Shown: positions 1-64,000 of the stretch, piece by piece
How the letters are laid out: the number at the start of each line of letters is the position of its first letter
Numbering within the stretch: the stretch's first letter is position 1
Assembly (NCBI GenBank): GCA_001643675.2
Contig: LSRY02000017.1
Location: 868,001 to 932,000 of the forward strand
Length of the DNA: 64,000 bases
Direction: 5' to 3'
Source: Monocercomonoides exilis PA203
Lineage: Eukaryota; Protista; Preaxostyla
The notes under the pieces: model-generated
Database searches by the model: none
What the model saw: only the letters and a program-made list of their open reading frames with translations
What the model was told of the DNA's origin: nothing
Made by a program: the position numbers and the translations under genes

Positions 1-106
1 TTCTCAAAGATTCTTCATCCAATTGGGATTTCAGTTCAACTTGATGATTTTCAATTAGATTTTCATTATTTAACGTTGAAGATTGTTCGTGTTCATTTGT
101 CGCCAT
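1..106 (-). CDS. 5' end of a hypothetical protein running off the window (MATNEHEQSSTLNNENLIENHQVELKSQLDEESLR...)
   Basis: ATG at 106 on the minus strand, open to the window edge, divergent from SKP1 across ~200 bp of AT-rich DNA. Confidence 0.5.
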   Translation of the reverse strand, partial: MATNEHEQSSTLNNENLIENHQVELKSQLDEESLR

Positions 107-305
107 GGAAAATCAAAAAAAGAAATAAAAATATGCTTATTATGGAAGAGGAATATTTTTCATCAATTGTTATTGTATTATCTTCTTTGTATTTCTAATT
201 TTTTTGAATTGCTAATAAATGTCATTAGCTATCTCAATTGATCAAAGCCCATACCACGAAGCAATAGTTTTTGTTGAAGTATTATTGAATAGATTTATTG
301 GATCA

Positions 306-906
306 ATGTCTGAAATTATAAAGATTACGACTGGAGATGGAAAAACACTTGAAGTTGCGAGAGAAGTTGCAATGGTATTTTATCTCAAATGTATTACTTC
401 GTAAAAGAAAATTATCAATACTTTATTATTTTAAGATGTGCGGGTCAATTCAACGTGCAGCTGAATTTGCAAGTTCAGATGATACAATTGATTTTCCAAA
501 CATAAAGTCAGCTGAACTTTCTCGAATTTTTGAGTATTGCGAATATCATAATCGTGCAAATCACTCCGAAGGGGTAAACGAAGCAGATGTAAAGGCTTTT
601 GATGCAAATTTTGTAAAAATGGATAAAGGATTGCTTTTTGCTGTTGTTGTCGCTGCTAATTTTTTGGATATCAAGCCTTTGCTCGATCTTTGCTGGTATA
701 ACATATTTTGTATTTTTGTAAAAAAACTTTCAAATTTGTTGAAAATGTTTTAACTTTGATAAAATGAATATTTCAGTGCTGCGATAGCAAATTCATTAAA
801 AGGAAAAACTCCCGAAGAAATCCGTAGAGAATATAACATTGAAAATGATTTGACACCTGAAGATGAAGAAGAAATTAAGGCTGAATCAGCATGGCTATAT
901 CAATAA
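306..906 (+). CDS. SKP1: SKP1 (SCF ubiquitin ligase adaptor); exons 306-374, 436-695, 777-906
   Basis: Spliced translation [17 protein letters not shown]...[19 protein letters not shown]...[54 protein letters not shown] is hallmark Skp1; GT-AG introns 375-435 and 696-776 keep frame. Confidence 0.96.
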
Positions 907-1690
907 TAAATTGTGTTATTTTATAGCACGCATCATCTTGGAAAGTTTTTCTTGCATTAACAATCGTTTTATCGATCATAATTTGATTTTTTTTTTTCAA
1001 AGAGTATTTTGACAGTCAGAGTAAAATTTCAAATCACATTAGCCTTTTTTAACATGTTTGAGCATTTTTAAAATAAGGAATCACTTTATATTTTCATTTT
1101 CGTGAACTGTATTATTATGCATTCAAAAAATGAATATGGGATTTCAAGTTTAGTTTCCAGAATTAGATAAAAGCCGATCGCTTTTCTGTCGATCTGCACT
1201 TTAATGGATGCACAATTGCAGATAAAAGTCGATGAAGATTTGCCAATGATGGATATGCACAACTTAATTAGTAACAACAAACTTTTTTTTTTTTTTTCGT
1301 GAAAAATAGAGTGCAATAATAGTATGTCGTGGTACAATCCGAAGGTATCGTCATCCTTAGATCTTAATGAAATTTTGTCAGAAATTCAACAATGCACTGT
1401 ACTTGATTATTATGCTATTGTCGCATGTCGGAAGTTAATGGTTTTGGAAAAAAATTGTTTTCTAATTTTTGTGATCAAAAAAATGATTAGGAATAAAAAT
1501 ATTTATTGCAATATATTTCCATCAAATTTTAATGAAAAAAGTTGTATTTGATAAAAATGGTGAAAAATGATTAATAATAATTATTATTAGGGTTCATATT
1601 CAGATGCACTTTTAACATTTCCTGCTCCATTGTCACTTTCTGACTCTGTTTTCTTTCCTTTAACTTTTTCACCAAAATTATTATCTATAT

Positions 1691-1958
1691 GGGACAAAAT
1701 ATTTGACTTCAGGCATATTCATAGAAAAAATATTTACTTTTCATAGACTTTTTGAGGAAAAAAAACACAATGAAAATGGGTTCATTTTTTGACATTCGTG
1801 AAATGTTGGAAATTTTTGTGTTTTTTTTTCAACGATGCCTGTTGAAGGAAATGAAAATCAAATATATTTTGAAATCTGATAAAATTTAATAATGTTATAA
1901 GTGAAACAATTTTTTCATGCTTTGTGCATAAAAAGCTTGAAAGTCCATATTTTACCCC
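1691..1958. mobile_element. MITE family B, copy 1 (268 bp, GGG...CCC ends, 4-bp TSD ATAT)
   Basis: ATAT|GGGACAAAAT...ATTTTACCCC|ATAT; internal sequence similar to copies at 8281, 46421 (inverted) and 47126. Confidence 0.85.
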
Positions 1959-1962
1959 ATAT

Positions 1963-2218
1963 GAGTGATTATTTTTGAAATAATATATTTCTTTGGAATG
2001 ATTATTTTTTCGAGGTCTGATGTTATTGACGAGAGAATATTTATCGATATGTTCAATGCTTTGATATTGTTTGCTGAAAAAACATACGTTGCAAAAGAAA
2101 GACAGCGAGGTGCATAAATGTCATTATCAAAAATATTTGATTGATTTCCAAGTTATTCTGACAAATACAAAAATCGAAAAATAAAACAGAAAAAACATGA
2201 AATCAAAAAGAATCACCC
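1963..2218. mobile_element. MITE family A copy (256 bp, degenerate ~22-bp TIR, TSD ATAT/GTAT)
   Basis: Left GAGTGATTATTTTTGAAATAAT; right end reverse complement GGGTGATTCTTTTTGATTTCAT; removing it together with the adjacent B copy restores the transposase tail frame. Confidence 0.75.
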
Positions 2219-3701
2219 GTATCAACAATTTCTTCAGATTCTTCTTATTCAATTTCGTTTCCCTCTATTTCTTTTTCATCATCGTCATCATCATTTTCCA
2301 TTCAAAGGTGCTTAACGAGTTCAGAAAAGGTGTTGTCAAATGAAGATTTGACAAGAAAAAGAGTTTGATAAGCATGCATCAATCGAATGCGAGATCCAAA
2401 AGAAGGAAAAGTGCAACGTAAATGAAAACACAACCCCTCTATTGAATATGTGCATGCTCCTGTGTTTTTATTGAAAAATTGCCATTTGCGGCAAACTTTA
2501 AAATGCTTGTATCCCAGAGTCTCCATAATGTCGTACGTTCTCCATTCATCAGACATTATTGTTGTCCCTTCCTTAATGAACTTCTGTATCAATGGAATGA
2601 GTGTCTCTCTTTTTCTGTTTGGCACCACGACAATGAATCTTCCTCCAGTTCCTCCATCCTCTTTCCTCTTCACTCCTCCACAAATCCAACTTTGTTTTTT
2701 CTTTCTTCCACGATGAAATTTTCTTTTCCTCCAAACCGCTTCACAAATTTCCACAATTTTGCCATCTCTTCCAAAAGACATCTGCCTTTCATTCCATAAG
2801 TCAGCACATGTTTTTCTGATGGCACTTCACCAATAGCCCACTGTGCCTTCATCGATTAATAGCAACATTGCAATATTTTTATTATGAATTTTCATCCGTA
2901 ATACAAGAAAACAAGCAGAGTGATATCCAATTTAATTTTTGTTTTGCTGAATTTCGTATTGGAAAGGAAGCTTGTTTTTGTCTTGTACTTCGGACAGGCA
3001 TAATATCTGGGTGATTTTTTTTGAAATCAAAAAAAAAGATCAAAAATCGAAAAAATAAAATCTTTTGTGGTATTTATTGATCAAAGAGTTTAATTGAATT
3101 TTTGTAAGTTTTTAGCTTTTTAAACTGTAATATATATTTGTTTTATTGTTTTATTAAAAAAAAAACATACCTTTGTGTTTTGAAAGAAAAAAAATTTTTT
3201 GATCAAGTTTAAAAAAATATTTTGAAAATGAACATTCATAATTGCACGAATACATTAAATTTAATTATTTCAAAGGAAATCCAATGAGTTTTTTGTTTAT
3301 CCAGCTAAAAATTCATCACCAAGTTTCTGTTCCAGCCGTGCAGTTCAACGGACTCATCAAATGGAGATTGTGCTGAAAAGGAACCAACAATCAATCAGAA
3401 CGACTGTCAATCTCGTCATTTCTTTTTTTATTCTTCGAATAAAATGCTCTTCCCACTTCATTTTCAATTTACAGCTCCTCTTCCTTCTGTTTCGAATCGA
3501 TTTATCCAAATATTCCTTTAGAAAATACAGCCGATATAATTTTCTTTCATTTTCAGTACTTTCTGCTCCATTCTTCTCGCGATGTTCATCAATTACTCTG
3601 ACAACACTTGCATATCTCCGAAGAAACACGTGCTTTTTATTTTTTTCACCAAGTTCATCTGCTTCTTTGTTATCCAAAAAGTGTGCGAAGGAGCATGAAG
3701 A

Positions 3702-3905
3702 ATGGATGTGCATTTTGTATGTGAATCCCTTGTCACTTCTGTGAATGATTACTTATTCGCCTTAATGACAAGCATCACACAGATAAACAGCTCGGTTGTT
3801 GGATATGACAGAACAGATGCCTTTTGCATCCGAAATGTCGATTTGTTTATATTTCTCAAAGGGAATTTCGCTGGAAATGGATATGTGGATAATCATCTTG
3901 GAATC
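3702..3905 (+). pseudogene. Captured fragment of the beta-helix receptor family
   Basis: DVHFVCESLVTSVNDYLFALMTSITQINSSVVGYDRTDAFCIRNVDLFIFLKG aligns ungapped with DMYFVCESFVASVKEPLFSFMRNITQKDNSVVGHDRTEAFGDWNVDLFIFFDG of the 2978-aa ORF (~15490-15680). Confidence 0.85.
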
Positions 3906-4939
3906 AAGGAAGTGAATTGATGGCTATCAAAGATGCCCTGCAAGAGCACACACAATGCGAAGGAGCTTCTGAAGAAAGCGCAGAACATAAGGCAGAGACT
4001 TTTGAGTGAGCTGATTTGTCTGTGGATTGGTGTGTGTGAAAACTAAATGGAGGAATGGAGATTAGATAAAGTTGAAGAAGAAGAGGTAGCAACAATTGGA
4101 GAATGAATGGAAGTTCAGATGACGTTAAATTGAAGCGAACGATTAATCCTCTTCTTTTCGGTCATAGAAAATCTTCATTACTTCATTCACCACTCCTCAA
4201 ATATCTTTTTTTCTATATTTTTAATTAAATTTCATACTGACAGTGCCATTCGTTGTAAACGTTCGACCCCTTCTTTCATCTCTTTAACTTTCTCTATTCA
4301 TCATGAAACACTTTTTCCCAACAAATATCTGCTCAATCACATTTGTAACGATTATCCAATTAAACTTTTCCCTTTCTCCTTCCATATAGCAATCACATTC
4401 AACAAGAATAACTTTCTCTTCTTCTTCTTCAACTTCTACATTAACTTCTTCCACATTTATTACATCTCCTTCATCTCCTTCTATTATTTCTTCTTTTTCT
4501 TCTTCTTCTCCCTTTTCTCCCTCTTCTTTCTTTCAACACGTCAGAAAATAGTTCTTTATTCTCTTTTCTTTCTCAATTTGTACTTTCTAAATACTTTCTC
4601 ATTTCGCTCATATGCTGAATCTTCACTCTTCTGCGTCTTGTTGAAGCTTTGCGAAATTTTCTTTTCTTTTCTTTTACTTCCTCCTACGCTAAATGAGTTT
4701 AAATATTCGTTGAATCAGCTTCATCCAGTTATCTTCTCTTCTGTCTGCTCTTATTTAGCTTCTGTTCCAATGTTTTTGCATCAGCTTCATCTCTCTTTTC
4801 CTTTTTCTTATCTCTCATAAATATGTCTTCCACATTTAACTCATATTTATCATCATTATTATTTCTTTAATCATATCTTCTCCTTCCCTTCCTTCACTTC
4901 CTCTTTTTTCTTTTCAATCTCACCCTCCTAACAGATTGT

Positions 4940-7050
4940 CAAATTAGCTGCATTTTGTGTTGTGTTTCAGAAATATGACTTCTCACACCTGGAATAATAC
5001 CTTCCGTTAACATTTTTGCAATGCAGGGGTCATCTGCAGAAAGTTGCTGTTCTTCCGAAGCAAAAGTTGATAATTGATCTGGTGACAGGGTTGCAGGAGG
5101 AGAATATCGAAATGGAGATGTTTAACTTGTTGCTGTGGTGAATGTGCTGGACAACAAGAAGACAACGACCTGATGCTTCAGCTGTGCTTGCTGGACTAGC
5201 TGGTGCGAAAAATACGAATAGCTTCGCTGTTCTGGCCAAGAGAAAGAGAATCGTTTCATATGAAAATTCCATTGTTGTGTGTTATAAGTGATAATCATCT
5301 CGTTGTTGCCTAATGGGTTGCTGAAGAAGCCATGTTGCAGATGCGAAGTGCCTCTGCACATTGAGCATAGCTCAAGTGCGCTGAAGAGCGATAGCAGAAA
5401 ACTAATGCACTGCCAAGTGACAAGTGCGCACTTCTCTTGGTGATGGGGAAGAAGGAGGATGCGCAAGCTATGCCACTATTTCACTTGTATATGTGACTGA
5501 AGAGCTGATTGAGCGAGATGGCAGTAAAGAAGGAGTGAGTCATGCTGGAGTGGCTTCCCTGCTGATTTGGAACAGAAGAAGCAGAAGAAGAAGGAAGTGT
5601 GTACAGCAAGGGATCCGCCAAGGAGTCAGTAGAAGGAAGAGTGGGACAATACGAAGGAAAAGCGACAGCTGGTGAGGATGCAGTTGTTGAAAATAGCTGC
5701 AACAGCAATGAGAAAGATGTGGCGAAGTGAACAGGGACAAGATTTCCAGAGGTTCAATCGACTTTCACGTCAGCAAGGGAGATATGGGTGTCGAAGAAAA
5801 AGGAGGCAAAGATTCAGAATGCGTTGCTGATGGAAGGGGCGATGTGGAGTACGGCTGTGAAGAGTGAAGCGCAGGAGGCAAGCGGGGAGCAGCACTGTCG
5901 GGCAGAGGAGACGATGTCTTGGTCGACGAATATCTGCTGAACGCGTTTGAAGGTGATAAAGGAAACGAGGCAGACATCATGGTCGGGGTCGGTGTCGGGG
6001 TCGGTGTGGGAGGAGTCGGAGCCGCAGATGGAGGTGTTGGTGGCGAGGGAGGGATGGGTGAAGTCGAGGGAAAAGATGTCCTTTCCGAAGAAGGTGTCGT
6101 TCAGGCGAAGTGGAAGTTGAGGATGGAAAGTGGGAGATGGGGGCCGGCTGTGGACAGCTAGAATCCTCTAAGTTTGTCAAGGGTGCTCAGGTCCGCACTG
6201 GGCATGTTCCAGTTGAAATGATCTGCATCCATTTCCGCCTTCAGCTAACTCCCTGACACAAACATCTTTCTGCCCTTCCACGCATCGCATCTAGCAAACA
6301 CCACGTGCTCGAGGGCAAATTGCCTGGTTGCATTAGCCTCCCCCATCAACACCCCTCTGCCCAGGCCAGAGCTTTGAACCTGCCTCCATTTGTTAAAGCA
6401 GTTTCTTCTTTGAAGGACGAATCATAAATCAGTAGGACATCATCTGCCGCCAACTTTGCTGCAACAATACCATCTCTGGAATTCGTTTTGTTCCTCATTT
6501 CCTGCCCTGCCTCACATCTTCCAATCCTCGCCATCTTCACCTGCTCCCCTTCTCAACTCCACTTCTGTATATGATCAAAAATCATTTTGCTTCCCTTCAC
6601 AATGCTGCTGTCTGTGCACTCTGTCAGTAAAAATATGATACAAACCTTTTCGCCCAGTATTTCGAAGTCGCTCAGCAACAAACTTTCTGATCCGAGTATT
6701 TTCAGCTTGAAACTCAACCTCTCCTCATCTCCAAGTTGCAAGCTGCGACTTGTGTTGCACTATTAGCTTGACTGTATTGTCTTTGAGGCTGAGCAAGCTG
6801 TTCGATGAACCAAAAGCTGTCTAACTTTGGACTCAAAGATAAGTCAGAAGAATATTTATCATCAATTGATACGGAGTTGTTGGCGAATTTCGAAGATAAA
6901 TAATTGTTTTAAAACAATAATTGAAGAAAGGCAGTGGGCGAAGTTATCAGTCAGACAACATATGGTTAAACCAAAAAGGAGGAAGTGGAAGTAGTATCGT
7001 TGAAGAAGAAGCTTGAGGAAGATGAGAAGGAAGAAGAATGGATGTCTGTG
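4940..7050 (-). pseudogene. Degenerate, frameshifted fragments of receptor-family genes (cargo of the 3009-7673 element)
   Basis: ~6200-6345 translates FALEHVVFARCDAWKGRKMFVSGS*LKAEMDADHFNW, matching the family motif LSSISFSGCRAAIGKNMFVKSSSL..FAF; S/T/P-rich stretches resemble the receptor N-terminus; many stops; boundaries approximate. Confidence 0.65.
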
Positions 7051-8280
7051 AGGAAATCATAAATATGCTAAGGAAGTTTAAGATTTATCCGAAACTGAAC
7101 TTCTTGAATTGTGTTGCCTTTTCTTTTGCATTTTTAAAACACAATTTTTCAATGACATTTTTTGATCAGTTTATTTGGAAAATCACTTTTGGATATTCGT
7201 ATTATTTACAAAAACAAACACAACTCATTGTTTTTTTGATAGATTTAATGTGCAACAACACATTTGTGACACGAATGCTTTTGAAAATATGTTGTTTTCA
7301 GCAAATTACTAGAAAATTGAAAAACAAATTTCAAATTTACTTCTCAATAACATCATAAAACTTATTATTATATATAAAATTGATAAATTATGTATTGTGA
7401 TTATTGTTATCATGTTATATTAACGATTGAACAAGTATTATGTTCTTGTTTTTTCAGTTTTGATATTTCGTGAATTTTTTTATAATTTTTTTGAAAATAT
7501 GAAATAAAAACAATTGGAAACAAATTAATATCAACAAATAAATATTAATAATGATATATAAAACTTTAATTTTATGTAATTTCAAATAAAATTTTTCAAA
7601 TCAACCCCACCCTTAATGAAAATTTTTCATGATCAAACGTCGGAATTTTTTATGATATCAAAAAAAATCACCCATCTGTATTTTCCATTTTTGTAAATAT
7701 ATTTGTCGAATCTATGCTTTTTGCACACAGAATGCGATTAATTCCGAATATAATGAAGAACCAATCCCATGCTTCATCGTCATTATTAAACAAACTATTG
7801 AAATCGGATATTTCTTTTTTTTTTTAACGATGAGCTTTTCATCATGTTCTTTGAAATCAACTTTTATCAAAACCTGTAAAATGAAAAAAAAAATAAAATT
7901 TATTACGGGATTATTTTTATTTTATTTGATTTCATTTTGGAAACACTTTTCCGATACATAAAACTATTTTCATTATTATTATAATGTGCTGAAAAGACCT
8001 AATAATTAAAGTTTTGTGAATATAGAAAATGACGTTATCTTCGGATCAGACCCATATTCCGTGTTATCATTTCATTTTCGATGTATTTGGACAAAACTTC
8101 GCTTGAGAACCCACTCCCTGATATCGTTTCTGCCCTGATAATTCCTTCAACAAAAAAAGTGGTCTTTCCTTTTTCATGTGCGTAATTTATTGAAAGAGCC
8201 CATTTTTTTGATCGCTCATCTTATAACATTGAACCCGATTTCCGTTGTACTTCGGAAAGCTTGTTTTCTTCAAAATATAA

Positions 8281-8547
8281 GGGACAAAATATTTCACTTC
8301 AGGCATTTTCATTAAAAAATTATGCACATAAGATGAATTTTTTGTTATCAAAATATTTGAAAAAACGGGTTTGTTTTTTGAAATACATATGAGGTCACAA
8401 AACAGAATGTTATTATTTCAATGATGTTTGTTTACAGATATGAAAATCAAATTTTTTTTGAAATCTGATGAAGTTAAAAAATGTTATAAGTGAAACAATT
8501 TTTTCGAACTTTGTGCATAAAAAGCTTGAAAGTCCATATTTTCCCCC
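8281..8547. mobile_element. MITE family B, copy 2 (267 bp, TSD ATAA)
   Basis: ATAA|GGGACAAAATATTTCACTTCAGGC...AAAGCTTGAAAGTCCATATTTTCCCCC|ATAA. Confidence 0.88.
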
Positions 8548-9510
8548 ATAAAAAAGGACAGATATTTGGTGTTAATTTTTCACAAAACGATAAACAATTT
8601 CAAATTGTATAATGTTCGAAAAATGAAGCAAAGCTGGTTTGGAATTACTTAAAGAAGAGCAGTCTTCAAATATCAATGAACCTGAACATTAAATATTCGT
8701 GACTTTTCAAAAAGATTAATTCAAAATAAAAAAAAATCTTCTTCATTATGAACTCTTGTTTTTTTTTTTTTTTTTTTTTTTTGGAAAAGTTGACTTCGTT
8801 TTGAAAAAAAACAGTCTTTTTCGTGTTTATCCTTGCGAAAAAAGATGAGGTTGCTTTCTGTTCGTTCAATCTCAAAAAAATATTGAGAAATCTGCTTCGA
8901 ATAAAAAGATATAGACAAAACACAAAAACTTCAACCACTAAAAAAATCTCACAAAAACATGGATGTACAAAATAAATAGTCAAAAAATAAAAATATCTTC
9001 AAAATGTTGCTGGTATAAAACAAAAACAAAACGAAACGAAAAAATGAAATTTCATCCCCAACCAACAAAAACAGATTGCAACCATGAAAAAAAAGGAATA
9101 CGCAAAATATAAAAAGAAGAAAGTGAAAGAGAACTTCAGTGAAAGAACAGCATTCAATCATTGCTCCTCCCCAATTGTCACAATGATTGAAAATGGTGCT
9201 CAGCAATAAAATCACAAAGTTAATACAAAACAAAATGCAATAATATAAATATTAGTATTACACAGCTTTAACAATTTGTTTGTAAATCCAATTCGCATTT
9301 TCTGCAATCTTTCAGAAGACCACAAGTCTCGAAAGATTCAATCCAAAATTCATGAACATACACACAAAACATCATACTCATTCAATTTGGTTTTCACTCC
9401 ATTCCTTGAACAATCTCTCCGTTTTCAACTTCCAACTGAACTCTTCAAAAGAAAAAAAAAATGAACAAATGACTTTATCAAATACCTTGAAACATCCAGA
9501 CCGTTTCCAC

Positions 9511-12500
9511 TCATCGAATCAACGAATCTCCACTCTCAGCTTCACTTTCCCCACTTCCATCTCTATCCCCCGACCCAACCTCCAGCCCAATCGCATCAGT
9601 CACTGTGACCATCACAGCCCCGGCCGGGAAGTGCCCAAACAGCTCCCGCTTCACATCCATCAGCCCTGGCCTCTCCTCTCCATTCTGCAACAAGCACGCT
9701 TTCACCCCCTTGCTCAGCTCGCATCCCTCAATCTCCTCTGCCCCAGGCCTCTCCCCATTCACAATCTTCTGCCCTGCCACCTCTGCCTCATACTCCCCAA
9801 ACGGGATCTGGAGCGTCAGACACTCCCACGCCATCATCCCAATCGAAAACACCACCGACTTCTTTGTCGCTCCCATCTTCTTGTTCATCAGCAACTCAGG
9901 TGCCTTCCACCTCAGACACTCTTTTTTGAAATCTTCCTCATCCTCAAAGGCAGATGAAGGAAGGGATTCATCATCGCTGGCAGATGTCGCAATAGTTGAT
10001 GAAGAGATGGATGAGGAATCTGAACTATCATCAGAAGAAATGTCTGAATGCATCACGATGCAGATGACCATGCGTTCAGAGAAAAGGACAATGTGAGGGC
10101 TCAAATTAGAAAGCGGTTGAAGTGGAATTTCCATTTCATCAAATGAATGGAGTGCGAGATTAGCCACCCAGAACAGGATTTGTGCAGCTGTATATTCTCT
10201 CTCCTGCAAACTCCCAATTGCCATATCTTTTTTCTCATTTCTCCCATGAAGCAACATGAACAATGAATCTCTTAAATCCACAATCAGCTTCTCATGAGGC
10301 GAGGAGCAAGCCATTGCATCCACCAAGTTCGACATCGATGAGGTGGTTGGACACAGATCCTCTCCACGAACAAATGTTGAATCAGTATCTGAAGTTTCTG
10401 TGGTTGAAGTGGATGAAACAGAGGGAGATGGCGTTCTCTTTCTTGTCTCTTCTTCCTCAACCTTCTCCAATGCCCATTCAGGAATCTTATCTGAATCTTT
10501 CCCCAGAATGTATTCTGTGGATCCGCTTTCAGATAGAAGATGCTCAGATGATTCAGAATGCTGCACATTCGTATCATATATTCTCTTTTTCATTCTCTCA
10601 TCATTCTTCCTCTCTGCCTCTCTCTCCGCTCTTCTCCACTGTTCCTCAGGCGACATCTCCATCGTCACCATCTCAATAAGCTTTGGATCTTTTTTGATGT
10701 TATCGTTCACTATCTCTCTCAAATCTTTCGCTTCATTCTTTGCCTTTCTCCATCGAAAAGCCAGAACAATTGATACAATGAGCACAATCATGAGAATGAT
10801 TGCCATGATGATCACAATGATCGGCCAAAATGATTTTTGTTCTCTTCCTCCTTCAACAATCCTTTCATTTCTATTCGCCTTTGTTTCGCTCGCATTCTTC
10901 AGAACAAATGGCTCTGTTGAGGAAGGAGATTCTGTGTCGCCAAACAAAATATGCACACTCACTTCAATTTCATTTCCACAACTGCTGATGAAAGCCTTTT
11001 CAACACTCCCTTCTGCTTCTCTTTCTGACAAGAATCCATTTGAATCAAAATCATGTTTTTCAATCTCTTTCTCTTCTCCTTTTCTCTTCACAACTGAGAA
11101 GGTCAGGTTGCATGGAACAAGAAGCAATCCTTTGAATGTCAGCTTCATTCTATCTGTCTCTTCTTTTGCTTCCACACTCTCCAGAACAGGAATAAAGAAT
11201 GATGAATCTCTTTCTGAAACAATCCCTTCAAAACTGCACCCATCATTCAGCATCCAAAGTGGGGAGTTATCTTTTACTCCATCTCCTCCTTTCAAACTCA
11301 TCACATTCAATGTTCCAGAATCTGAGCAGATGATGTTTCTCCTCAATGACGGATATCTCTCAATTGATGGATTATTGTTCAAAAATTCTCCTTTTTCAAT
11401 AATCACATTTCCTCCACTCATTGTAATTCCACCTTCTGGTGAATTTGAAATTGTTGTATCTTTCATCATCACAGAACTCTTCACAACATCCACAATAGAT
11501 CCATCCCATCTGCACATCTCTTCCCCTTCATTCAAATATTGTTCATTTCTTTCCTTTTCACTCCCATATAAAATGCAACTGTCCATTTTCACATCCAAAC
11601 AATTCTCCAATTTCATCAATTTTCCTTTTGTTGTCTTTGAACTGACTCCGCCCATTGTGCAATTTGTAAATTGCATTGTCTTTTTCATTGACAAGCAAGA
11701 TATCAAAGATTCTTCATTTCCTTCAACTGTGATATTTTCAACCTTTAATCTGTCCATATTCAATTGACCGAATTCATTAATATCTAATAGAGGTTTTGAA
11801 ATTGTTGAATTGGAAATCGTTAATGAATCAATGACTGATGGAAGTGGTGATGAAAGATATAATGCAGATTCTTGAAGAATAAGATTTGATGCTATGCATC
11901 CATCAAGTTGTAATTCTCCTTTTTTCATGAATATAATGTGAAATGGAATATTTGCAAAAGCTTCATTTCTTTCTCCATCCGTCAATTGTTTTGAGGTGAA
12001 TGAACAATTCATTATTTCAAGAATACCACCTTCTGGTGATATTAGTGATTCATGTGAAGAAATGAAATTCGAATCAAACACAAATCCTATTCTCAACATT
12101 GAAACTGATCCATCTGTTGCCACCAAAGTCTCTCTTGTTCTTTCAATCCCTGATTTCACTTCAACTTCGCACATTTCCCTGCTCTTCGAACTCAAACTCA
12201 TTTCCTTCAGATTTAATTCTCCTCCAATCACACTCTCCTCAACAATGAACATCAGACTCATGAAATCTGAAGTCAGATGCATCAGCCCATAATCAATCGA
12301 AGCACATGGAAGTGTGTTTGTTCCACATTGTCTGTCGTCCGTTCCATTCAAGCTGCTCACAATGATCGTGTCACTCTGATAGATCGTCACAAAATTAATC
12401 AGATTCGTATCATTAGGATATTCACAAGAATCTCTCCCATATATCGCATTGAAACGAGTGTAATGGCCTTCTCGAAGATCAAACTGGAATTGGCTTTCAT

Positions 12501-15500
12501 TTATCTGCGACGTGATGTTGAAACATTCGATGAAAACATCATTTCCAACTTTTGCTGTGTTCGCACTGAATTTCATTCCCACAAATGTGAAATTTAGAAA
12601 CCCTGTTTCCTTTGTTGCCAGATACACTCCTCCTCCTTTTCCTGAACTTATACTACAGCTGCAATGGCTGATTGTTGAGCCAATCATCTTCATTGATCCA
12701 GATGCACCCAATGTGAAGAATATCGCCCCTCCTTTTTCACTTGTTTCTGCTTTGTCTTCTGCGATGTTGCTCTCATTCACAACCAAACAAATCTTATTCT
12801 CACTCTTTGATTCCAAAATGCTCGCTCCATTGTCGCTCCTCTTCACTCCTGAAAATGATGATTTCTCAATTTGAAGATTTATTTTCTCATTTTTGTTTTT
12901 CAATTTTGATCCTGGCTCAGATTTCTTGATTGACAAAATGCATTCTCCACTTTCATTCAACAATTCCACTCGAACATTCACCAAATGGCAAACAACTCCA
13001 GAATTGCGAATGGTAAATATACTGTTTCCAACATTGCACGATTCCAAAGACAAATCATTCACTTCCACACTTCCTCCAACCACATCCACAAACACACAAT
13101 TATATCCATTGTTCACTTCTGCTTCTGAATGGAATGAGCATCCAGTTATCACCAAATCTCCATTTCTATTTGAAATAATCGTTTTGGCTGAGTTGTCAAA
13201 TCCCGATGTTAGTTGAAGTTGGATATTCCTCAATTCGAGGTGAATATCATTTTCCATGAAATATTCCAGTTGACTTTCAATTGCCTTTTCAAAATTCAAA
13301 ATTGTTTTTGTATCTTCTTTTCCCATCTTTTCACTCTTTTTGATCTGATAATTGGACATGTTGAATGAATCTCGAATGATAGTTGATCCTTCAATTTGTA
13401 TTGTTTTCATTTCATCTCCCTCTTTCATGTTTTCCATCCCTTTCCACATCGTGAAGCATGGCTCTTCCTCACTTCCACATCTTGCAACATCAAATCCTTC
13501 AGATGAGATAAATATCTCAAATGAGCTGTATGGAACGAGGAACATGAATAAATCCTTTTCTTGATGAAAATCATCACTTCCTACAAACAAATTTCCATCA
13601 TTTGCCATTGATGAATAATCGAACTTGAATGACTCATTCGTCACAGAAATGTTGAAATCCTTTCCCAAAATGAACATATTCTTTCCAAAAGTTGCATTGT
13701 TGCTATCAAACGTTACGCCTTCCAAAAGAAATGGTGTTTCATTCAAACAATTTTGGCAATCCAAATGCAAAAATCCTCCTTTTCCATTTGTTGTTAAAAG
13801 TGAACAAGATGAAGCATTTGTCGATTTGATCTCCAGTTTTTCATTCCCTTTCAATGTCATTTTTGTAACGCCTCCTTCTTCGCTAACTGTGTTCGTAATG
13901 CTTGAAAAGTTACTGTTTTCAATCAAAACAGAAGAAGCCATCACCAGTGGTGAAATGACAAATGAAGAATCTACCAAACAACATCCTTTCAATGCGCAAC
14001 TTCCACTTGTTGTGGTTATCAACGAGTATTGAATGATATCTGATGATTGGATATCAAATAAACAGTTTTCGAATTGAAGAATTCCACTCGATGAGATCAA
14101 CGAATTCATATTTGATGCAAATTGGCTTGGAACCTGCATCTTCAAAGACAACAAGCTGAGTGAAACTGTTGATGAAATTACAGATGAAGACGATGCAGAA
14201 TCCTCATTTATTGTCTCCTCAAAATGAACAAGTCTGTGCTTCACATCATCTCCCTCATTCACACACCCATCAATCACAAGTGCATCAGTGAAGGAATAAA
14301 AATCTTCGATTGTTCCTTCATCTCTCACATTCACTTTCCTTTCTCCTTCTGTCTCGCTTTGGTCAAGATTGCCAATTCCACTTTTCAATGATTTGCATGG
14401 GAATTTTTCACTTCCACATCCCAATGTGTCATGCCCATTCTTCGACACAGACACAACCATCCACTTCAAAGAAACAAGAAACACTCGGAGATCCATTTTT
14501 CCATATTTCCCATCTTCTCCAACAAATGCATTTCCATCATCCTTGTGTTCCGTGCAATCAAATGCAAAACGCTCTGTATTCACAGTATTCACCAGACTGC
14601 TGCTCTTCACAAACATGTTCTTTCCAATTGCTGCCCTGCATCCAGAAAACGATATTGACGAAAGCTGAACTCCTCCTTCATTCAAACTGCAATCCAGATA
14701 TATCCCTCCTCCTTTTCCTCCATTGTTCTCATTCTCACAAACACATCCAACAAATGAACTATTTTCAAGTGCCATAAATCCTCCATTCTTCAGAACGATC
14801 TTCAGTGCTCCTCCTTCTTTGCTCTTCTCTGACAATGCCCCGTTAATTGTACTTCCATTCATCACCATCCCAATTCCCAAACTGCCTCCAAATACGGCTG
14901 CCTTTCCCTCTACTGCCACTCCACTATCAATCTCCAATCCTTTCAATGTGCAATTCAATAACTTCACTTTGTATTCCAGTTCATTCACATTTGCCGAGGA
15001 AAGCGTAATTGAAAACAATGAAACTGTTGATTTCACATCTGAAATCTTCACAAATTCCAGTTCAACCATCTTCCCTGTCGATTTGATCAAGAAAAATTCA
15101 ATTGTGTTTTGCTTCCCTCCAACCACTCTCATCTCACAGTTCGACATGTGCAACTTGCCATTTGCACTGCTCGATTCGATCACTGCTGAGATTGTTCTGA
15201 TAAAACTTGATGGAACAACAATCCCAATGAACTGTATTTCTGTCAGTGATGATGATTTCAATACACATTCTTCAGATCCATTCACATCTCTTTGACATTC
15301 AATCTTTACAATTGTCTCCTCTTTTGCCTTTATACACATTTCCCCCACATCTATACATCCCATCATCAACGAATTTGAAATTACAATAATCTCTTTTTTA
15401 GCATTTGTTTTCTTTAAACGGTTCATTCCATTATTAACATTCTTACAAGGTGCTTTCTCCAGACCACAATATACCTCCTCCTCTCCGGATGTTCCATCCA

Positions 15501-18447
15501 CATAAATTGTATCATCAAAGTATCCATCGAAAAATATGAATAAATCGACATTCCAGTCACCGAATGCCTCTGTTCTGTCATGCCCAACAACCGAGTTGTC
15601 TTTCTGAGTGATATTTCTCATGAAGGAGAACAAGGGCTCTTTCACAGAAGCGACAAACGATTCGCACACAAAATACATATCTCTTCCGACACAGGCCTTA
15701 TTGGCTGAAAACACGATATTGGTGATGGAAAAGGTTGTGGATGACACTTGTGAATCGTCCTTGAACTCGATCATGAGAGCACCGCCTCTTCCTCCAGAAT
15801 TTGTATCCTCGCTCACAAAGCAGCTGGAGAAGGTGGTGTTGCTCACTGAAAACGCATTGGCAGAGGCGGATGATGCGAATGAGATGCACCCGCCATCTGT
15901 GGCAGTTTGTTGGCTGAACTGTTCTGAGTTGATGTTGGTGATGGTGCAGTTGGCGAGGGAGAGGGAGAGGGCAGGGGAGGTGGCAGAGGAGAGGACACAG
16001 CTGGCTGGAGTGGCTGTGGAGGTGATATCGGTGATGCTGGAGGAGTTGAGGGTGAGTGGAGTGGTGAGGGAGATAAGGAGGAAGATGCTTTGGCTGCTGA
16101 GGGAGAGTTGGGTGATTGCTGTGTGGTTGAGGGCGATGGAGCCAGCAGTGAGGAAGAAGAGGGGAGTTGTGATTGATGATGAAGATGGGGTTGTTCCGGT
16201 GATGGTGGTTGTGTTGAGGTTGAGGGAAGGGGAGTTATCGGAGAGGTGGAAGAGGATGGGAGTGATTTGGTTTGTGGAGTTGTGGGCGATGGCGAGGGCA
16301 GAGACTGTGAGGGAGCCCTGAGTCTGTTGGAAGAGGGCAGACGAGGCAGATGGATCTGGTGAAGAAGAAGATGATGATGATGATGAAGGTTGAGGAATGC
16401 TACTGGATGCAATGGTTGTGGTAGTTGTTCCGTTTCCTGTGATTCTTGTATTTGGAGCACGAAACGTGAGTGTCTGAGCTGGAGTGAAAGAGGAGATGAG
16501 GAGAGTGAGGGAAGTATCTTTGAAAAATACAAAGCCATAGAGGGCGTATTCAATTGTGGCGCATGGGGTTTGTTGAGAACTTCCACAGGCATCGATATCT
16601 TCCCCGTTGTTTGCTACGATTTTATTCTGGCTGATAAAGGGGAGCCAGCCATTATATTCAGCATTGTCTGCTTGTCCATTATTCCACACTCTTTTAGTTG
16701 GGGTTGTTGAGCCACATTGCTGGAATGGAGATTGAGTGATATCACTTCCGTAAAAGAACACATCATTCCCTCTGCCATTTGTTGCAGCGTTGCCATCGAA
16801 GAAACAGAAAGCGATGAATTTTACTCCATTCATCCAGGAATAAGGAGGATAAAAACACATTGCAGCACCACCGTAGGTAGTTGGATTTTCGACTTTGTTG
16901 TTAATGAACTGGCACTCTTGAAGTAAATATTGAAGTGAATTTTGTGGTGGAGGGTAATGAAACGTGACTGCGCCAGCCGCATCACCTCCGGTATTTGCAA
17001 TGCAGGAACAATTTTTGAACAAGAATTTTGCATCTGATGGCATGCTATCGAGTACGAAATACCAACCAGTTCCATGATTGCCTTTTATTTCACAACTTTC
17101 AACTCTGTTATCTGAGAAAGAATAAACAGAATTTGATTGTGGCCCACCAATACAATTTGCTCCTCCATGAGCAGCTGAACAGTTTGTGAAATTTGATTTT
17201 GTGATATCAATTTTCAAAAAATTTCCGCAGAACAATGCTCCACCTTCCCAGCCACCTGTGCAAGAACAATTGTTGAACGAACAAGAAGTGACTGTGAGAT
17301 TTGCATTTGCACAATTGATACAAAGTGCACCTCCACGACTTGATTCACTTTTTGAATTTTCCCATTCGCACCACTCAAAGATATAGCAATTCAAATCAGT
17401 AAAGGTCAATCGACTTAATTCCTTTCTTTGAGATTCAGAACCGTTATATCTTACAAGATCATTTGATAAAGATCGAGTTTGGTGAAGAAAAGAGGCATTG
17501 AATGCAGAGAGCGAAGTGGATGGACTGTTGAGGGAAGGGAGAATGGCACCATCAACGGGGTTGTGGGTGTGGAGGAAGATGGTTGAGTGAATGGAGATTG
17601 ATGAGTGAAGAGAAAAGGAGGGGATTGTGTTTGTATTGATGTTGGTGGCAGTGGTTGTGGTGAATGAGTTGTGCTGGTGTGTGGTGTTTGTGGTGATTGT
17701 GGTTGTGGTGGTGGATGGAGTGAGTGAGTGTGAGGAAAGTGGTGTTTGTGTTAAATGTGGTGAGAGAGAAGAGATGTTGGAGAAGAGTGTGCTTGAGAGA
17801 TGGAGATTGAGGTGGATTTGGGGGTGAATAGGGGAAGAAGAGGAAAAAAGGAAGGGCTGGACGAGGGAGACGAAAGAGGAGAAAGAGGAGTGGGAGATGG
17901 AGAAGGAGGTGGAGACTGGGGAGTGGGAAGAAGAGAAGAGATAATTTGGGGTGGAGAAGAGGGGGAAGGAGAGGATGGCCGGTTGAGGGATGAGGAGGGA
18001 GAAGTTCGTGAGGGAGAGGGAGCTGTGTGCAGAGAGGAAGAGTGAGTGGTGCTTGTGATTGTGATTGTGGTGTGTGTGGATTTGGCAGGCAGAGGAGCAG
18101 ATGGAGGCAGCTGAGTGGTGTTGGGCAGTGAGGAGTGGGCAACAAGTGAGAGGCACCATGGTGAGATTGCTCACGCACAACGAGCTGTTGACGATAACAA
18201 GACTTGTTTCAGCACAACACAACCGGTTGCCAGCTGCATTCCCGATCACTTCCCTTCGAATGGAATAATTATTATTATATGCTCCTTTTTCGTCTGAAAT
18301 TCTTATCTTGCCTTTTGGCATCTCCTCATCGCATATTTGTTGAATTTGCCTTTTTGCAATGCCTCCGCAGCTGCAGCTGTGGACAACCAGCAACAACAAT
18401 GCAGATAAATGGAATGCAGCTTTCATGTTGGTGGAGCACCTCACCAT
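9511..18447 (-). CDS. Giant intronless type I membrane protein: signal peptide, repeated beta-helix (pectin lyase/Pmp-like GGA) modules, one TM helix, degenerate TK/TKL-like kinase C-lobe
   Basis: 2978-aa ORF; hydrophobic leader MKAAFHLSALLLLV (likely start 18426); repeated GGA/GGG..F..N.A..G.D.F and CG....PC motifs; TM FWPIIVIIMAIILMIVLIVSIVLAF followed by RWRK; RWKAPELL, SVVFSIG..WE..T..IPF, RP motifs. Confidence 0.88.
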   Translation of the reverse strand: MVRCSTNMKAAFHLSALLLLVVHSCSCGGIAKRQIQQICDEEMPKGKIRISDEKGAYNNNYSIRREVIGNAAGNRLCCAETSLVIVNSSLCVSNLTMVPLTCCPLLTAQHHSAASICSSACQIHTHHNHNHKHHSLFLSAHSSLSLTNFSLLIPQPAILSFPLFSTPNYLFSSSHSPVSTSFSISHSSFSSFVSLVQPFLFSSSSPIHPQIHLNLHLSSTLFSNISSLSPHLTQTPLSSHSLTPSTTTTTITTNTTHQHNSFTTTTATNINTNTIPSFSLHSSISIHSTIFLHTHNPVDGAILPSLNSPSTSLSAFNASFLHQTRSLSNDLVRYNGSESQRKELSRLTFTDLNCYIFEWCEWENSKSESSRGGALCINCANANLTVTSCSFNNCSCTGGWEGGALFCGNFLKIDITKSNFTNCSAAHGGANCIGGPQSNSVYSFSDNRVESCEIKGNHGTGWYFVLDSMPSDAKFLFKNCSCIANTGGDAAGAVTFHYPPPQNSLQYLLQECQFINNKVENPTTYGGAAMCFYPPYSWMNGVKFIAFCFFDGNAATNGRGNDVFFYGSDITQSPFQQCGSTTPTKRVWNNGQADNAEYNGWLPFISQNKIVANNGEDIDACGSSQQTPCATIEYALYGFVFFKDTSLTLLISSFTPAQTLTFRAPNTRITGNGTTTTTIASSSIPQPSSSSSSSSSPDPSASSALFQQTQGSLTVSALAIAHNSTNQITPILFHLSDNSPSLNLNTTTITGTTPSSSSITTPLFFLTAGSIALNHTAITQLSLSSQSIFLLISLTTPLTLNSSSITDITSTATPASCVLSSATSPALSLSLANCTITNINSEQFSQQTATDGGCISFASSASANAFSVSNTTFSSCFVSEDTNSGGRGGALMIEFKDDSQVSSTTFSITNIVFSANKACVGRDMYFVCESFVASVKEPLFSFMRNITQKDNSVVGHDRTEAFGDWNVDLFIFFDGYFDDTIYVDGTSGEEEVYCGLEKAPCKNVNNGMNRLKKTNAKKEIIVISNSLMMGCIDVGEMCIKAKEETIVKIECQRDVNGSEECVLKSSSLTEIQFIGIVVPSSFIRTISAVIESSSANGKLHMSNCEMRVVGGKQNTIEFFLIKSTGKMVELEFVKISDVKSTVSLFSITLSSANVNELEYKVKLLNCTLKGLEIDSGVAVEGKAAVFGGSLGIGMVMNGSTINGALSEKSKEGGALKIVLKNGGFMALENSSFVGCVCENENNGGKGGGIYLDCSLNEGGVQLSSISFSGCRAAIGKNMFVKSSSLVNTVNTERFAFDCTEHKDDGNAFVGEDGKYGKMDLRVFLVSLKWMVVSVSKNGHDTLGCGSEKFPCKSLKSGIGNLDQSETEGERKVNVRDEGTIEDFYSFTDALVIDGCVNEGDDVKHRLVHFEETINEDSASSSSVISSTVSLSLLSLKMQVPSQFASNMNSLISSSGILQFENCLFDIQSSDIIQYSLITTTSGSCALKGCCLVDSSFVISPLVMASSVLIENSNFSSITNTVSEEGGVTKMTLKGNEKLEIKSTNASSCSLLTTNGKGGFLHLDCQNCLNETPFLLEGVTFDSNNATFGKNMFILGKDFNISVTNESFKFDYSSMANDGNLFVGSDDFHQEKDLFMFLVPYSSFEIFISSEGFDVARCGSEEEPCFTMWKGMENMKEGDEMKTIQIEGSTIIRDSFNMSNYQIKKSEKMGKEDTKTILNFEKAIESQLEYFMENDIHLELRNIQLQLTSGFDNSAKTIISNRNGDLVITGCSFHSEAEVNNGYNCVFVDVVGGSVEVNDLSLESCNVGNSIFTIRNSGVVCHLVNVRVELLNESGECILSIKKSEPGSKLKNKNEKINLQIEKSSFSGVKRSDNGASILESKSENKICLVVNESNIAEDKAETSEKGGAIFFTLGASGSMKMIGSTISHCSCSISSGKGGGVYLATKETGFLNFTFVGMKFSANTAKVGNDVFIECFNITSQINESQFQFDLREGHYTRFNAIYGRDSCEYPNDTNLINFVTIYQSDTIIVSSLNGTDDRQCGTNTLPCASIDYGLMHLTSDFMSLMFIVEESVIGGELNLKEMSLSSKSREMCEVEVKSGIERTRETLVATDGSVSMLRIGFVFDSNFISSHESLISPEGGILEIMNCSFTSKQLTDGERNEAFANIPFHIIFMKKGELQLDGCIASNLILQESALYLSSPLPSVIDSLTISNSTISKPLLDINEFGQLNMDRLKVENITVEGNEESLISCLSMKKTMQFTNCTMGGVSSKTTKGKLMKLENCLDVKMDSCILYGSEKERNEQYLNEGEEMCRWDGSIVDVVKSSVMMKDTTISNSPEGGITMSGGNVIIEKGEFLNNNPSIERYPSLRRNIICSDSGTLNVMSLKGGDGVKDNSPLWMLNDGCSFEGIVSERDSSFFIPVLESVEAKEETDRMKLTFKGLLLVPCNLTFSVVKRKGEEKEIEKHDFDSNGFLSEREAEGSVEKAFISSCGNEIEVSVHILFGDTESPSSTEPFVLKNASETKANRNERIVEGGREQKSFWPIIVIIMAIILMIVLIVSIVLAFRWRKAKNEAKDLREIVNDNIKKDPKLIEMVTMEMSPEEQWRRAEREAERKNDERMKKRIYDTNVQHSESSEHLLSESGSTEYILGKDSDKIPEWALEKVEEEETRKRTPSPSVSSTSTTETSDTDSTFVRGEDLCPTTSSMSNLVDAMACSSPHEKLIVDLRDSLFMLLHGRNEKKDMAIGSLQEREYTAAQILFWVANLALHSFDEMEIPLQPLSNLSPHIVLFSERMVICIVMHSDISSDDSSDSSSISSSTIATSASDDESLPSSAFEDEEDFKKECLRWKAPELLMNKKMGATKKSVVFSIGMMAWECLTLQIPFGEYEAEVAGQKIVNGERPGAEEIEGCELSKGVKACLLQNGEERPGLMDVKRELFGHFPAGAVMVTVTDAIGLEVGSGDRDGSGESEAESGDSLIR

Positions 18448-19234
18448 GGATGTGGATGGAAGAAAAAACGAAAATCAAAATTGCCTGCACCCCTTATTGT
18501 AGTTATTATGAATTATTTGAATATTTGGAAAAGTGAGAATTGAGTTAAAAAAACTGCATTATAAGCATTTCATGCAAATGAAAGCTTTCAGTTGAAATTA
18601 ATTCTTGAAATAATCAACTTTATCAAAAGTTCTTTAATTAATACTTACTCCAACAAGTGTAATTATTGATCAAAAATGTTTATTTCAGTAAAAACTGTCT
18701 CTTTTTTTTTTGTTCATTCAAAGAATGATTGAAAGATACAGCAGAATGCAAAATTTTTTTCATTATGTCTTTAAATCATAATTCAATATGCGAATAAATT
18801 TTAAAGATGAACATATCATGAAGGAGCACAAAGCAGTTTCGGATCACAAACTTTCGAATATGACTGAATTTATTTGAATTTTTTAATAAATATTTGTCCT
18901 CATTGCTTTTAAAATTTAAGAGCTATAAACTTTCAAAAAAATACGATAAGTTATCAACATGTTTAGTTAATGATTGTTGTAGCAAAAATTAAAAAGTTTC
19001 CGATAAAAAAATGCTGATTCCAATCAAATTTTGCAAATCCTTCTTTTTCACATTTTCTCCTTAAACAAAACACAATTTTCATAATGAAATTGCTTCTTCT
19101 TAATTAAGCTCAAAAGCGTTTTTATGATTGCCATTTCATCATTATGCGCGCATTCACTGCAATAAGCATCATTAAGCGTTATTTCGCTAAGCTTTAAGAT
19201 TCATTTTTTTTATCCCTTTGCAATTGGACACTAT

Positions 19235-21967
19235 TTAATTCTGATTGTTTTTCAATCCTTCATTCTCGCTTTCTTCAGTTGCAAGACGTCTATTATCCTT
19301 CATCTCCTCCTCTGCAGAGTGAATCATCTTCTCCTTCGTCTCCAATAGCGCGTGATAATCCGCCGGCAATGAAATAAACACAACTTGCCTTTGGTTCGCA
19401 AAAAAGTTCAGGCGGTCCGCCCTGCTCCTCCAAGAAGCACAACTGCTTTGAGGAGGAAGCCCAACAGCTGCATTCGCTGCATTCATAAAAGAAATGTATG
19501 TTTGCTCTTCTTTATTAAACACAGGCATTGACTTGTCAATCACATTGGAGCCTGATGCTTGCTCAGATGATATGCCAATTGAACTATCAGATGATGAACT
19601 CGAAATTGCATTGTCAATAACAGCAGAAGTATCAGCAGCACTCGACGATTCTATTTGTTCATACTGCGACAAAATTGTGTCAACTTCGTTTTGATCAAAA
19701 CGGCTCAGATAAAAATCCACTTCATCGTAATTTCCGGTTTCTTCCTCTTCAATTTCTTTTGGATTGAATAAATTCTCGTTTGCATACTCTGAATGGGTTT
19801 GAAGGCAACTCAAAGGTTTGAGGGCAGCAGTTGAATTCGAAAAAGGAAGCGACACTAGCGCAGATGATCCAGAGCTTGTTCCGTCTGACAAATCGCTCAA
19901 ATGCTTTTTCAGCCTTTTCATTCTTGCAATCATCTTTCTCTCCATTTCCTGTGCCTTCTTTTCCATCTCCACCCTCTCCTCCAGCGCAATGATCAGATCC
20001 ATCTTCTGCAGGTCGCTCAGCGTCTTCACCACGCTCTCCACATCCAGCCGCGTCCTTGCTTGCTCCAAAAACAGCTCCATCTCCACTTTCCGCGCCTGCC
20101 GCCTGCTGAAAAACAGCCGGTCGAAGTTTGCCGAGTCGATAAAGCGCTCATACAGCCCCAGCAGCGCCTTCGTGGACGAGTGCATCACAGCAATCGACTT
20201 TTCGCGCTGGGCAATCTGCGCCATAAACTCCTTCTTCACAAACGGCTTCAGGTTCGGAATGGATCCATACGGGTGCAGCGGCAGCCCTGTCTTCGCATCC
20301 AGCTTCATTGGGGCGCTCTCGAAGTACTCGTCAAACGGCTGGAGAAACGCCTTCGTCAGCTGCGTGAAGGTCTCCTTGATGAGCTCGCTGCACTGCCCGA
20401 TTGTGCCGCCAATGTCGATCAGATGGGCAATGCGCCGCTGCAGATCCTTGTCTGACGGGAGCAGCCGCTTTGTTTTGGAGGATATTTCTTCTTTGTGCTC
20501 GAAAACAGGGCGAGAGTTCAGAAAAGAGGCGGAAACGGGGGAAGAAAGGGCGAAGGACGGAGTTGTGGTTGGAGTTGGGGTTGAAAGAGCAGATGAATAC
20601 GAAGGAGAATGAGAAACAGGTGAGACAGAAGAAGAAGTTGTAGCAGAAGAAGAAGAAGAAGATGATGAAGATGATGATGAAAATGTTTTCTCTTCCTTTG
20701 TGTCCTGCTCTGATCCGCATTCATCTGAATTGTCAATTGATGAATCTGAATGAATAACTGATGAAGAATCAGATGAATTTTCTTGAACTGAAGAAGAATT
20801 TTGAATGGGATCTTCAGATTCTTGTTTGTTGACTGTTTTGTCTGCTGATGCATCATTTGAAGCTGTCGAAAGAGAATTGAATGAAGAACTTTCAATAGAA
20901 ACTAAATTTTCCCTCTGTTTCTCGCTTTCCGTTTGCTTGTCCCCCTCCACTTCTTCATTCTTCTTCTCGTTCTGACCATTCGATACAACATTATTCCCAC
21001 CCAGCTGCCTGAACATCTTTGCAATCTCCACTTGGCAGCTCTTCTGCTTCTGCTGTGTGGCAGCGAGGGCGTTCAGCACAGTGCTCGTCTCCTTCGCATT
21101 GATCAGCCCTGCCGGCAGCTGGAGCAGCTCACGCAAAGGAATGGTCTCTGATAACAGAGCGAAGAAAGTGGAAGAGGAAGTTCTGTTTGTGAGCGGCGTG
21201 CTGAAGGGAGAGGCAGCTGCAGCTGTCGGAGACTGGAAAGAAGGCGAAGACGCGTAGAAGACAGAGGAAGAAGAAGAAGAAGAAGAAGAAGAAGAGGTGA
21301 CGGGGGAAGAAAGAGAAGAGCTTGGGGCTGATGAAAGCGGAGGAGAAAATGGATGAGAGGGCATGTTTATGCTCTGAAGAACAGGAGTGGAAAGAGCATT
21401 GGCTGATCCTCTTCCTGTGCTTGCTCTGTCTTTGAAGCTGTTTTCACTCGAAGACGAGGAAGTTGCACTGTTTTGGGTGGAATGGCTGTTTGATGGCATT
21501 TCTGATGCAGAAGATGACTGAGAAGCATCGGAGGTTAAATGAACTGGAGATAAATCGTTTGAAAAACGAGGGTTGAGAGGAGAAGAAGAGGTAGATGAAA
21601 AAGAAGAAGATGATGATGAGGAAGAAGAAGAAGAAGCAAGAGGAGGAGGCGATGTGGCAGGTGTTGAAGTGTGTGAGGCAGTTGGTGTGACATGAAGTGG
21701 ATTCAGCTGAAGAGTGAGTGATTTGTCTGTGAAAGGCGAAGAATTCGATGATTGAAACAGACTTGCGAGTTTTGGAGAGCCAGAAGCTGATTGAGAATTA
21801 GGAGAAGAAGAGGAGGAGGAAGGCAGATTGTCTTCCAGAGATGATGTTGTTGAGCTGAGCTGTGAGAAAGAAGAGGAAGAGGATGAGGACGAAAGAGATA
21901 GAGAAGAGGAGGAAGATGAAGATGATAAAGATGAAGATGATGAAGCAGAAGTGAAAGAAGAAGAAAC

Positions 21968-22006
<39 letters not shown>

Positions 22007-24618
22007 AGCAGAAGCAGAAGAAGGAGTGGATGAAGACGAAAAAGAAGGCTGTGTCATCGTCAGTGCTGTTATCTTCTGTTTGATGGACCAATCGCCAGCA
22101 TAAAGGAAAGTGTTGTGTTGTTTCAGGATTCTCACAAACAGATGATTAGATACACCCACAATGACTGGGATCTGCACAGTGCTCTGCTTCATTGTCAGTG
22201 TTCGCAGGGCAGTTGAAGAGGGAATTGAGGAGGAAGAAGAGGAAGAGGAAGAAGAAGATGATGATGATGAGGAAGAGGAAATGGTAGGGTGAGAAAAGGA
22301 AGGGGAAGAGTAATTGGAAGAGGTTGGTGTTGTGAATGAGGATAAAGACGTGTAAGGAGATGAGGTGTCAATGGATGATGTTGAGACGGATGTTGATGTG
22401 GGGTTGGAAAACGAAGAATGATCAAAAGAAGAAGAAGAAGAAGAAGAAGAAGAAGAAGAAGAAGAAGAAGAAGAAGAAGAAGAATTTGAAAATGAACTGG
22501 AATTGGAAGAAGAAGAAGATGATGATGAAGAAGACAAAGAGGAAGTGTGTGATGCAGATGTTGTTGAAGCATCTGGTTGTGTTTTATCAGCATCATCAGC
22601 ATTTGAAACATTTGAAGCATTTGAAACATTCTCCTTCTCGTTCACTGTTGTTGACGGTGTGTTAGCTTCATCATCTTTTCCCTCAGCCTGCACTGGCAAT
22701 GCATTTCCCGCCTGTTGCTCACCCGTTGCTGTGTCTTCCTCTCCAAAAGAAGTCGTCGCCAGCGCTGAGGAAGAAACAGAGTGTTTCGGGCGAGCCATCA
22801 CAGGCGATGAACTGGGCTCCCTTGCTGCTTCATTCATTGTGGACAGCTGCTCGTGCTGGGCAGCTGATGGCAGATACAGCGGAGTTGAGCTCATTGCGTC
22901 GCCAACCACGCCGAAGAAGCGAGAGCTTGCCTGGAGCGTCTTGATGGATGCTGTGCCGACACCGCCGAGGCGCATGGAAGAAGGACGGCGCAGGAGAAGC
23001 GGCTTTGGCGGGGTGGAGTTTTTTGTGAGGGCAATCTCTGGCTCAGATTTGGTGCGGGGAGAGTGGGATGGGTTGGTGGAAGAGGAGGAAGTGGAAGGGG
23101 AAGAGGAAGAAATGCTACTGTATGAGGAAGACGATATCGATGCATAAGAAGAAGATGAGGAGGAAGAAGATGATGAAGATGATGAAGATGATGAAGATGA
23201 TGATGAAGAGGTTGAAATGGAATCTTCAGCTTGACAGTTCGATGACTGGCCATATGCAGTCTGTGTTGGAGTAATGTCATCAGTAGATTTCACTTCTGAT
23301 TGTTGTGCTTGTGAAGACTGATGTGGCGGAACAGACTCTTTTGAAGAAGATTGAGAAATCGAAGGGAAATTCTGATTGTCTGTTGTTTCAACCGAATTGG
23401 ATAAACTTTCGTTTTTTTCTTCATCTTTGAGTGTTTGGATCTTATACCGAGAGGAAGACAAAGAACCAGACGTCAAATTCCCTCCGGCAGATGAAGGTGA
23501 AATGGAAGGAGATTCATTAGAGGGCTTTTGTGTCTGAGTTAAAGAAGAGGAAGTTGTTCTTGGTGCACAAGACAAAGTTGAAGTGCCAAACGATATGTCT
23601 GTTTGTGGAAGCGTGTATATTGGTCGATAGTCTCCAGCAAATGGAAGTGGTGAAATCAAAGAGATCAGAGCAAGCACGATGCGAGAAGAGAGTGCGGAGG
23701 AAGGAGTAAGCACTGCAACTGGCTGTGTCGTTATCACAAGTTCCCACAGAAAGCGAAGATCACTCAGAAACGGATACAGTCCAACGAACATCTCAGAAGT
23801 TTGTAATAAAATCTCATTTTGAAAGCTGCCTTTTAGTAAGTTGCATGCGCTTGCCATTAAATCTTGTTGATGTGTGTTTTTTACAGAAACAAGTGTTGAA
23901 ATGTTGTTTGAGGAAGAAACAAATTGTTTTGAAGTGTCTGTATTTTCTATTGATGCAAATGAAACATTTGAATCAATTAGCTTCTGCAAAGAAGAAAGAA
24001 GAACAGATTTTGCTTCCGTTGGATTTGGAAAAACAATATCAATCTGATTAGAAAAAATCTCTCCTTTAAAGCTGAGAGAATACTTCGGTTTTGGCCATTT
24101 TGAAACAATACGAAACAACTCTTCACTTGGATTTTGCCCTATATGATGGAAAATTATTCCAATTATGCGAATCATGAAATCAAAAAGTGTAATATGAGGA
24201 ATTGGCGTGACGATGACAATTGCTTTCTGATAAAATCCTCGTGAAATTCTTGGATCTGGTTTTTGACAAAAGTGAGAGAAACAAAACAATGTTTGCTTTC
24301 TTAAATTTAAAGATTCAGGTGAACTTTTCTGAATTTTAAAAAAATGAAAGCATTCATTAAAAGACAGAGTTGCGGAATCTGGAAAAGATAAAGAACAACT
24401 AAATAAACAAAAATGTATTTCATTTTATTTGTTTTTCAACAACTAATTTGAAAAAAATTGAAAATATCACACATTTGAAGAAGCTCAGATTCATGAAGAT
24501 GAAGTCCATAAGACCATTCAATAACTTGTCCAATTTCCAAATCGAATGACACACAACAAATGCATTTGATCCATTCGTAAGCAGATTTATACAAAGGTGA
24601 AGGAGTCTTATGTGTCAT
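19235..24618 (-). CDS. DENND6: DENN-domain protein DENND6/FAM116-like (Rab GEF) with large Ser-rich insertions; exons 24618-24473, 24398-19235
   Basis: WIKCICCVSFDLEIGQVIE...ICSLSFPDS...RGFYQKAIVIVT; LWELVITTQPV...GDYRPIYT; IVGVSN; FTQLTKAFLQPF...LYERFIDSANF match DENND6 motifs; intron 24472-24399 keeps frame. Confidence 0.88.
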
Positions 24619-25121
24619 ATAAAAACTCTTTTCACGATTTGTTAAAAAATTGTTACATATTTTGATCAATATTGATTGAATAATTTTTCCACAAATAATA
24701 TGTTGAAAGTTCATATTTCTTTATATAAAATAAGAATTCAATATAATAAAATGATAACGATATTTCTTTGTTGAAAAACAGGATTATTTATTCGATAAAA
24801 TATGGAAAATTGAACTCTTTTTGTTTTTTGTCTTCAATAATATCTCAAACACATATGCTCATTGTTATAAAAAACATTTAATCCTAAATGTTGAAAAATC
24901 AATTATGAAAACATTTTGTCAAAAAATACAAAAAAAATCACTCACTAAAAAAATATCACTCATTGGATTTAAGAGATAAAATCCAGAATTTCATAAAAAG
25001 ATTCATATAATAAATGTTATTGGTGGGAAGCAATTTTTAACTTGAACTGATAATTCAAAAAATGTTACTCCACTTTGTGATTTTTGATCATTTGCAAATA
25101 ATATTTTCCATTCATTATTTG

Positions 25122-27427
25122 ATGAATGTAAAAAGTGATTCATGCTTGCTGGACAGTCTGCCTTCCGAAGTTTTGCTGAACGTATTATCATTCCTTGGTC
25201 CGGCCTCACTTTTGCGTGTTGGCTGGACTTCTAAGCGTTTACGAGTCTGATTTTTATAATGTAATTATTGATTTATTTGTTATTCATTAAAAACATGAAT
25301 AACATTTTTGTTTTAGACTTTGAGCGAAGATCCAACATTATGGATTATTCATTGTTTTACGCAGTGGAAAATTCCTTTTTTTGAAGAGTGTCAAAATTGG
25401 AAAGCTCTGTTTTGGAGCATAAACGCAAACTGGCAAGCAGGAATTTACATTCCAACCAACTTAAAACCTTCATTCGTTGATGAGTTTTCTGAGGAAAAGG
25501 ATGCAAATAAAGTTACTGAGGTTTATTGCGTTTATCTATTTTTATTTTTCGATATTTTCTGTTTTCTTAGTCAACTGTTCCATATGTTACGCATGCAGTT
25601 AACTTACGAGCTCCTCTTGTATACAGCGGAACTGATGTTGATACAGCAATGCATGTTTGGGATGTTGAAAGAGGAGAGATATTGTTATGTGTTGGAGATA
25701 ACGAAGACAATGAAGAAAATGCAAGTATTCACGGTAGATGGGGACATACCGGCAGCATAACGTGCATCGATAGCTGTGGGGATTGGATTGTAACCGGATC
25801 TGAAGATGGTACTCTTCGTGTTTGGGATGGAATGACGCATTCTTGCAAAGGAGTGATGGAGAAGCATCAGCAAGCTGTATCTTCTTGTGCAATCGATGGA
25901 GCTGGAACTGTTGTAAGTGGGTCATGGGATGGTACAGTGAGGGTGTGGAAGAGCAAAAGTTGGACAGATGATGATTTTGAGGACGCAAAAGAAGAGAGCA
26001 ACGAAATAAATGAAGGAAATAACAGCACATGGAACACTCGTGTTGGAATGAATGAAAGTGGAGCAGAGCAGTTAGACAACGTCCCAGTCACAGAAGCGCT
26101 TCTGAAGATCGACCTGGGGGTGTCTGTCCAGTGTGTTGCACTTGTCGGGCAGGTGCCTTCACACAGAATCAGTCAGACGCTTCCTTTCTTCTCATCGAGT
26201 TTCTCTTCGTTGTGCTCTTCTTCTTCCTCTTCATCGTCTTTTTCATCATCGCCAACTTTTTTCGCACCTGGCTCAATGAATCCATCGTATTTAGCAGTGA
26301 CTGGGTTTTCCTCTGAAATCGATGAAGAAATGGACAGAATAAGAAGACTCATTCTGTCACCTTCTTCTTTCACATCGCAATCACCATCTTCCTATTCAAC
26401 CACATCTTCCATTGCTCAACAACAGTCAACCTCTTCTTCTTCTTCCTCCTCCTCCTCTTCTTCTTCCTATCAACTTCCCAACCCCATCCACCACCCCGCC
26501 TCCGCCTCACCCTTCGCCTCCGCCTTCGAAATGGCGACAGAAGCATGTGTTGGCCTGTGGAACGGGGCAGCAGCAATGGTCGATCTTCAAACAGGAGCTG
26601 AACTCCACCGCTTCAGACACCACACGCAGTGCGTGTCTGCCCTTATTGCCACGCCCTGGCAGGTGTACTCAGCCTCCTGGGACGGAAGCGTTGCATTGTT
26701 TGATTCGAGAGTGAGATCGCTGAAGGTGGAGGTGGAGTGGGAGCGTGGCTTGGTTGGTGGGAGAAATGCAGAAGAAGAAGAAGAAAGAGAAGAAGGAGGA
26801 GGAAGAGAAGGAAGAGAAGGAGGAGGAGGAGGAGGAAACAATAGCAACTTTCATTCACATTCACCACAAATGCCAACATTTCCAGGAGATTCGACTGTTC
26901 TGTCGCACATTCCATTCTCTTTTGTCGGCCCGCCGTCGCATTCGATCCTCGGCAACTCGTTTTCGGTCGATTGGAACGACGACGTGGCATTTCAGTCGTT
27001 TTCTTCGCTTCCTTCTGTCAAAGCAAAGCTCTTTCCTTTCTCTGGCTCTTCTTCTTCTTCCTCATCATCTTCCTCCTCATCCTCTTTTTCTTCTCCCACT
27101 TCATTGTATTCACTTCACACACTTTCCTCAAAATCACCCTTCAGTTATTCTCTCCAGCTTCCTTATTATCTTCACTCGTGTAAGCTTCTTTCATCATCAT
27201 CATCGTCATCAACTTCTTCTTCTTCTTCTTCTTTTGATCTTTCTTCTCTTCTTTCTCCACCAAACAAGCAAGTCACAGCTGATCGATATGCATACTCCTT
27301 CTTTTCACATACACGCCCTGGTGTGCTTCCACTTCTTTCTTCCACCTCACTCACCTCACTCACTTCTAATCAGTCAGTTAATCCTTCATCACCACAAAAG
27401 TCTTCATCATCATCAAAATCATCAACT

Positions 27428-27459
<32 letters not shown>

Positions 27460-27666
27460 CTCCACACCGTTCTCCACCCCCATCGCCTCCATCCCTGCTG
27501 CCCACAAAGGGCGAATCCGCTGTCTTGCCATGAATGGGCCTCTTCTTCTGAGCGGCGGAGACGACAAGCGTGTCTGTGTGTGGGACACGCGGATGATGGG
27601 GAGGTGTGTGGAGAGGGCGATTGTGCTCGAGTGGAAGGAGCAGGAGAGAAGGAAGAGGAAAGAGAG

Positions 27667-27697
<31 letters not shown>

Positions 27698-30600
27698 GAA
27701 AGGGGAAGAGAAAGAGGAGGAGAAGAGGAAAGAGAAAGGCTGTTCCAGCAAGATGATTCGGTTCGATCGCATCATCCGATGCAATCGTCGTTGCAACGAA
27801 ATCATCTGCACAGAAAGCAAAGCGAAGCAGCAACCGATGCTTCGGGAAGTGGTTTGGCTTCATCCTATGCCTCTGCTTCTGCTTCTGCCTCTTCCTCTTC
27901 CTCTTCTCCTTCTCCTTCTCCTTCTCCTTTATCTTCCTCCTCTTCCTCTTCCTCCTCTTCTCTTCGTCTCCCCATCTCCACTCTCTCATCTCCTGTCGAT
28001 GCAAGCGATGCTTATCTCTTTTCTTTGGGTGCTGACACACGAATTGGCGCTGTGTGGAGTTTGGATGCTGACCCGTCGCGAATTGTGGTGGGGACAAACG
28101 ATGAGAGAGAGATGGTTGTGTACTCGTTTGCGATGTGGGACGGAGGAGAAGAGGAGGCGAGGGAAGGAGGAGAAGGGGGAGAGGGGGGAGAGGAGGGAGA
28201 GGGAGGAGAAGGAAAGGGGGAAGAGATGGAGAAGATGAGAAGAGAAGAAGAGAAAGAAGAGAATGTGAAAGAAGCGCAAACTGAAAGTGCTGTTGATGGG
28301 ACTCAACCAGCAACTGCGTTGGATGTTGTGGGAAACTTGGAGAACACAAACCATTCAATCACATCTCCAATATCAGCATCGGCATCATCATCAGCAGCAT
28401 CTTCTCCAAAAAATAAAGCAAATTCTTCCTCCTCTTCCTCTTCTTCCTACCCTTCTCCTCGTTCTCCAAATGATCCAACAGGCCCTTCTCTTTCGCGCCC
28501 AGTTGCTTCACGTGACAGAAAATGGATTGAAGCAGATGCTTTTCCTTTGGTGGAGATAGAAGGGAATCATTACTTGGAGAACATAAAGGGGTTGAATCCA
28601 GAAGAGAGGAAGCGAATGAAAGAGGCTGAAGACAGCTTCATCAGAAAGACGAGGAAGAAGCAGAGAGAGAAAGAGATGCTGTTGGGAAAGAGAAGAGAGA
28701 GTTTGGATTTGTCAGGATCACAGACAACAAATGAATTGAATGTGGATTCTCTTTCTTTTTCTAATTCTTATTCTTATTCTTATTCTCCTTCTCGATCAAA
28801 CACAGATGGAAATCTAAATGTTACTTCTTCTGTGGAAGTTGCAGAAGGAACAGAAAAAGGTGATGCTGTTGTTGATGATGGTGGTGGTGCAAAAGAAAAA
28901 GAAGAAGGAGAAGAAACGGAGGAAAGAATTCAACAGGATTCAACTGAGGATGGAGAAAGAGAAGGAGAAAGAGGAGAAAGAGGAGAAAGAGGAGAAAGAG
29001 GAGAAAGAGGAGAAAGAGGAGAAAGAGGAGAAAGAGAAGCAAATGACAATATTCAGCCAACACCAAAAGCTTTGCCGATTGAGTTGACAGAGACGCTTCC
29101 TGAATGGATGCTGATGGGGATGGATGGAGTGTGTGTGGTAGAAGAAGGAGAAGGAGAAGAAGAAAAGAAAGAAAGAGAAAGAGAAAGAGAAGAGAAGAAA
29201 GAGGAAGAAAGAAAGCATAAGCATCAGAATGGATCTCATCATTCAAGACATCGTCACAGAAGTCATTCTTCTAATCATCATCGTCAACAACAGCGTCATC
29301 ATCATCATCGTCATCATCATAGCCATTCTATTCAATTGCAACAGGAAAGCAACGAAACAGAGCAAATGAAAGAGGATAGAGGCAAAAATGGAAGAGAAAG
29401 CGAACAAGGAAGAAATCATCAAAAATCACAAGAAGGAACAGAAGAAGAAGCAGAAGCACAAGAACAGCAGATGATGAATGAGGCCTTTCCAGATTGGTTT
29501 TTGAGCGGGTTGAATGTGAAAATGGCAGAAGAAGGGAATGAAGAGAAAGAAGGAAAAGAAAAAGAGGAGGAAGAAGAAGAGGAAGAGAAAAAGTCAAATA
29601 AAACAGAAATTTCAAGAACACTTGGAAAGTCTGTGTCATCTTCAGCGCTGCTTGCCTACTCATCTTCTTCTTCTTCATCTTCATCTTCTTCGCACAACAA
29701 ACATCACATTCACAGTCATCATCATCAGCATCATCAGCCTCACTCTCAACAAAATAATGTTCATCATCATAATGGTTATAATGATGATGATAATGTAAAT
29801 AGAAATAGAAATAACAGTCATCATAATAATGATGATGTTGATCATTCACATTTCAGTTCTGAAGATTCAATCAGAATTGAAAAAGAAGAGAACACACACG
29901 AAGTTATGCCACATAGGTCGCATCACAATCACCACAATCAAATTTCTTCATCATCATCATCTTCTTCTTCTTCTTCCTCTTCCTCTTCTTCCTCTTCTGA
30001 ATATTCATCTCATCACAAACACATTTCCTCCTCTGATCTTGACAACACTACATCATTTGCAATTCAACATCATACACCTTCTCCTTCTCCCTCTCCCTCT
30101 CCCTCTCCCTCTCCCTCTTCTCCACTTTCACCTTCACATTCACCTTCACCTTCACCTTCACCTTCACCTTCACCTTCACCTTCACCTTCCCTTTCTCTCT
30201 CTTCCTCTTCTTCTTCCTCATCATTTTCATTTTCCACTCCAAAATCGAGTGTTTCTGAATCATCAGAACATTCACCATTCACAAACGCATCTCATTCACC
30301 TGATATTCATACACCATCTCACAAACATACAAAGAGTCAACATTTATTGTCTTCTTCTTCTTCATTATCCTCTTCTTCTTCTTCTTCCTCTTCCTCTTCT
30401 TCTTCTTCTTCTTCTTCTTCTTCTTCTTCTTCTTCTCCATCATCTAATGTGTCAGACGATGAAGTTTTCCTTCCTCCCACTCTGAAAAGCAAAATTCAGT
30501 CAAAACGATCTCCAAAATCACCAGCTGGCACAATTTCATCGGCTTATTCTTCTTCTTCTTCTTTCTCTTATTCTGCTTCTTCCTCATCAAATTATGATCC

Positions 30601-31582
30601 TTTTTCTTCTTCCCCTCCATCAGCATTTCCTTCTTCTTCTTCTGCTTCTTCTTCTTCCTCCTCTTCCTCTTCATCCCAATCCCCAGCTTTCCCTCCTCCT
30701 CCTCCTTCATTTCCTCATCACATTGGCTTTGATCGCGGTGACTTTTCTCCTCTCTCTTCTGTTGTTGTAGTTGCCTCTTCCTCTTCTTCCTTCTCTTCTT
30801 CTTCCTCTTCCTTCTCCTCCTCTTCTTCCTCTTCCAAATCTTCTTCCAAATCTTCTCTTCTTCCGAAGGACAAGCAGAGCGGATGGGGTTTTGTTCCAGT
30901 TGCGCCAAATGCAGCAGTCACAAGCACACCAAAAAGGAGCTCGTCGTTGAATCTGAGGGATCTGATAAGCCCAGTGGAGATGGAGAGGAACGAAGGAGAT
31001 GAAGGGGATGAAGGGAAAGAGGAGAAAGAGGAGAAAGAGGAGAAAGAGGAGAAAGAGGAGAAAGAGGAGGATGGAGAGGATGAAAGAATAAGGAGAGGAG
31101 AAGGAGGAAGAGAAGAGAGTGAAAGGAGGAAGGATGAAAGGAAGGAAGAGAAGGAAGAGAAGGAAGAGCAGGATAAGAAGGAAAAGGATAAAGATGATGA
31201 AGTTACTGTTTTGAAAGAGAAAGAGGAGAAGTTGAATATTGACGTTAATGACAGAAAAGAAATAAAAGACAGAAAAGACAAAAAAGATAAAAAAGAAGAA
31301 ACCAGAACAGAGATAGAAATGGAGACAATGGACGAAGCATCGAATTCTGTTTGCTCAGTCAAAAATCCAATTTCATTGTCTGAACAAGAGCAGATGATTT
31401 CTGTTTCACAGCCGTCGTTGAACGAACTGAAAGAAAATTCAGAGAAAGAAAAGAAAGGAGAAAAAAGGGAAGAAGAGAGAAAGAATAAGAAAGAGAAAGA
31501 GAAAGAGAGGAAAAGAAGAGCCGAAATGGATTCTGATATGAGAGCTCAGAGTTCGTGTTGTGGCGGGTGTACAATTCTTTAG
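25122..31582 (+). CDS. F-box/WD40 protein with long low-complexity regions and C-terminal CaaX (CTIL); exons 25122-25244, 25317-25520, 25571-31582
   Basis: LDSLPSEVLLNVLSFLGPASLLRVGWTSKRLR-TLSEDPTLW (F-box); GHTGSITC..VTGSEDGTLRVWD, VSGSWDGTVRVW, AHKGRIRCL..SGGDDKRVCVWD (WD40); both introns are phase 0. Confidence 0.9.
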
Positions 31583-32084
31583 TTTTTTCATTATTTTAGA
31601 TAAGCTGTAATATATAATTTTTTTTTTTGTAATTATTTTGGTTTTTTTGGTTTTGTTTTGTTTTGTTTGTTTGTTTGTTTGTTTGTTTAATGATTATTAG
31701 TGTCTTGGTATTTTATTGCGAACACGCTTTGAAGATTCATTGAGTTCTTTCATTCTTTATGTTCTGCTCAGTAAACATATTAGTTTTTCATGTTATTTAG
31801 AGAGTACTTTTTGATTTTTCGTTTATTTTGGAGTTTGATTCGTTATTTCAAAAATGTTTTTGTTGTGCATTTTGTATAGCATTCGTTTGTTTTTCATAAT
31901 TCATTCCTCTCATGTATTTTCATTGTTTTTTGAAGTATGTAAAAGCCTTGATTTTCGATCATTTTTCCATTACAAAATAATTAATTATACAATGATTGGT
32001 AATTTATCGTTTTTACCTGCATGAAAAAAAAATGAAAAATTACATTTTATTCCTGCAAGCTTTCATAATATTTAGCAAATATCT

Positions 32085-33620
32085 ATGCTATCAAAAAGCG
32101 CTGTTGGTTCAATCACAGAATCGTTTTTTGAGTTTTGCCAAAACAAGACTGCTCTCCCTCCAGATTTTTTTTCTCCAAATTGCAAAATCGATGCAGCTAT
32201 TTATGGAACATATTGTCATACTATAAATGATTTTTGTAATCAAATTTGCCTACATCCTTTTTTGAAAACAACGCAAAAAGAAACTATTGTGTGTGAAGGA
32301 ACAGAAGTTGGCATTTTTCTTCCATTATTGTCTACAAAATCTCATGAGATATCAAGTTGTGTGTGCTTTATGAACTTTGAAATCAGAGAAAACGTTAATC
32401 AATGTGTTTCTCTTTTTTGCGTACTTGAGACTCTCCAAAATGAAAGTTGTTTAGACGTATGCATGTTTTTTGAAACTTGCAATTTTGTTGATTATTTTTA
32501 TTTAACGATATTGTAATTGAAGCTATACAAATCAGCATTCAGTTCAATTGAGTCTTCGTTAATTAGTTCAACAACAAAGCAACTTGGAGAGCAATTTCAA
32601 GCAGAACTCCTTCAAATCAAAAATTGTGGCTCAATAAGTCCAGGGTCGCCTGCACCTCTTCCTAGATTGTTGTTTTCTACGATGAAATCTATGTGTCTGG
32701 ATGATATATCAATATCATTTGGAGTAACATCACCAAAGGAAACGTTATTGCTCTATCGTGCAAAATTTTCTTCAGCGCAATCTCCTGCATTGCCCTTTAG
32801 CGGTGTGGTAGATCCTACAGTTTCCCCTCAAATTCAAAATGAAGAAACGTCAGCAACGTTATCTAAAGCTATATCAATGGATCGAACCAGCACAACTTCT
32901 GAAAAGTCTCAATCATCTTGTCAGACACCAAACTCCAATTCAATATTCCCTTCTCCGTCTCCTTCAATCGTCCCGTCTCCAAGTCATGCTCCTTTGACTC
33001 CCTTTGATGGAGAGTGTTTGCTGTGCGTATTGCTCACTCACCCAACTTGCTTACTCTCCTCTTCTGATTCTCCAAAACACGTCAGCGATGAGAGATTGGA
33101 TCGTTTTGGCGAAATTCCTCAGTTCATTTTGGCAGACGGAGATTGGCTTCTTTTGTGCCCGTCGCACTCTTCCGTTCCTTCTACGCATCATTCACCGTCA
33201 AAGCACATTCCAAGCTCTGCATCCACTTCTTCTTCTTCTTCAACTTCTTCTTCTTCCAATTTTCCTTCTTTGTCCATCTCACTTTCACTCACAACTGACA
33301 AGTTTACTCCATTTGCTTCTGCAACTGCAACTGTCACATCTGAATCCCCAAGTTCAAATGACTCAAAGAAAACATCTGTCTCTTCATCTGCCTCGTCTCA
33401 TCCTGTGCAAACCAGCGTTCAGGTACCAATCCCTCCTCCTTCGTTCTTTCCTCCTTCACAAAATGATCAATCTATGCCATTCGGCTCTTCATCTGCTTCG
33501 GGATTGGAAAAAGACACGTCTCTTCAAATAAGTCGTTCAGAAGGATGCGACGAAATTCGAGGAGCTGCTAAAAGAGATGGACATACTGAAGGTAAGAAGA
33601 AAAATGAGATATTGTTGTGA
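32085..33620 (+). CDS. Hypothetical protein; exons 32085-32456, 32523-33620
   Basis: Two ORFs joined in frame by a GT-AG intron 32457-32522; Ser/Pro-rich C-terminal half. Confidence 0.65.
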
Positions 33621-33898
33621 ATAGCTTTGAAACTTTGAACATTAATTTTGCATTGTCGATTTGAGATATTGCTTTGTTGAAGTGAATGCAATATTCATTT
33701 TTGCCTTGGCTCCTTTTGCTTTTGACTTTTTTAAAGATGATGATTTGTTGTGTTTATCTTTTTCGGGGATGATAATTTGATGGATTTTTTTGAACTCAAC
33801 GAAAGAAAATACTTAATAACTTTTAAACGAATAACCATATTTGTTTGCTATTAATTCTGAAAAAAATCAAATAAAAATTTTGTTGTATCTGCATTTGG

Positions 33899-36748
33899 TT
33901 AATATCGTTGCCCATAATCAATCCCCTCAGGATCAGAAGAAGTCAAATCATCTTCATTTCTTGTATTAACCTCACAAGCTTCCCTATCAAAATAGGAACT
34001 TAGAATATTTCTTGCTGTTTCTTTTATTCCTCTTCCGTGATGGCCCATGGCCAGATCCTCCAGCGCTTCAACTCCGCCCCATTCAGTCAATTTTCCGATT
34101 ATTATGTCAGTCCCTTTGTTGCTTTGCCCCTTTTCAGACGAAAATAGTTCATTGAGCAAACTTATGTTCGCAAGTTCCTGAGGAAATGCAGTTGTACTTG
34201 CTTCTTGAGAACTTGGTGAAGGTTGTGTCAAAACAGTAGGAAATGTGTTGCTAACTGTATTTGTCATTATATCTGGTGGTGATAGAATGATTGAAGAACT
34301 TGAAACATTCGAGCTTGACATCAAGTTTTCATCTTCTTTCGCTTCTATATCCATTCCGTAATTATGAATTCCATACTCACTTTCATTTTCATTTTTCCCT
34401 TTTTCTTTGCTTTCACCAACTTGCATATCAAGCTTCACATTCTCAACTATTCCAGGCAACTCTGAATACAATTTAAGAATGTTATCTAACGACTCCATCG
34501 CCAAATCGACTGACTCATAGTCCGCGTTTTTGAGGACTTCACAGATTGCAAACATCGCATTCGTCGACATTAGCAGGATAGCACCGGAATAGCTTTCGCT
34601 GATGTATTTCAGCATCCTCATCACATAATGTGTGCAGTCACTCTTCGCCTTGATTGTACGTTTGTAATAAAGATTGAGAATTGCAGATAAAACGCCACTG
34701 TCGAATAGCGCTTTGATCTAATTGAACAAAAATAAATTTACATATTAATGGAATGTTGAGAGAAAATGAATCATATTGTCGATAATTTAAATCATTTCAT
34801 CAAAGAAAATAATTAGAAATTAAAAAAATATTTGAAATATTTCAGAATAAAAAGAAAAAGAAAAGAAAACTCTAAAAGAGCGTATTACCTGTCTTTTAGT
34901 GCCTGCAGCGATGTTGGAGCAGATGAAACAAATCTCTTTTCGGATGCTTTCGGATTCTCTTTGAAGCAAACGAATTGCACTTTGCAAAAAGCCATTGTCA
35001 ATCAAATGCTGCAATTAATTAATGCATTAGTAAATTTTGTAAATATTGAAACAGAACAACATGTAAAAATAAACAACAAATAATATTGACATGAAAAGAA
35101 TAAAGTTTGTTTCAATAGTTAATTGCAAAATAAAAGTGCAGACTTGACAAGAATTTGAAGAGAATGCGGAAACGTTTCCAATTGCCTTTGACAAAGTCAG
35201 TTCGATCTGTGCAGAATTGCATTCGTTTAGATAACGGAACAAGGCTGGAAGATAATTATTAAACATGTCCTGTTGAAAAAATGTATGTTCAAATCAAAAG
35301 AAATCACAGAAAAAGAGATAATTCACAGAATAATTATCAGTTTTGAACAGAAATTGGAAATTATTTCAAACAGATATAACATGATTTATTGGTCACAAAA
35401 AAATAAAAAAATGAAAAAATGAAAAAATAATATCAAAGCTCATACAATAATTACTGTCGAATTATGATCCGATAGATTTTTCAGAGCCAAAGCAGCGTAA
35501 TTGCTAAGTTCAGAATCTCCCAAAGTTAAGCAGTCGATGATGATTGGCAAAGACCGATTAAGCAGCGATTCGACTTCTTCAATCCGGCGCTCGTATATCG
35601 GGATGTCTGCTTGTGCTAACAGAACACTACCAACGTCTGGAACGGGATGAGAAGATGGCTGAATTATTAAACCTGGCTCTGTGACTGAAGCAGAATCCAT
35701 TGCGTTTCTGATTGCTCTTGGATTGTAAAAGGTTGGAATACCTGAAGCTGGATCAAAAGTTACGCTTCCTCTATGTGCGGATCCATCTTCATCTCTTTCC
35801 ATTTCATCAAATGTTGCACCTTCTTTAGCATCTGTTGTTAGTGCTTTGCGCGAATGTTTATATTTTCTTTTTGAGTTTCGGCAAATCTGAGAGAGTGCAA
35901 ACATCGCTTTCTGCTTCAAAGATATGGAAGTTTCTGTGCTTCGGAGAAAATCAATTATTGGAATTACAACATCGAATTGAATGCAATAATTTCTATTCTC
36001 TGTTTTGTTAAAAGCAAGATTTCCCAAAAGCCAACATAACTGCAAAATAATAAAAAGTCACGAACATTAAATAGTAATACAGATTTATTTCGAATTATAC
36101 CAATTCTTGATTTTTGTTTGTTGTATTCATAAAAATTTTCGACATATACTCAAGACATCCTGAGTATAGAACAGCATTTGAGCAGGTTTCCAAAGAAGTA
36201 CTTGCTAAAAATAAAAACGAAATTCACTACGTTTAATAGTTGTTAAATAAGAAATCATACACATATTTAGAAGTATCCAAATAACTTCTTTTTGAAAAGA
36301 ATGATCGAAAGATGGATCTAAAAAGTGAATAATCTTATCTATGACGTTTTGCCGAACATATTGCATTGAAACAGATTGTATTTGTGAAGACATTTTTTGA
36401 GATGTTAATGGCTTCCGAAGTTCAACAAGTGAATTGAAGCAACTATTGACATCAGTAGATTTTAGCCCTTCAAGCAACGTTTCCAAGGTAAGTGGCTTTT
36501 TTTAATGGAAATAAATAAATAATCAACTTAACGTTCATAAAATAAATCCAACAAACATCAATCACATCCTTTTGCTCTTGTATATCTTTTCTTATTCGTT
36601 GGTCATTCAAAATATCATCTCTTTCATTTTGTCTCAATGCAAATAATGAACGATCAGTATTTGAAGAATATGTACTCACTTCGCTGGTGTTCAAAAATCG
36701 GTTAAATCGTAAATTTGCCCGAGCATTTACATCATTTTCGAAAGACAT
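33899..36748 (-). CDS. Divergent importin-alpha (karyopherin alpha, ARM repeats), multi-exon
   Basis: IBB-like ALRQNERDDILNDQR; ARM motifs FQKEVIWILLN, LCWLLGNLA, AIGNV, IRKEICFICSNIAAGT; C-terminal EWGGVEALEDL..H...A..IL..YF. Confidence 0.82.
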
Positions 36749-37867
36749 TCATTAATATTAATTAATTATTTTTATTAGATCGAATTTTCAATTCAAAAAG
36801 AAATTATCGATAAAGCATCAAACAATCTTGATAGTTCGAAAATAATTACAGTGATATGTCAACGTATATGTTTTTTAAATTTTGAGGTTTCTGTTTTTAT
36901 TTCTGATGAAATTCAGAATTCATTTTTATCTTCAAAAATTGATTGGTGTTTGCATAATTGTTTGTAAGTTTAGAACCTTGATATGAATCGAGAAGTTTCA
37001 CAATTTTTGATAACACAATGAATGGAGTAAAGAATAACAAAGGAAAAAAAATTGAAGTTTTCATTTCTTTCCAAAAGTCATTTCTTTTCCTTTATCAATT
37101 TTTGAACATAAAAATCCATCACATTTTGACATAGGTGTTTTTTCAAGTGCACATGCTTTTTTTCAAACAAAAATTTTTGGATAATTGAAGCCATAATAAA
37201 ATAATTTCTTTTTCAAATAAGTGTTCCTTTGGTCAATCGTGCAGAATGAGCTTGGAACATTGTATTAAATTAAAGGAACTAATTCCTGTAGATCCCTTTA
37301 GGCCAATAGGACAAAAATTTGAAGCTGGTGTGCTTGTTGCAAATTCTTTTTACTATTAACATTCATATTTATTTTGATAGAGATATCATCAAGTATTTTA
37401 CAACACGTAAATAACTTGCATGACTTTGAGTATTGCATAAAATCCATAAGATTTAAAGGATTTTCTGAGGTTTTGATGTGTATTATTTTCGTATTTGAAC
37501 TGTAATTGTTTGTGAAACTTCGAAGAATGCAATAATGACAGAAACAACAGAGCGTTCGACATGTGAAATAAAAGAGGTATTTGTTGTTAATATTTTATTT
37601 CGCAATTATTCTTATGAACACAACAGATTGTTGCTCATATTCAACTTTTCAAATCAAGTGAAATTTTGTTTCTCGCCGAGGCTGATGCAACTTTAAGTTC
37701 AAATAAATCTTCAAATATGAAGCTTTCTCGTTTTTCAGCATCGCGGTATATGATTCGCTTTCCTTTTTATCGTTACATCCAAAACATTTTTTAGCCTTTT
37801 AAACGCTATTTTTTCGAAGCTTCACATTGGCATTGTTGTTTTAGAAAAAATAGTTATTTTAGCATGT

Positions 37868-40693
37868 ATGCCTTCAACATCCGAGGACCCAGAAGTTATT
37901 CAAACATTAGTGTGCGAGAATGTTTCATCTTTTTGGGAGCAGCCAGAAGTCAGTCGTCAGATGAAAGAAATGCAACCTTTATCCAAACAGTCCCTTCATG
38001 AAAACTCGAGCACGCATCAATCGCGTTCAATGGAGGAATCTTTTGATGAGAAACCTAATTTCCAATTTAATGAAGACGCTCGGACTTGTTCAACGAATCG
38101 TCTGAGCTTTCATCAAAGTCCAAATTTAACTCCCACTTCTTTTCAATCTCGCTCTTGTTGTGGAGGCTCAGAGCTTCCTTCTTCAGCATTCAACTCTTCC
38201 TCGTTTTCATTCCAGGCGCCTTTTGCTTCGGAGCAGTCATTATCACTTTTACTGACACAGCAGAGCACACAAGCTCCTTCATCAAAAGCACAAATAGAAA
38301 ATTTAGTCACAGATGAAAGGTTGCCAAATGGTTCGATTAATTCTTCTCTATTGATTCCTTCTTCTGCTGCTCTTTCTGTGGGATATTCGTGGGGAAGTTT
38401 CATAACGCCTCCTCCTTCTCCTTCTTTATCTCCTTCACTATCCCCGTCACTTTCATTTTCACCTTCTCAGAAACAATTCTTCACTTCAACTGCAGCTGAT
38501 TCCACTTCCTTTATTTCCTCTTCAAATCAATTCACCTCACGACTTTCTCCTTCTCTCTTGCCTGAGGCGACATTTCCATCAAAGTCTGAATCGCCTTCGC
38601 TTTCGTCGTTTTATCCAATTGCAAACTATTCCAGTTCATTTTCATCTTCTTCGCCTCCTCTTCTTCTTTCTTCGAATTCGTCATCAACTTCTAATTCGTC
38701 TTCGCCTTCACCTTCTTCAATGTTCACTTCATCATCTTCCACTTCCATTTCACCTTTGGCTAATTTAAATGAACTTCCATCTTCTACGTCAGTCAAGAAC
38801 CCTTCAACAAGTCCGTCATATTTTTATCAACAACCTTCTTCAATTTCTGCCAGCTCCCCTTCAGAAAATGGATCTTCTACAGTCATCGAGAAAAGCATTG
38901 CTGAAGATGAATTGAACGAAGAGGAAGAATTAACAGACTCTTCGTTATTTGATGTGTTCCAATCGATTGACAGTTCCATCTCTTCTTCGTTCTCTAATTC
39001 ATCTCTGGCATCTTCATCTTCCTCTTCAACTTCTTCTTCTTCAACATCTTTCACCTCATTTTTACCGGACAAACCACTTCAACAAATGGACAATCAAACG
39101 AATAACAAAAATCCTTCGAGCCAAAAAAAGGCTTCTGTTTTTCTCAGTTCATTTTTGTCTCAATCTCCTGAATCTATTTTATCACCACTGAGTCCATCTT
39201 TATTCTCCGCTCCAAATAGCATCTCATCTTCTTCATTGTCATCCTCATCTTCCCCCTCTTCTTCGTCTTCTTCTCTTTCGATTGACTCCGCTTCAATGGA
39301 AAGCTCAATAGCCTTTTCTCAAAACACTTCAGATTTCCAAACTAGTTCAACAGATGTATTAAGCTGCAATGCATCTCAACAACAATCCGAGTTAGCCAAT
39401 TGCAGTATAGCAAATTCTTTTGTATCTGAATCAAATCAAATGGAAGAAGACGATGATAGAACAGTGATAGTACATGTGCAAGATCAAATTTTTCAACCAT
39501 CTCCTTCTTCTTTCTTTTCTCTTCCTCTTCAGAAGCAAGAAAGCTCCTTGAAAATGTTCAAGCCATTGTCTATTTTTTCATCACAGAATTCAACAAATCA
39601 ACAATCCACACAACTTCTACCAACAAGTTCAATATCTTCTACTTCCTCTTCAGCTTTTTCTTCTTCGTCGTCGTCGTCTTCTTCTTCTGAAGATAAAAGC
39701 TTGTTTATTCACAATTCATTCAAAACTGAACCAATTTCTCAAATATGCATACAACCAAATCAAAAACAGAATGGACAGATATCTTCTCTTCCCTTTGAAA
39801 AAAAACAAGACATTGAAAGCTTTTCATCTTTGCCTTCAACGTCAACTGTAAAATCTTCTACTGGTTCTGCAGACTCTTTCGTGTCTCAGTCTTTTCCTTT
39901 GTCAACTTCTTCTTCTTCTTCTTCTTCTTCACCGTCTCTTCCTCTTTCTTCATCAACTTCATTCAATCCTCCACCAGCGTCACAATTCATTCAGCCAAAA
40001 AGTGCGCTTCGCAAAAGCAATTTGTTTTCACTTTTCACTCCTTTTGAGACAAAAGAGTCATTTTCAAAGATGAAAGTGACATGGGGCGACGGAATGTCAG
40101 AATCCGCCAAGAAGTTCCGGTTTGATGTCTTTGGAAAGGAGAAAGAAGCACAAATGCTTGGATTTGTTCGGGGAACGTGTTTGCCACCTTCTTTGGATCA
40201 AAATACTCCAATGGTTAAGCCAAATGATGGATCTTCACGCAACTTAAGGGGAAATTATCCAATCAAGAGACAAAGTGATATTCAATTTCAATCTTACACT
40301 TCTTCTGCGATGTTGAATGACTCTGTTGCACCGCAGTTTTCTGCATTGTCTGCTTCTTCTCCTTCGTTGTTTGACACATCAAAGTTGGCAATCAGCCAGT
40401 ACGGTTTGAAGGGGAATTCTTCTCAAATGTTTCTTCAACAGCCCATCGGATCCCTTGGAACAAGCGCTTCACAGAATCAATCATCATCAACATTCAGTCA
40501 TTCGAACGAACTTAGCTCTCAGATTAACTCTGACCCTGCCATCCAATCTCGCTCCTTGCCCCCTGTTTCATTTTCGACTGGATCATTTACAACTCCACAG
40601 CACAAAACACATTCGCTGCATGAAAGTGAAGATGATTGGGACAGACTTTTTAGAGAAGCACAGCAGTCTATCAGTTTTACCAAAACGTCATAG
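37868..40693 (+). CDS. Hypothetical Ser-rich protein (large terminal exon; probable small upstream exons from ~37246)
   Basis: 941-aa ORF; upstream short coding blocks bounded by GT/AG at 37246-37745 whose splicing I could not resolve unambiguously. Confidence 0.65.
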   Translation: MPSTSEDPEVIQTLVCENVSSFWEQPEVSRQMKEMQPLSKQSLHENSSTHQSRSMEESFDEKPNFQFNEDARTCSTNRLSFHQSPNLTPTSFQSRSCCGGSELPSSAFNSSSFSFQAPFASEQSLSLLLTQQSTQAPSSKAQIENLVTDERLPNGSINSSLLIPSSAALSVGYSWGSFITPPPSPSLSPSLSPSLSFSPSQKQFFTSTAADSTSFISSSNQFTSRLSPSLLPEATFPSKSESPSLSSFYPIANYSSSFSSSSPPLLLSSNSSSTSNSSSPSPSSMFTSSSSTSISPLANLNELPSSTSVKNPSTSPSYFYQQPSSISASSPSENGSSTVIEKSIAEDELNEEEELTDSSLFDVFQSIDSSISSSFSNSSLASSSSSSTSSSSTSFTSFLPDKPLQQMDNQTNNKNPSSQKKASVFLSSFLSQSPESILSPLSPSLFSAPNSISSSSLSSSSSPSSSSSSLSIDSASMESSIAFSQNTSDFQTSSTDVLSCNASQQQSELANCSIANSFVSESNQMEEDDDRTVIVHVQDQIFQPSPSSFFSLPLQKQESSLKMFKPLSIFSSQNSTNQQSTQLLPTSSISSTSSSAFSSSSSSSSSSEDKSLFIHNSFKTEPISQICIQPNQKQNGQISSLPFEKKQDIESFSSLPSTSTVKSSTGSADSFVSQSFPLSTSSSSSSSSPSLPLSSSTSFNPPPASQFIQPKSALRKSNLFSLFTPFETKESFSKMKVTWGDGMSESAKKFRFDVFGKEKEAQMLGFVRGTCLPPSLDQNTPMVKPNDGSSRNLRGNYPIKRQSDIQFQSYTSSAMLNDSVAPQFSALSASSPSLFDTSKLAISQYGLKGNSSQMFLQQPIGSLGTSASQNQSSSTFSHSNELSSQINSDPAIQSRSLPPVSFSTGSFTTPQHKTHSLHESEDDWDRLFREAQQSISFTKTS

Positions 40694-41472
40694 TGTATTT
40701 TTTTATTTATTTATTTTTTTGGTATTTTATTATTGTTGTTTGTAGAAATTTCATATTTTTGTTTGAATGAATTATTTTGAATGTTTGATTCGTGTGTTTA
40801 ATTTTGATATTTTTATCAATTTAATTTTTGGAAATATTCAATAGGAAATAAATATTAAACATTGTTCAATTTTGTTTTTTTAACCTAATAAGTTTGTGAA
40901 ATTTGTTTGCTTTAAAGAATGCGTTAAACTGACATCTGATGCAAGTGATTGAATATTTCTCTGAATTGCATACAACTAAAACTGATTACATGTTATTTAA
41001 ATGTCCTTTTAATGAAATGTGAATTTCTTGTCTTTTCGTTCAATAGTTGATTAACAAGCTCCAGTTGTTTTATTCATTCAACTTTAAAACAAAACTAGCT
41101 ATCAAAACAATTGTGGAGGAAAAAACTTATTTGTGGGTAAATAAAAAGGATATTCCTTATTTAACATGGCTACTTCCAAAATAAATAAGACAATAAAATA
41201 ATCAAGCGATATGAGCACAAAAGAATCATATTCAAATACAAACAACATAAAAAATCTTTAACTTCTAAAGATTCCAAAGAAATGAAATGTGATATGAAAT
41301 GTTTGTTTTGTCTGTCTAACTTGTCAAGGAATTGGCAATACAGCTGATATTTTAATTATCAGAGAAATATTCTTGGTGATCATGAAAATATAAACATTTC
41401 TGTTTCGTTTTAAACTTTAACTTTGTTGAAGCAACTGTTCGTTATTCTTACATTCACCTTTTTTCAGTTTAT

Positions 41473-41556
<84 letters not shown>

Positions 41557-41557
41557 T
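41473..41557. repeat. (CT)n/(TTTC)n microsatellite
   Basis: Direct inspection. Confidence 0.9.
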
Positions 41558-41660
41558 ATATTTTCAGTTGATTGATTAGAAGTTGCTTGCTCTTCATTCT
41601 CAAAATCAAATTTTTCTTTCAAAATGTCCCTTTGTATGCTTATCATATTTATTTTTATGT

Positions 41661-44036
41661 TTAACTTCTTTCCTCCTCTTTAACTTCATTCTCTTTCTTC
41701 TCCTCTTTCTCTTCTTTCTCCTCTTTCTCTTCTTTCTCCTCCTTTTCCTCCTTTTCCTCCTTTTCCTCCTTTTCCTCCTTTTCCTCCTTTTCTTCTTTAC
41801 CTTTTTCTTTCTCTTCTTCCATAGCTTTTTCTTCTCCTTCTTCTTTCTCTTCTTCTTTTTTCTTTTCCTCATTCTCCTCTTCTTTCTTTTGTTCCTCCTT
41901 CTTATCTTCTTTCTCTCCTTCTACTACTTTTTCCTCTTCATCTTTTTCCTCTTCATCTTTTTCCTCCTTCTTCTCCTCTTCTTCTTCTTTATCCTTCTCT
42001 TCTTTATCTTCTTTATCCTCTTTATCCTCCTTCTCTTTATCCTTCTCTTTCTTCTCCTCTTTTTCTTCTTTCGTTTCCTCTTCTTTTTCCTCTTCCATCT
42101 CCTCCTTCTCTTCTTTCTTTTCATTCACTTTATTTTCTTTCTCCATCTTCTCGTTATCATTCTCTTCTTTCTCTAAATCTTCGCTTTCTTCTTTCTCTTC
42201 TTCTTTCTCTTCTTCTTTCTCTTCTTCTTTCTCCTTCTCTTCCTCCTTCTCTTCCTCCTTCTCTTCCTCCTTCTCTTCCTCCTTCTCTTCCTCCTTCTCT
42301 TCCTCCTTCTCTTCCTCTTCCGTTTCTTCATCCTTTGGTGGCCTTTTGACAGAAGGAGGAGGCTGTGTGGACTTAACTGCATTTTGTTCGTTTTCATTGC
42401 TTTCTTCTCCTCCTCCTCTTTTTTCTTTTTCTTTTTCTTCTTCATTCAGAGGCTCCATCTCAACCATCTCCACGCGCTTTGCCTTGTCAAGTTGTTTCTC
42501 GCTCCGCTTTTCTTCTTCAATTGCCGTTCTTCTTTCTTCTTTCTCCTCTTTGATTTCTCTCTCTCTTCGCTCTTCTTCGCTTTCTGCCGCCCTCTTCTTT
42601 TTCAGTTTTTCGTCAATCTTCTTCTTTTCTTTGGCGTATTTCCGCATCTGCGCTTCATTCTTCCTCCTTGCTTTCCGCGATCTTCTTTCCATTATGTGAT
42701 CGTACGTTGTTATGTGCTTGATGTCTGAATAGCAGATCATTGGAGTTTGTGATAAAAAGTGAAATAATTATCATAAATAATTAACGAATGAATGAAATAA
42801 ATCATTTAATAGATAGATAGATAGATAGATAGATAGAAAAATATTTAGATAAAAGGTAGTTTTTAATGATTTGTTGAATGGAAATAACAATTTTCGATAT
42901 TCACGAATTCCTTTTAGAGAAAAATAAAACAAATGGTAGCATACTAATAATGATGTGGAATATTAACAGATATGTTATAAAGCCCAGCGCAGGGCTTGCA
43001 ATAAGGAGAGATAATACAAGCAATATTGTGTTTGCAATAACTGTCAGCATCCAGTGATGAATAGAAGTTGAAGCAGAGAGAAGTAATATTCAAAGAAATT
43101 GTTGAAAAATATATGAAAAAATTAATGAAAGAAAGAAAGAATTGTGAATATTGATACCTGGAAGAAACATCATTAAATTTTCTTTATATATAAATCCAAA
43201 TACAATTCCAACTATCCCGCTCACAAGTTCAAAGGAAAACACAACAAAAAATGAAAGCAGAAATGTTATGAAAAGTCTCAAAAAGTCAGGAACGTGAATA
43301 ATTGTGTAAGTGTGAGCATGAGAAAAGATATATATATGGATATTTATAGAAATTTTGGATATAAATTTTTCATATTCAGTGCACGAACAATTAATTTAAG
43401 AAAATTTTAAACCTGTAATTTCGATGACCCACACAATTATTGATCCACACGCAATGATGATCAAATTCGTCAACGCATCGACAACAGTAATGGCAATGTT
43501 TCGTATTTGGAGAACTGAAAAAATTCTTGCTCACAGAATTCAAATTCATAAAAAAAAGTCAAACACATATGAAACGCAAAAAATGCAATAACGCAGATTT
43601 GGATCATCTCGTCTTGGGTCATTTGCATAATCGTATCTTCCAGCTGTCATATTTGGATCGTAAATATGAGGATCCGTTGGATCACTTTTTGCAGTCATTA
43701 GTGCGATGATAAGTCCAATAATGACCAGAACAATATATATCTGTTGTTATAAAATTATTGAATAATCGAATGTATGAAGAAGAATGCAAAATTATTCCCA
43801 AAAAATATTCAGCATACAGAAATGAGAATGCAAAATGGAACGAGTGTGAATGAAAAAGGACCCGATAGCACGAATAAAATAAAATTAATTGGAAAAAGAA
43901 TCCAAGTTAAGACTTGCTGAGGACAAAATGGTCTCTGTAATCCATGTGTTCGCCTATCCAACCCTGTTGCATGCCCATGAAAATCTATACATGGGACTTT
44001 AATGTGTACAGGCGAAGAATTTGCATTCTTAGCCAT
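41661..44036 (-). CDS. DHHC palmitoyltransferase (ZDHHC1/11-like N-terminus) with a long Glu/Lys-rich tail, multi-exon
   Basis: Exon 43514-43413 reads [33 protein letters not shown]; [18 protein letters not shown] at the N-terminus; TM exons; HITTYD motif. Confidence 0.92.
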
Positions 44037-44099
44037 TTTTTAAATTCAAAGTTTCATAATGGGCATTCATTTATTAAAGTAATATGGTGTAGAGATCAA

Positions 44100-45253
44100 A
44101 TGTCGCATCGTCTTTTCCGCAATAGAAAGCCAAAAGAATATACTAAAACACTTCAGTTTTCTAAAGATGCACTTTTAAAAGCAGAAGGTCTCTTAAATTT
44201 ATTTGATTGATTCTTTTATCATTGTATCGAAAAAACAAATTTTCATTTTTGTTGTAAATTTGAATGCGTATGATGGTCATGAAGAACGAGCTAAAGGAGC
44301 TATAAATCTTTTATATTCAAAAGTTTCCGAATTAACAGTTCTTATAGATGTTTGATTCATTCGAAATAAAGCACAAGTGTTGATTTTAAATTTTTCAATT
44401 CAGAGTTTTGAATCAAAAAAGGATGACGTATCAAAAGATTGTATTTTCCCAACACCTGCACCATATGAAAAGCCAAGGAGTTCCGTTATGCCGATGAACA
44501 AGGTTTTTCTTCGCAATTTTTTTCATTTTAAATCAATCATAAATTTGTAAATTAAGACTCTTATTGAAATGCAAGATATTTTATATCAGCAATGTCGCGA
44601 TTACTTCGAAATTTATGCTGCATTGAAGATATGGATACAATTACGGATACCGTCTGTTGAATCAGTTTGTTTATTTTCATGTTGATTTTATTTTAATATT
44701 GTATTATTTTTAATCATATGATTTTTCATCCTCAGGGAATGTCATTTGATGTGAGCGTACAGACAGAATTATCAGGGGAAATTGAAAAATTTGAAGACGG
44801 TGTTTTTGAAATGGAAAAATCTTTGCAAGGATTTGACGAAGAACGGATGAGAATTTTGGAGAAGGTTTAAACCGTTTTTAAATTGTAATTTTTAGTTATT
44901 TATATATTCTTCTTTATTTTAATGTCTTGTTCTTTGCTGATGTACGTGTTGAACTTTTAAATTTTTATTAGATTGTTCATTATCCCACAATTATGAGTTA
45001 TCGAAAGGAACTTCAACAAAATGATTCATCTCAATACATATCTTCTTGCCTGCTTCTTTTCTCATTAAGAAATGATACTGCTTTTTGCATAGACCTTCTT
45101 TCAAAAAATAAGAAAAGATTAGGAAAGCCGTTAGATGCGGAAGTGTCTTCGAAAAAGAATACTCCAATTGCTTCTCCTTCTCCATCTCCAGATCACCTAA
45201 TGACTGAAGTAGAAATTAATGCTGATGATGATGGAATAGCAGGAATGTATTGA
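44100..45253 (+). CDS. Proteasome activator PA28/11S REG (PSME-like), multi-exon
   Basis: Spliced LKIWIQLRIPSVES-GMSFDVSVQTE...RILEK-IVHYPTIMSYR...LRND..DLLSKNKKRLGKP...GMY follows the PA28 pattern WIQL.IP.IEDGNNFGV...K.P...DYR...LRN...D...KN..K...P...Y. Confidence 0.82.
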
Positions 45254-45946
45254 AAGGAGTATTGCATTCACTATCATTTTGCAAAATACTGTTCTTTTTC
45301 ATTCATTTCACGTATTTTCTTAAATGATTAACACTTCATTGTTGAACATTATAGAAACTCTCTGTATTCATTATTTTCTTGAAATCAGATGAAGATTTTG
45401 TAGATAACAGCATCCAATCAAAATGGAAGCGGATAGCCTTTCATTGAGATAATGCAGTTTATGATTACTGGTCAAAGTCTCTCAAATTCTGTTTTCTGTC
45501 TATTTATCAAATGTTGTGATGTCAAATACAATGGATTATTTGTTTTAAATTCTAAAATTTTGAAAAAACTTGTTTTTTTCATTTTTGTTTTTTATCTTGG
45601 TGATTATTTTTTAAAACACATTTTTTCTGTTTTATATTGTATTTGAAATTTTATTTTGCATTCTTGAAAACGAACATTGAAAATTGATAAGATCATTAAC
45701 AAATAATTGCCATGAATGTATCTTTTCCGTTTGCTTTAGTAATAATTGCAATTCATTTAATATGAAAATGATAATATTCAAGCCTTTAACAAAAGATAAT
45801 TAAGAATTAAACACACAAAAAAAAGGTCATTATTGCATATATAATCACCCATCATGAAAGCCCGTTTGTGTAAAATGAACAAGATTTTATTCATAAATGA
45901 TTCGTCTGAATCCATTTTCGAAAATGGATTTTAACAATTCACATTT

Positions 45947-46151
45947 GGCTGATCCTTTTTGAAATCATACTTTCGTTCGAGTTTTGATCAAAAAATTTTT
46001 CTTAAAGGGATTCTAAAAAAATTAACTTCAACTGCTAATACATGTTGTTCATGATGTTGTTATTGCAGAAACAAATTTTTTCAAAAATCCCATTGAGGTA
46101 GAGATTTTGATCAAAACTCGAACGAAAGCATGATTTCAAAAAGGATCAGCC
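45947..46151. mobile_element. MITE family A copy (205 bp, ~47-bp TIR, TSD ATTT)
   Basis: ATTT|GGCTGATCCTTTTTGAAATCATACTTTCGTTCGAGTTTTGATCAAAA ... TTTTGATCAAAACTCGAACGAAAGCATGATTTCAAAAAGGATCAGCC|ATTT. Confidence 0.9.
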
Positions 46152-46420
46152 ATTTATTTTGCATTAGTTTTTTCTTTTCTTTTCTTTCTTTCTTTCTATT
46201 TTTGATTCAATGTGATAAACCAGATTTGTTATTCGTGAATAATCCTCAAAGGTTAAAGCATCAATTCTGTCTCTCGATAAATATAAATTTAAATCCTTCT
46301 CATTGCTATCTTAATTTCAACTTTTTGTTCAACTTTTTCATTATTAAAGAGAATGTGACAGCTTTTTTATTCTCACACACACATTAAATATTAGTCATTA
46401 CCATTTATGAATAGTCATAT

Positions 46421-46686
46421 GGGGGGAAATACGGACTTTCAATCTTTTTTTGCACAAAGTATTGAAAAATTGCTTCGCTCATAACTTTATTTCGCTTTCT
46501 CTGATTTCAAATTTTATAAGATTTTCTTTCGGAAAACATGTATCGTTGAAATCATAACATGGAGTTTTGTATCATTCCGCGTATGTCAAAAAATGGACCC
46601 ATTTTTATTGTGTTTTTTGTTTTCAAAAAGTCAAAGAAAGTGCATCATTTTTTTATGAAATTACCTGAAGTGAAATATTTTGTCCC
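46421..46686. mobile_element. MITE family B, copy 3 (266 bp, inverted relative to copies 1 and 2, TSD ATAT)
   Basis: ATAT|GGGGGGAAATACGGACTTTC...CCTGAAGTGAAATATTTTGTCCC|ATAT. Confidence 0.88.
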
Positions 46687-46730
46687 ATATGTCTATATTT
46701 AAAAAATATTTTCCTTTCTTTTTCTTTTCA

Positions 46731-46890
46731 GGTGAAAATGATAAATGAATTCTACATCAAATTTTCATTCCAACATACCATAATTCACCGAAATGAAAAC
46801 AAATGATTGACAATGTTATTACTTCCTTATGATGATACATGGTGAGTTGGAATGAAAATCTTTTATAAATATTCATTTTTCATTTTCACC
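46731..46890. repeat. Imperfect inverted repeat (~50-bp arms), probable third MITE family
   Basis: GGTGAAAATGATAAATGAAT...ATTTTCATTCCAACATACCAT pairs with ATGGTGAGTTGGAATGAAAAT...ATTCATTTTTCATTTTCACC; outer limits and TSD unclear. Confidence 0.7.
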
Positions 46891-47125
46891 AGAAAATAAT
46901 ACGAAAGATATTTTTCATTAAAAAAAATTCGACGCATAGGTGATCTTTTTTGAAAACATGCTTTCATCCAAAATAAGAAAAAAATTTTTTTCCAATCAGA
47001 TTTTTTTAGATAAAAATTAGCTTCAACTGTTTGCACATTATATTTATATAATAATTTCCAGAGAATTGAAAAATTTAACAAATCACATTGAGATATCATT
47101 TTTTGTTCAGAAATTAAAAACGTTT

Positions 47126-47395
47126 GGGGGAAAAAATGAAACTTCAAGCTTTATTATTGAAAAAATTTACACTTTTTATTGACTTTTTGTGATTTTTAAA
47201 AAAATGAATAAAGTGAGTTCATTTTTTGAAAAACGAGCGAGGTCACAAAACATTATGCAATAACTTCATTAATATCTTTTTATAGATATGAGAATTTGTT
47301 TCATTTTGTAATTTGAGAAAGGTAAATCAACTTATGAGTGAAATAATTTTTATGTCCTTTGTGCAAAAAAAGCTTGAGAATCTGTATTTTCCCCG
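47126..47395. mobile_element. MITE family B, copy 4 (270 bp, diverged, TSD GTTT/ATTT)
   Basis: GAGGTCACAAAACA...TTTGTGCAAAAAAAGCTTGAGAATCTGTATTTTCCCC matches copy 2. Confidence 0.78.
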
Positions 47396-47463
47396 ATTTG
47401 TGATTTATAAAACAATCAACTTTTAAGTCGTTTGATCAAAATATTTTGTTGTGTCTTCAATTA

Positions 47464-47840
47464 CAGTTTGTGCTAAAAATACCGGACATCGCAAAAAATA
47501 CCGGACAAGATCGATATCTCAACAACCGCAAGAAGAAAAATTCTGATAATTTTCCTCAATATACATCTCGTCTACACAAACTCACGTGTTAAACCAGACT
47601 TTCAAAACAGCTTCATTCGTACTCAGAGAAAATTATTTTTAATATTTCGGAGAAACTGAATTTAAAATTTTTTAGAAATTTTCTAAATTATATTTTCTCA
47701 GCACAAATGAAGCTGTTTTGAAAGTCTTGTATGACACGTGAGTTTGTGTTGACGAGATGTATATTGAGGAAAATTATCAGAATTTTTCTTCTTGCGGTTG
47801 TTGAGATATCGATCTTGTCCGGTATTTTTTGCACAAACTG
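47464..47840. mobile_element. Tc1/mariner-type foldback MITE (377 bp, ~150-bp TIRs, TA TSD)
   Basis: TA|CAGTTTGTGC...GCACAAACTG|TA; arms nearly identical over ~150 bp. Confidence 0.92.
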
Positions 47841-48913
47841 TATCATCTCAAAACTTTAAAATTCTTATCTTCAAATTTCGGTCAATTTGTATGTTTAATT
47901 GTGATGTTTGTTCGTTTGATCATAAAGATTAATAAAAAACCTCAATGTTTTTTTAAATCCGAAATATTTAATAATCTAGACTTTTCAAAAGGAGTAACTC
48001 GTATTTAGCATTTGGCATAATGATACTTAATGGTATTAACTGAAATCGAAAAAATGCAACATGGTATGTTGGCAAATATTATATTATTGTTTTATATGCT
48101 TACGATTATGTGCAGAAATGTTATCTCATGGAATCGAAATAATTAGAAAATTCTTTATTTCAAATTATTAATGGGATATGATCAAAAAATCAAAATTGGA
48201 AAAAAAACACGTAAAACTGAGATCCGATGATGCAAAAGACATAAAAATATTTTTTTAGGATTGAGATGTTTATTAAGGAGGTGGAGATGGTGAAAATTGC
48301 TTCTGAATGCATTCTTTAGTTGAAATTCGAATTAAGACAAAATAGAAATCATTTGTTATTATCTTTTTGTCAAATACACATTTCCGCAAACTTTTATTAA
48401 CACAACATATGCTTTAAACAACAAATATAATTAGAATATCGTGATATTTGTGAAATTTGCAAAATGCCATATTGTACAATTATGCCTAACATTTTTGAAA
48501 CAAAAAAAAAAATAAAGAAAAAAATTTTTGTATATTTTTCTTATTTTTTAAATTTCTTTTTTTTAAAAAATATTTTAAAATAGAGTTCGGAATTTTAATA
48601 TCTTATTGAAAAAAACGAATATTTATTTCAACTGCAAAAATTCTCTTTTTCATAATTTTTGGTGCATAAAAATAAAAAAAATATATAAACTTGTTTGAAT
48701 GATATGAAAAAAATTGAAAAATGAATCGAAAATTCAATTTAAAACAGTTTCAGTTGGATAAAAAAACTTGTTATTGAAGATTTTTTCAAACAATCAATTT
48801 AAATTAGAATGTACAAAACAATAACATTTTGCAATATTCCTAATCAACAAAAATTCAATAATTCTTTAAAATTACTTTAAGCCTTTTAAGTGTCCATGAA
48901 ATGACGGATACAT

Positions 48914-49693
48914 TTACAATACAGTGCAGCAACCACTCTTCTTTGCCTCTTGAGGTTGATTTTTCTGAAGAACTGAGCGAGCAGCTGTTTCAAATACAGC
49001 AGACAAATTTTGCTGTGTTCTAGCAGAGCATTCAACATATGCTGTTAACCCTAAGCGTTTAACCATTTGCTCAGCCTAAATTATGAATAAGAAAAAGATA
49101 TATAAAAAATGTTTAGAAGGAAAACAAACATCTTCCTTTTGAACCAACTTAACGCCCTCTGGAGGTGCTTCTCGAAAATCTGCCTTTGTTCCCACAAGAA
49201 TAACTGGAACTCCTTTGATAAATTCTTTTATTTCAGGAATCCACTGGATTTACAATCAGAAAAAAATTATTTTATCTTAAAAAATAAAATATATTATACC
49301 TTCACTTCAATATTTTGAAAAGAAGCAGGATCAGAAATTGAAAAGCAAATAAGAAACACTTCAGTATCTGGGAAGCTGAGAGATCTTAATCTGTCGTATT
49401 CCTCTTGTCCTGCAGTATCCCAAAGTTGAAGATGCACTGTCTTTCCATCCACAACTTGTAGTGATTCATAGTTATCAAAAACAGTTGCTATATAGTCATC
49501 TGGAAATTTGTTTTGTGTGTAAGACATAAGCATGCAAGTCTTACCAACTGCACCATCTCCAATAACTACGCATTTAACATCCTGCAAAACATAAGCAGTT
49601 AGTTTGCCATTTTAATAAATTTAACAGTAAATTCATATAATAATTACAAAAAAAGAGAAACTAGTTCGTTCTACAAACCGTAACAGCAGACAT
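48914..49693 (-). CDS. Rac/Rho-family small GTPase, 4 exons, CaaX CCTVL
   Basis: [55 protein letters not shown], ...KKSGCCTVL*. Confidence 0.96.
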
Positions 49694-50046
49694 TTAATGA
49701 TCGGATATCTGAATTTCTTCAGGTCTTAAAATGGTAAAGATCAACGATTGAGACAAATATATAAATATTATTGAAACAACCTGCTTTACAAATTATTGTG
49801 TGAAGATTTTTGATCGAATAGCACATGTTCATGAAAATTTTGAAAAAAATTGGACTTGGTTATTTTTCGTTTCATATTGAGAATAACAATGAAGAATAGA
49901 AAGTGATATTATAATTTCAAAATTCAAAGTTCCTTTATTATTCTTGAAATTTTAAATAAATTTAAATTTCGTGAGATTATCATTTTAAAAATATAATTCC
50001 CCATAACAGAGATTTTATTCAATAAATTAAAAAATTTGTTGTTGCA

Positions 50047-51270
50047 ATGGCTTCAAATTTTCAAGATATTTGCACAACTTCAGAATACGTTCCAGAATTA
50101 ATGGAAACATTCTCAGAACTTGCTGAAAAGAACTCCGCAACAGCAGTTTCGATGAATCGGCAAATGAAAGATAAAGGCGAATTGATCGAAAAAGTTTGAA
50201 ATTTATAAAATGCTTTATTTGTCTTCTTAACATTTTATTAATTTCAAATTTCGAACTTTGATTTAAAAACTTTTCCTTTTATAAATTTGTTACAAAAACT
50301 TCAATCATTTTATATTAACAATTTCTTTATCAGCTTCAGAATGAAGTTCGTGATCTGAAATCATGGAGGAATGAAGAATCAGAACAGCTTTACAATATTG
50401 TTTGTAAAATATACACTTATAAAAATTAATTCCATATTATTAATGAAATCATAAATTTGACTTGATATAGGCCCAACAGCTAAATAAACAGAATACAATT
50501 GCAGAAATAACTAGTAATCTTGAGCACTCATTACGCCAAATGTTGATATGGCAAAGCAACATGGAATGTCGATTTGGCGATGCTGAATCCGCTCTGAGAG
50601 ATCTTGTCACAGTCAATGAATTAAAGCCTTCAGCATCGGACATTGAGGTGTGCAAATGACTGCTTTAATATAAAGACAATAAATGGATTTATTTGGGCAG
50701 AAATTACTCTCTCAATATGCAACAAATGATTCTTTGAAAGAGCACCTAATGTCATTTGTAACAAGATCACAAATGCAAGAAGCACTCAGTTTGAAGGTGA
50801 GCATTTCTGAGCTTGATCCGAAAGATTTTAAAGAGGAGATTGGACAAATGAAAGAGAGAAATCTCAAATTGAAAGGAAAAGCCTCAAATAACGCAGAATC
50901 AGCAGAAAATTATTCCGAGCTTCAGAAAAAATTGGATGAAAAAATTGGAAAAGAAGAGTTTCAGCAATTTTCAAAGAATTTAATCGAGAAAGAAAGTATA
51001 GAAATGGTGAAGATTGCAGAAGAAGTGATGAAAACGAACAGTGCCGTCAACAGTTTTATGAGCGAATTTAATAAAAAAGTGGAAAATGTGTGTTTCTGTG
51101 AAAAATTCATTCACTCAAATAAAAGAAGATTTTGGCTCTTGTGAATGCTATTTTTTTTTGCAACTTTCTTTTTTTTCAACATTGTGTTTATTTTGTCTTT
51201 TTCCATTTAATTTTTGAACTTGACAATATATGTGTTGTATTTTCCTTTTCAAATTATATTTTATCTTTTT

Positions 51271-51314
<44 letters not shown>

Positions 51315-54300
51315 TTCAAATTAATCTCTTTCTCATTCATTCATTCATTCATTTAATCTTTCTTTTCTCTTTCTTTCTTTCTTTCTTTCTTTTATTCTTT
51401 CTTCAACTAATCAGATTGCGAAAAATTCTGCGAAAGATGCCTCTGAACTGCGCAGAAGCATCGAAAGCAGCCAATCAGAAGAGAGAAAGAGGCTGTCTGC
51501 AATCGAAGCCCAGCAGCAAGACCTGGTCTATTTTGTCGATGTTTTAAAGGAGAAAATCCTTTCCTTTGAAGCAGAAATGACCGGAATGAGAGGAATTTTG
51601 GCTGATTTGAATGAGATGATTTCAAATGGAATGAGCATCAGACCAGACAGAAATGCCACCAGCCGCCTTGCTACTCCTCAATCCAGAAGTGCGATGATGA
51701 CGTACCAGCAGGAAACGACTAACACATTCGCTGCTTTTCCCTCTGAAGCAACAACACCTGTGCGGGGGTCGCCTTATTTGCCTGTGTCTTCTTCATCTTC
51801 ATCTCCATCTCCGTTTCCTTCTCCTTCTCCTTCTTCTCCCTCACATTCTTCTTCATCTTCTTCTTCCTCTTCCTCTTCTTCTCCTTCTGTCTCTCTCATC
51901 CAGCGCCACGACTTATTTAAGACGCTTCAGACACAGTCTCTTCAGCTGGATTCGCTTTCCTCTGCTTTCCGCTCGATTACACAGGAAGTGGATGAATTAA
52001 GGCGGATTGTGAAGAAAGCGCGCGACGGCGACGAGAAAAAAGGAGAAGAAGTCGAAAACAGAGCAAAGATCGCAGAAAGAGAGAGGAAAGAGGAAGAGGC
52101 ACGCCAGATGATGGTCAATGCCATTATGGAAGTGGAAGCAGAAAACAAGGAGATTAAACGGAAATTGAATGAATTCGCGCCGAAGGAAGCAGTTTCACAG
52201 CTGATCCAGCTGATAAAAGCAAGCGAAGCAGACAAAAGGCGAAGCAATCAAGAAAACAGCATAACGTCAGAGAGCGAAAGAGAAAACGGAACAACAATTC
52301 AAAGAAAAGAGATGGCCGAAAGAGAAGAAAAAAGAAGTATTCCATCGCCATTGGGAACGCCAGCGCCTTCACCTTCGCCTTCATCTTCACCTTCAACCGC
52401 ACCTGCTCCTTCTCCTATTTCTGACCCGGTTTCATCTTCTGCTTCATCATCATCATCACCATCATCATCGACTTCTTCTTCTTCCTTTGCAACATCACCT
52501 TCTCCGCAGAAGCCGTTTTATTTGCCAGACGTTTCAGAAACCTTCAACCGCAGGCTCCATTTGACAGAGAAGGCGATTCTGCACTTTTCAGAGAACGAAG
52601 AGAGAGATAAAAGAGAGAAAGAGAGAGAGAAAGAGAAAGAGAGAAGGAGAGAGGAAGAGAGAGAACAAGAGAAGGAAGTATTGAGGAGCCTGGAAAAGGA
52701 TGTGGTGGATTTGGCAGCGTCGCTTTTGGAGGTGGCGAAGAAGCAGACGACGATGAATGAGATTATTGACAGCGAGCTGAAGAAGAGGATAAGAATTATG
52801 AAGAAAGGAGAAAATGTGAATGTGAATATGAGTATGAATGTGAATGAGAAGGAAGAAGAAGAAGAAGAAGATGCTGATGAAGATAAAGATGAAGAAGAAA
52901 TGAAACAGAAAAGGAACAAGAGCAATAGAACAGAGGAAGAAAATGACAGAAGCAATGACGAAAACAAATGGATTGAACAGATGCGAAATGAATTGGAAAA
53001 TGAAAGAGAAGAAAGAAAGAAAGAAAATTCAGAAAGAAAGAGGGAATGGGAAGAGAAGTTGGAAATGCTGAAAGAAGAATTCCAGAAAATCAAAGAAAGA
53101 TTTGATGAGAAAGAGAAGGCAGAAAATGAGAAAAGAAAAAGTGAAGGAAAAGAAAGAGAAAGAGAAAGAGAAATAGCAAAACAGAAAGAAACAGAGAAAG
53201 AAAAAGAGAGCGAGAAAGATAACATTCTATCCAAAGTGCAATCGTTACTGGATTCACTGATGCCTTCATTTGATGCGAAGATCCAGCAGGCGATGGAAGA
53301 AGCCAAACAACAGGAAAACGGCAGAGAACAAGCGCTTTTCAATCAGATTGCAGAAGTTGAAGAGGAATGGGAAGAAAAGACAAAGGAGAAGATGAGTGAA
53401 TTAGAGGAGAAGCTGAGGGAGTGGATGGAGATGGTGGAGAAGAAGGAGAAGGAGGTTGAAGAGAAGTTGGAGAAAAGGAAGAAGATGGATGAGAAAGAGA
53501 AAGAGAAAGAGAAAGGAAAAGAGGAAGAGAAAGAAGAAGAAGAAGAAGAAGAAAGAAAAGGAAAAGAAGAAAGGAACGAACAAGAGATAAAGAAAGTGGT
53601 TGATGAAGAAATAGCAGGGAAAATGGAAGTGATTCTGGAAGACTTGATGCGAATGAAGGAGACAATGAACGAAATCAAAGGCAAAATGCAAAAGGAAGAA
53701 GAAGAAGAAGAAAGAGGAGAAAGAGGAGAAAGAGGAGAAAGAGAAGAAGAATCGAAAGAATCCAAAGAAAAAGCCTCAGAAGGCAAGCAAAGCGATGTTT
53801 CTGATAAAAGTTCAGAAAAAGCAAAGACGGAGTCGTCTTATAGAGAAAACATACGATCGTTTGAAGAGCGTGTGAATGATGTGACACAAAGACTGACAAT
53901 TTTGGAGGAGATTGTGGGGCAGCTGGTGATCACAGCTGGCGTTATAGGAGAAGAAGACGGTGAAGATGAAGAAGGGAAAGAAGAGAGAGGAAAAGGGGAA
54001 GGAGGAGAAGAAGGGGAAGGGAAAGATGCTCTTTCTGAAGAGAAAGAGAGGAGAAGGAAGGAAGAAGAAGAGCATTTTGTGATTGAGATGGAAGACTCTG
54101 AGAGAAACAATGAGGAGATGCTGAAGAGAGAAAGAGACGAAAGAGAAAGAAGAGAAGAAGAAGATTTGGAAGATTTTAAAGAAGAATTCGGGAAAGAAAG
54201 AGGGAACAAAACAGGGAAGGGCGAAAAAGAAGGCAACGAGATATTCGAAAACTGGCTAATTAGCAAAAACCGCTCTCCAATATTCCAATCAGCACTTGGC

Positions 54301-55710
54301 AAGAACACTCCTTCTTTTGCACCTCCATTGAATGCCTCTTCAGCTGCTTCTGCTTCTGCTTATGCCTCTGCCTCTTCTCATCTCTCCCACTCCACATTTT
54401 CACCGAATCCTGCTCTGATCCCGTCTTCCTTGCTTGTCGATGCCACCAATGCCTCTTTCCTCTCTTCATTCCCCAGCACTTTCAATTCAACCCCTTCGGC
54501 TCCTTCTGACTCTCTTTCCCAGTTTCCTCACTCAACCTCAGCAGAACCCTCGGCACTTTCACAGCCAGATGCCTCGCATCACTTGTCGCTCTCACAACAC
54601 CTCTCCTTCCCTCCTTCATTTCCCTTTGAACAACAACTAACACAGCCACAGTTGGCACAAAGCAGCGAAAAAATCAGAGGAAATAGGAAACAGATGGAAA
54701 ATAATGAGGAAAGAGAAGAATTTGATAGAAGGGATAAAGCAGAAGCACAACAAGAGAACAATGAGAATTCAATGGGCAAAGCAGAAGCAGTAAAAGAAAA
54801 GAAAGAAGAGAAGAAATGGAGCAACGAAAGCGACAAAGATGGCAGCAATGAACATTCAGAGTCTTGGAATCCGATTGACGAGCTGATCGACGAAGATTAC
54901 GAGATCCAGTTTGACGACAACGAAAACGAAGAAGAAGGAGGGAAAGGACAAGGAAGAGGAAAAGAAGGTGCAAGTGCAAAAAACGGATGCAGCAAGCCAG
55001 AAAACTTAGCTAGAGATGATTTTGACTTCAGCAGAGCCAGCAAAGAATACGAAATCGAGCCATCTGCTTCTTCTTTGTATCCCTCTGAGCCCAAAAACGA
55101 CGCCCAATCAGCTTCTTTGCCAGTCTCAGCGACTTTCTCTTCGTCTGACTCGCTGATGCACCGCAAAGTGCTGCAGCCGCCCCGCATCCCCATCACCGAA
55201 AGCTCGCCTGCTGCTTCTCGCTCTTCTCACCCGTCGCACCCGTCACATCCATTGCAACCATTACAACCATTGCAGTCCACACAACCATCACTTCCACAGT
55301 CAATAGCTCAATTTCCCAGACAGCAGAACAATGCGATTAGGAGTTTATCGCAATCGCCGACTTCCAAAGCGAAGAGCCAGACAGAAGAGGACTTCAGACG
55401 CAGCAGCAGAAACAGCAGCACAAACAGCAGCACAAGCAGTGGGAATGAGATGAGCAGTTTTGATGTGAATTACTCAACGCCCACACAGCAGCATCCGATT
55501 GACGGTGTTGACGTGGCTTCTGCTTCGTCGTTTCCTCCTCTTCTTTCTTCGCCTCAGAATCAGTTCAATAAGAATTCGTCTATGCCACTTTTAGCATCAC
55601 CATCGACTGCTGCTCCTTCTCTTGCCTTCATATCGGAATCTTCCTTGGTCAAGAGCAAAGCCCCAGTCTCTCCTCCTTCTGTTTCCTTAACACCCTTCAG
55701 TCACCATTAG
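50047..55710 (+). CDS. Large hypothetical coiled-coil / Glu-Lys-rich protein, multi-exon (last exon 51415-55710)
   Basis: ORFs 50683-51144 and 51577-55710 are joined in frame by intron 51088-51414; upstream exons from ATG 50047 are inferred. Confidence 0.7.
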
Positions 55711-56125
55711 AATTCTTGTATTAGCTTTTTTTCCTTAATCTCTTCTATTTGTGTATTTTATTACCTTTTGGTTGAATTGCACACGTCTTTGCTTTCAACT
55801 GAATGCTTTTCACATTTTTTTTTTAATTTTGTAAATCACCATTATCGGTATCACAATTCAATTTTCTTTGAGATTATCACGTGATGTTAGCATTATTATT
55901 CGTAATTCTGCTAAATGTTTATAAAATTATTCTCATAAACTAAAAAAGTCAAATATTTTCGAAATGATCAAAAAAGTTTTCTTTTTCTTTTTTTCAACAT
56001 TCTGAAACATCATTTTTCAATGGAATGAATTTATTTTGAAAAATATGGAATTCAATTTCCAACAAACAACTTTTTGATAAGAATCGTCATAAATAAAGAA
56101 TGGATAATTGATCATATTAATTTTT

Positions 56126-57174
56126 ATGAAACGGTCAATTGCATCAAATGATGAAATACCAGAGTATGTAGAGTTGAAAGTGCGTTTTTTATTATTACAA
56201 GCATATTGCTATTTTAAAGTTTTATTTCCTTTCACTTGCATTTTTTGTAAAAAATAATTAATTTTTATATTTCTGGGTTACATACAATTTGTCAAAATAT
56301 TCGATATCAATAAAGTTTTTTAAAAAACGCTTTTGATACAAAAGATCAAATACAATTGTGGATTGCTGAGCGTCGCCGAAGGTATCCTTCAAAAGAGAAA
56401 GTAGTTGAGCAATTGGACAGAGCAGAAAAACTTGCTCACGAATTAGCTGAGAAAAAAAGAAAGAAATTATTACTAGATGAAGAAAGAAAACGTAAAAGAT
56501 TTTCTTCGTTTGATGTGAATGATGCATCTCCAGAGACATTAAAAACTATTACAGATTCAAAAATTGGCACAGGTACAGTGACACTTTCAAGTAATCTGGA
56601 TTCTACTGGAGTAAAACAAACAGAAGATAAGCGTAATGCACGAAAACAACAACGTGGTAAAAGAAAACAAAAAGGAAAAAGAAACGAAAGATTTAAAGGA
56701 AATGGAAGAAAGCTTCATTTACCGCGAAAGCGTCCATCTCTTCTTGATAAATTAACCCAAAAGGAAAAAAACGAAGAGATATGCGCATTTATGCAATGCT
56801 TACGATACATGGTTGAAAAAGACTTTTTTAGATCAACTGAAGCAATTATTGATCAAAGTTTGACAAAAGAAACGGACAAAGTTAAAGAAAATAATGAAAT
56901 CACCGATTTCCATGAGCCCATTGAAGAACACGAAGATGAAGAATCCGAAAGTTCCAGTTCTTCAAGTCCAAGCAGCGATGAAGACGATGAAGAAGACGAT
57001 GAAGAAAGTGATGATTCAGGGGAGGATATGAGTATAAGTGAAAGCTCTTCTGATGAAAGCAGGATAAGAAATGAAGAAGAGCGGGAAGAAGGAGAACTGT
57101 CAGATGATTTTGAAGAACACAAAATGCCTCTTTTCGATGATCAACAATTAATTACAGAAGAAGAAAAAGGTTGA
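56126..57174 (+). CDS. NUFIP1/Rsa1-like box C/D snoRNP assembly factor (start exon tentative)
   Basis: WIAERRRRYPS and RKRPSLLDKL....E....MQCLRYMVEKDFF match the two conserved NUFIP1/Rsa1 motifs. Confidence 0.75.
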
Positions 57175-57662
57175 TTACATCATGAACAATTCGATATGCA
57201 TGGAATTGAAAGATGAATAAACGAAAGAACAACACTTCACGATCTTCTGCAAAAAGCAGTTACACTTCATGAAAATTAATAATTTTGCGTTTATTAATAC
57301 TCCACATTCTTGAAGAAATTTTCGTATTGTGGATTCTTTCTCCTTTTTGACACGTTTGAATAAGTCTTTAAGTACTTTTTTTGGAGATAATGTTCAAATT
57401 GTTGCTGTAGTGAAAGAATTAACATCTCCATTTCATTTTGATAATGCCATGAGATTTCATCAATGTTTTGAAAAAACCTTGACATTATTTTTTTTTTAAC
57501 ATTCATTGCGAATTGACAAACAATCGAAAAATATCAAAACAGTCTCATGAAATGTATATAAATAGACAGAATAATATATTTTTTTTATAAAAAAGTGTCA
57601 ATTAGTATAAAAATAAATCTTTTGTTATCTTCAATTCTAATTTCGTACATTTCAACACATTT

Positions 57663-59462
<1,800 letters not shown>

Positions 59463-59748
59463 TTAAACCATTTCATCATTTATTATTTTTCCAAAGGAAA
59501 TATTTTATTTTCTTTATCGCAGTTGAAAAAAGAACTCATAAAAAATCATAGACATAATGCTAAAAAGCAAACGAAAAACTAAATATACATTTTTGATTTC
59601 TTGAAAATAAAATCCAACAACTATGTAGCAAAAACATACAACCAAAATGAATTCATGTTCAAAATAATCATCAAAAAGCAAATAACAATTATTTACCGCA
59701 GCAAAATGAATATCATTCAAGGTGCAACAATAACACAAAAACCGATTT

Positions 59749-62700
59749 CTATTTCATCTGTGGTGAACGCGAAAAATGAAATTGCGAAAGTATTGGATGG
59801 AGTCCTGTTTGGGTGTAGCCCAAATCCTTCGAAAACTCTTCGTCCTCACTTTCTTCATATTCCTCCTCTGAATTATCTGAGCTCTCTTCAATAGACTCTT
59901 CAATTAAATCGTCTCCAATCACAGCAGTTTCATTCGTTTTGCCTTCTCCTTCTGTTGAATGAACACGAAAGAAGATGTCATTTTCATCTTCTGCAATTCC
60001 AAAGTTTGTACCTTTAGAAAAACTTAACCTATTTTTATCTCTCATAATCTCATCATCCACTTCTTCTTCCCCTTCTTCCCCTTCCCCTTCCTCTTCATCT
60101 TCTCCATCATTATCTACAGTTTTAAGAATTTTATTCGATTTCCTTTCATCAATTTCTTTTTTATCCGAAAACCAGGAAATTTCTTTATTTTCTTTATTTT
60201 CTTTGTTTTTCGTGTTATTTTTGTATTTCTGCTCAAGTCTGAATGTTGAGCCAAGCCTAAACGAGCTTATCGGATCATACCAAACATCTTCATTGTTAGC
60301 ACTAGTTGTTTTTATTTCTTCTGTCATTTCGTTTTCTCCTTCTTTAACTTCTTCACTTTCTTCTTCTTCATCCTCCTCTTCCTCCTCTTCTTCCTCTTCC
60401 TCCTCCTCCTCTTCTTCTTTTTCCATTCTCTTATCATTTCTTTGAATTTTCTGTTTTTCCTCTTCTCTATCTGATTCAACAAATGCCTCAAACGGTGCTG
60501 CTTTTTTGGATAACGTGCTTGTTCCGTTGTTGAACTTGGACAAAATCTGAGAAAAAGAAAGTTTTATTTCTTCAATGCTACTTGTATCATCATTGAATTC
60601 ACCAGCTTGTGGCTTTGTTTCCTCAACTATCTCATTTTCTTCTTCTTCTTCCTCTTCTTCTTTCTTCTCTTCTCTTTCTCTTTCTCTTTCTCTTTCTCTT
60701 TCTCTTTCTCTTTCTCTTTCTCTTTCTTTTTCTTTCTCCTCCTCATTCTCCATCTCCTTCTCCTTCTCTTCACTCACCCACTCCCTTTGTCCATTTCCTT
60801 TCTCCCTTTCAAGTCCCATCTCTTCTCTCTCTGCCAAATATCTCAGATAATCCAAAGCAGAAAGCTGCCCTTTTTGCTGTGAAGCTGACTGAGGGGATGG
60901 AGAAGACTGAGAATTCAATGAATTTGCCATTGCATTCGAAGAACTGAAATTCAATGGAGGATATTCAATACGAATGGCATGGCGAAAAGTGGAGGCGTCG
61001 GAAAAGGATGATGTGCGATTGCGAAATAAGGAATTTAGAGGAGGAGGAGGAGGAGGAGGAGAAGAAGAAGAAGAAGAAGAAGAGGAAGAGGAAGAATTAG
61101 AAGAGGAAGAAGTGAAAGGAGAAGAAGTTTGAGAGGTGATAAGAGGGTTCTTTTCTTGTGATGAAGTGGTAATGGAAGAGGAAGAGGAAGAGGAAGAAGA
61201 AGAAGAAGGAAAAACCAAAAATTCGCTGTTTTGGTCACTATCTGATTCTGATTCATTCGATGCAGCAGGAGATGATACATCCACAACGACAACTTTTGTT
61301 GGAATGGAAGAAGAAGAAGAAGAAGAAGGAGGAGGAGAAGGAGAAGAAGGAGAAGAAGAAGGAGGAGGAGGAGAAGGAGAAGAAGTATTCTGTTGAATTG
61401 AAGAATTTGGCAATGAAATATCAGAAGTTTGAGAAGAATTGCTTGAAGTGAGTGAAGATTGATTGTTGAGTGATGAAGGAGAATGAGAAGAAGAAATAGG
61501 GAAAATGTTGGGTGTGCCAGGAGGCAGGGAAAAGGAAGTGGAATGAGTGAATGAGGCACAATAAGAAAGAAGAGGAGGGGGAGGAGAAGGAGGACGGAAT
61601 TTGCGCTGTGTTGAAATGGGATGAGAATCGGAAGATGTATTAGACGGTGAAATGGAAGAAGAAGAAGAAGAGGAGGAGGAAGAAGAAGAAGAATTTACAG
61701 AAGAAGAATTTGAAGAAGAAGAAGAAGAAGGCGATGAAAGCGAAGAAGAATCGCGAGTGGGAATCGCAGCGAGTGAAGTGTGTGCCCGTTTCAGTGTGTT
61801 CTGTTGAGAATAGCTTCCGCGCGAAGGAGGAGGAAGAGGCTGGTTTGATGATAAATATGTGTTTGCATTTGAATTGGCGTGTTTGCTGATGTTGTTTGAA
61901 GCAGGAGCATCACGAGAAATAGCAGAATATATTGACTCTATTTTTCTGATGGTTTCTTTGGTGTTCTTTGTTGTTTTTGTGGTTTGTTCATTTTTTTCAG
62001 TTGAAAATTTCGAGTCATTTTCTTTTTGAATTATTTCCTTTTTTCCATCAAAACTCTCTTTTTCTTCTGTTTCTTCTCCTCTTTCCATTTCTTCAATGGG
62101 AATTCCATTCAGAATTTTGTAGATCATCTCCTTCGCTTTTTCTTCATCAACACCCAAAAATCCACACTCAACCAAAGATGGCTTGTTGCACAGACACGTT
62201 TGGATTTCAACTAAAAAGGCATCGCTTAGCTTAGGCGTGTAGCGGAGTTGGCTGGAAAGACGAGGAGAAGAGTGAATGGAGGAGAAGGAAGAAGAGGGAG
62301 AAGAGGTAGAAGAAGAGGATGATAATGCGAGTATTGAAGGAGAAACGGTCTTGTTCAATGAAGAAAACTGAGCATCAGTGAAGTGTTGCTTAGCGTGAAT
62401 ATCGTTGACAGTTGAATTTGAAGAAGAAGAAGAAGAATCAAATGAATGCTTTGTTTGAACAATTTCATCTGAAGAAGTTATGCCATTTGTTTCATTGACA
62501 CCTGAAAAAGCTATGTTTTCAGGCGGCTTCAAGAAAGGATTCAAAGAAGGAGACGAAACAAGAGAAAGTTTCTTGGCTTTTTTCGGTTTTTGCGTCAAAA
62601 CAGAAGAATTATTGAACTTTTCCACCAAAATTGCATCTTCATCTGCTTTGTATTTGAGAGCAGATGAAAACTGACTAAGAATTTTGTCTTCTTCTTCTGT

Positions 62701-64000
62701 GTGGACGTTGCTATCTATTTTACTTGACTTATCAAAAATAGCTTTGTTTCCCTTCGATTTTTGCTTTTGCTGAAGCAACTCATGAAATTCCTTATCGCTT
62801 TCCATCTTCCTCTTCTTCTCCTCTTCCTCTTTCGCTCTCATGAGCTGGCTAACTCTTTCCTTTTCTTTCTTCTTCTTCTCCTTTTCTCTTCTCGTCCTCA
62901 GCATCATCGCACACTCTAGAAATATCCTCGTTTCAGTCAAAAACTCTGCAAATGGCTGAGAATTCTTCGGAAACGACTCAACAAATTTTTGCAAGCGAAC
63001 AAGCTGTGCGGGTAAAAACTGCGCATCGGAAGCAATTGACTCATCGGTTGGCTCTGATAGAGTGACTGAAGGGAGCACAGCTGTTGAGGCTGATGTCATC
63101 AGAGAAGAAGACAGAGAAAGATGAGAAAGTGTGGAGGAATCATTAAAAACACTGGGATTTTGGCTAATTTTCTTGTTTTGCCCGTTTTGTCTGTTTAATT
63201 GCCCTTTCCCAATTTTGTTGATTTCATTCACATTGTTTATTCTTGCCATTGAAATCGTAGCAGAAAGCATCTTTTTGCGTGGCTTGCTTGTTTTCTGGTG
63301 AGTGTTCGTTGAGCGGTGTGGATGAGGCGGAAGAGGCGGAAGAGGAAGAAGATGACAGGAAATGCTGGCTGCAATATCAGCGTGGAAGTGGAAGAAGAAA
63401 TACATAAAAGGACGAGACAAATCTTGGTGGCGTATGTGCAAGGAAGAGGAAAAGGGGGAAGGAGTTGGGGAAGGAGATGGGGAACGAGAGGGAGAAGGGG
63501 AGGAAGAAGGAGAGGAAGAAGGAGAAGAACTTGGTGTTGTTCGATTCCTCATCGGAGGAGGTGGAAACAAATGCATCTCTTTGCTGATACTACTCAAGGA
63601 AACTTGTGAAGCCAAAGAAGAACTTGTACAATGAACAGCTTCTTGTTTGGGCTCAGCTCCCTTTCGCAAAACAGCAGGCGACGAAACAGCGCTCAGCGCA
63701 ATCGGCCGCCGCAGCTTGAAAGAAGAAGCAAGCGCCTTCACAGAATGGAAGAGCACTTTCACAGAACTCCAGTCAATTTCTTTCAAAAACTGCGGAGGAT
63801 CGGTACTGAATAAATCCTCATTCAACGTCAAGTCAAAGGCGTCCTTCTCGTTTTCTCGTTCTCCGCTGGAGTGTGTGTTCTTTTTCTTTTTTGTGGATTC
63901 TTTTGCTGCAATTTTCCTTTCCGCTTTCTTTTCAATAGGAAACCAAACCTTCATCTTCTCCAAGTCAACAACTGCTGTGTTCCCTGTGCCGTATAAGCAC
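59749..64000 (-). CDS. 3' part of a large hypothetical low-complexity (Ser/Pro/Glu-rich) protein, starting beyond the window
   Basis: 1404-aa ORF that appears to stay open to the window edge. Confidence 0.7.
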   Translation of the reverse strand, partial: CLYGTGNTAVVDLEKMKVWFPIEKKAERKIAAKESTKKKKNTHSSGERENEKDAFDLTLNEDLFSTDPPQFLKEIDWSSVKVLFHSVKALASSFKLRRPIALSAVSSPAVLRKGAEPKQEAVHCTSSSLASQVSLSSISKEMHLFPPPPMRNRTTPSSSPSSSPSSSPSPSRSPSPSPTPSPFSSSLHIRHQDLSRPFMYFFFHFHADIAASISCHLLPLPPLPPHPHRSTNTHQKTSKPRKKMLSATISMARINNVNEINKIGKGQLNRQNGQNKKISQNPSVFNDSSTLSHLSLSSSLMTSASTAVLPSVTLSEPTDESIASDAQFLPAQLVRLQKFVESFPKNSQPFAEFLTETRIFLECAMMLRTRREKEKKKKEKERVSQLMRAKEEEEKKRKMESDKEFHELLQQKQKSKGNKAIFDKSSKIDSNVHTEEEDKILSQFSSALKYKADEDAILVEKFNNSSVLTQKPKKAKKLSLVSSPSLNPFLKPPENIAFSGVNETNGITSSDEIVQTKHSFDSSSSSSNSTVNDIHAKQHFTDAQFSSLNKTVSPSILALSSSSSTSSPSSSFSSIHSSPRLSSQLRYTPKLSDAFLVEIQTCLCNKPSLVECGFLGVDEEKAKEMIYKILNGIPIEEMERGEETEEKESFDGKKEIIQKENDSKFSTEKNEQTTKTTKNTKETIRKIESIYSAISRDAPASNNISKHANSNANTYLSSNQPLPPPSRGSYSQQNTLKRAHTSLAAIPTRDSSSLSSPSSSSSSNSSSVNSSSSSSSSSSSSSISPSNTSSDSHPISTQRKFRPPSPPPPLLSYCASFTHSTSFSLPPGTPNIFPISSSHSPSSLNNQSSLTSSNSSQTSDISLPNSSIQQNTSSPSPPPPSSSPSSPSPPPSSSSSSSIPTKVVVVDVSSPAASNESESDSDQNSEFLVFPSSSSSSSSSSSITTSSQEKNPLITSQTSSPFTSSSSNSSSSSSSSSSSSPPPPPPPLNSLFRNRTSSFSDASTFRHAIRIEYPPLNFSSSNAMANSLNSQSSPSPQSASQQKGQLSALDYLRYLAEREEMGLEREKGNGQREWVSEEKEKEMENEEEKEKEREREREREREREREREREEKKEEEEEEEENEIVEETKPQAGEFNDDTSSIEEIKLSFSQILSKFNNGTSTLSKKAAPFEAFVESDREEEKQKIQRNDKRMEKEEEEEEEEEEEEEEEDEEEESEEVKEGENEMTEEIKTTSANNEDVWYDPISSFRLGSTFRLEQKYKNNTKNKENKENKEISWFSDKKEIDERKSNKILKTVDNDGEDEEEGEGEEGEEEVDDEIMRDKNRLSFSKGTNFGIAEDENDIFFRVHSTEGEGKTNETAVIGDDLIEESIEESSDNSEEEYEESEDEEFSKDLGYTQTGLHPILSQFHFSRSPQMK

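Follow-up and report, generated by a model that had tools for sequence, protein, structure and literature searches.

A non-autonomous, probably Sola-type transposon family carrying surface-receptor gene fragments in the oxymonad Monocercomonoides exilis

Transposons that carry pieces of cellular genes are known as the Pack-MULE and Pack-CACTA elements of plants and as GingerRoot (PMC6839031). These are non-autonomous elements with terminal inverted repeats (TIRs) that keep family-typical ends and target site duplications (TSDs), have no transposase, and enclose an interior of host-gene fragments that is represented in RNA. A 4-bp TSD of the form AWWT is a hallmark of Sola1 transposons (PMC3845634), and has also been reported for Sola2 (PMC3627910); the Sola1 MITEs of insects and the Sola2-Fanzor chimeras of dictyostelids described in these studies have AT-rich TSDs of this kind, short TIRs, and common ends around wholly different interiors. 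In the literature, we did not find Pack-type gene capture described for the Sola-type group or for the branch of eukaryotes to which Monocercomonoides exilis belongs. The genome paper for this species (PMC8767320) assigned 35% of the assembly to 'unclassified repeats' overlapping the protein-tyrosine-kinase (PTK) family, with the guess that these are misidentified gene families.

Here we describe an M. exilis element family, named for its GGGTGA ends, that shares all of the above features with both groups, its cargo being chimeric and derived from two parent subfamilies. The host is an oxymonad protist rather than a plant, and AWWT target sites are duplicated over 4 bp, as opposed to the 9-11 bp or 3 bp of Pack-MULE and Pack-CACTA elements. 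While the plant elements mostly represent many independent, low-copy captures, a single acquisition appears to have given rise to dozens to hundreds of diversified copies in this family. The payload also differs from those of the Sola relatives, with none in the Sola1 MITEs, a Fanzor gene in the Sola2-Fanzor chimeras, and fragments of host surface receptors in the putatively Sola-type GGGTGA elements.

One copy lies at positions 3009-7673 (4665 bp) of a 64,000-nucleotide stretch of the M. exilis PA203 genome, hereafter the window. Its left boundary reads ATCT followed by GGGTGATTTTTTTTGAAATCAA, and its right boundary ATGATATCAAAAAAAATCACCC followed by ATCT (Table 1). An inverted-repeat search of the window paired arms at 3008-3036 and 7646-7674 (29 nt, 93% complementary), and a 22-nt TIR pattern occurred three times in the window compared with 0.00 expected from shuffled sequences. 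The length of the unit and the perfect ATCT duplication agree with a preliminary description made from the letters of the window alone; the TIR is slightly longer than the 21 bp given there, at 28 bp with two mismatches (26/28). That description also placed the insertion inside another gene, for which we found no evidence: the element sits at an AT-rich junction (18-25% GC) between a minus-strand open reading frame, whose end is near 2852, and a receptor gene with its 3' end at 9511, and once it is excised in silico, all frames crossing the junction are short (at most 113 aa). Being 4665 bp long, the element falls outside the MITE class of small (less than about 800 bp), non-coding, high-copy elements. 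Its right end does resemble a 205-bp MITE of a sister family in the window, as previously noticed, with four differences in the first 22 nt and about 65 nt of alignable subterminal sequence.

Table 1. Features of the element at 3009-7673 and of two small relatives in the window
Feature	Position	Strand	Remarks
MITE-sized GGGTGA family member, 256 bp	1963..2218	+	TIRs GAGTGATTATTTTTGAAATAAT, GGGTGATTCTTTTTGATTTCAT; flanks ATAT, GTAT
Left TSD copy, ATCT	3005..3008	.	Identical 4 nt after right end
Left TIR	3009..3036	+	Starts GGGTGATTTTTTTTGAAATCAA; 93% complementary to right TIR
Left arm, AT-rich subterminal	3009..3232	+	Common to whole GGGTGA family
Spacer	3233..3578	.	Otherwise only in copies L021, L022 and B-type (L026, L030-L033)
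Cargo block 1, decayed	3579..4181	+	Residues 890-1073 of neighbouring 2978-aa receptor
Middle segment, decayed	4182..5477	-	Includes E/K-rich low-complexity stretch ~4200-4900 (minus)
Cargo block 2, decayed	5478..6732	-	Different receptor subfamily; closest is the C29 gene (L037)
Element-specific segment adjoining right arm	6733..7269	.	11 genome matches, all in or beside element copies
Right arm, AT-rich subterminal	7270..7673	+	Common to family
Right TIR	7646..7673	-	GGGTGATTTTTTTTGATATCAT on minus strand; inverted-repeat pairing
Right TSD copy, ATCT	7674..7677	.	AGAT on minus strand
MITE of sister family, 205 bp	45947..46151	+	TIR GGCTGATCCTTTTTGAAATCAT; own TSD ATTT

Searching the 101 contigs of the genome (82.3 Mb) with the exact TIR pattern returned 305 matches, versus none for a reversed-pattern control. 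Nearly all (302/305) had flanks of the form ANNT, and among the first 100 matches 85 conformed to AWWT, with the breakdown ATAT 55, ATTT/AAAT 24, AATT 6, ACAT/ATGT 11, and ATCT/AGAT 4. Non-palindromic TSDs agreed across the listed TIR pairs, two of which delimit units of 19-20 kb. We estimate the family at about 270 copies, its arms occurring in elements that are either about 5-6 kb or about 12-24 kb long. Members have 22-28-bp TIRs and arms of about 220 bp (left) and about 400 bp (right) around a variable payload. The left arm gave 271 first-look candidates in the genome (81-94% identity among the 40 scored) and is found in all A-type and B-type copies; the right arm gave 257 (76-84% identity among the 40 scored).

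Between the arms, the preliminary description saw a five-piece patchwork of coding-like segments, which tblastn reduces to two receptor blocks from two receptor subfamilies. Block 1 matches the neighbouring 2978-aa receptor gene (window 9511-18447, minus strand) with an E value of 1e-22 and 36% identity, interrupted by stops. The receptor homology of a plus-strand piece at 3702-3905 was thus correctly recognized, with its extent now 3579-4181; a supposed minus-strand piece at 3905-4130 falls within this same plus-strand block. In other copies, block 1 corresponds to residues 776-1021 of the receptor at 58-72% amino acid identity, and to its gene at 75-87% nucleotide identity. Block 2 is closest to a receptor-family gene on contig C29 (E values of 1e-36 to 2e-45, 43-67% amino acid and 75-78% nucleotide identity), relative to which all copies have an identical gap of about 0.9 kb. 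The middle segment has stops in every frame. Its right part (about 5130-5477) continues block 2, judged from other copies, in which the homology reaches residues ~698-758 of the C29 gene; no host parent of the segment was found in the genome, where it matches only element copies except for a low-complexity repeat (about 4417-4530). Likewise, no host parent appeared among the genome matches of the segment adjoining the right arm. Copies L023-L025, L028, L034, and L035 have a longer plus-strand receptor block in the place that the spacer occupies elsewhere, giving a mosaic pattern between subfamilies. Judged by these homologies, the A-type payload is a plus-strand fragment of a receptor like the 2978-aa protein and a minus-strand fragment from another subfamily, both belonging to the giant receptor-kinase gene family, with element-specific sequence around both fragments.

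The absence of a transposase from the element, claimed earlier, is borne out: its longest open frame is 127 aa, and the ten longest have no significant Pfam match. Beyond this copy, the full-length copies examined for open reading frames overlap none of more than 247 aa, and a majority consensus of eight copies contains no long one. Third codon positions hold an only slightly raised share of the substitutions among copies (0.35-0.39, versus 0.33).

Evidence that the cargo has moved with the element comes from its relatives. One architecture (left arm, plus-strand receptor block, minus-strand receptor block, right arm) recurs in no fewer than 13 diverged copies, which are 59-94% identical and lie on different contigs amid unrelated flanks. 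Receptor homology and orientation are constant across all of them, homology between copies ends exactly at the TIR tips, and perfect 4-bp TSDs border nine of nine sequenced copies, varying from copy to copy (ATCT, ACAT twice, AATT, ATAT). Identity reaches 92-94% in the closest pairs, and 88% between the copy at 3009-7673 and its nearest relative. In nearly all A-type and B-type copies, the plus-strand block breaks off at positions 6014-6019 of the parent gene (numbered in the 9511-18447 slice), and in two it runs slightly further; this common breakpoint argues for a single capture of the cargo, which was then transposed with the element. The preliminary description had proposed that mobilisation with cargo would be shown by the same cargo junctions next to different TSDs at several loci, and this is what we see at no fewer than 13. 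The features of a pack-type element are therefore all present, namely TIRs and TSDs of a family, no transposase, fragments of cellular genes, and cargo mobilised together with the ends; intact open reading frames of the parent family number in the hundreds elsewhere in the genome. The sequence comparisons support an analogue of Pack-MULE and Pack-CACTA elements, in which a transposase-less unit moved while carrying captured host-gene fragments.

The interior is also represented in RNA. Contigs assembled from RNA libraries (unstranded, from one study) match 3931-4220, 5318-5697, 6206-6365, and 6405-6590 without a mismatch, and their presence suggests that the interior is probably transcribed from within the element. 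Two short interior segments lack matching RNA contigs, as do the arms, which have an RNA depth of zero yet are the deepest part in DNA runs; the arms are AT-rich, so their absence carries little weight. We found no evidence for a function of the element.

Several accounts compete with that of a mobilised, captured cargo in a Sola-type element. Small relatives with similar ends do occur in the window, and the DNA contigs aligned here do not bridge the two junctions by 31 nt or more, so that one might suspect cargo that entered a resident small MITE, an assembly error, or a segmental duplication. Recurrence of the interior and its junctions at 13 or more loci with differing TSDs and unrelated flanks means that local insertion, misassembly, and block duplication cannot account for the element; the common junctions rule out later entry into a MITE, which the preliminary description had kept as its alternative, and we regard the whole group of explanations as having a practically negligible probability. 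It would also be very improbable, in our estimation, that the receptor-like blocks are remains of the element's own gene, either passed from transposon to receptors or once a surface-protein gene of the element. The plus-strand block does occur in very many elements (320 first-look candidates), at a constant distance from the left end in A-type and B-type copies alike. Its host counterpart, however, lies internally and in frame within intact open reading frames of 2300-3100 aa, with 1957 first-look host candidates of which the best 64 are nearly all intact, whereas the elements hold fragments that end at a sharp breakpoint and come from two subfamilies in opposite orientations, with stops in all copies as well as in their consensus.

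Assignment to a superfamily is less direct. The ANNT and AWWT flanks of the family fit the published Sola1/Sola2 signature, and on this signature and the genomic context the GGGTGA family is probably Sola-type, so that the undescribed system first suspected here points instead to a probable member of a described group. A strict Pack-MULE of the Mutator type was rejected on its TSD of 9-11 bp, compared with 4 bp here, and on the MULE domain PF10551 not being found in the genome; piggyBac on its TTAA target, compared with AWWT, its DDE_Tnp_1_7 domain (PF13843) not being found in a search whose control genomes were silent too; and Maverick and Ginger on the rve integrase domain PF00665, which gave a single sub-threshold genome match. 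A cargo-carrying transposon of some other superfamily with a 4-bp TSD, known or undescribed, to which the abundant Sola2-like transposases of the genome are unrelated, seems unlikely to us. In its favour, no transposase was found within the listed GGGTGA TIR pairs, none of the 69 scored places of USP/Sola2-like genes lies inside the listed pairs of 19-26 kb, and, with the exception of C13:1309092, intact-length USP-type genes (contigs C1-C20) lie more than 20 kb from any exact GGGTGA TIR. Against it stand, besides the target site and the missing domains, C13:1309092 and C53:259544, where, judged from coordinates, a 934-aa open USP-type frame is found at an equal distance, 2.86 kb, inward of a perfect TIR, an arrangement that a nested insertion, later copied, would explain equally well. 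A B-type member interrupts an open reading frame with a confirmed USP domain, a putative Sola2-like transposase, which indicates that the GGGTGA family was active after the arrival of USP-type elements.

In our view, the element at 3009-7673 is likely a dead member of a non-autonomous family of cut-and-paste transposons, the GGGTGA family, most plausibly Sola-type and with a payload of receptor fragments. A Sola-type DDD transposase encoded elsewhere in the genome would bind the TIRs and excise the element, and reinsertion at AWWT sites would duplicate 4 bp. The receptor fragments would have been copied once into an ancestral element, for which we infer capture while an excision gap was being repaired, through a process such as template switching. 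Gain of the plus-strand block would have preceded the split between A-type and B-type payloads. Several waves of amplification of the composite element would then have followed, with almost neutral evolution of the cargo since.

A further-reaching reading, which we find quite unlikely, would make GGGTGA/Sola elements a system that repeatedly captures, recombines, and expresses receptor modules from the largest gene family of M. exilis, and that shapes the diversification or expression of a receptor-kinase repertoire of some 2000 candidate loci. Its means would be ectopic conversion involving receptor genes, or else antisense or small RNAs made from opposite-strand cargo, and it would explain much of the 35% of the assembly in unclassified repeats overlapping PTKs. 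Every copy is decayed; for the earlier suggestion that the cargo feeds expansion or diversification of the receptors we found no evidence.

Our findings explain part of that unclassified-repeat fraction by a TIR family of about 270 copies that carries receptor-kinase fragments, one of which alone has around 320 first-look candidate loci. Counts of receptor-kinase genes, and evolutionary inferences drawn from them, must separate transposon-borne pseudogene pieces from real genes. The range of Pack-type capture now takes in a probable Sola-type family as well as metamonads, and the defined TIR with its AWWT target provides an assayable substrate for the putative Sola2-like, USP-domain transposases of M. 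exilis.

The GGGTGA element under study, one copy of a family named for the first bases of its terminal inverted repeats (TIRs), carries fragments of receptor genes, and this cargo moves together with the element as a unit. When the whole unit was used to query the genome assembly (101 contigs, 82,301,135 bases; the window is C11:868001-932000), relatives of full or nearly full length came up on contigs C40, C47, C7, C26, C60, C34 and C63, and more diverged ones on C13, C1, C8, C45 and C14. Homology to the window ends at 3005-3009 on the left and at 7673-7678 on the right, so the flanks of the copies are unrelated, and a perfect 4-bp duplication bounds each copy for which both ends are in hand (ATCT in one, ACAT in two, AATT in one and ATAT in five, one of the ATAT copies having a mutated right tip). 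Since ATCT and ACAT are non-palindromic and occur as direct repeats, these are target-site duplications (TSDs) rather than parts of an inverted repeat. Pairwise identity between copies ranges from 59% to 94%, with the closest pairs at 92-94%; the nearest relative of the studied copy, on C40, is 88% identical to it. Copies on different contigs thus hold the same blocks between unrelated flanks and differing TSDs, as the mobilisation with cargo proposed in the preliminary description entails.

The inverted repeat of the studied copy is 28 nt long with 2 mismatches, its longest open frame is 127 aa, and a Pfam search with its ten longest ORFs gave no significant match, which agrees with its earlier depiction as a unit with TIRs and flanking ATCT that lacks a transposase. 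A 22-nt TIR pattern, expected 0.00 times in the window from shuffles, has 305 matches genome-wide, compared with 0 for a reversed control. Misassembly of the studied element is implausible because the structure is multi-copy, with TSDs; among DNA contigs compared with both element junctions, neither junction was bridged by at least 31 nt. The claim that the element had landed inside another gene is unsupported, as the frames that cross the AT-rich junction after its removal in silico are all short (at most 113 aa). Relative to a minus-strand ORF (2302-2852) this site is ~160-230 bp upstream, and relative to the stop codon of the neighbouring receptor, a 2978-aa ORF on the minus strand (9511-18447), it is ~1.8 kb downstream. 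It may fall within an untranslated region or an intron, which is conceivable because the M. exilis genome contains introns.

Coordinates and flanks of GGGTGA elements and other small elements (bare coordinates, window positions; C, contig)
Feature	Coordinates	Flanks	Ends
Studied element	3009-7673	ATCT on either side	start GGGTGATTTTTTTTGAAATCAA, end ATGATATCAAAAAAAATCACCC
TIR pair	C1:2516291-2521606	ATTT/AAAT
TIR pair	C8:623776-628233	ATTT/AAAT
TIR pair	C10:598517-603911	ATTT/AAAT
TIR pair	C19:266118-271780	ATTT/AAAT
TIR pair	C15:1079211-1084882	ACAT/ATGT
Large TIR pair	C1:1192419-1212177	ATTT, matching
Large TIR pair	C12:264881-284002	ATTT, matching
256-bp element	1963-2218		GGGTGA-type TIRs
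205-bp MITE	45947-46151	TSD ATTT	TIR differing at 4/22 positions
Separate MITE family, ~270-280 bp	1691-1958, 8276-8550, 46415-46690, 47125-47405	ATAT	GGGACAAAATAT...ATATTTTACCCC

The interior had been read as a patchwork of five scrambled pieces. Its homology to the receptors stands, while tblastn reduces the map to two receptor blocks, and a supposedly separate minus-strand piece at 3905-4130 proves to be the antisense of block 1. Block 1 is the single match of the neighbouring 2978-aa ORF, whose residues 890-1073 fall on 3579-4181 (+) of the studied copy at 36% identity, interrupted by stops; in better preserved copies it covers residues 776-1021 at 58-72% amino acid identity, and its DNA shares 75-87% identity with that of the neighbouring receptor. 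Block 2, at 5478-6732 (-), is matched at 43-67% identity by a gene of another receptor subfamily on C29 (frames of 1405 and 1205 aa), which has the same kinase match as the neighbouring receptor; at the DNA level the two are 65-80% identical, with one internal gap common to all copies. Block 1 aligns weakly with the C29 gene (23-30%) and is close to the window's receptor instead, while block 2 shows the reverse, and these opposite affinities point to two receptor subfamilies as sources. Both blocks keep their order and orientation in every copy of this payload class (A-type), including the most diverged. In nearly all copies block 1 ends at position 6014-6019 of the parent gene (counted in the slice 9511-18447), and in three at 5929-5984; the common breakpoint extends to a second payload class (B-type, loci L026 and L030-L033), which has just the left portion in common.

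No host parent was found for 4190-4880, whose genome matches are element copies and a low-complexity repeat at ~4417-4530, or for 6733-7269, whose matches are confined to element copies. Decayed receptor fragments at L039:4121-5493 and L040:3802-4868 share ~73% identity with element positions 4876-5962 and lie outside GGGTGA ends; they may represent receptor pseudogenes or cargo belonging to a different repeat family. The Pfam match of the neighbouring receptor is limited to residues 2839-2936, in the C-terminal lobe of a kinase domain, and a search with its last 696 aa gave 1957 first-look candidates genome-wide; the top 64 of these are 75-88% identical, and nearly all have an intact frame of ~2300-3100 aa. 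None of these top 64 lies inside a large listed GGGTGA pair, so there is no sign of whole receptor genes as cargo.

Across the genome, ANNT precedes 302 of the 305 TIRs. Among the first 100 listed, the flank is ATAT in 55, ATTT/AAAT in 24, ACAT/ATGT in 11, AATT in 6 and ATCT/AGAT in 4, so that AWWT makes up 85%. Where plus- and minus-strand TIRs pair at 4-7 kb, their flanks are mutually reverse complementary, and the matching non-palindromic ATTT on two large pairs shows that 19-20-kb units with GGGTGA ends are real; further pairs 19-24 kb apart occur at C11:761813-781627 and elsewhere, the 12-26-kb elements being known from coordinates alone. First-look candidates number 271 for the left arm (~220 bp) and 257 for the right arm (~400 bp). 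At the small end of the range, ~65 nt of the 205-bp MITE align with the large element's right end, which upholds the earlier suggestion that small and large versions have common ends. The separate ~270-280-bp family means that several GGG...CCC / AWWT MITE families coexist; its member at 1691-1958 abuts the 256-bp GGGTGA-type element, the intervening ATAT being common to both.

We found no long ORF in any copy, and a majority consensus, built from eight copies for a frame search, gave no frame above 203 aa that could represent an ancestral ORF. In the receptor frames, third positions account for 0.35-0.39 of the between-copy differences, against 0.31-0.36 in control segments; this near-even spread over codon positions, together with the lack of a long ORF, suggests that decay of the cargo since capture has been almost neutral. 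The interior is represented in RNA: contigs from two RNA-library runs, both belonging to one study, have 0 mismatches to the studied copy at 3931-4220, 5318-5697, 6206-6365 and 6405-6590. RNA depth on the arms (2700-3230 and 7302-7832) is essentially none (0, except for a value of 0.55 in a single bin of one run), whereas in DNA runs the arms are by far the deepest part. DNA contamination would favour the arms, so transcription of the interior probably starts inside the element, although the contigs give neither strand, transcript ends nor expression level. In each RNA run one contig connects 5590 with 7015, omitting 1424 nt and adding 2 letters; its shorter side is 24 nt, which makes the joint too weak to be called a splice or a deleted copy.

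The source of the transposase was also sought. A 647-aa open frame with a Pfam UCH (USP) domain at L032:4130-6043 (-), corresponding to C1:2667129-2669042, is the N-terminal part of an ORF that breaks off 6 bp short of a B-type element's left tip; among its intact relatives, frame length is 916-1142 aa (276 first-look candidates in the genome). The truncation at the tip indicates that the GGGTGA element inserted into such a gene. A protein-homologue search with the USP-domain ORF gave no match, and of 69 places scored for this ORF family, 0 fall inside the large listed GGGTGA TIR pairs. Perfect 21-nt TIRs at C13:1309092 (+) and C53:259544 (-) are separated by 2865 and 2863 bp, respectively, from an open USP-type ORF of 934 aa, placed by coordinates on the inner side of the TIR and pointing toward it. 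Judged from coordinates, an autonomous relative is best sought at these loci, and the arrangement could equally be a nested insertion that was later copied. Neither of the two TIRs has the canonical left-arm or right-arm motif; the left-arm motif explains 26 of 38 GAAATCA-type TIRs, the two adjoining USP-type ORFs not among them, and the right-arm motif has 0 matches beside TIRs of this type. No tyrosine recombinase was seen in the arms or ORFs of the studied copy; a 473-aa ORF with a weak Phage_integrase (tyrosine-recombinase) match (L039:6663-8081, -) lies outside a GGGTGA element. Two ORFs of other transposon types were noted: an intact 564-aa pogo/Tigger-type transposase (DDE_1, CENP-B_N, HTH_Tnp_Tc5) at L029:7214-8905 (-) on C20, within a 5.6-kb insertion that interrupts an A-type copy near element position 4215, and a 424-aa Tc1/mariner-type ORF (DDE_3) at L028:7630-8901 (+).

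Among known superfamilies, Maverick/Polinton and Ginger were set aside, the genome having a single sub-threshold match to the rve domain, as was piggyBac, whose domain was not found in the genome and whose TTAA is not the target here. A 4-bp AWWT TSD has been described as a Sola1 hallmark (PMC3845634, citing Bao et al. 2009) and has been reported from Sola2 as well, including chimeric elements with common ends and wholly different interiors (PMC3627910). Its target signature and genomic context make the GGGTGA element a probable non-autonomous member of Sola; capture of gene fragments by Sola elements, or within metamonads, is not described in the literature searched. Of the ~82.3-Mbp ONT assembly of M. 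exilis PA203 (101 contigs), 35% has been assigned to 'unclassified repeats', many of which overlap an expanded protein-tyrosine-kinase family (PMC8767320). Unlike Pack-MULEs, the studied element has a 4-bp TSD and resides in a genome in which no MULE domain was found, and it is not a Pack-MULE. It nonetheless resembles Pack-type transposons in joining family ends and a TSD, without a transposase, to chimeric fragments of host genes, and further in its movement as a unit and its presence among RNA contigs.
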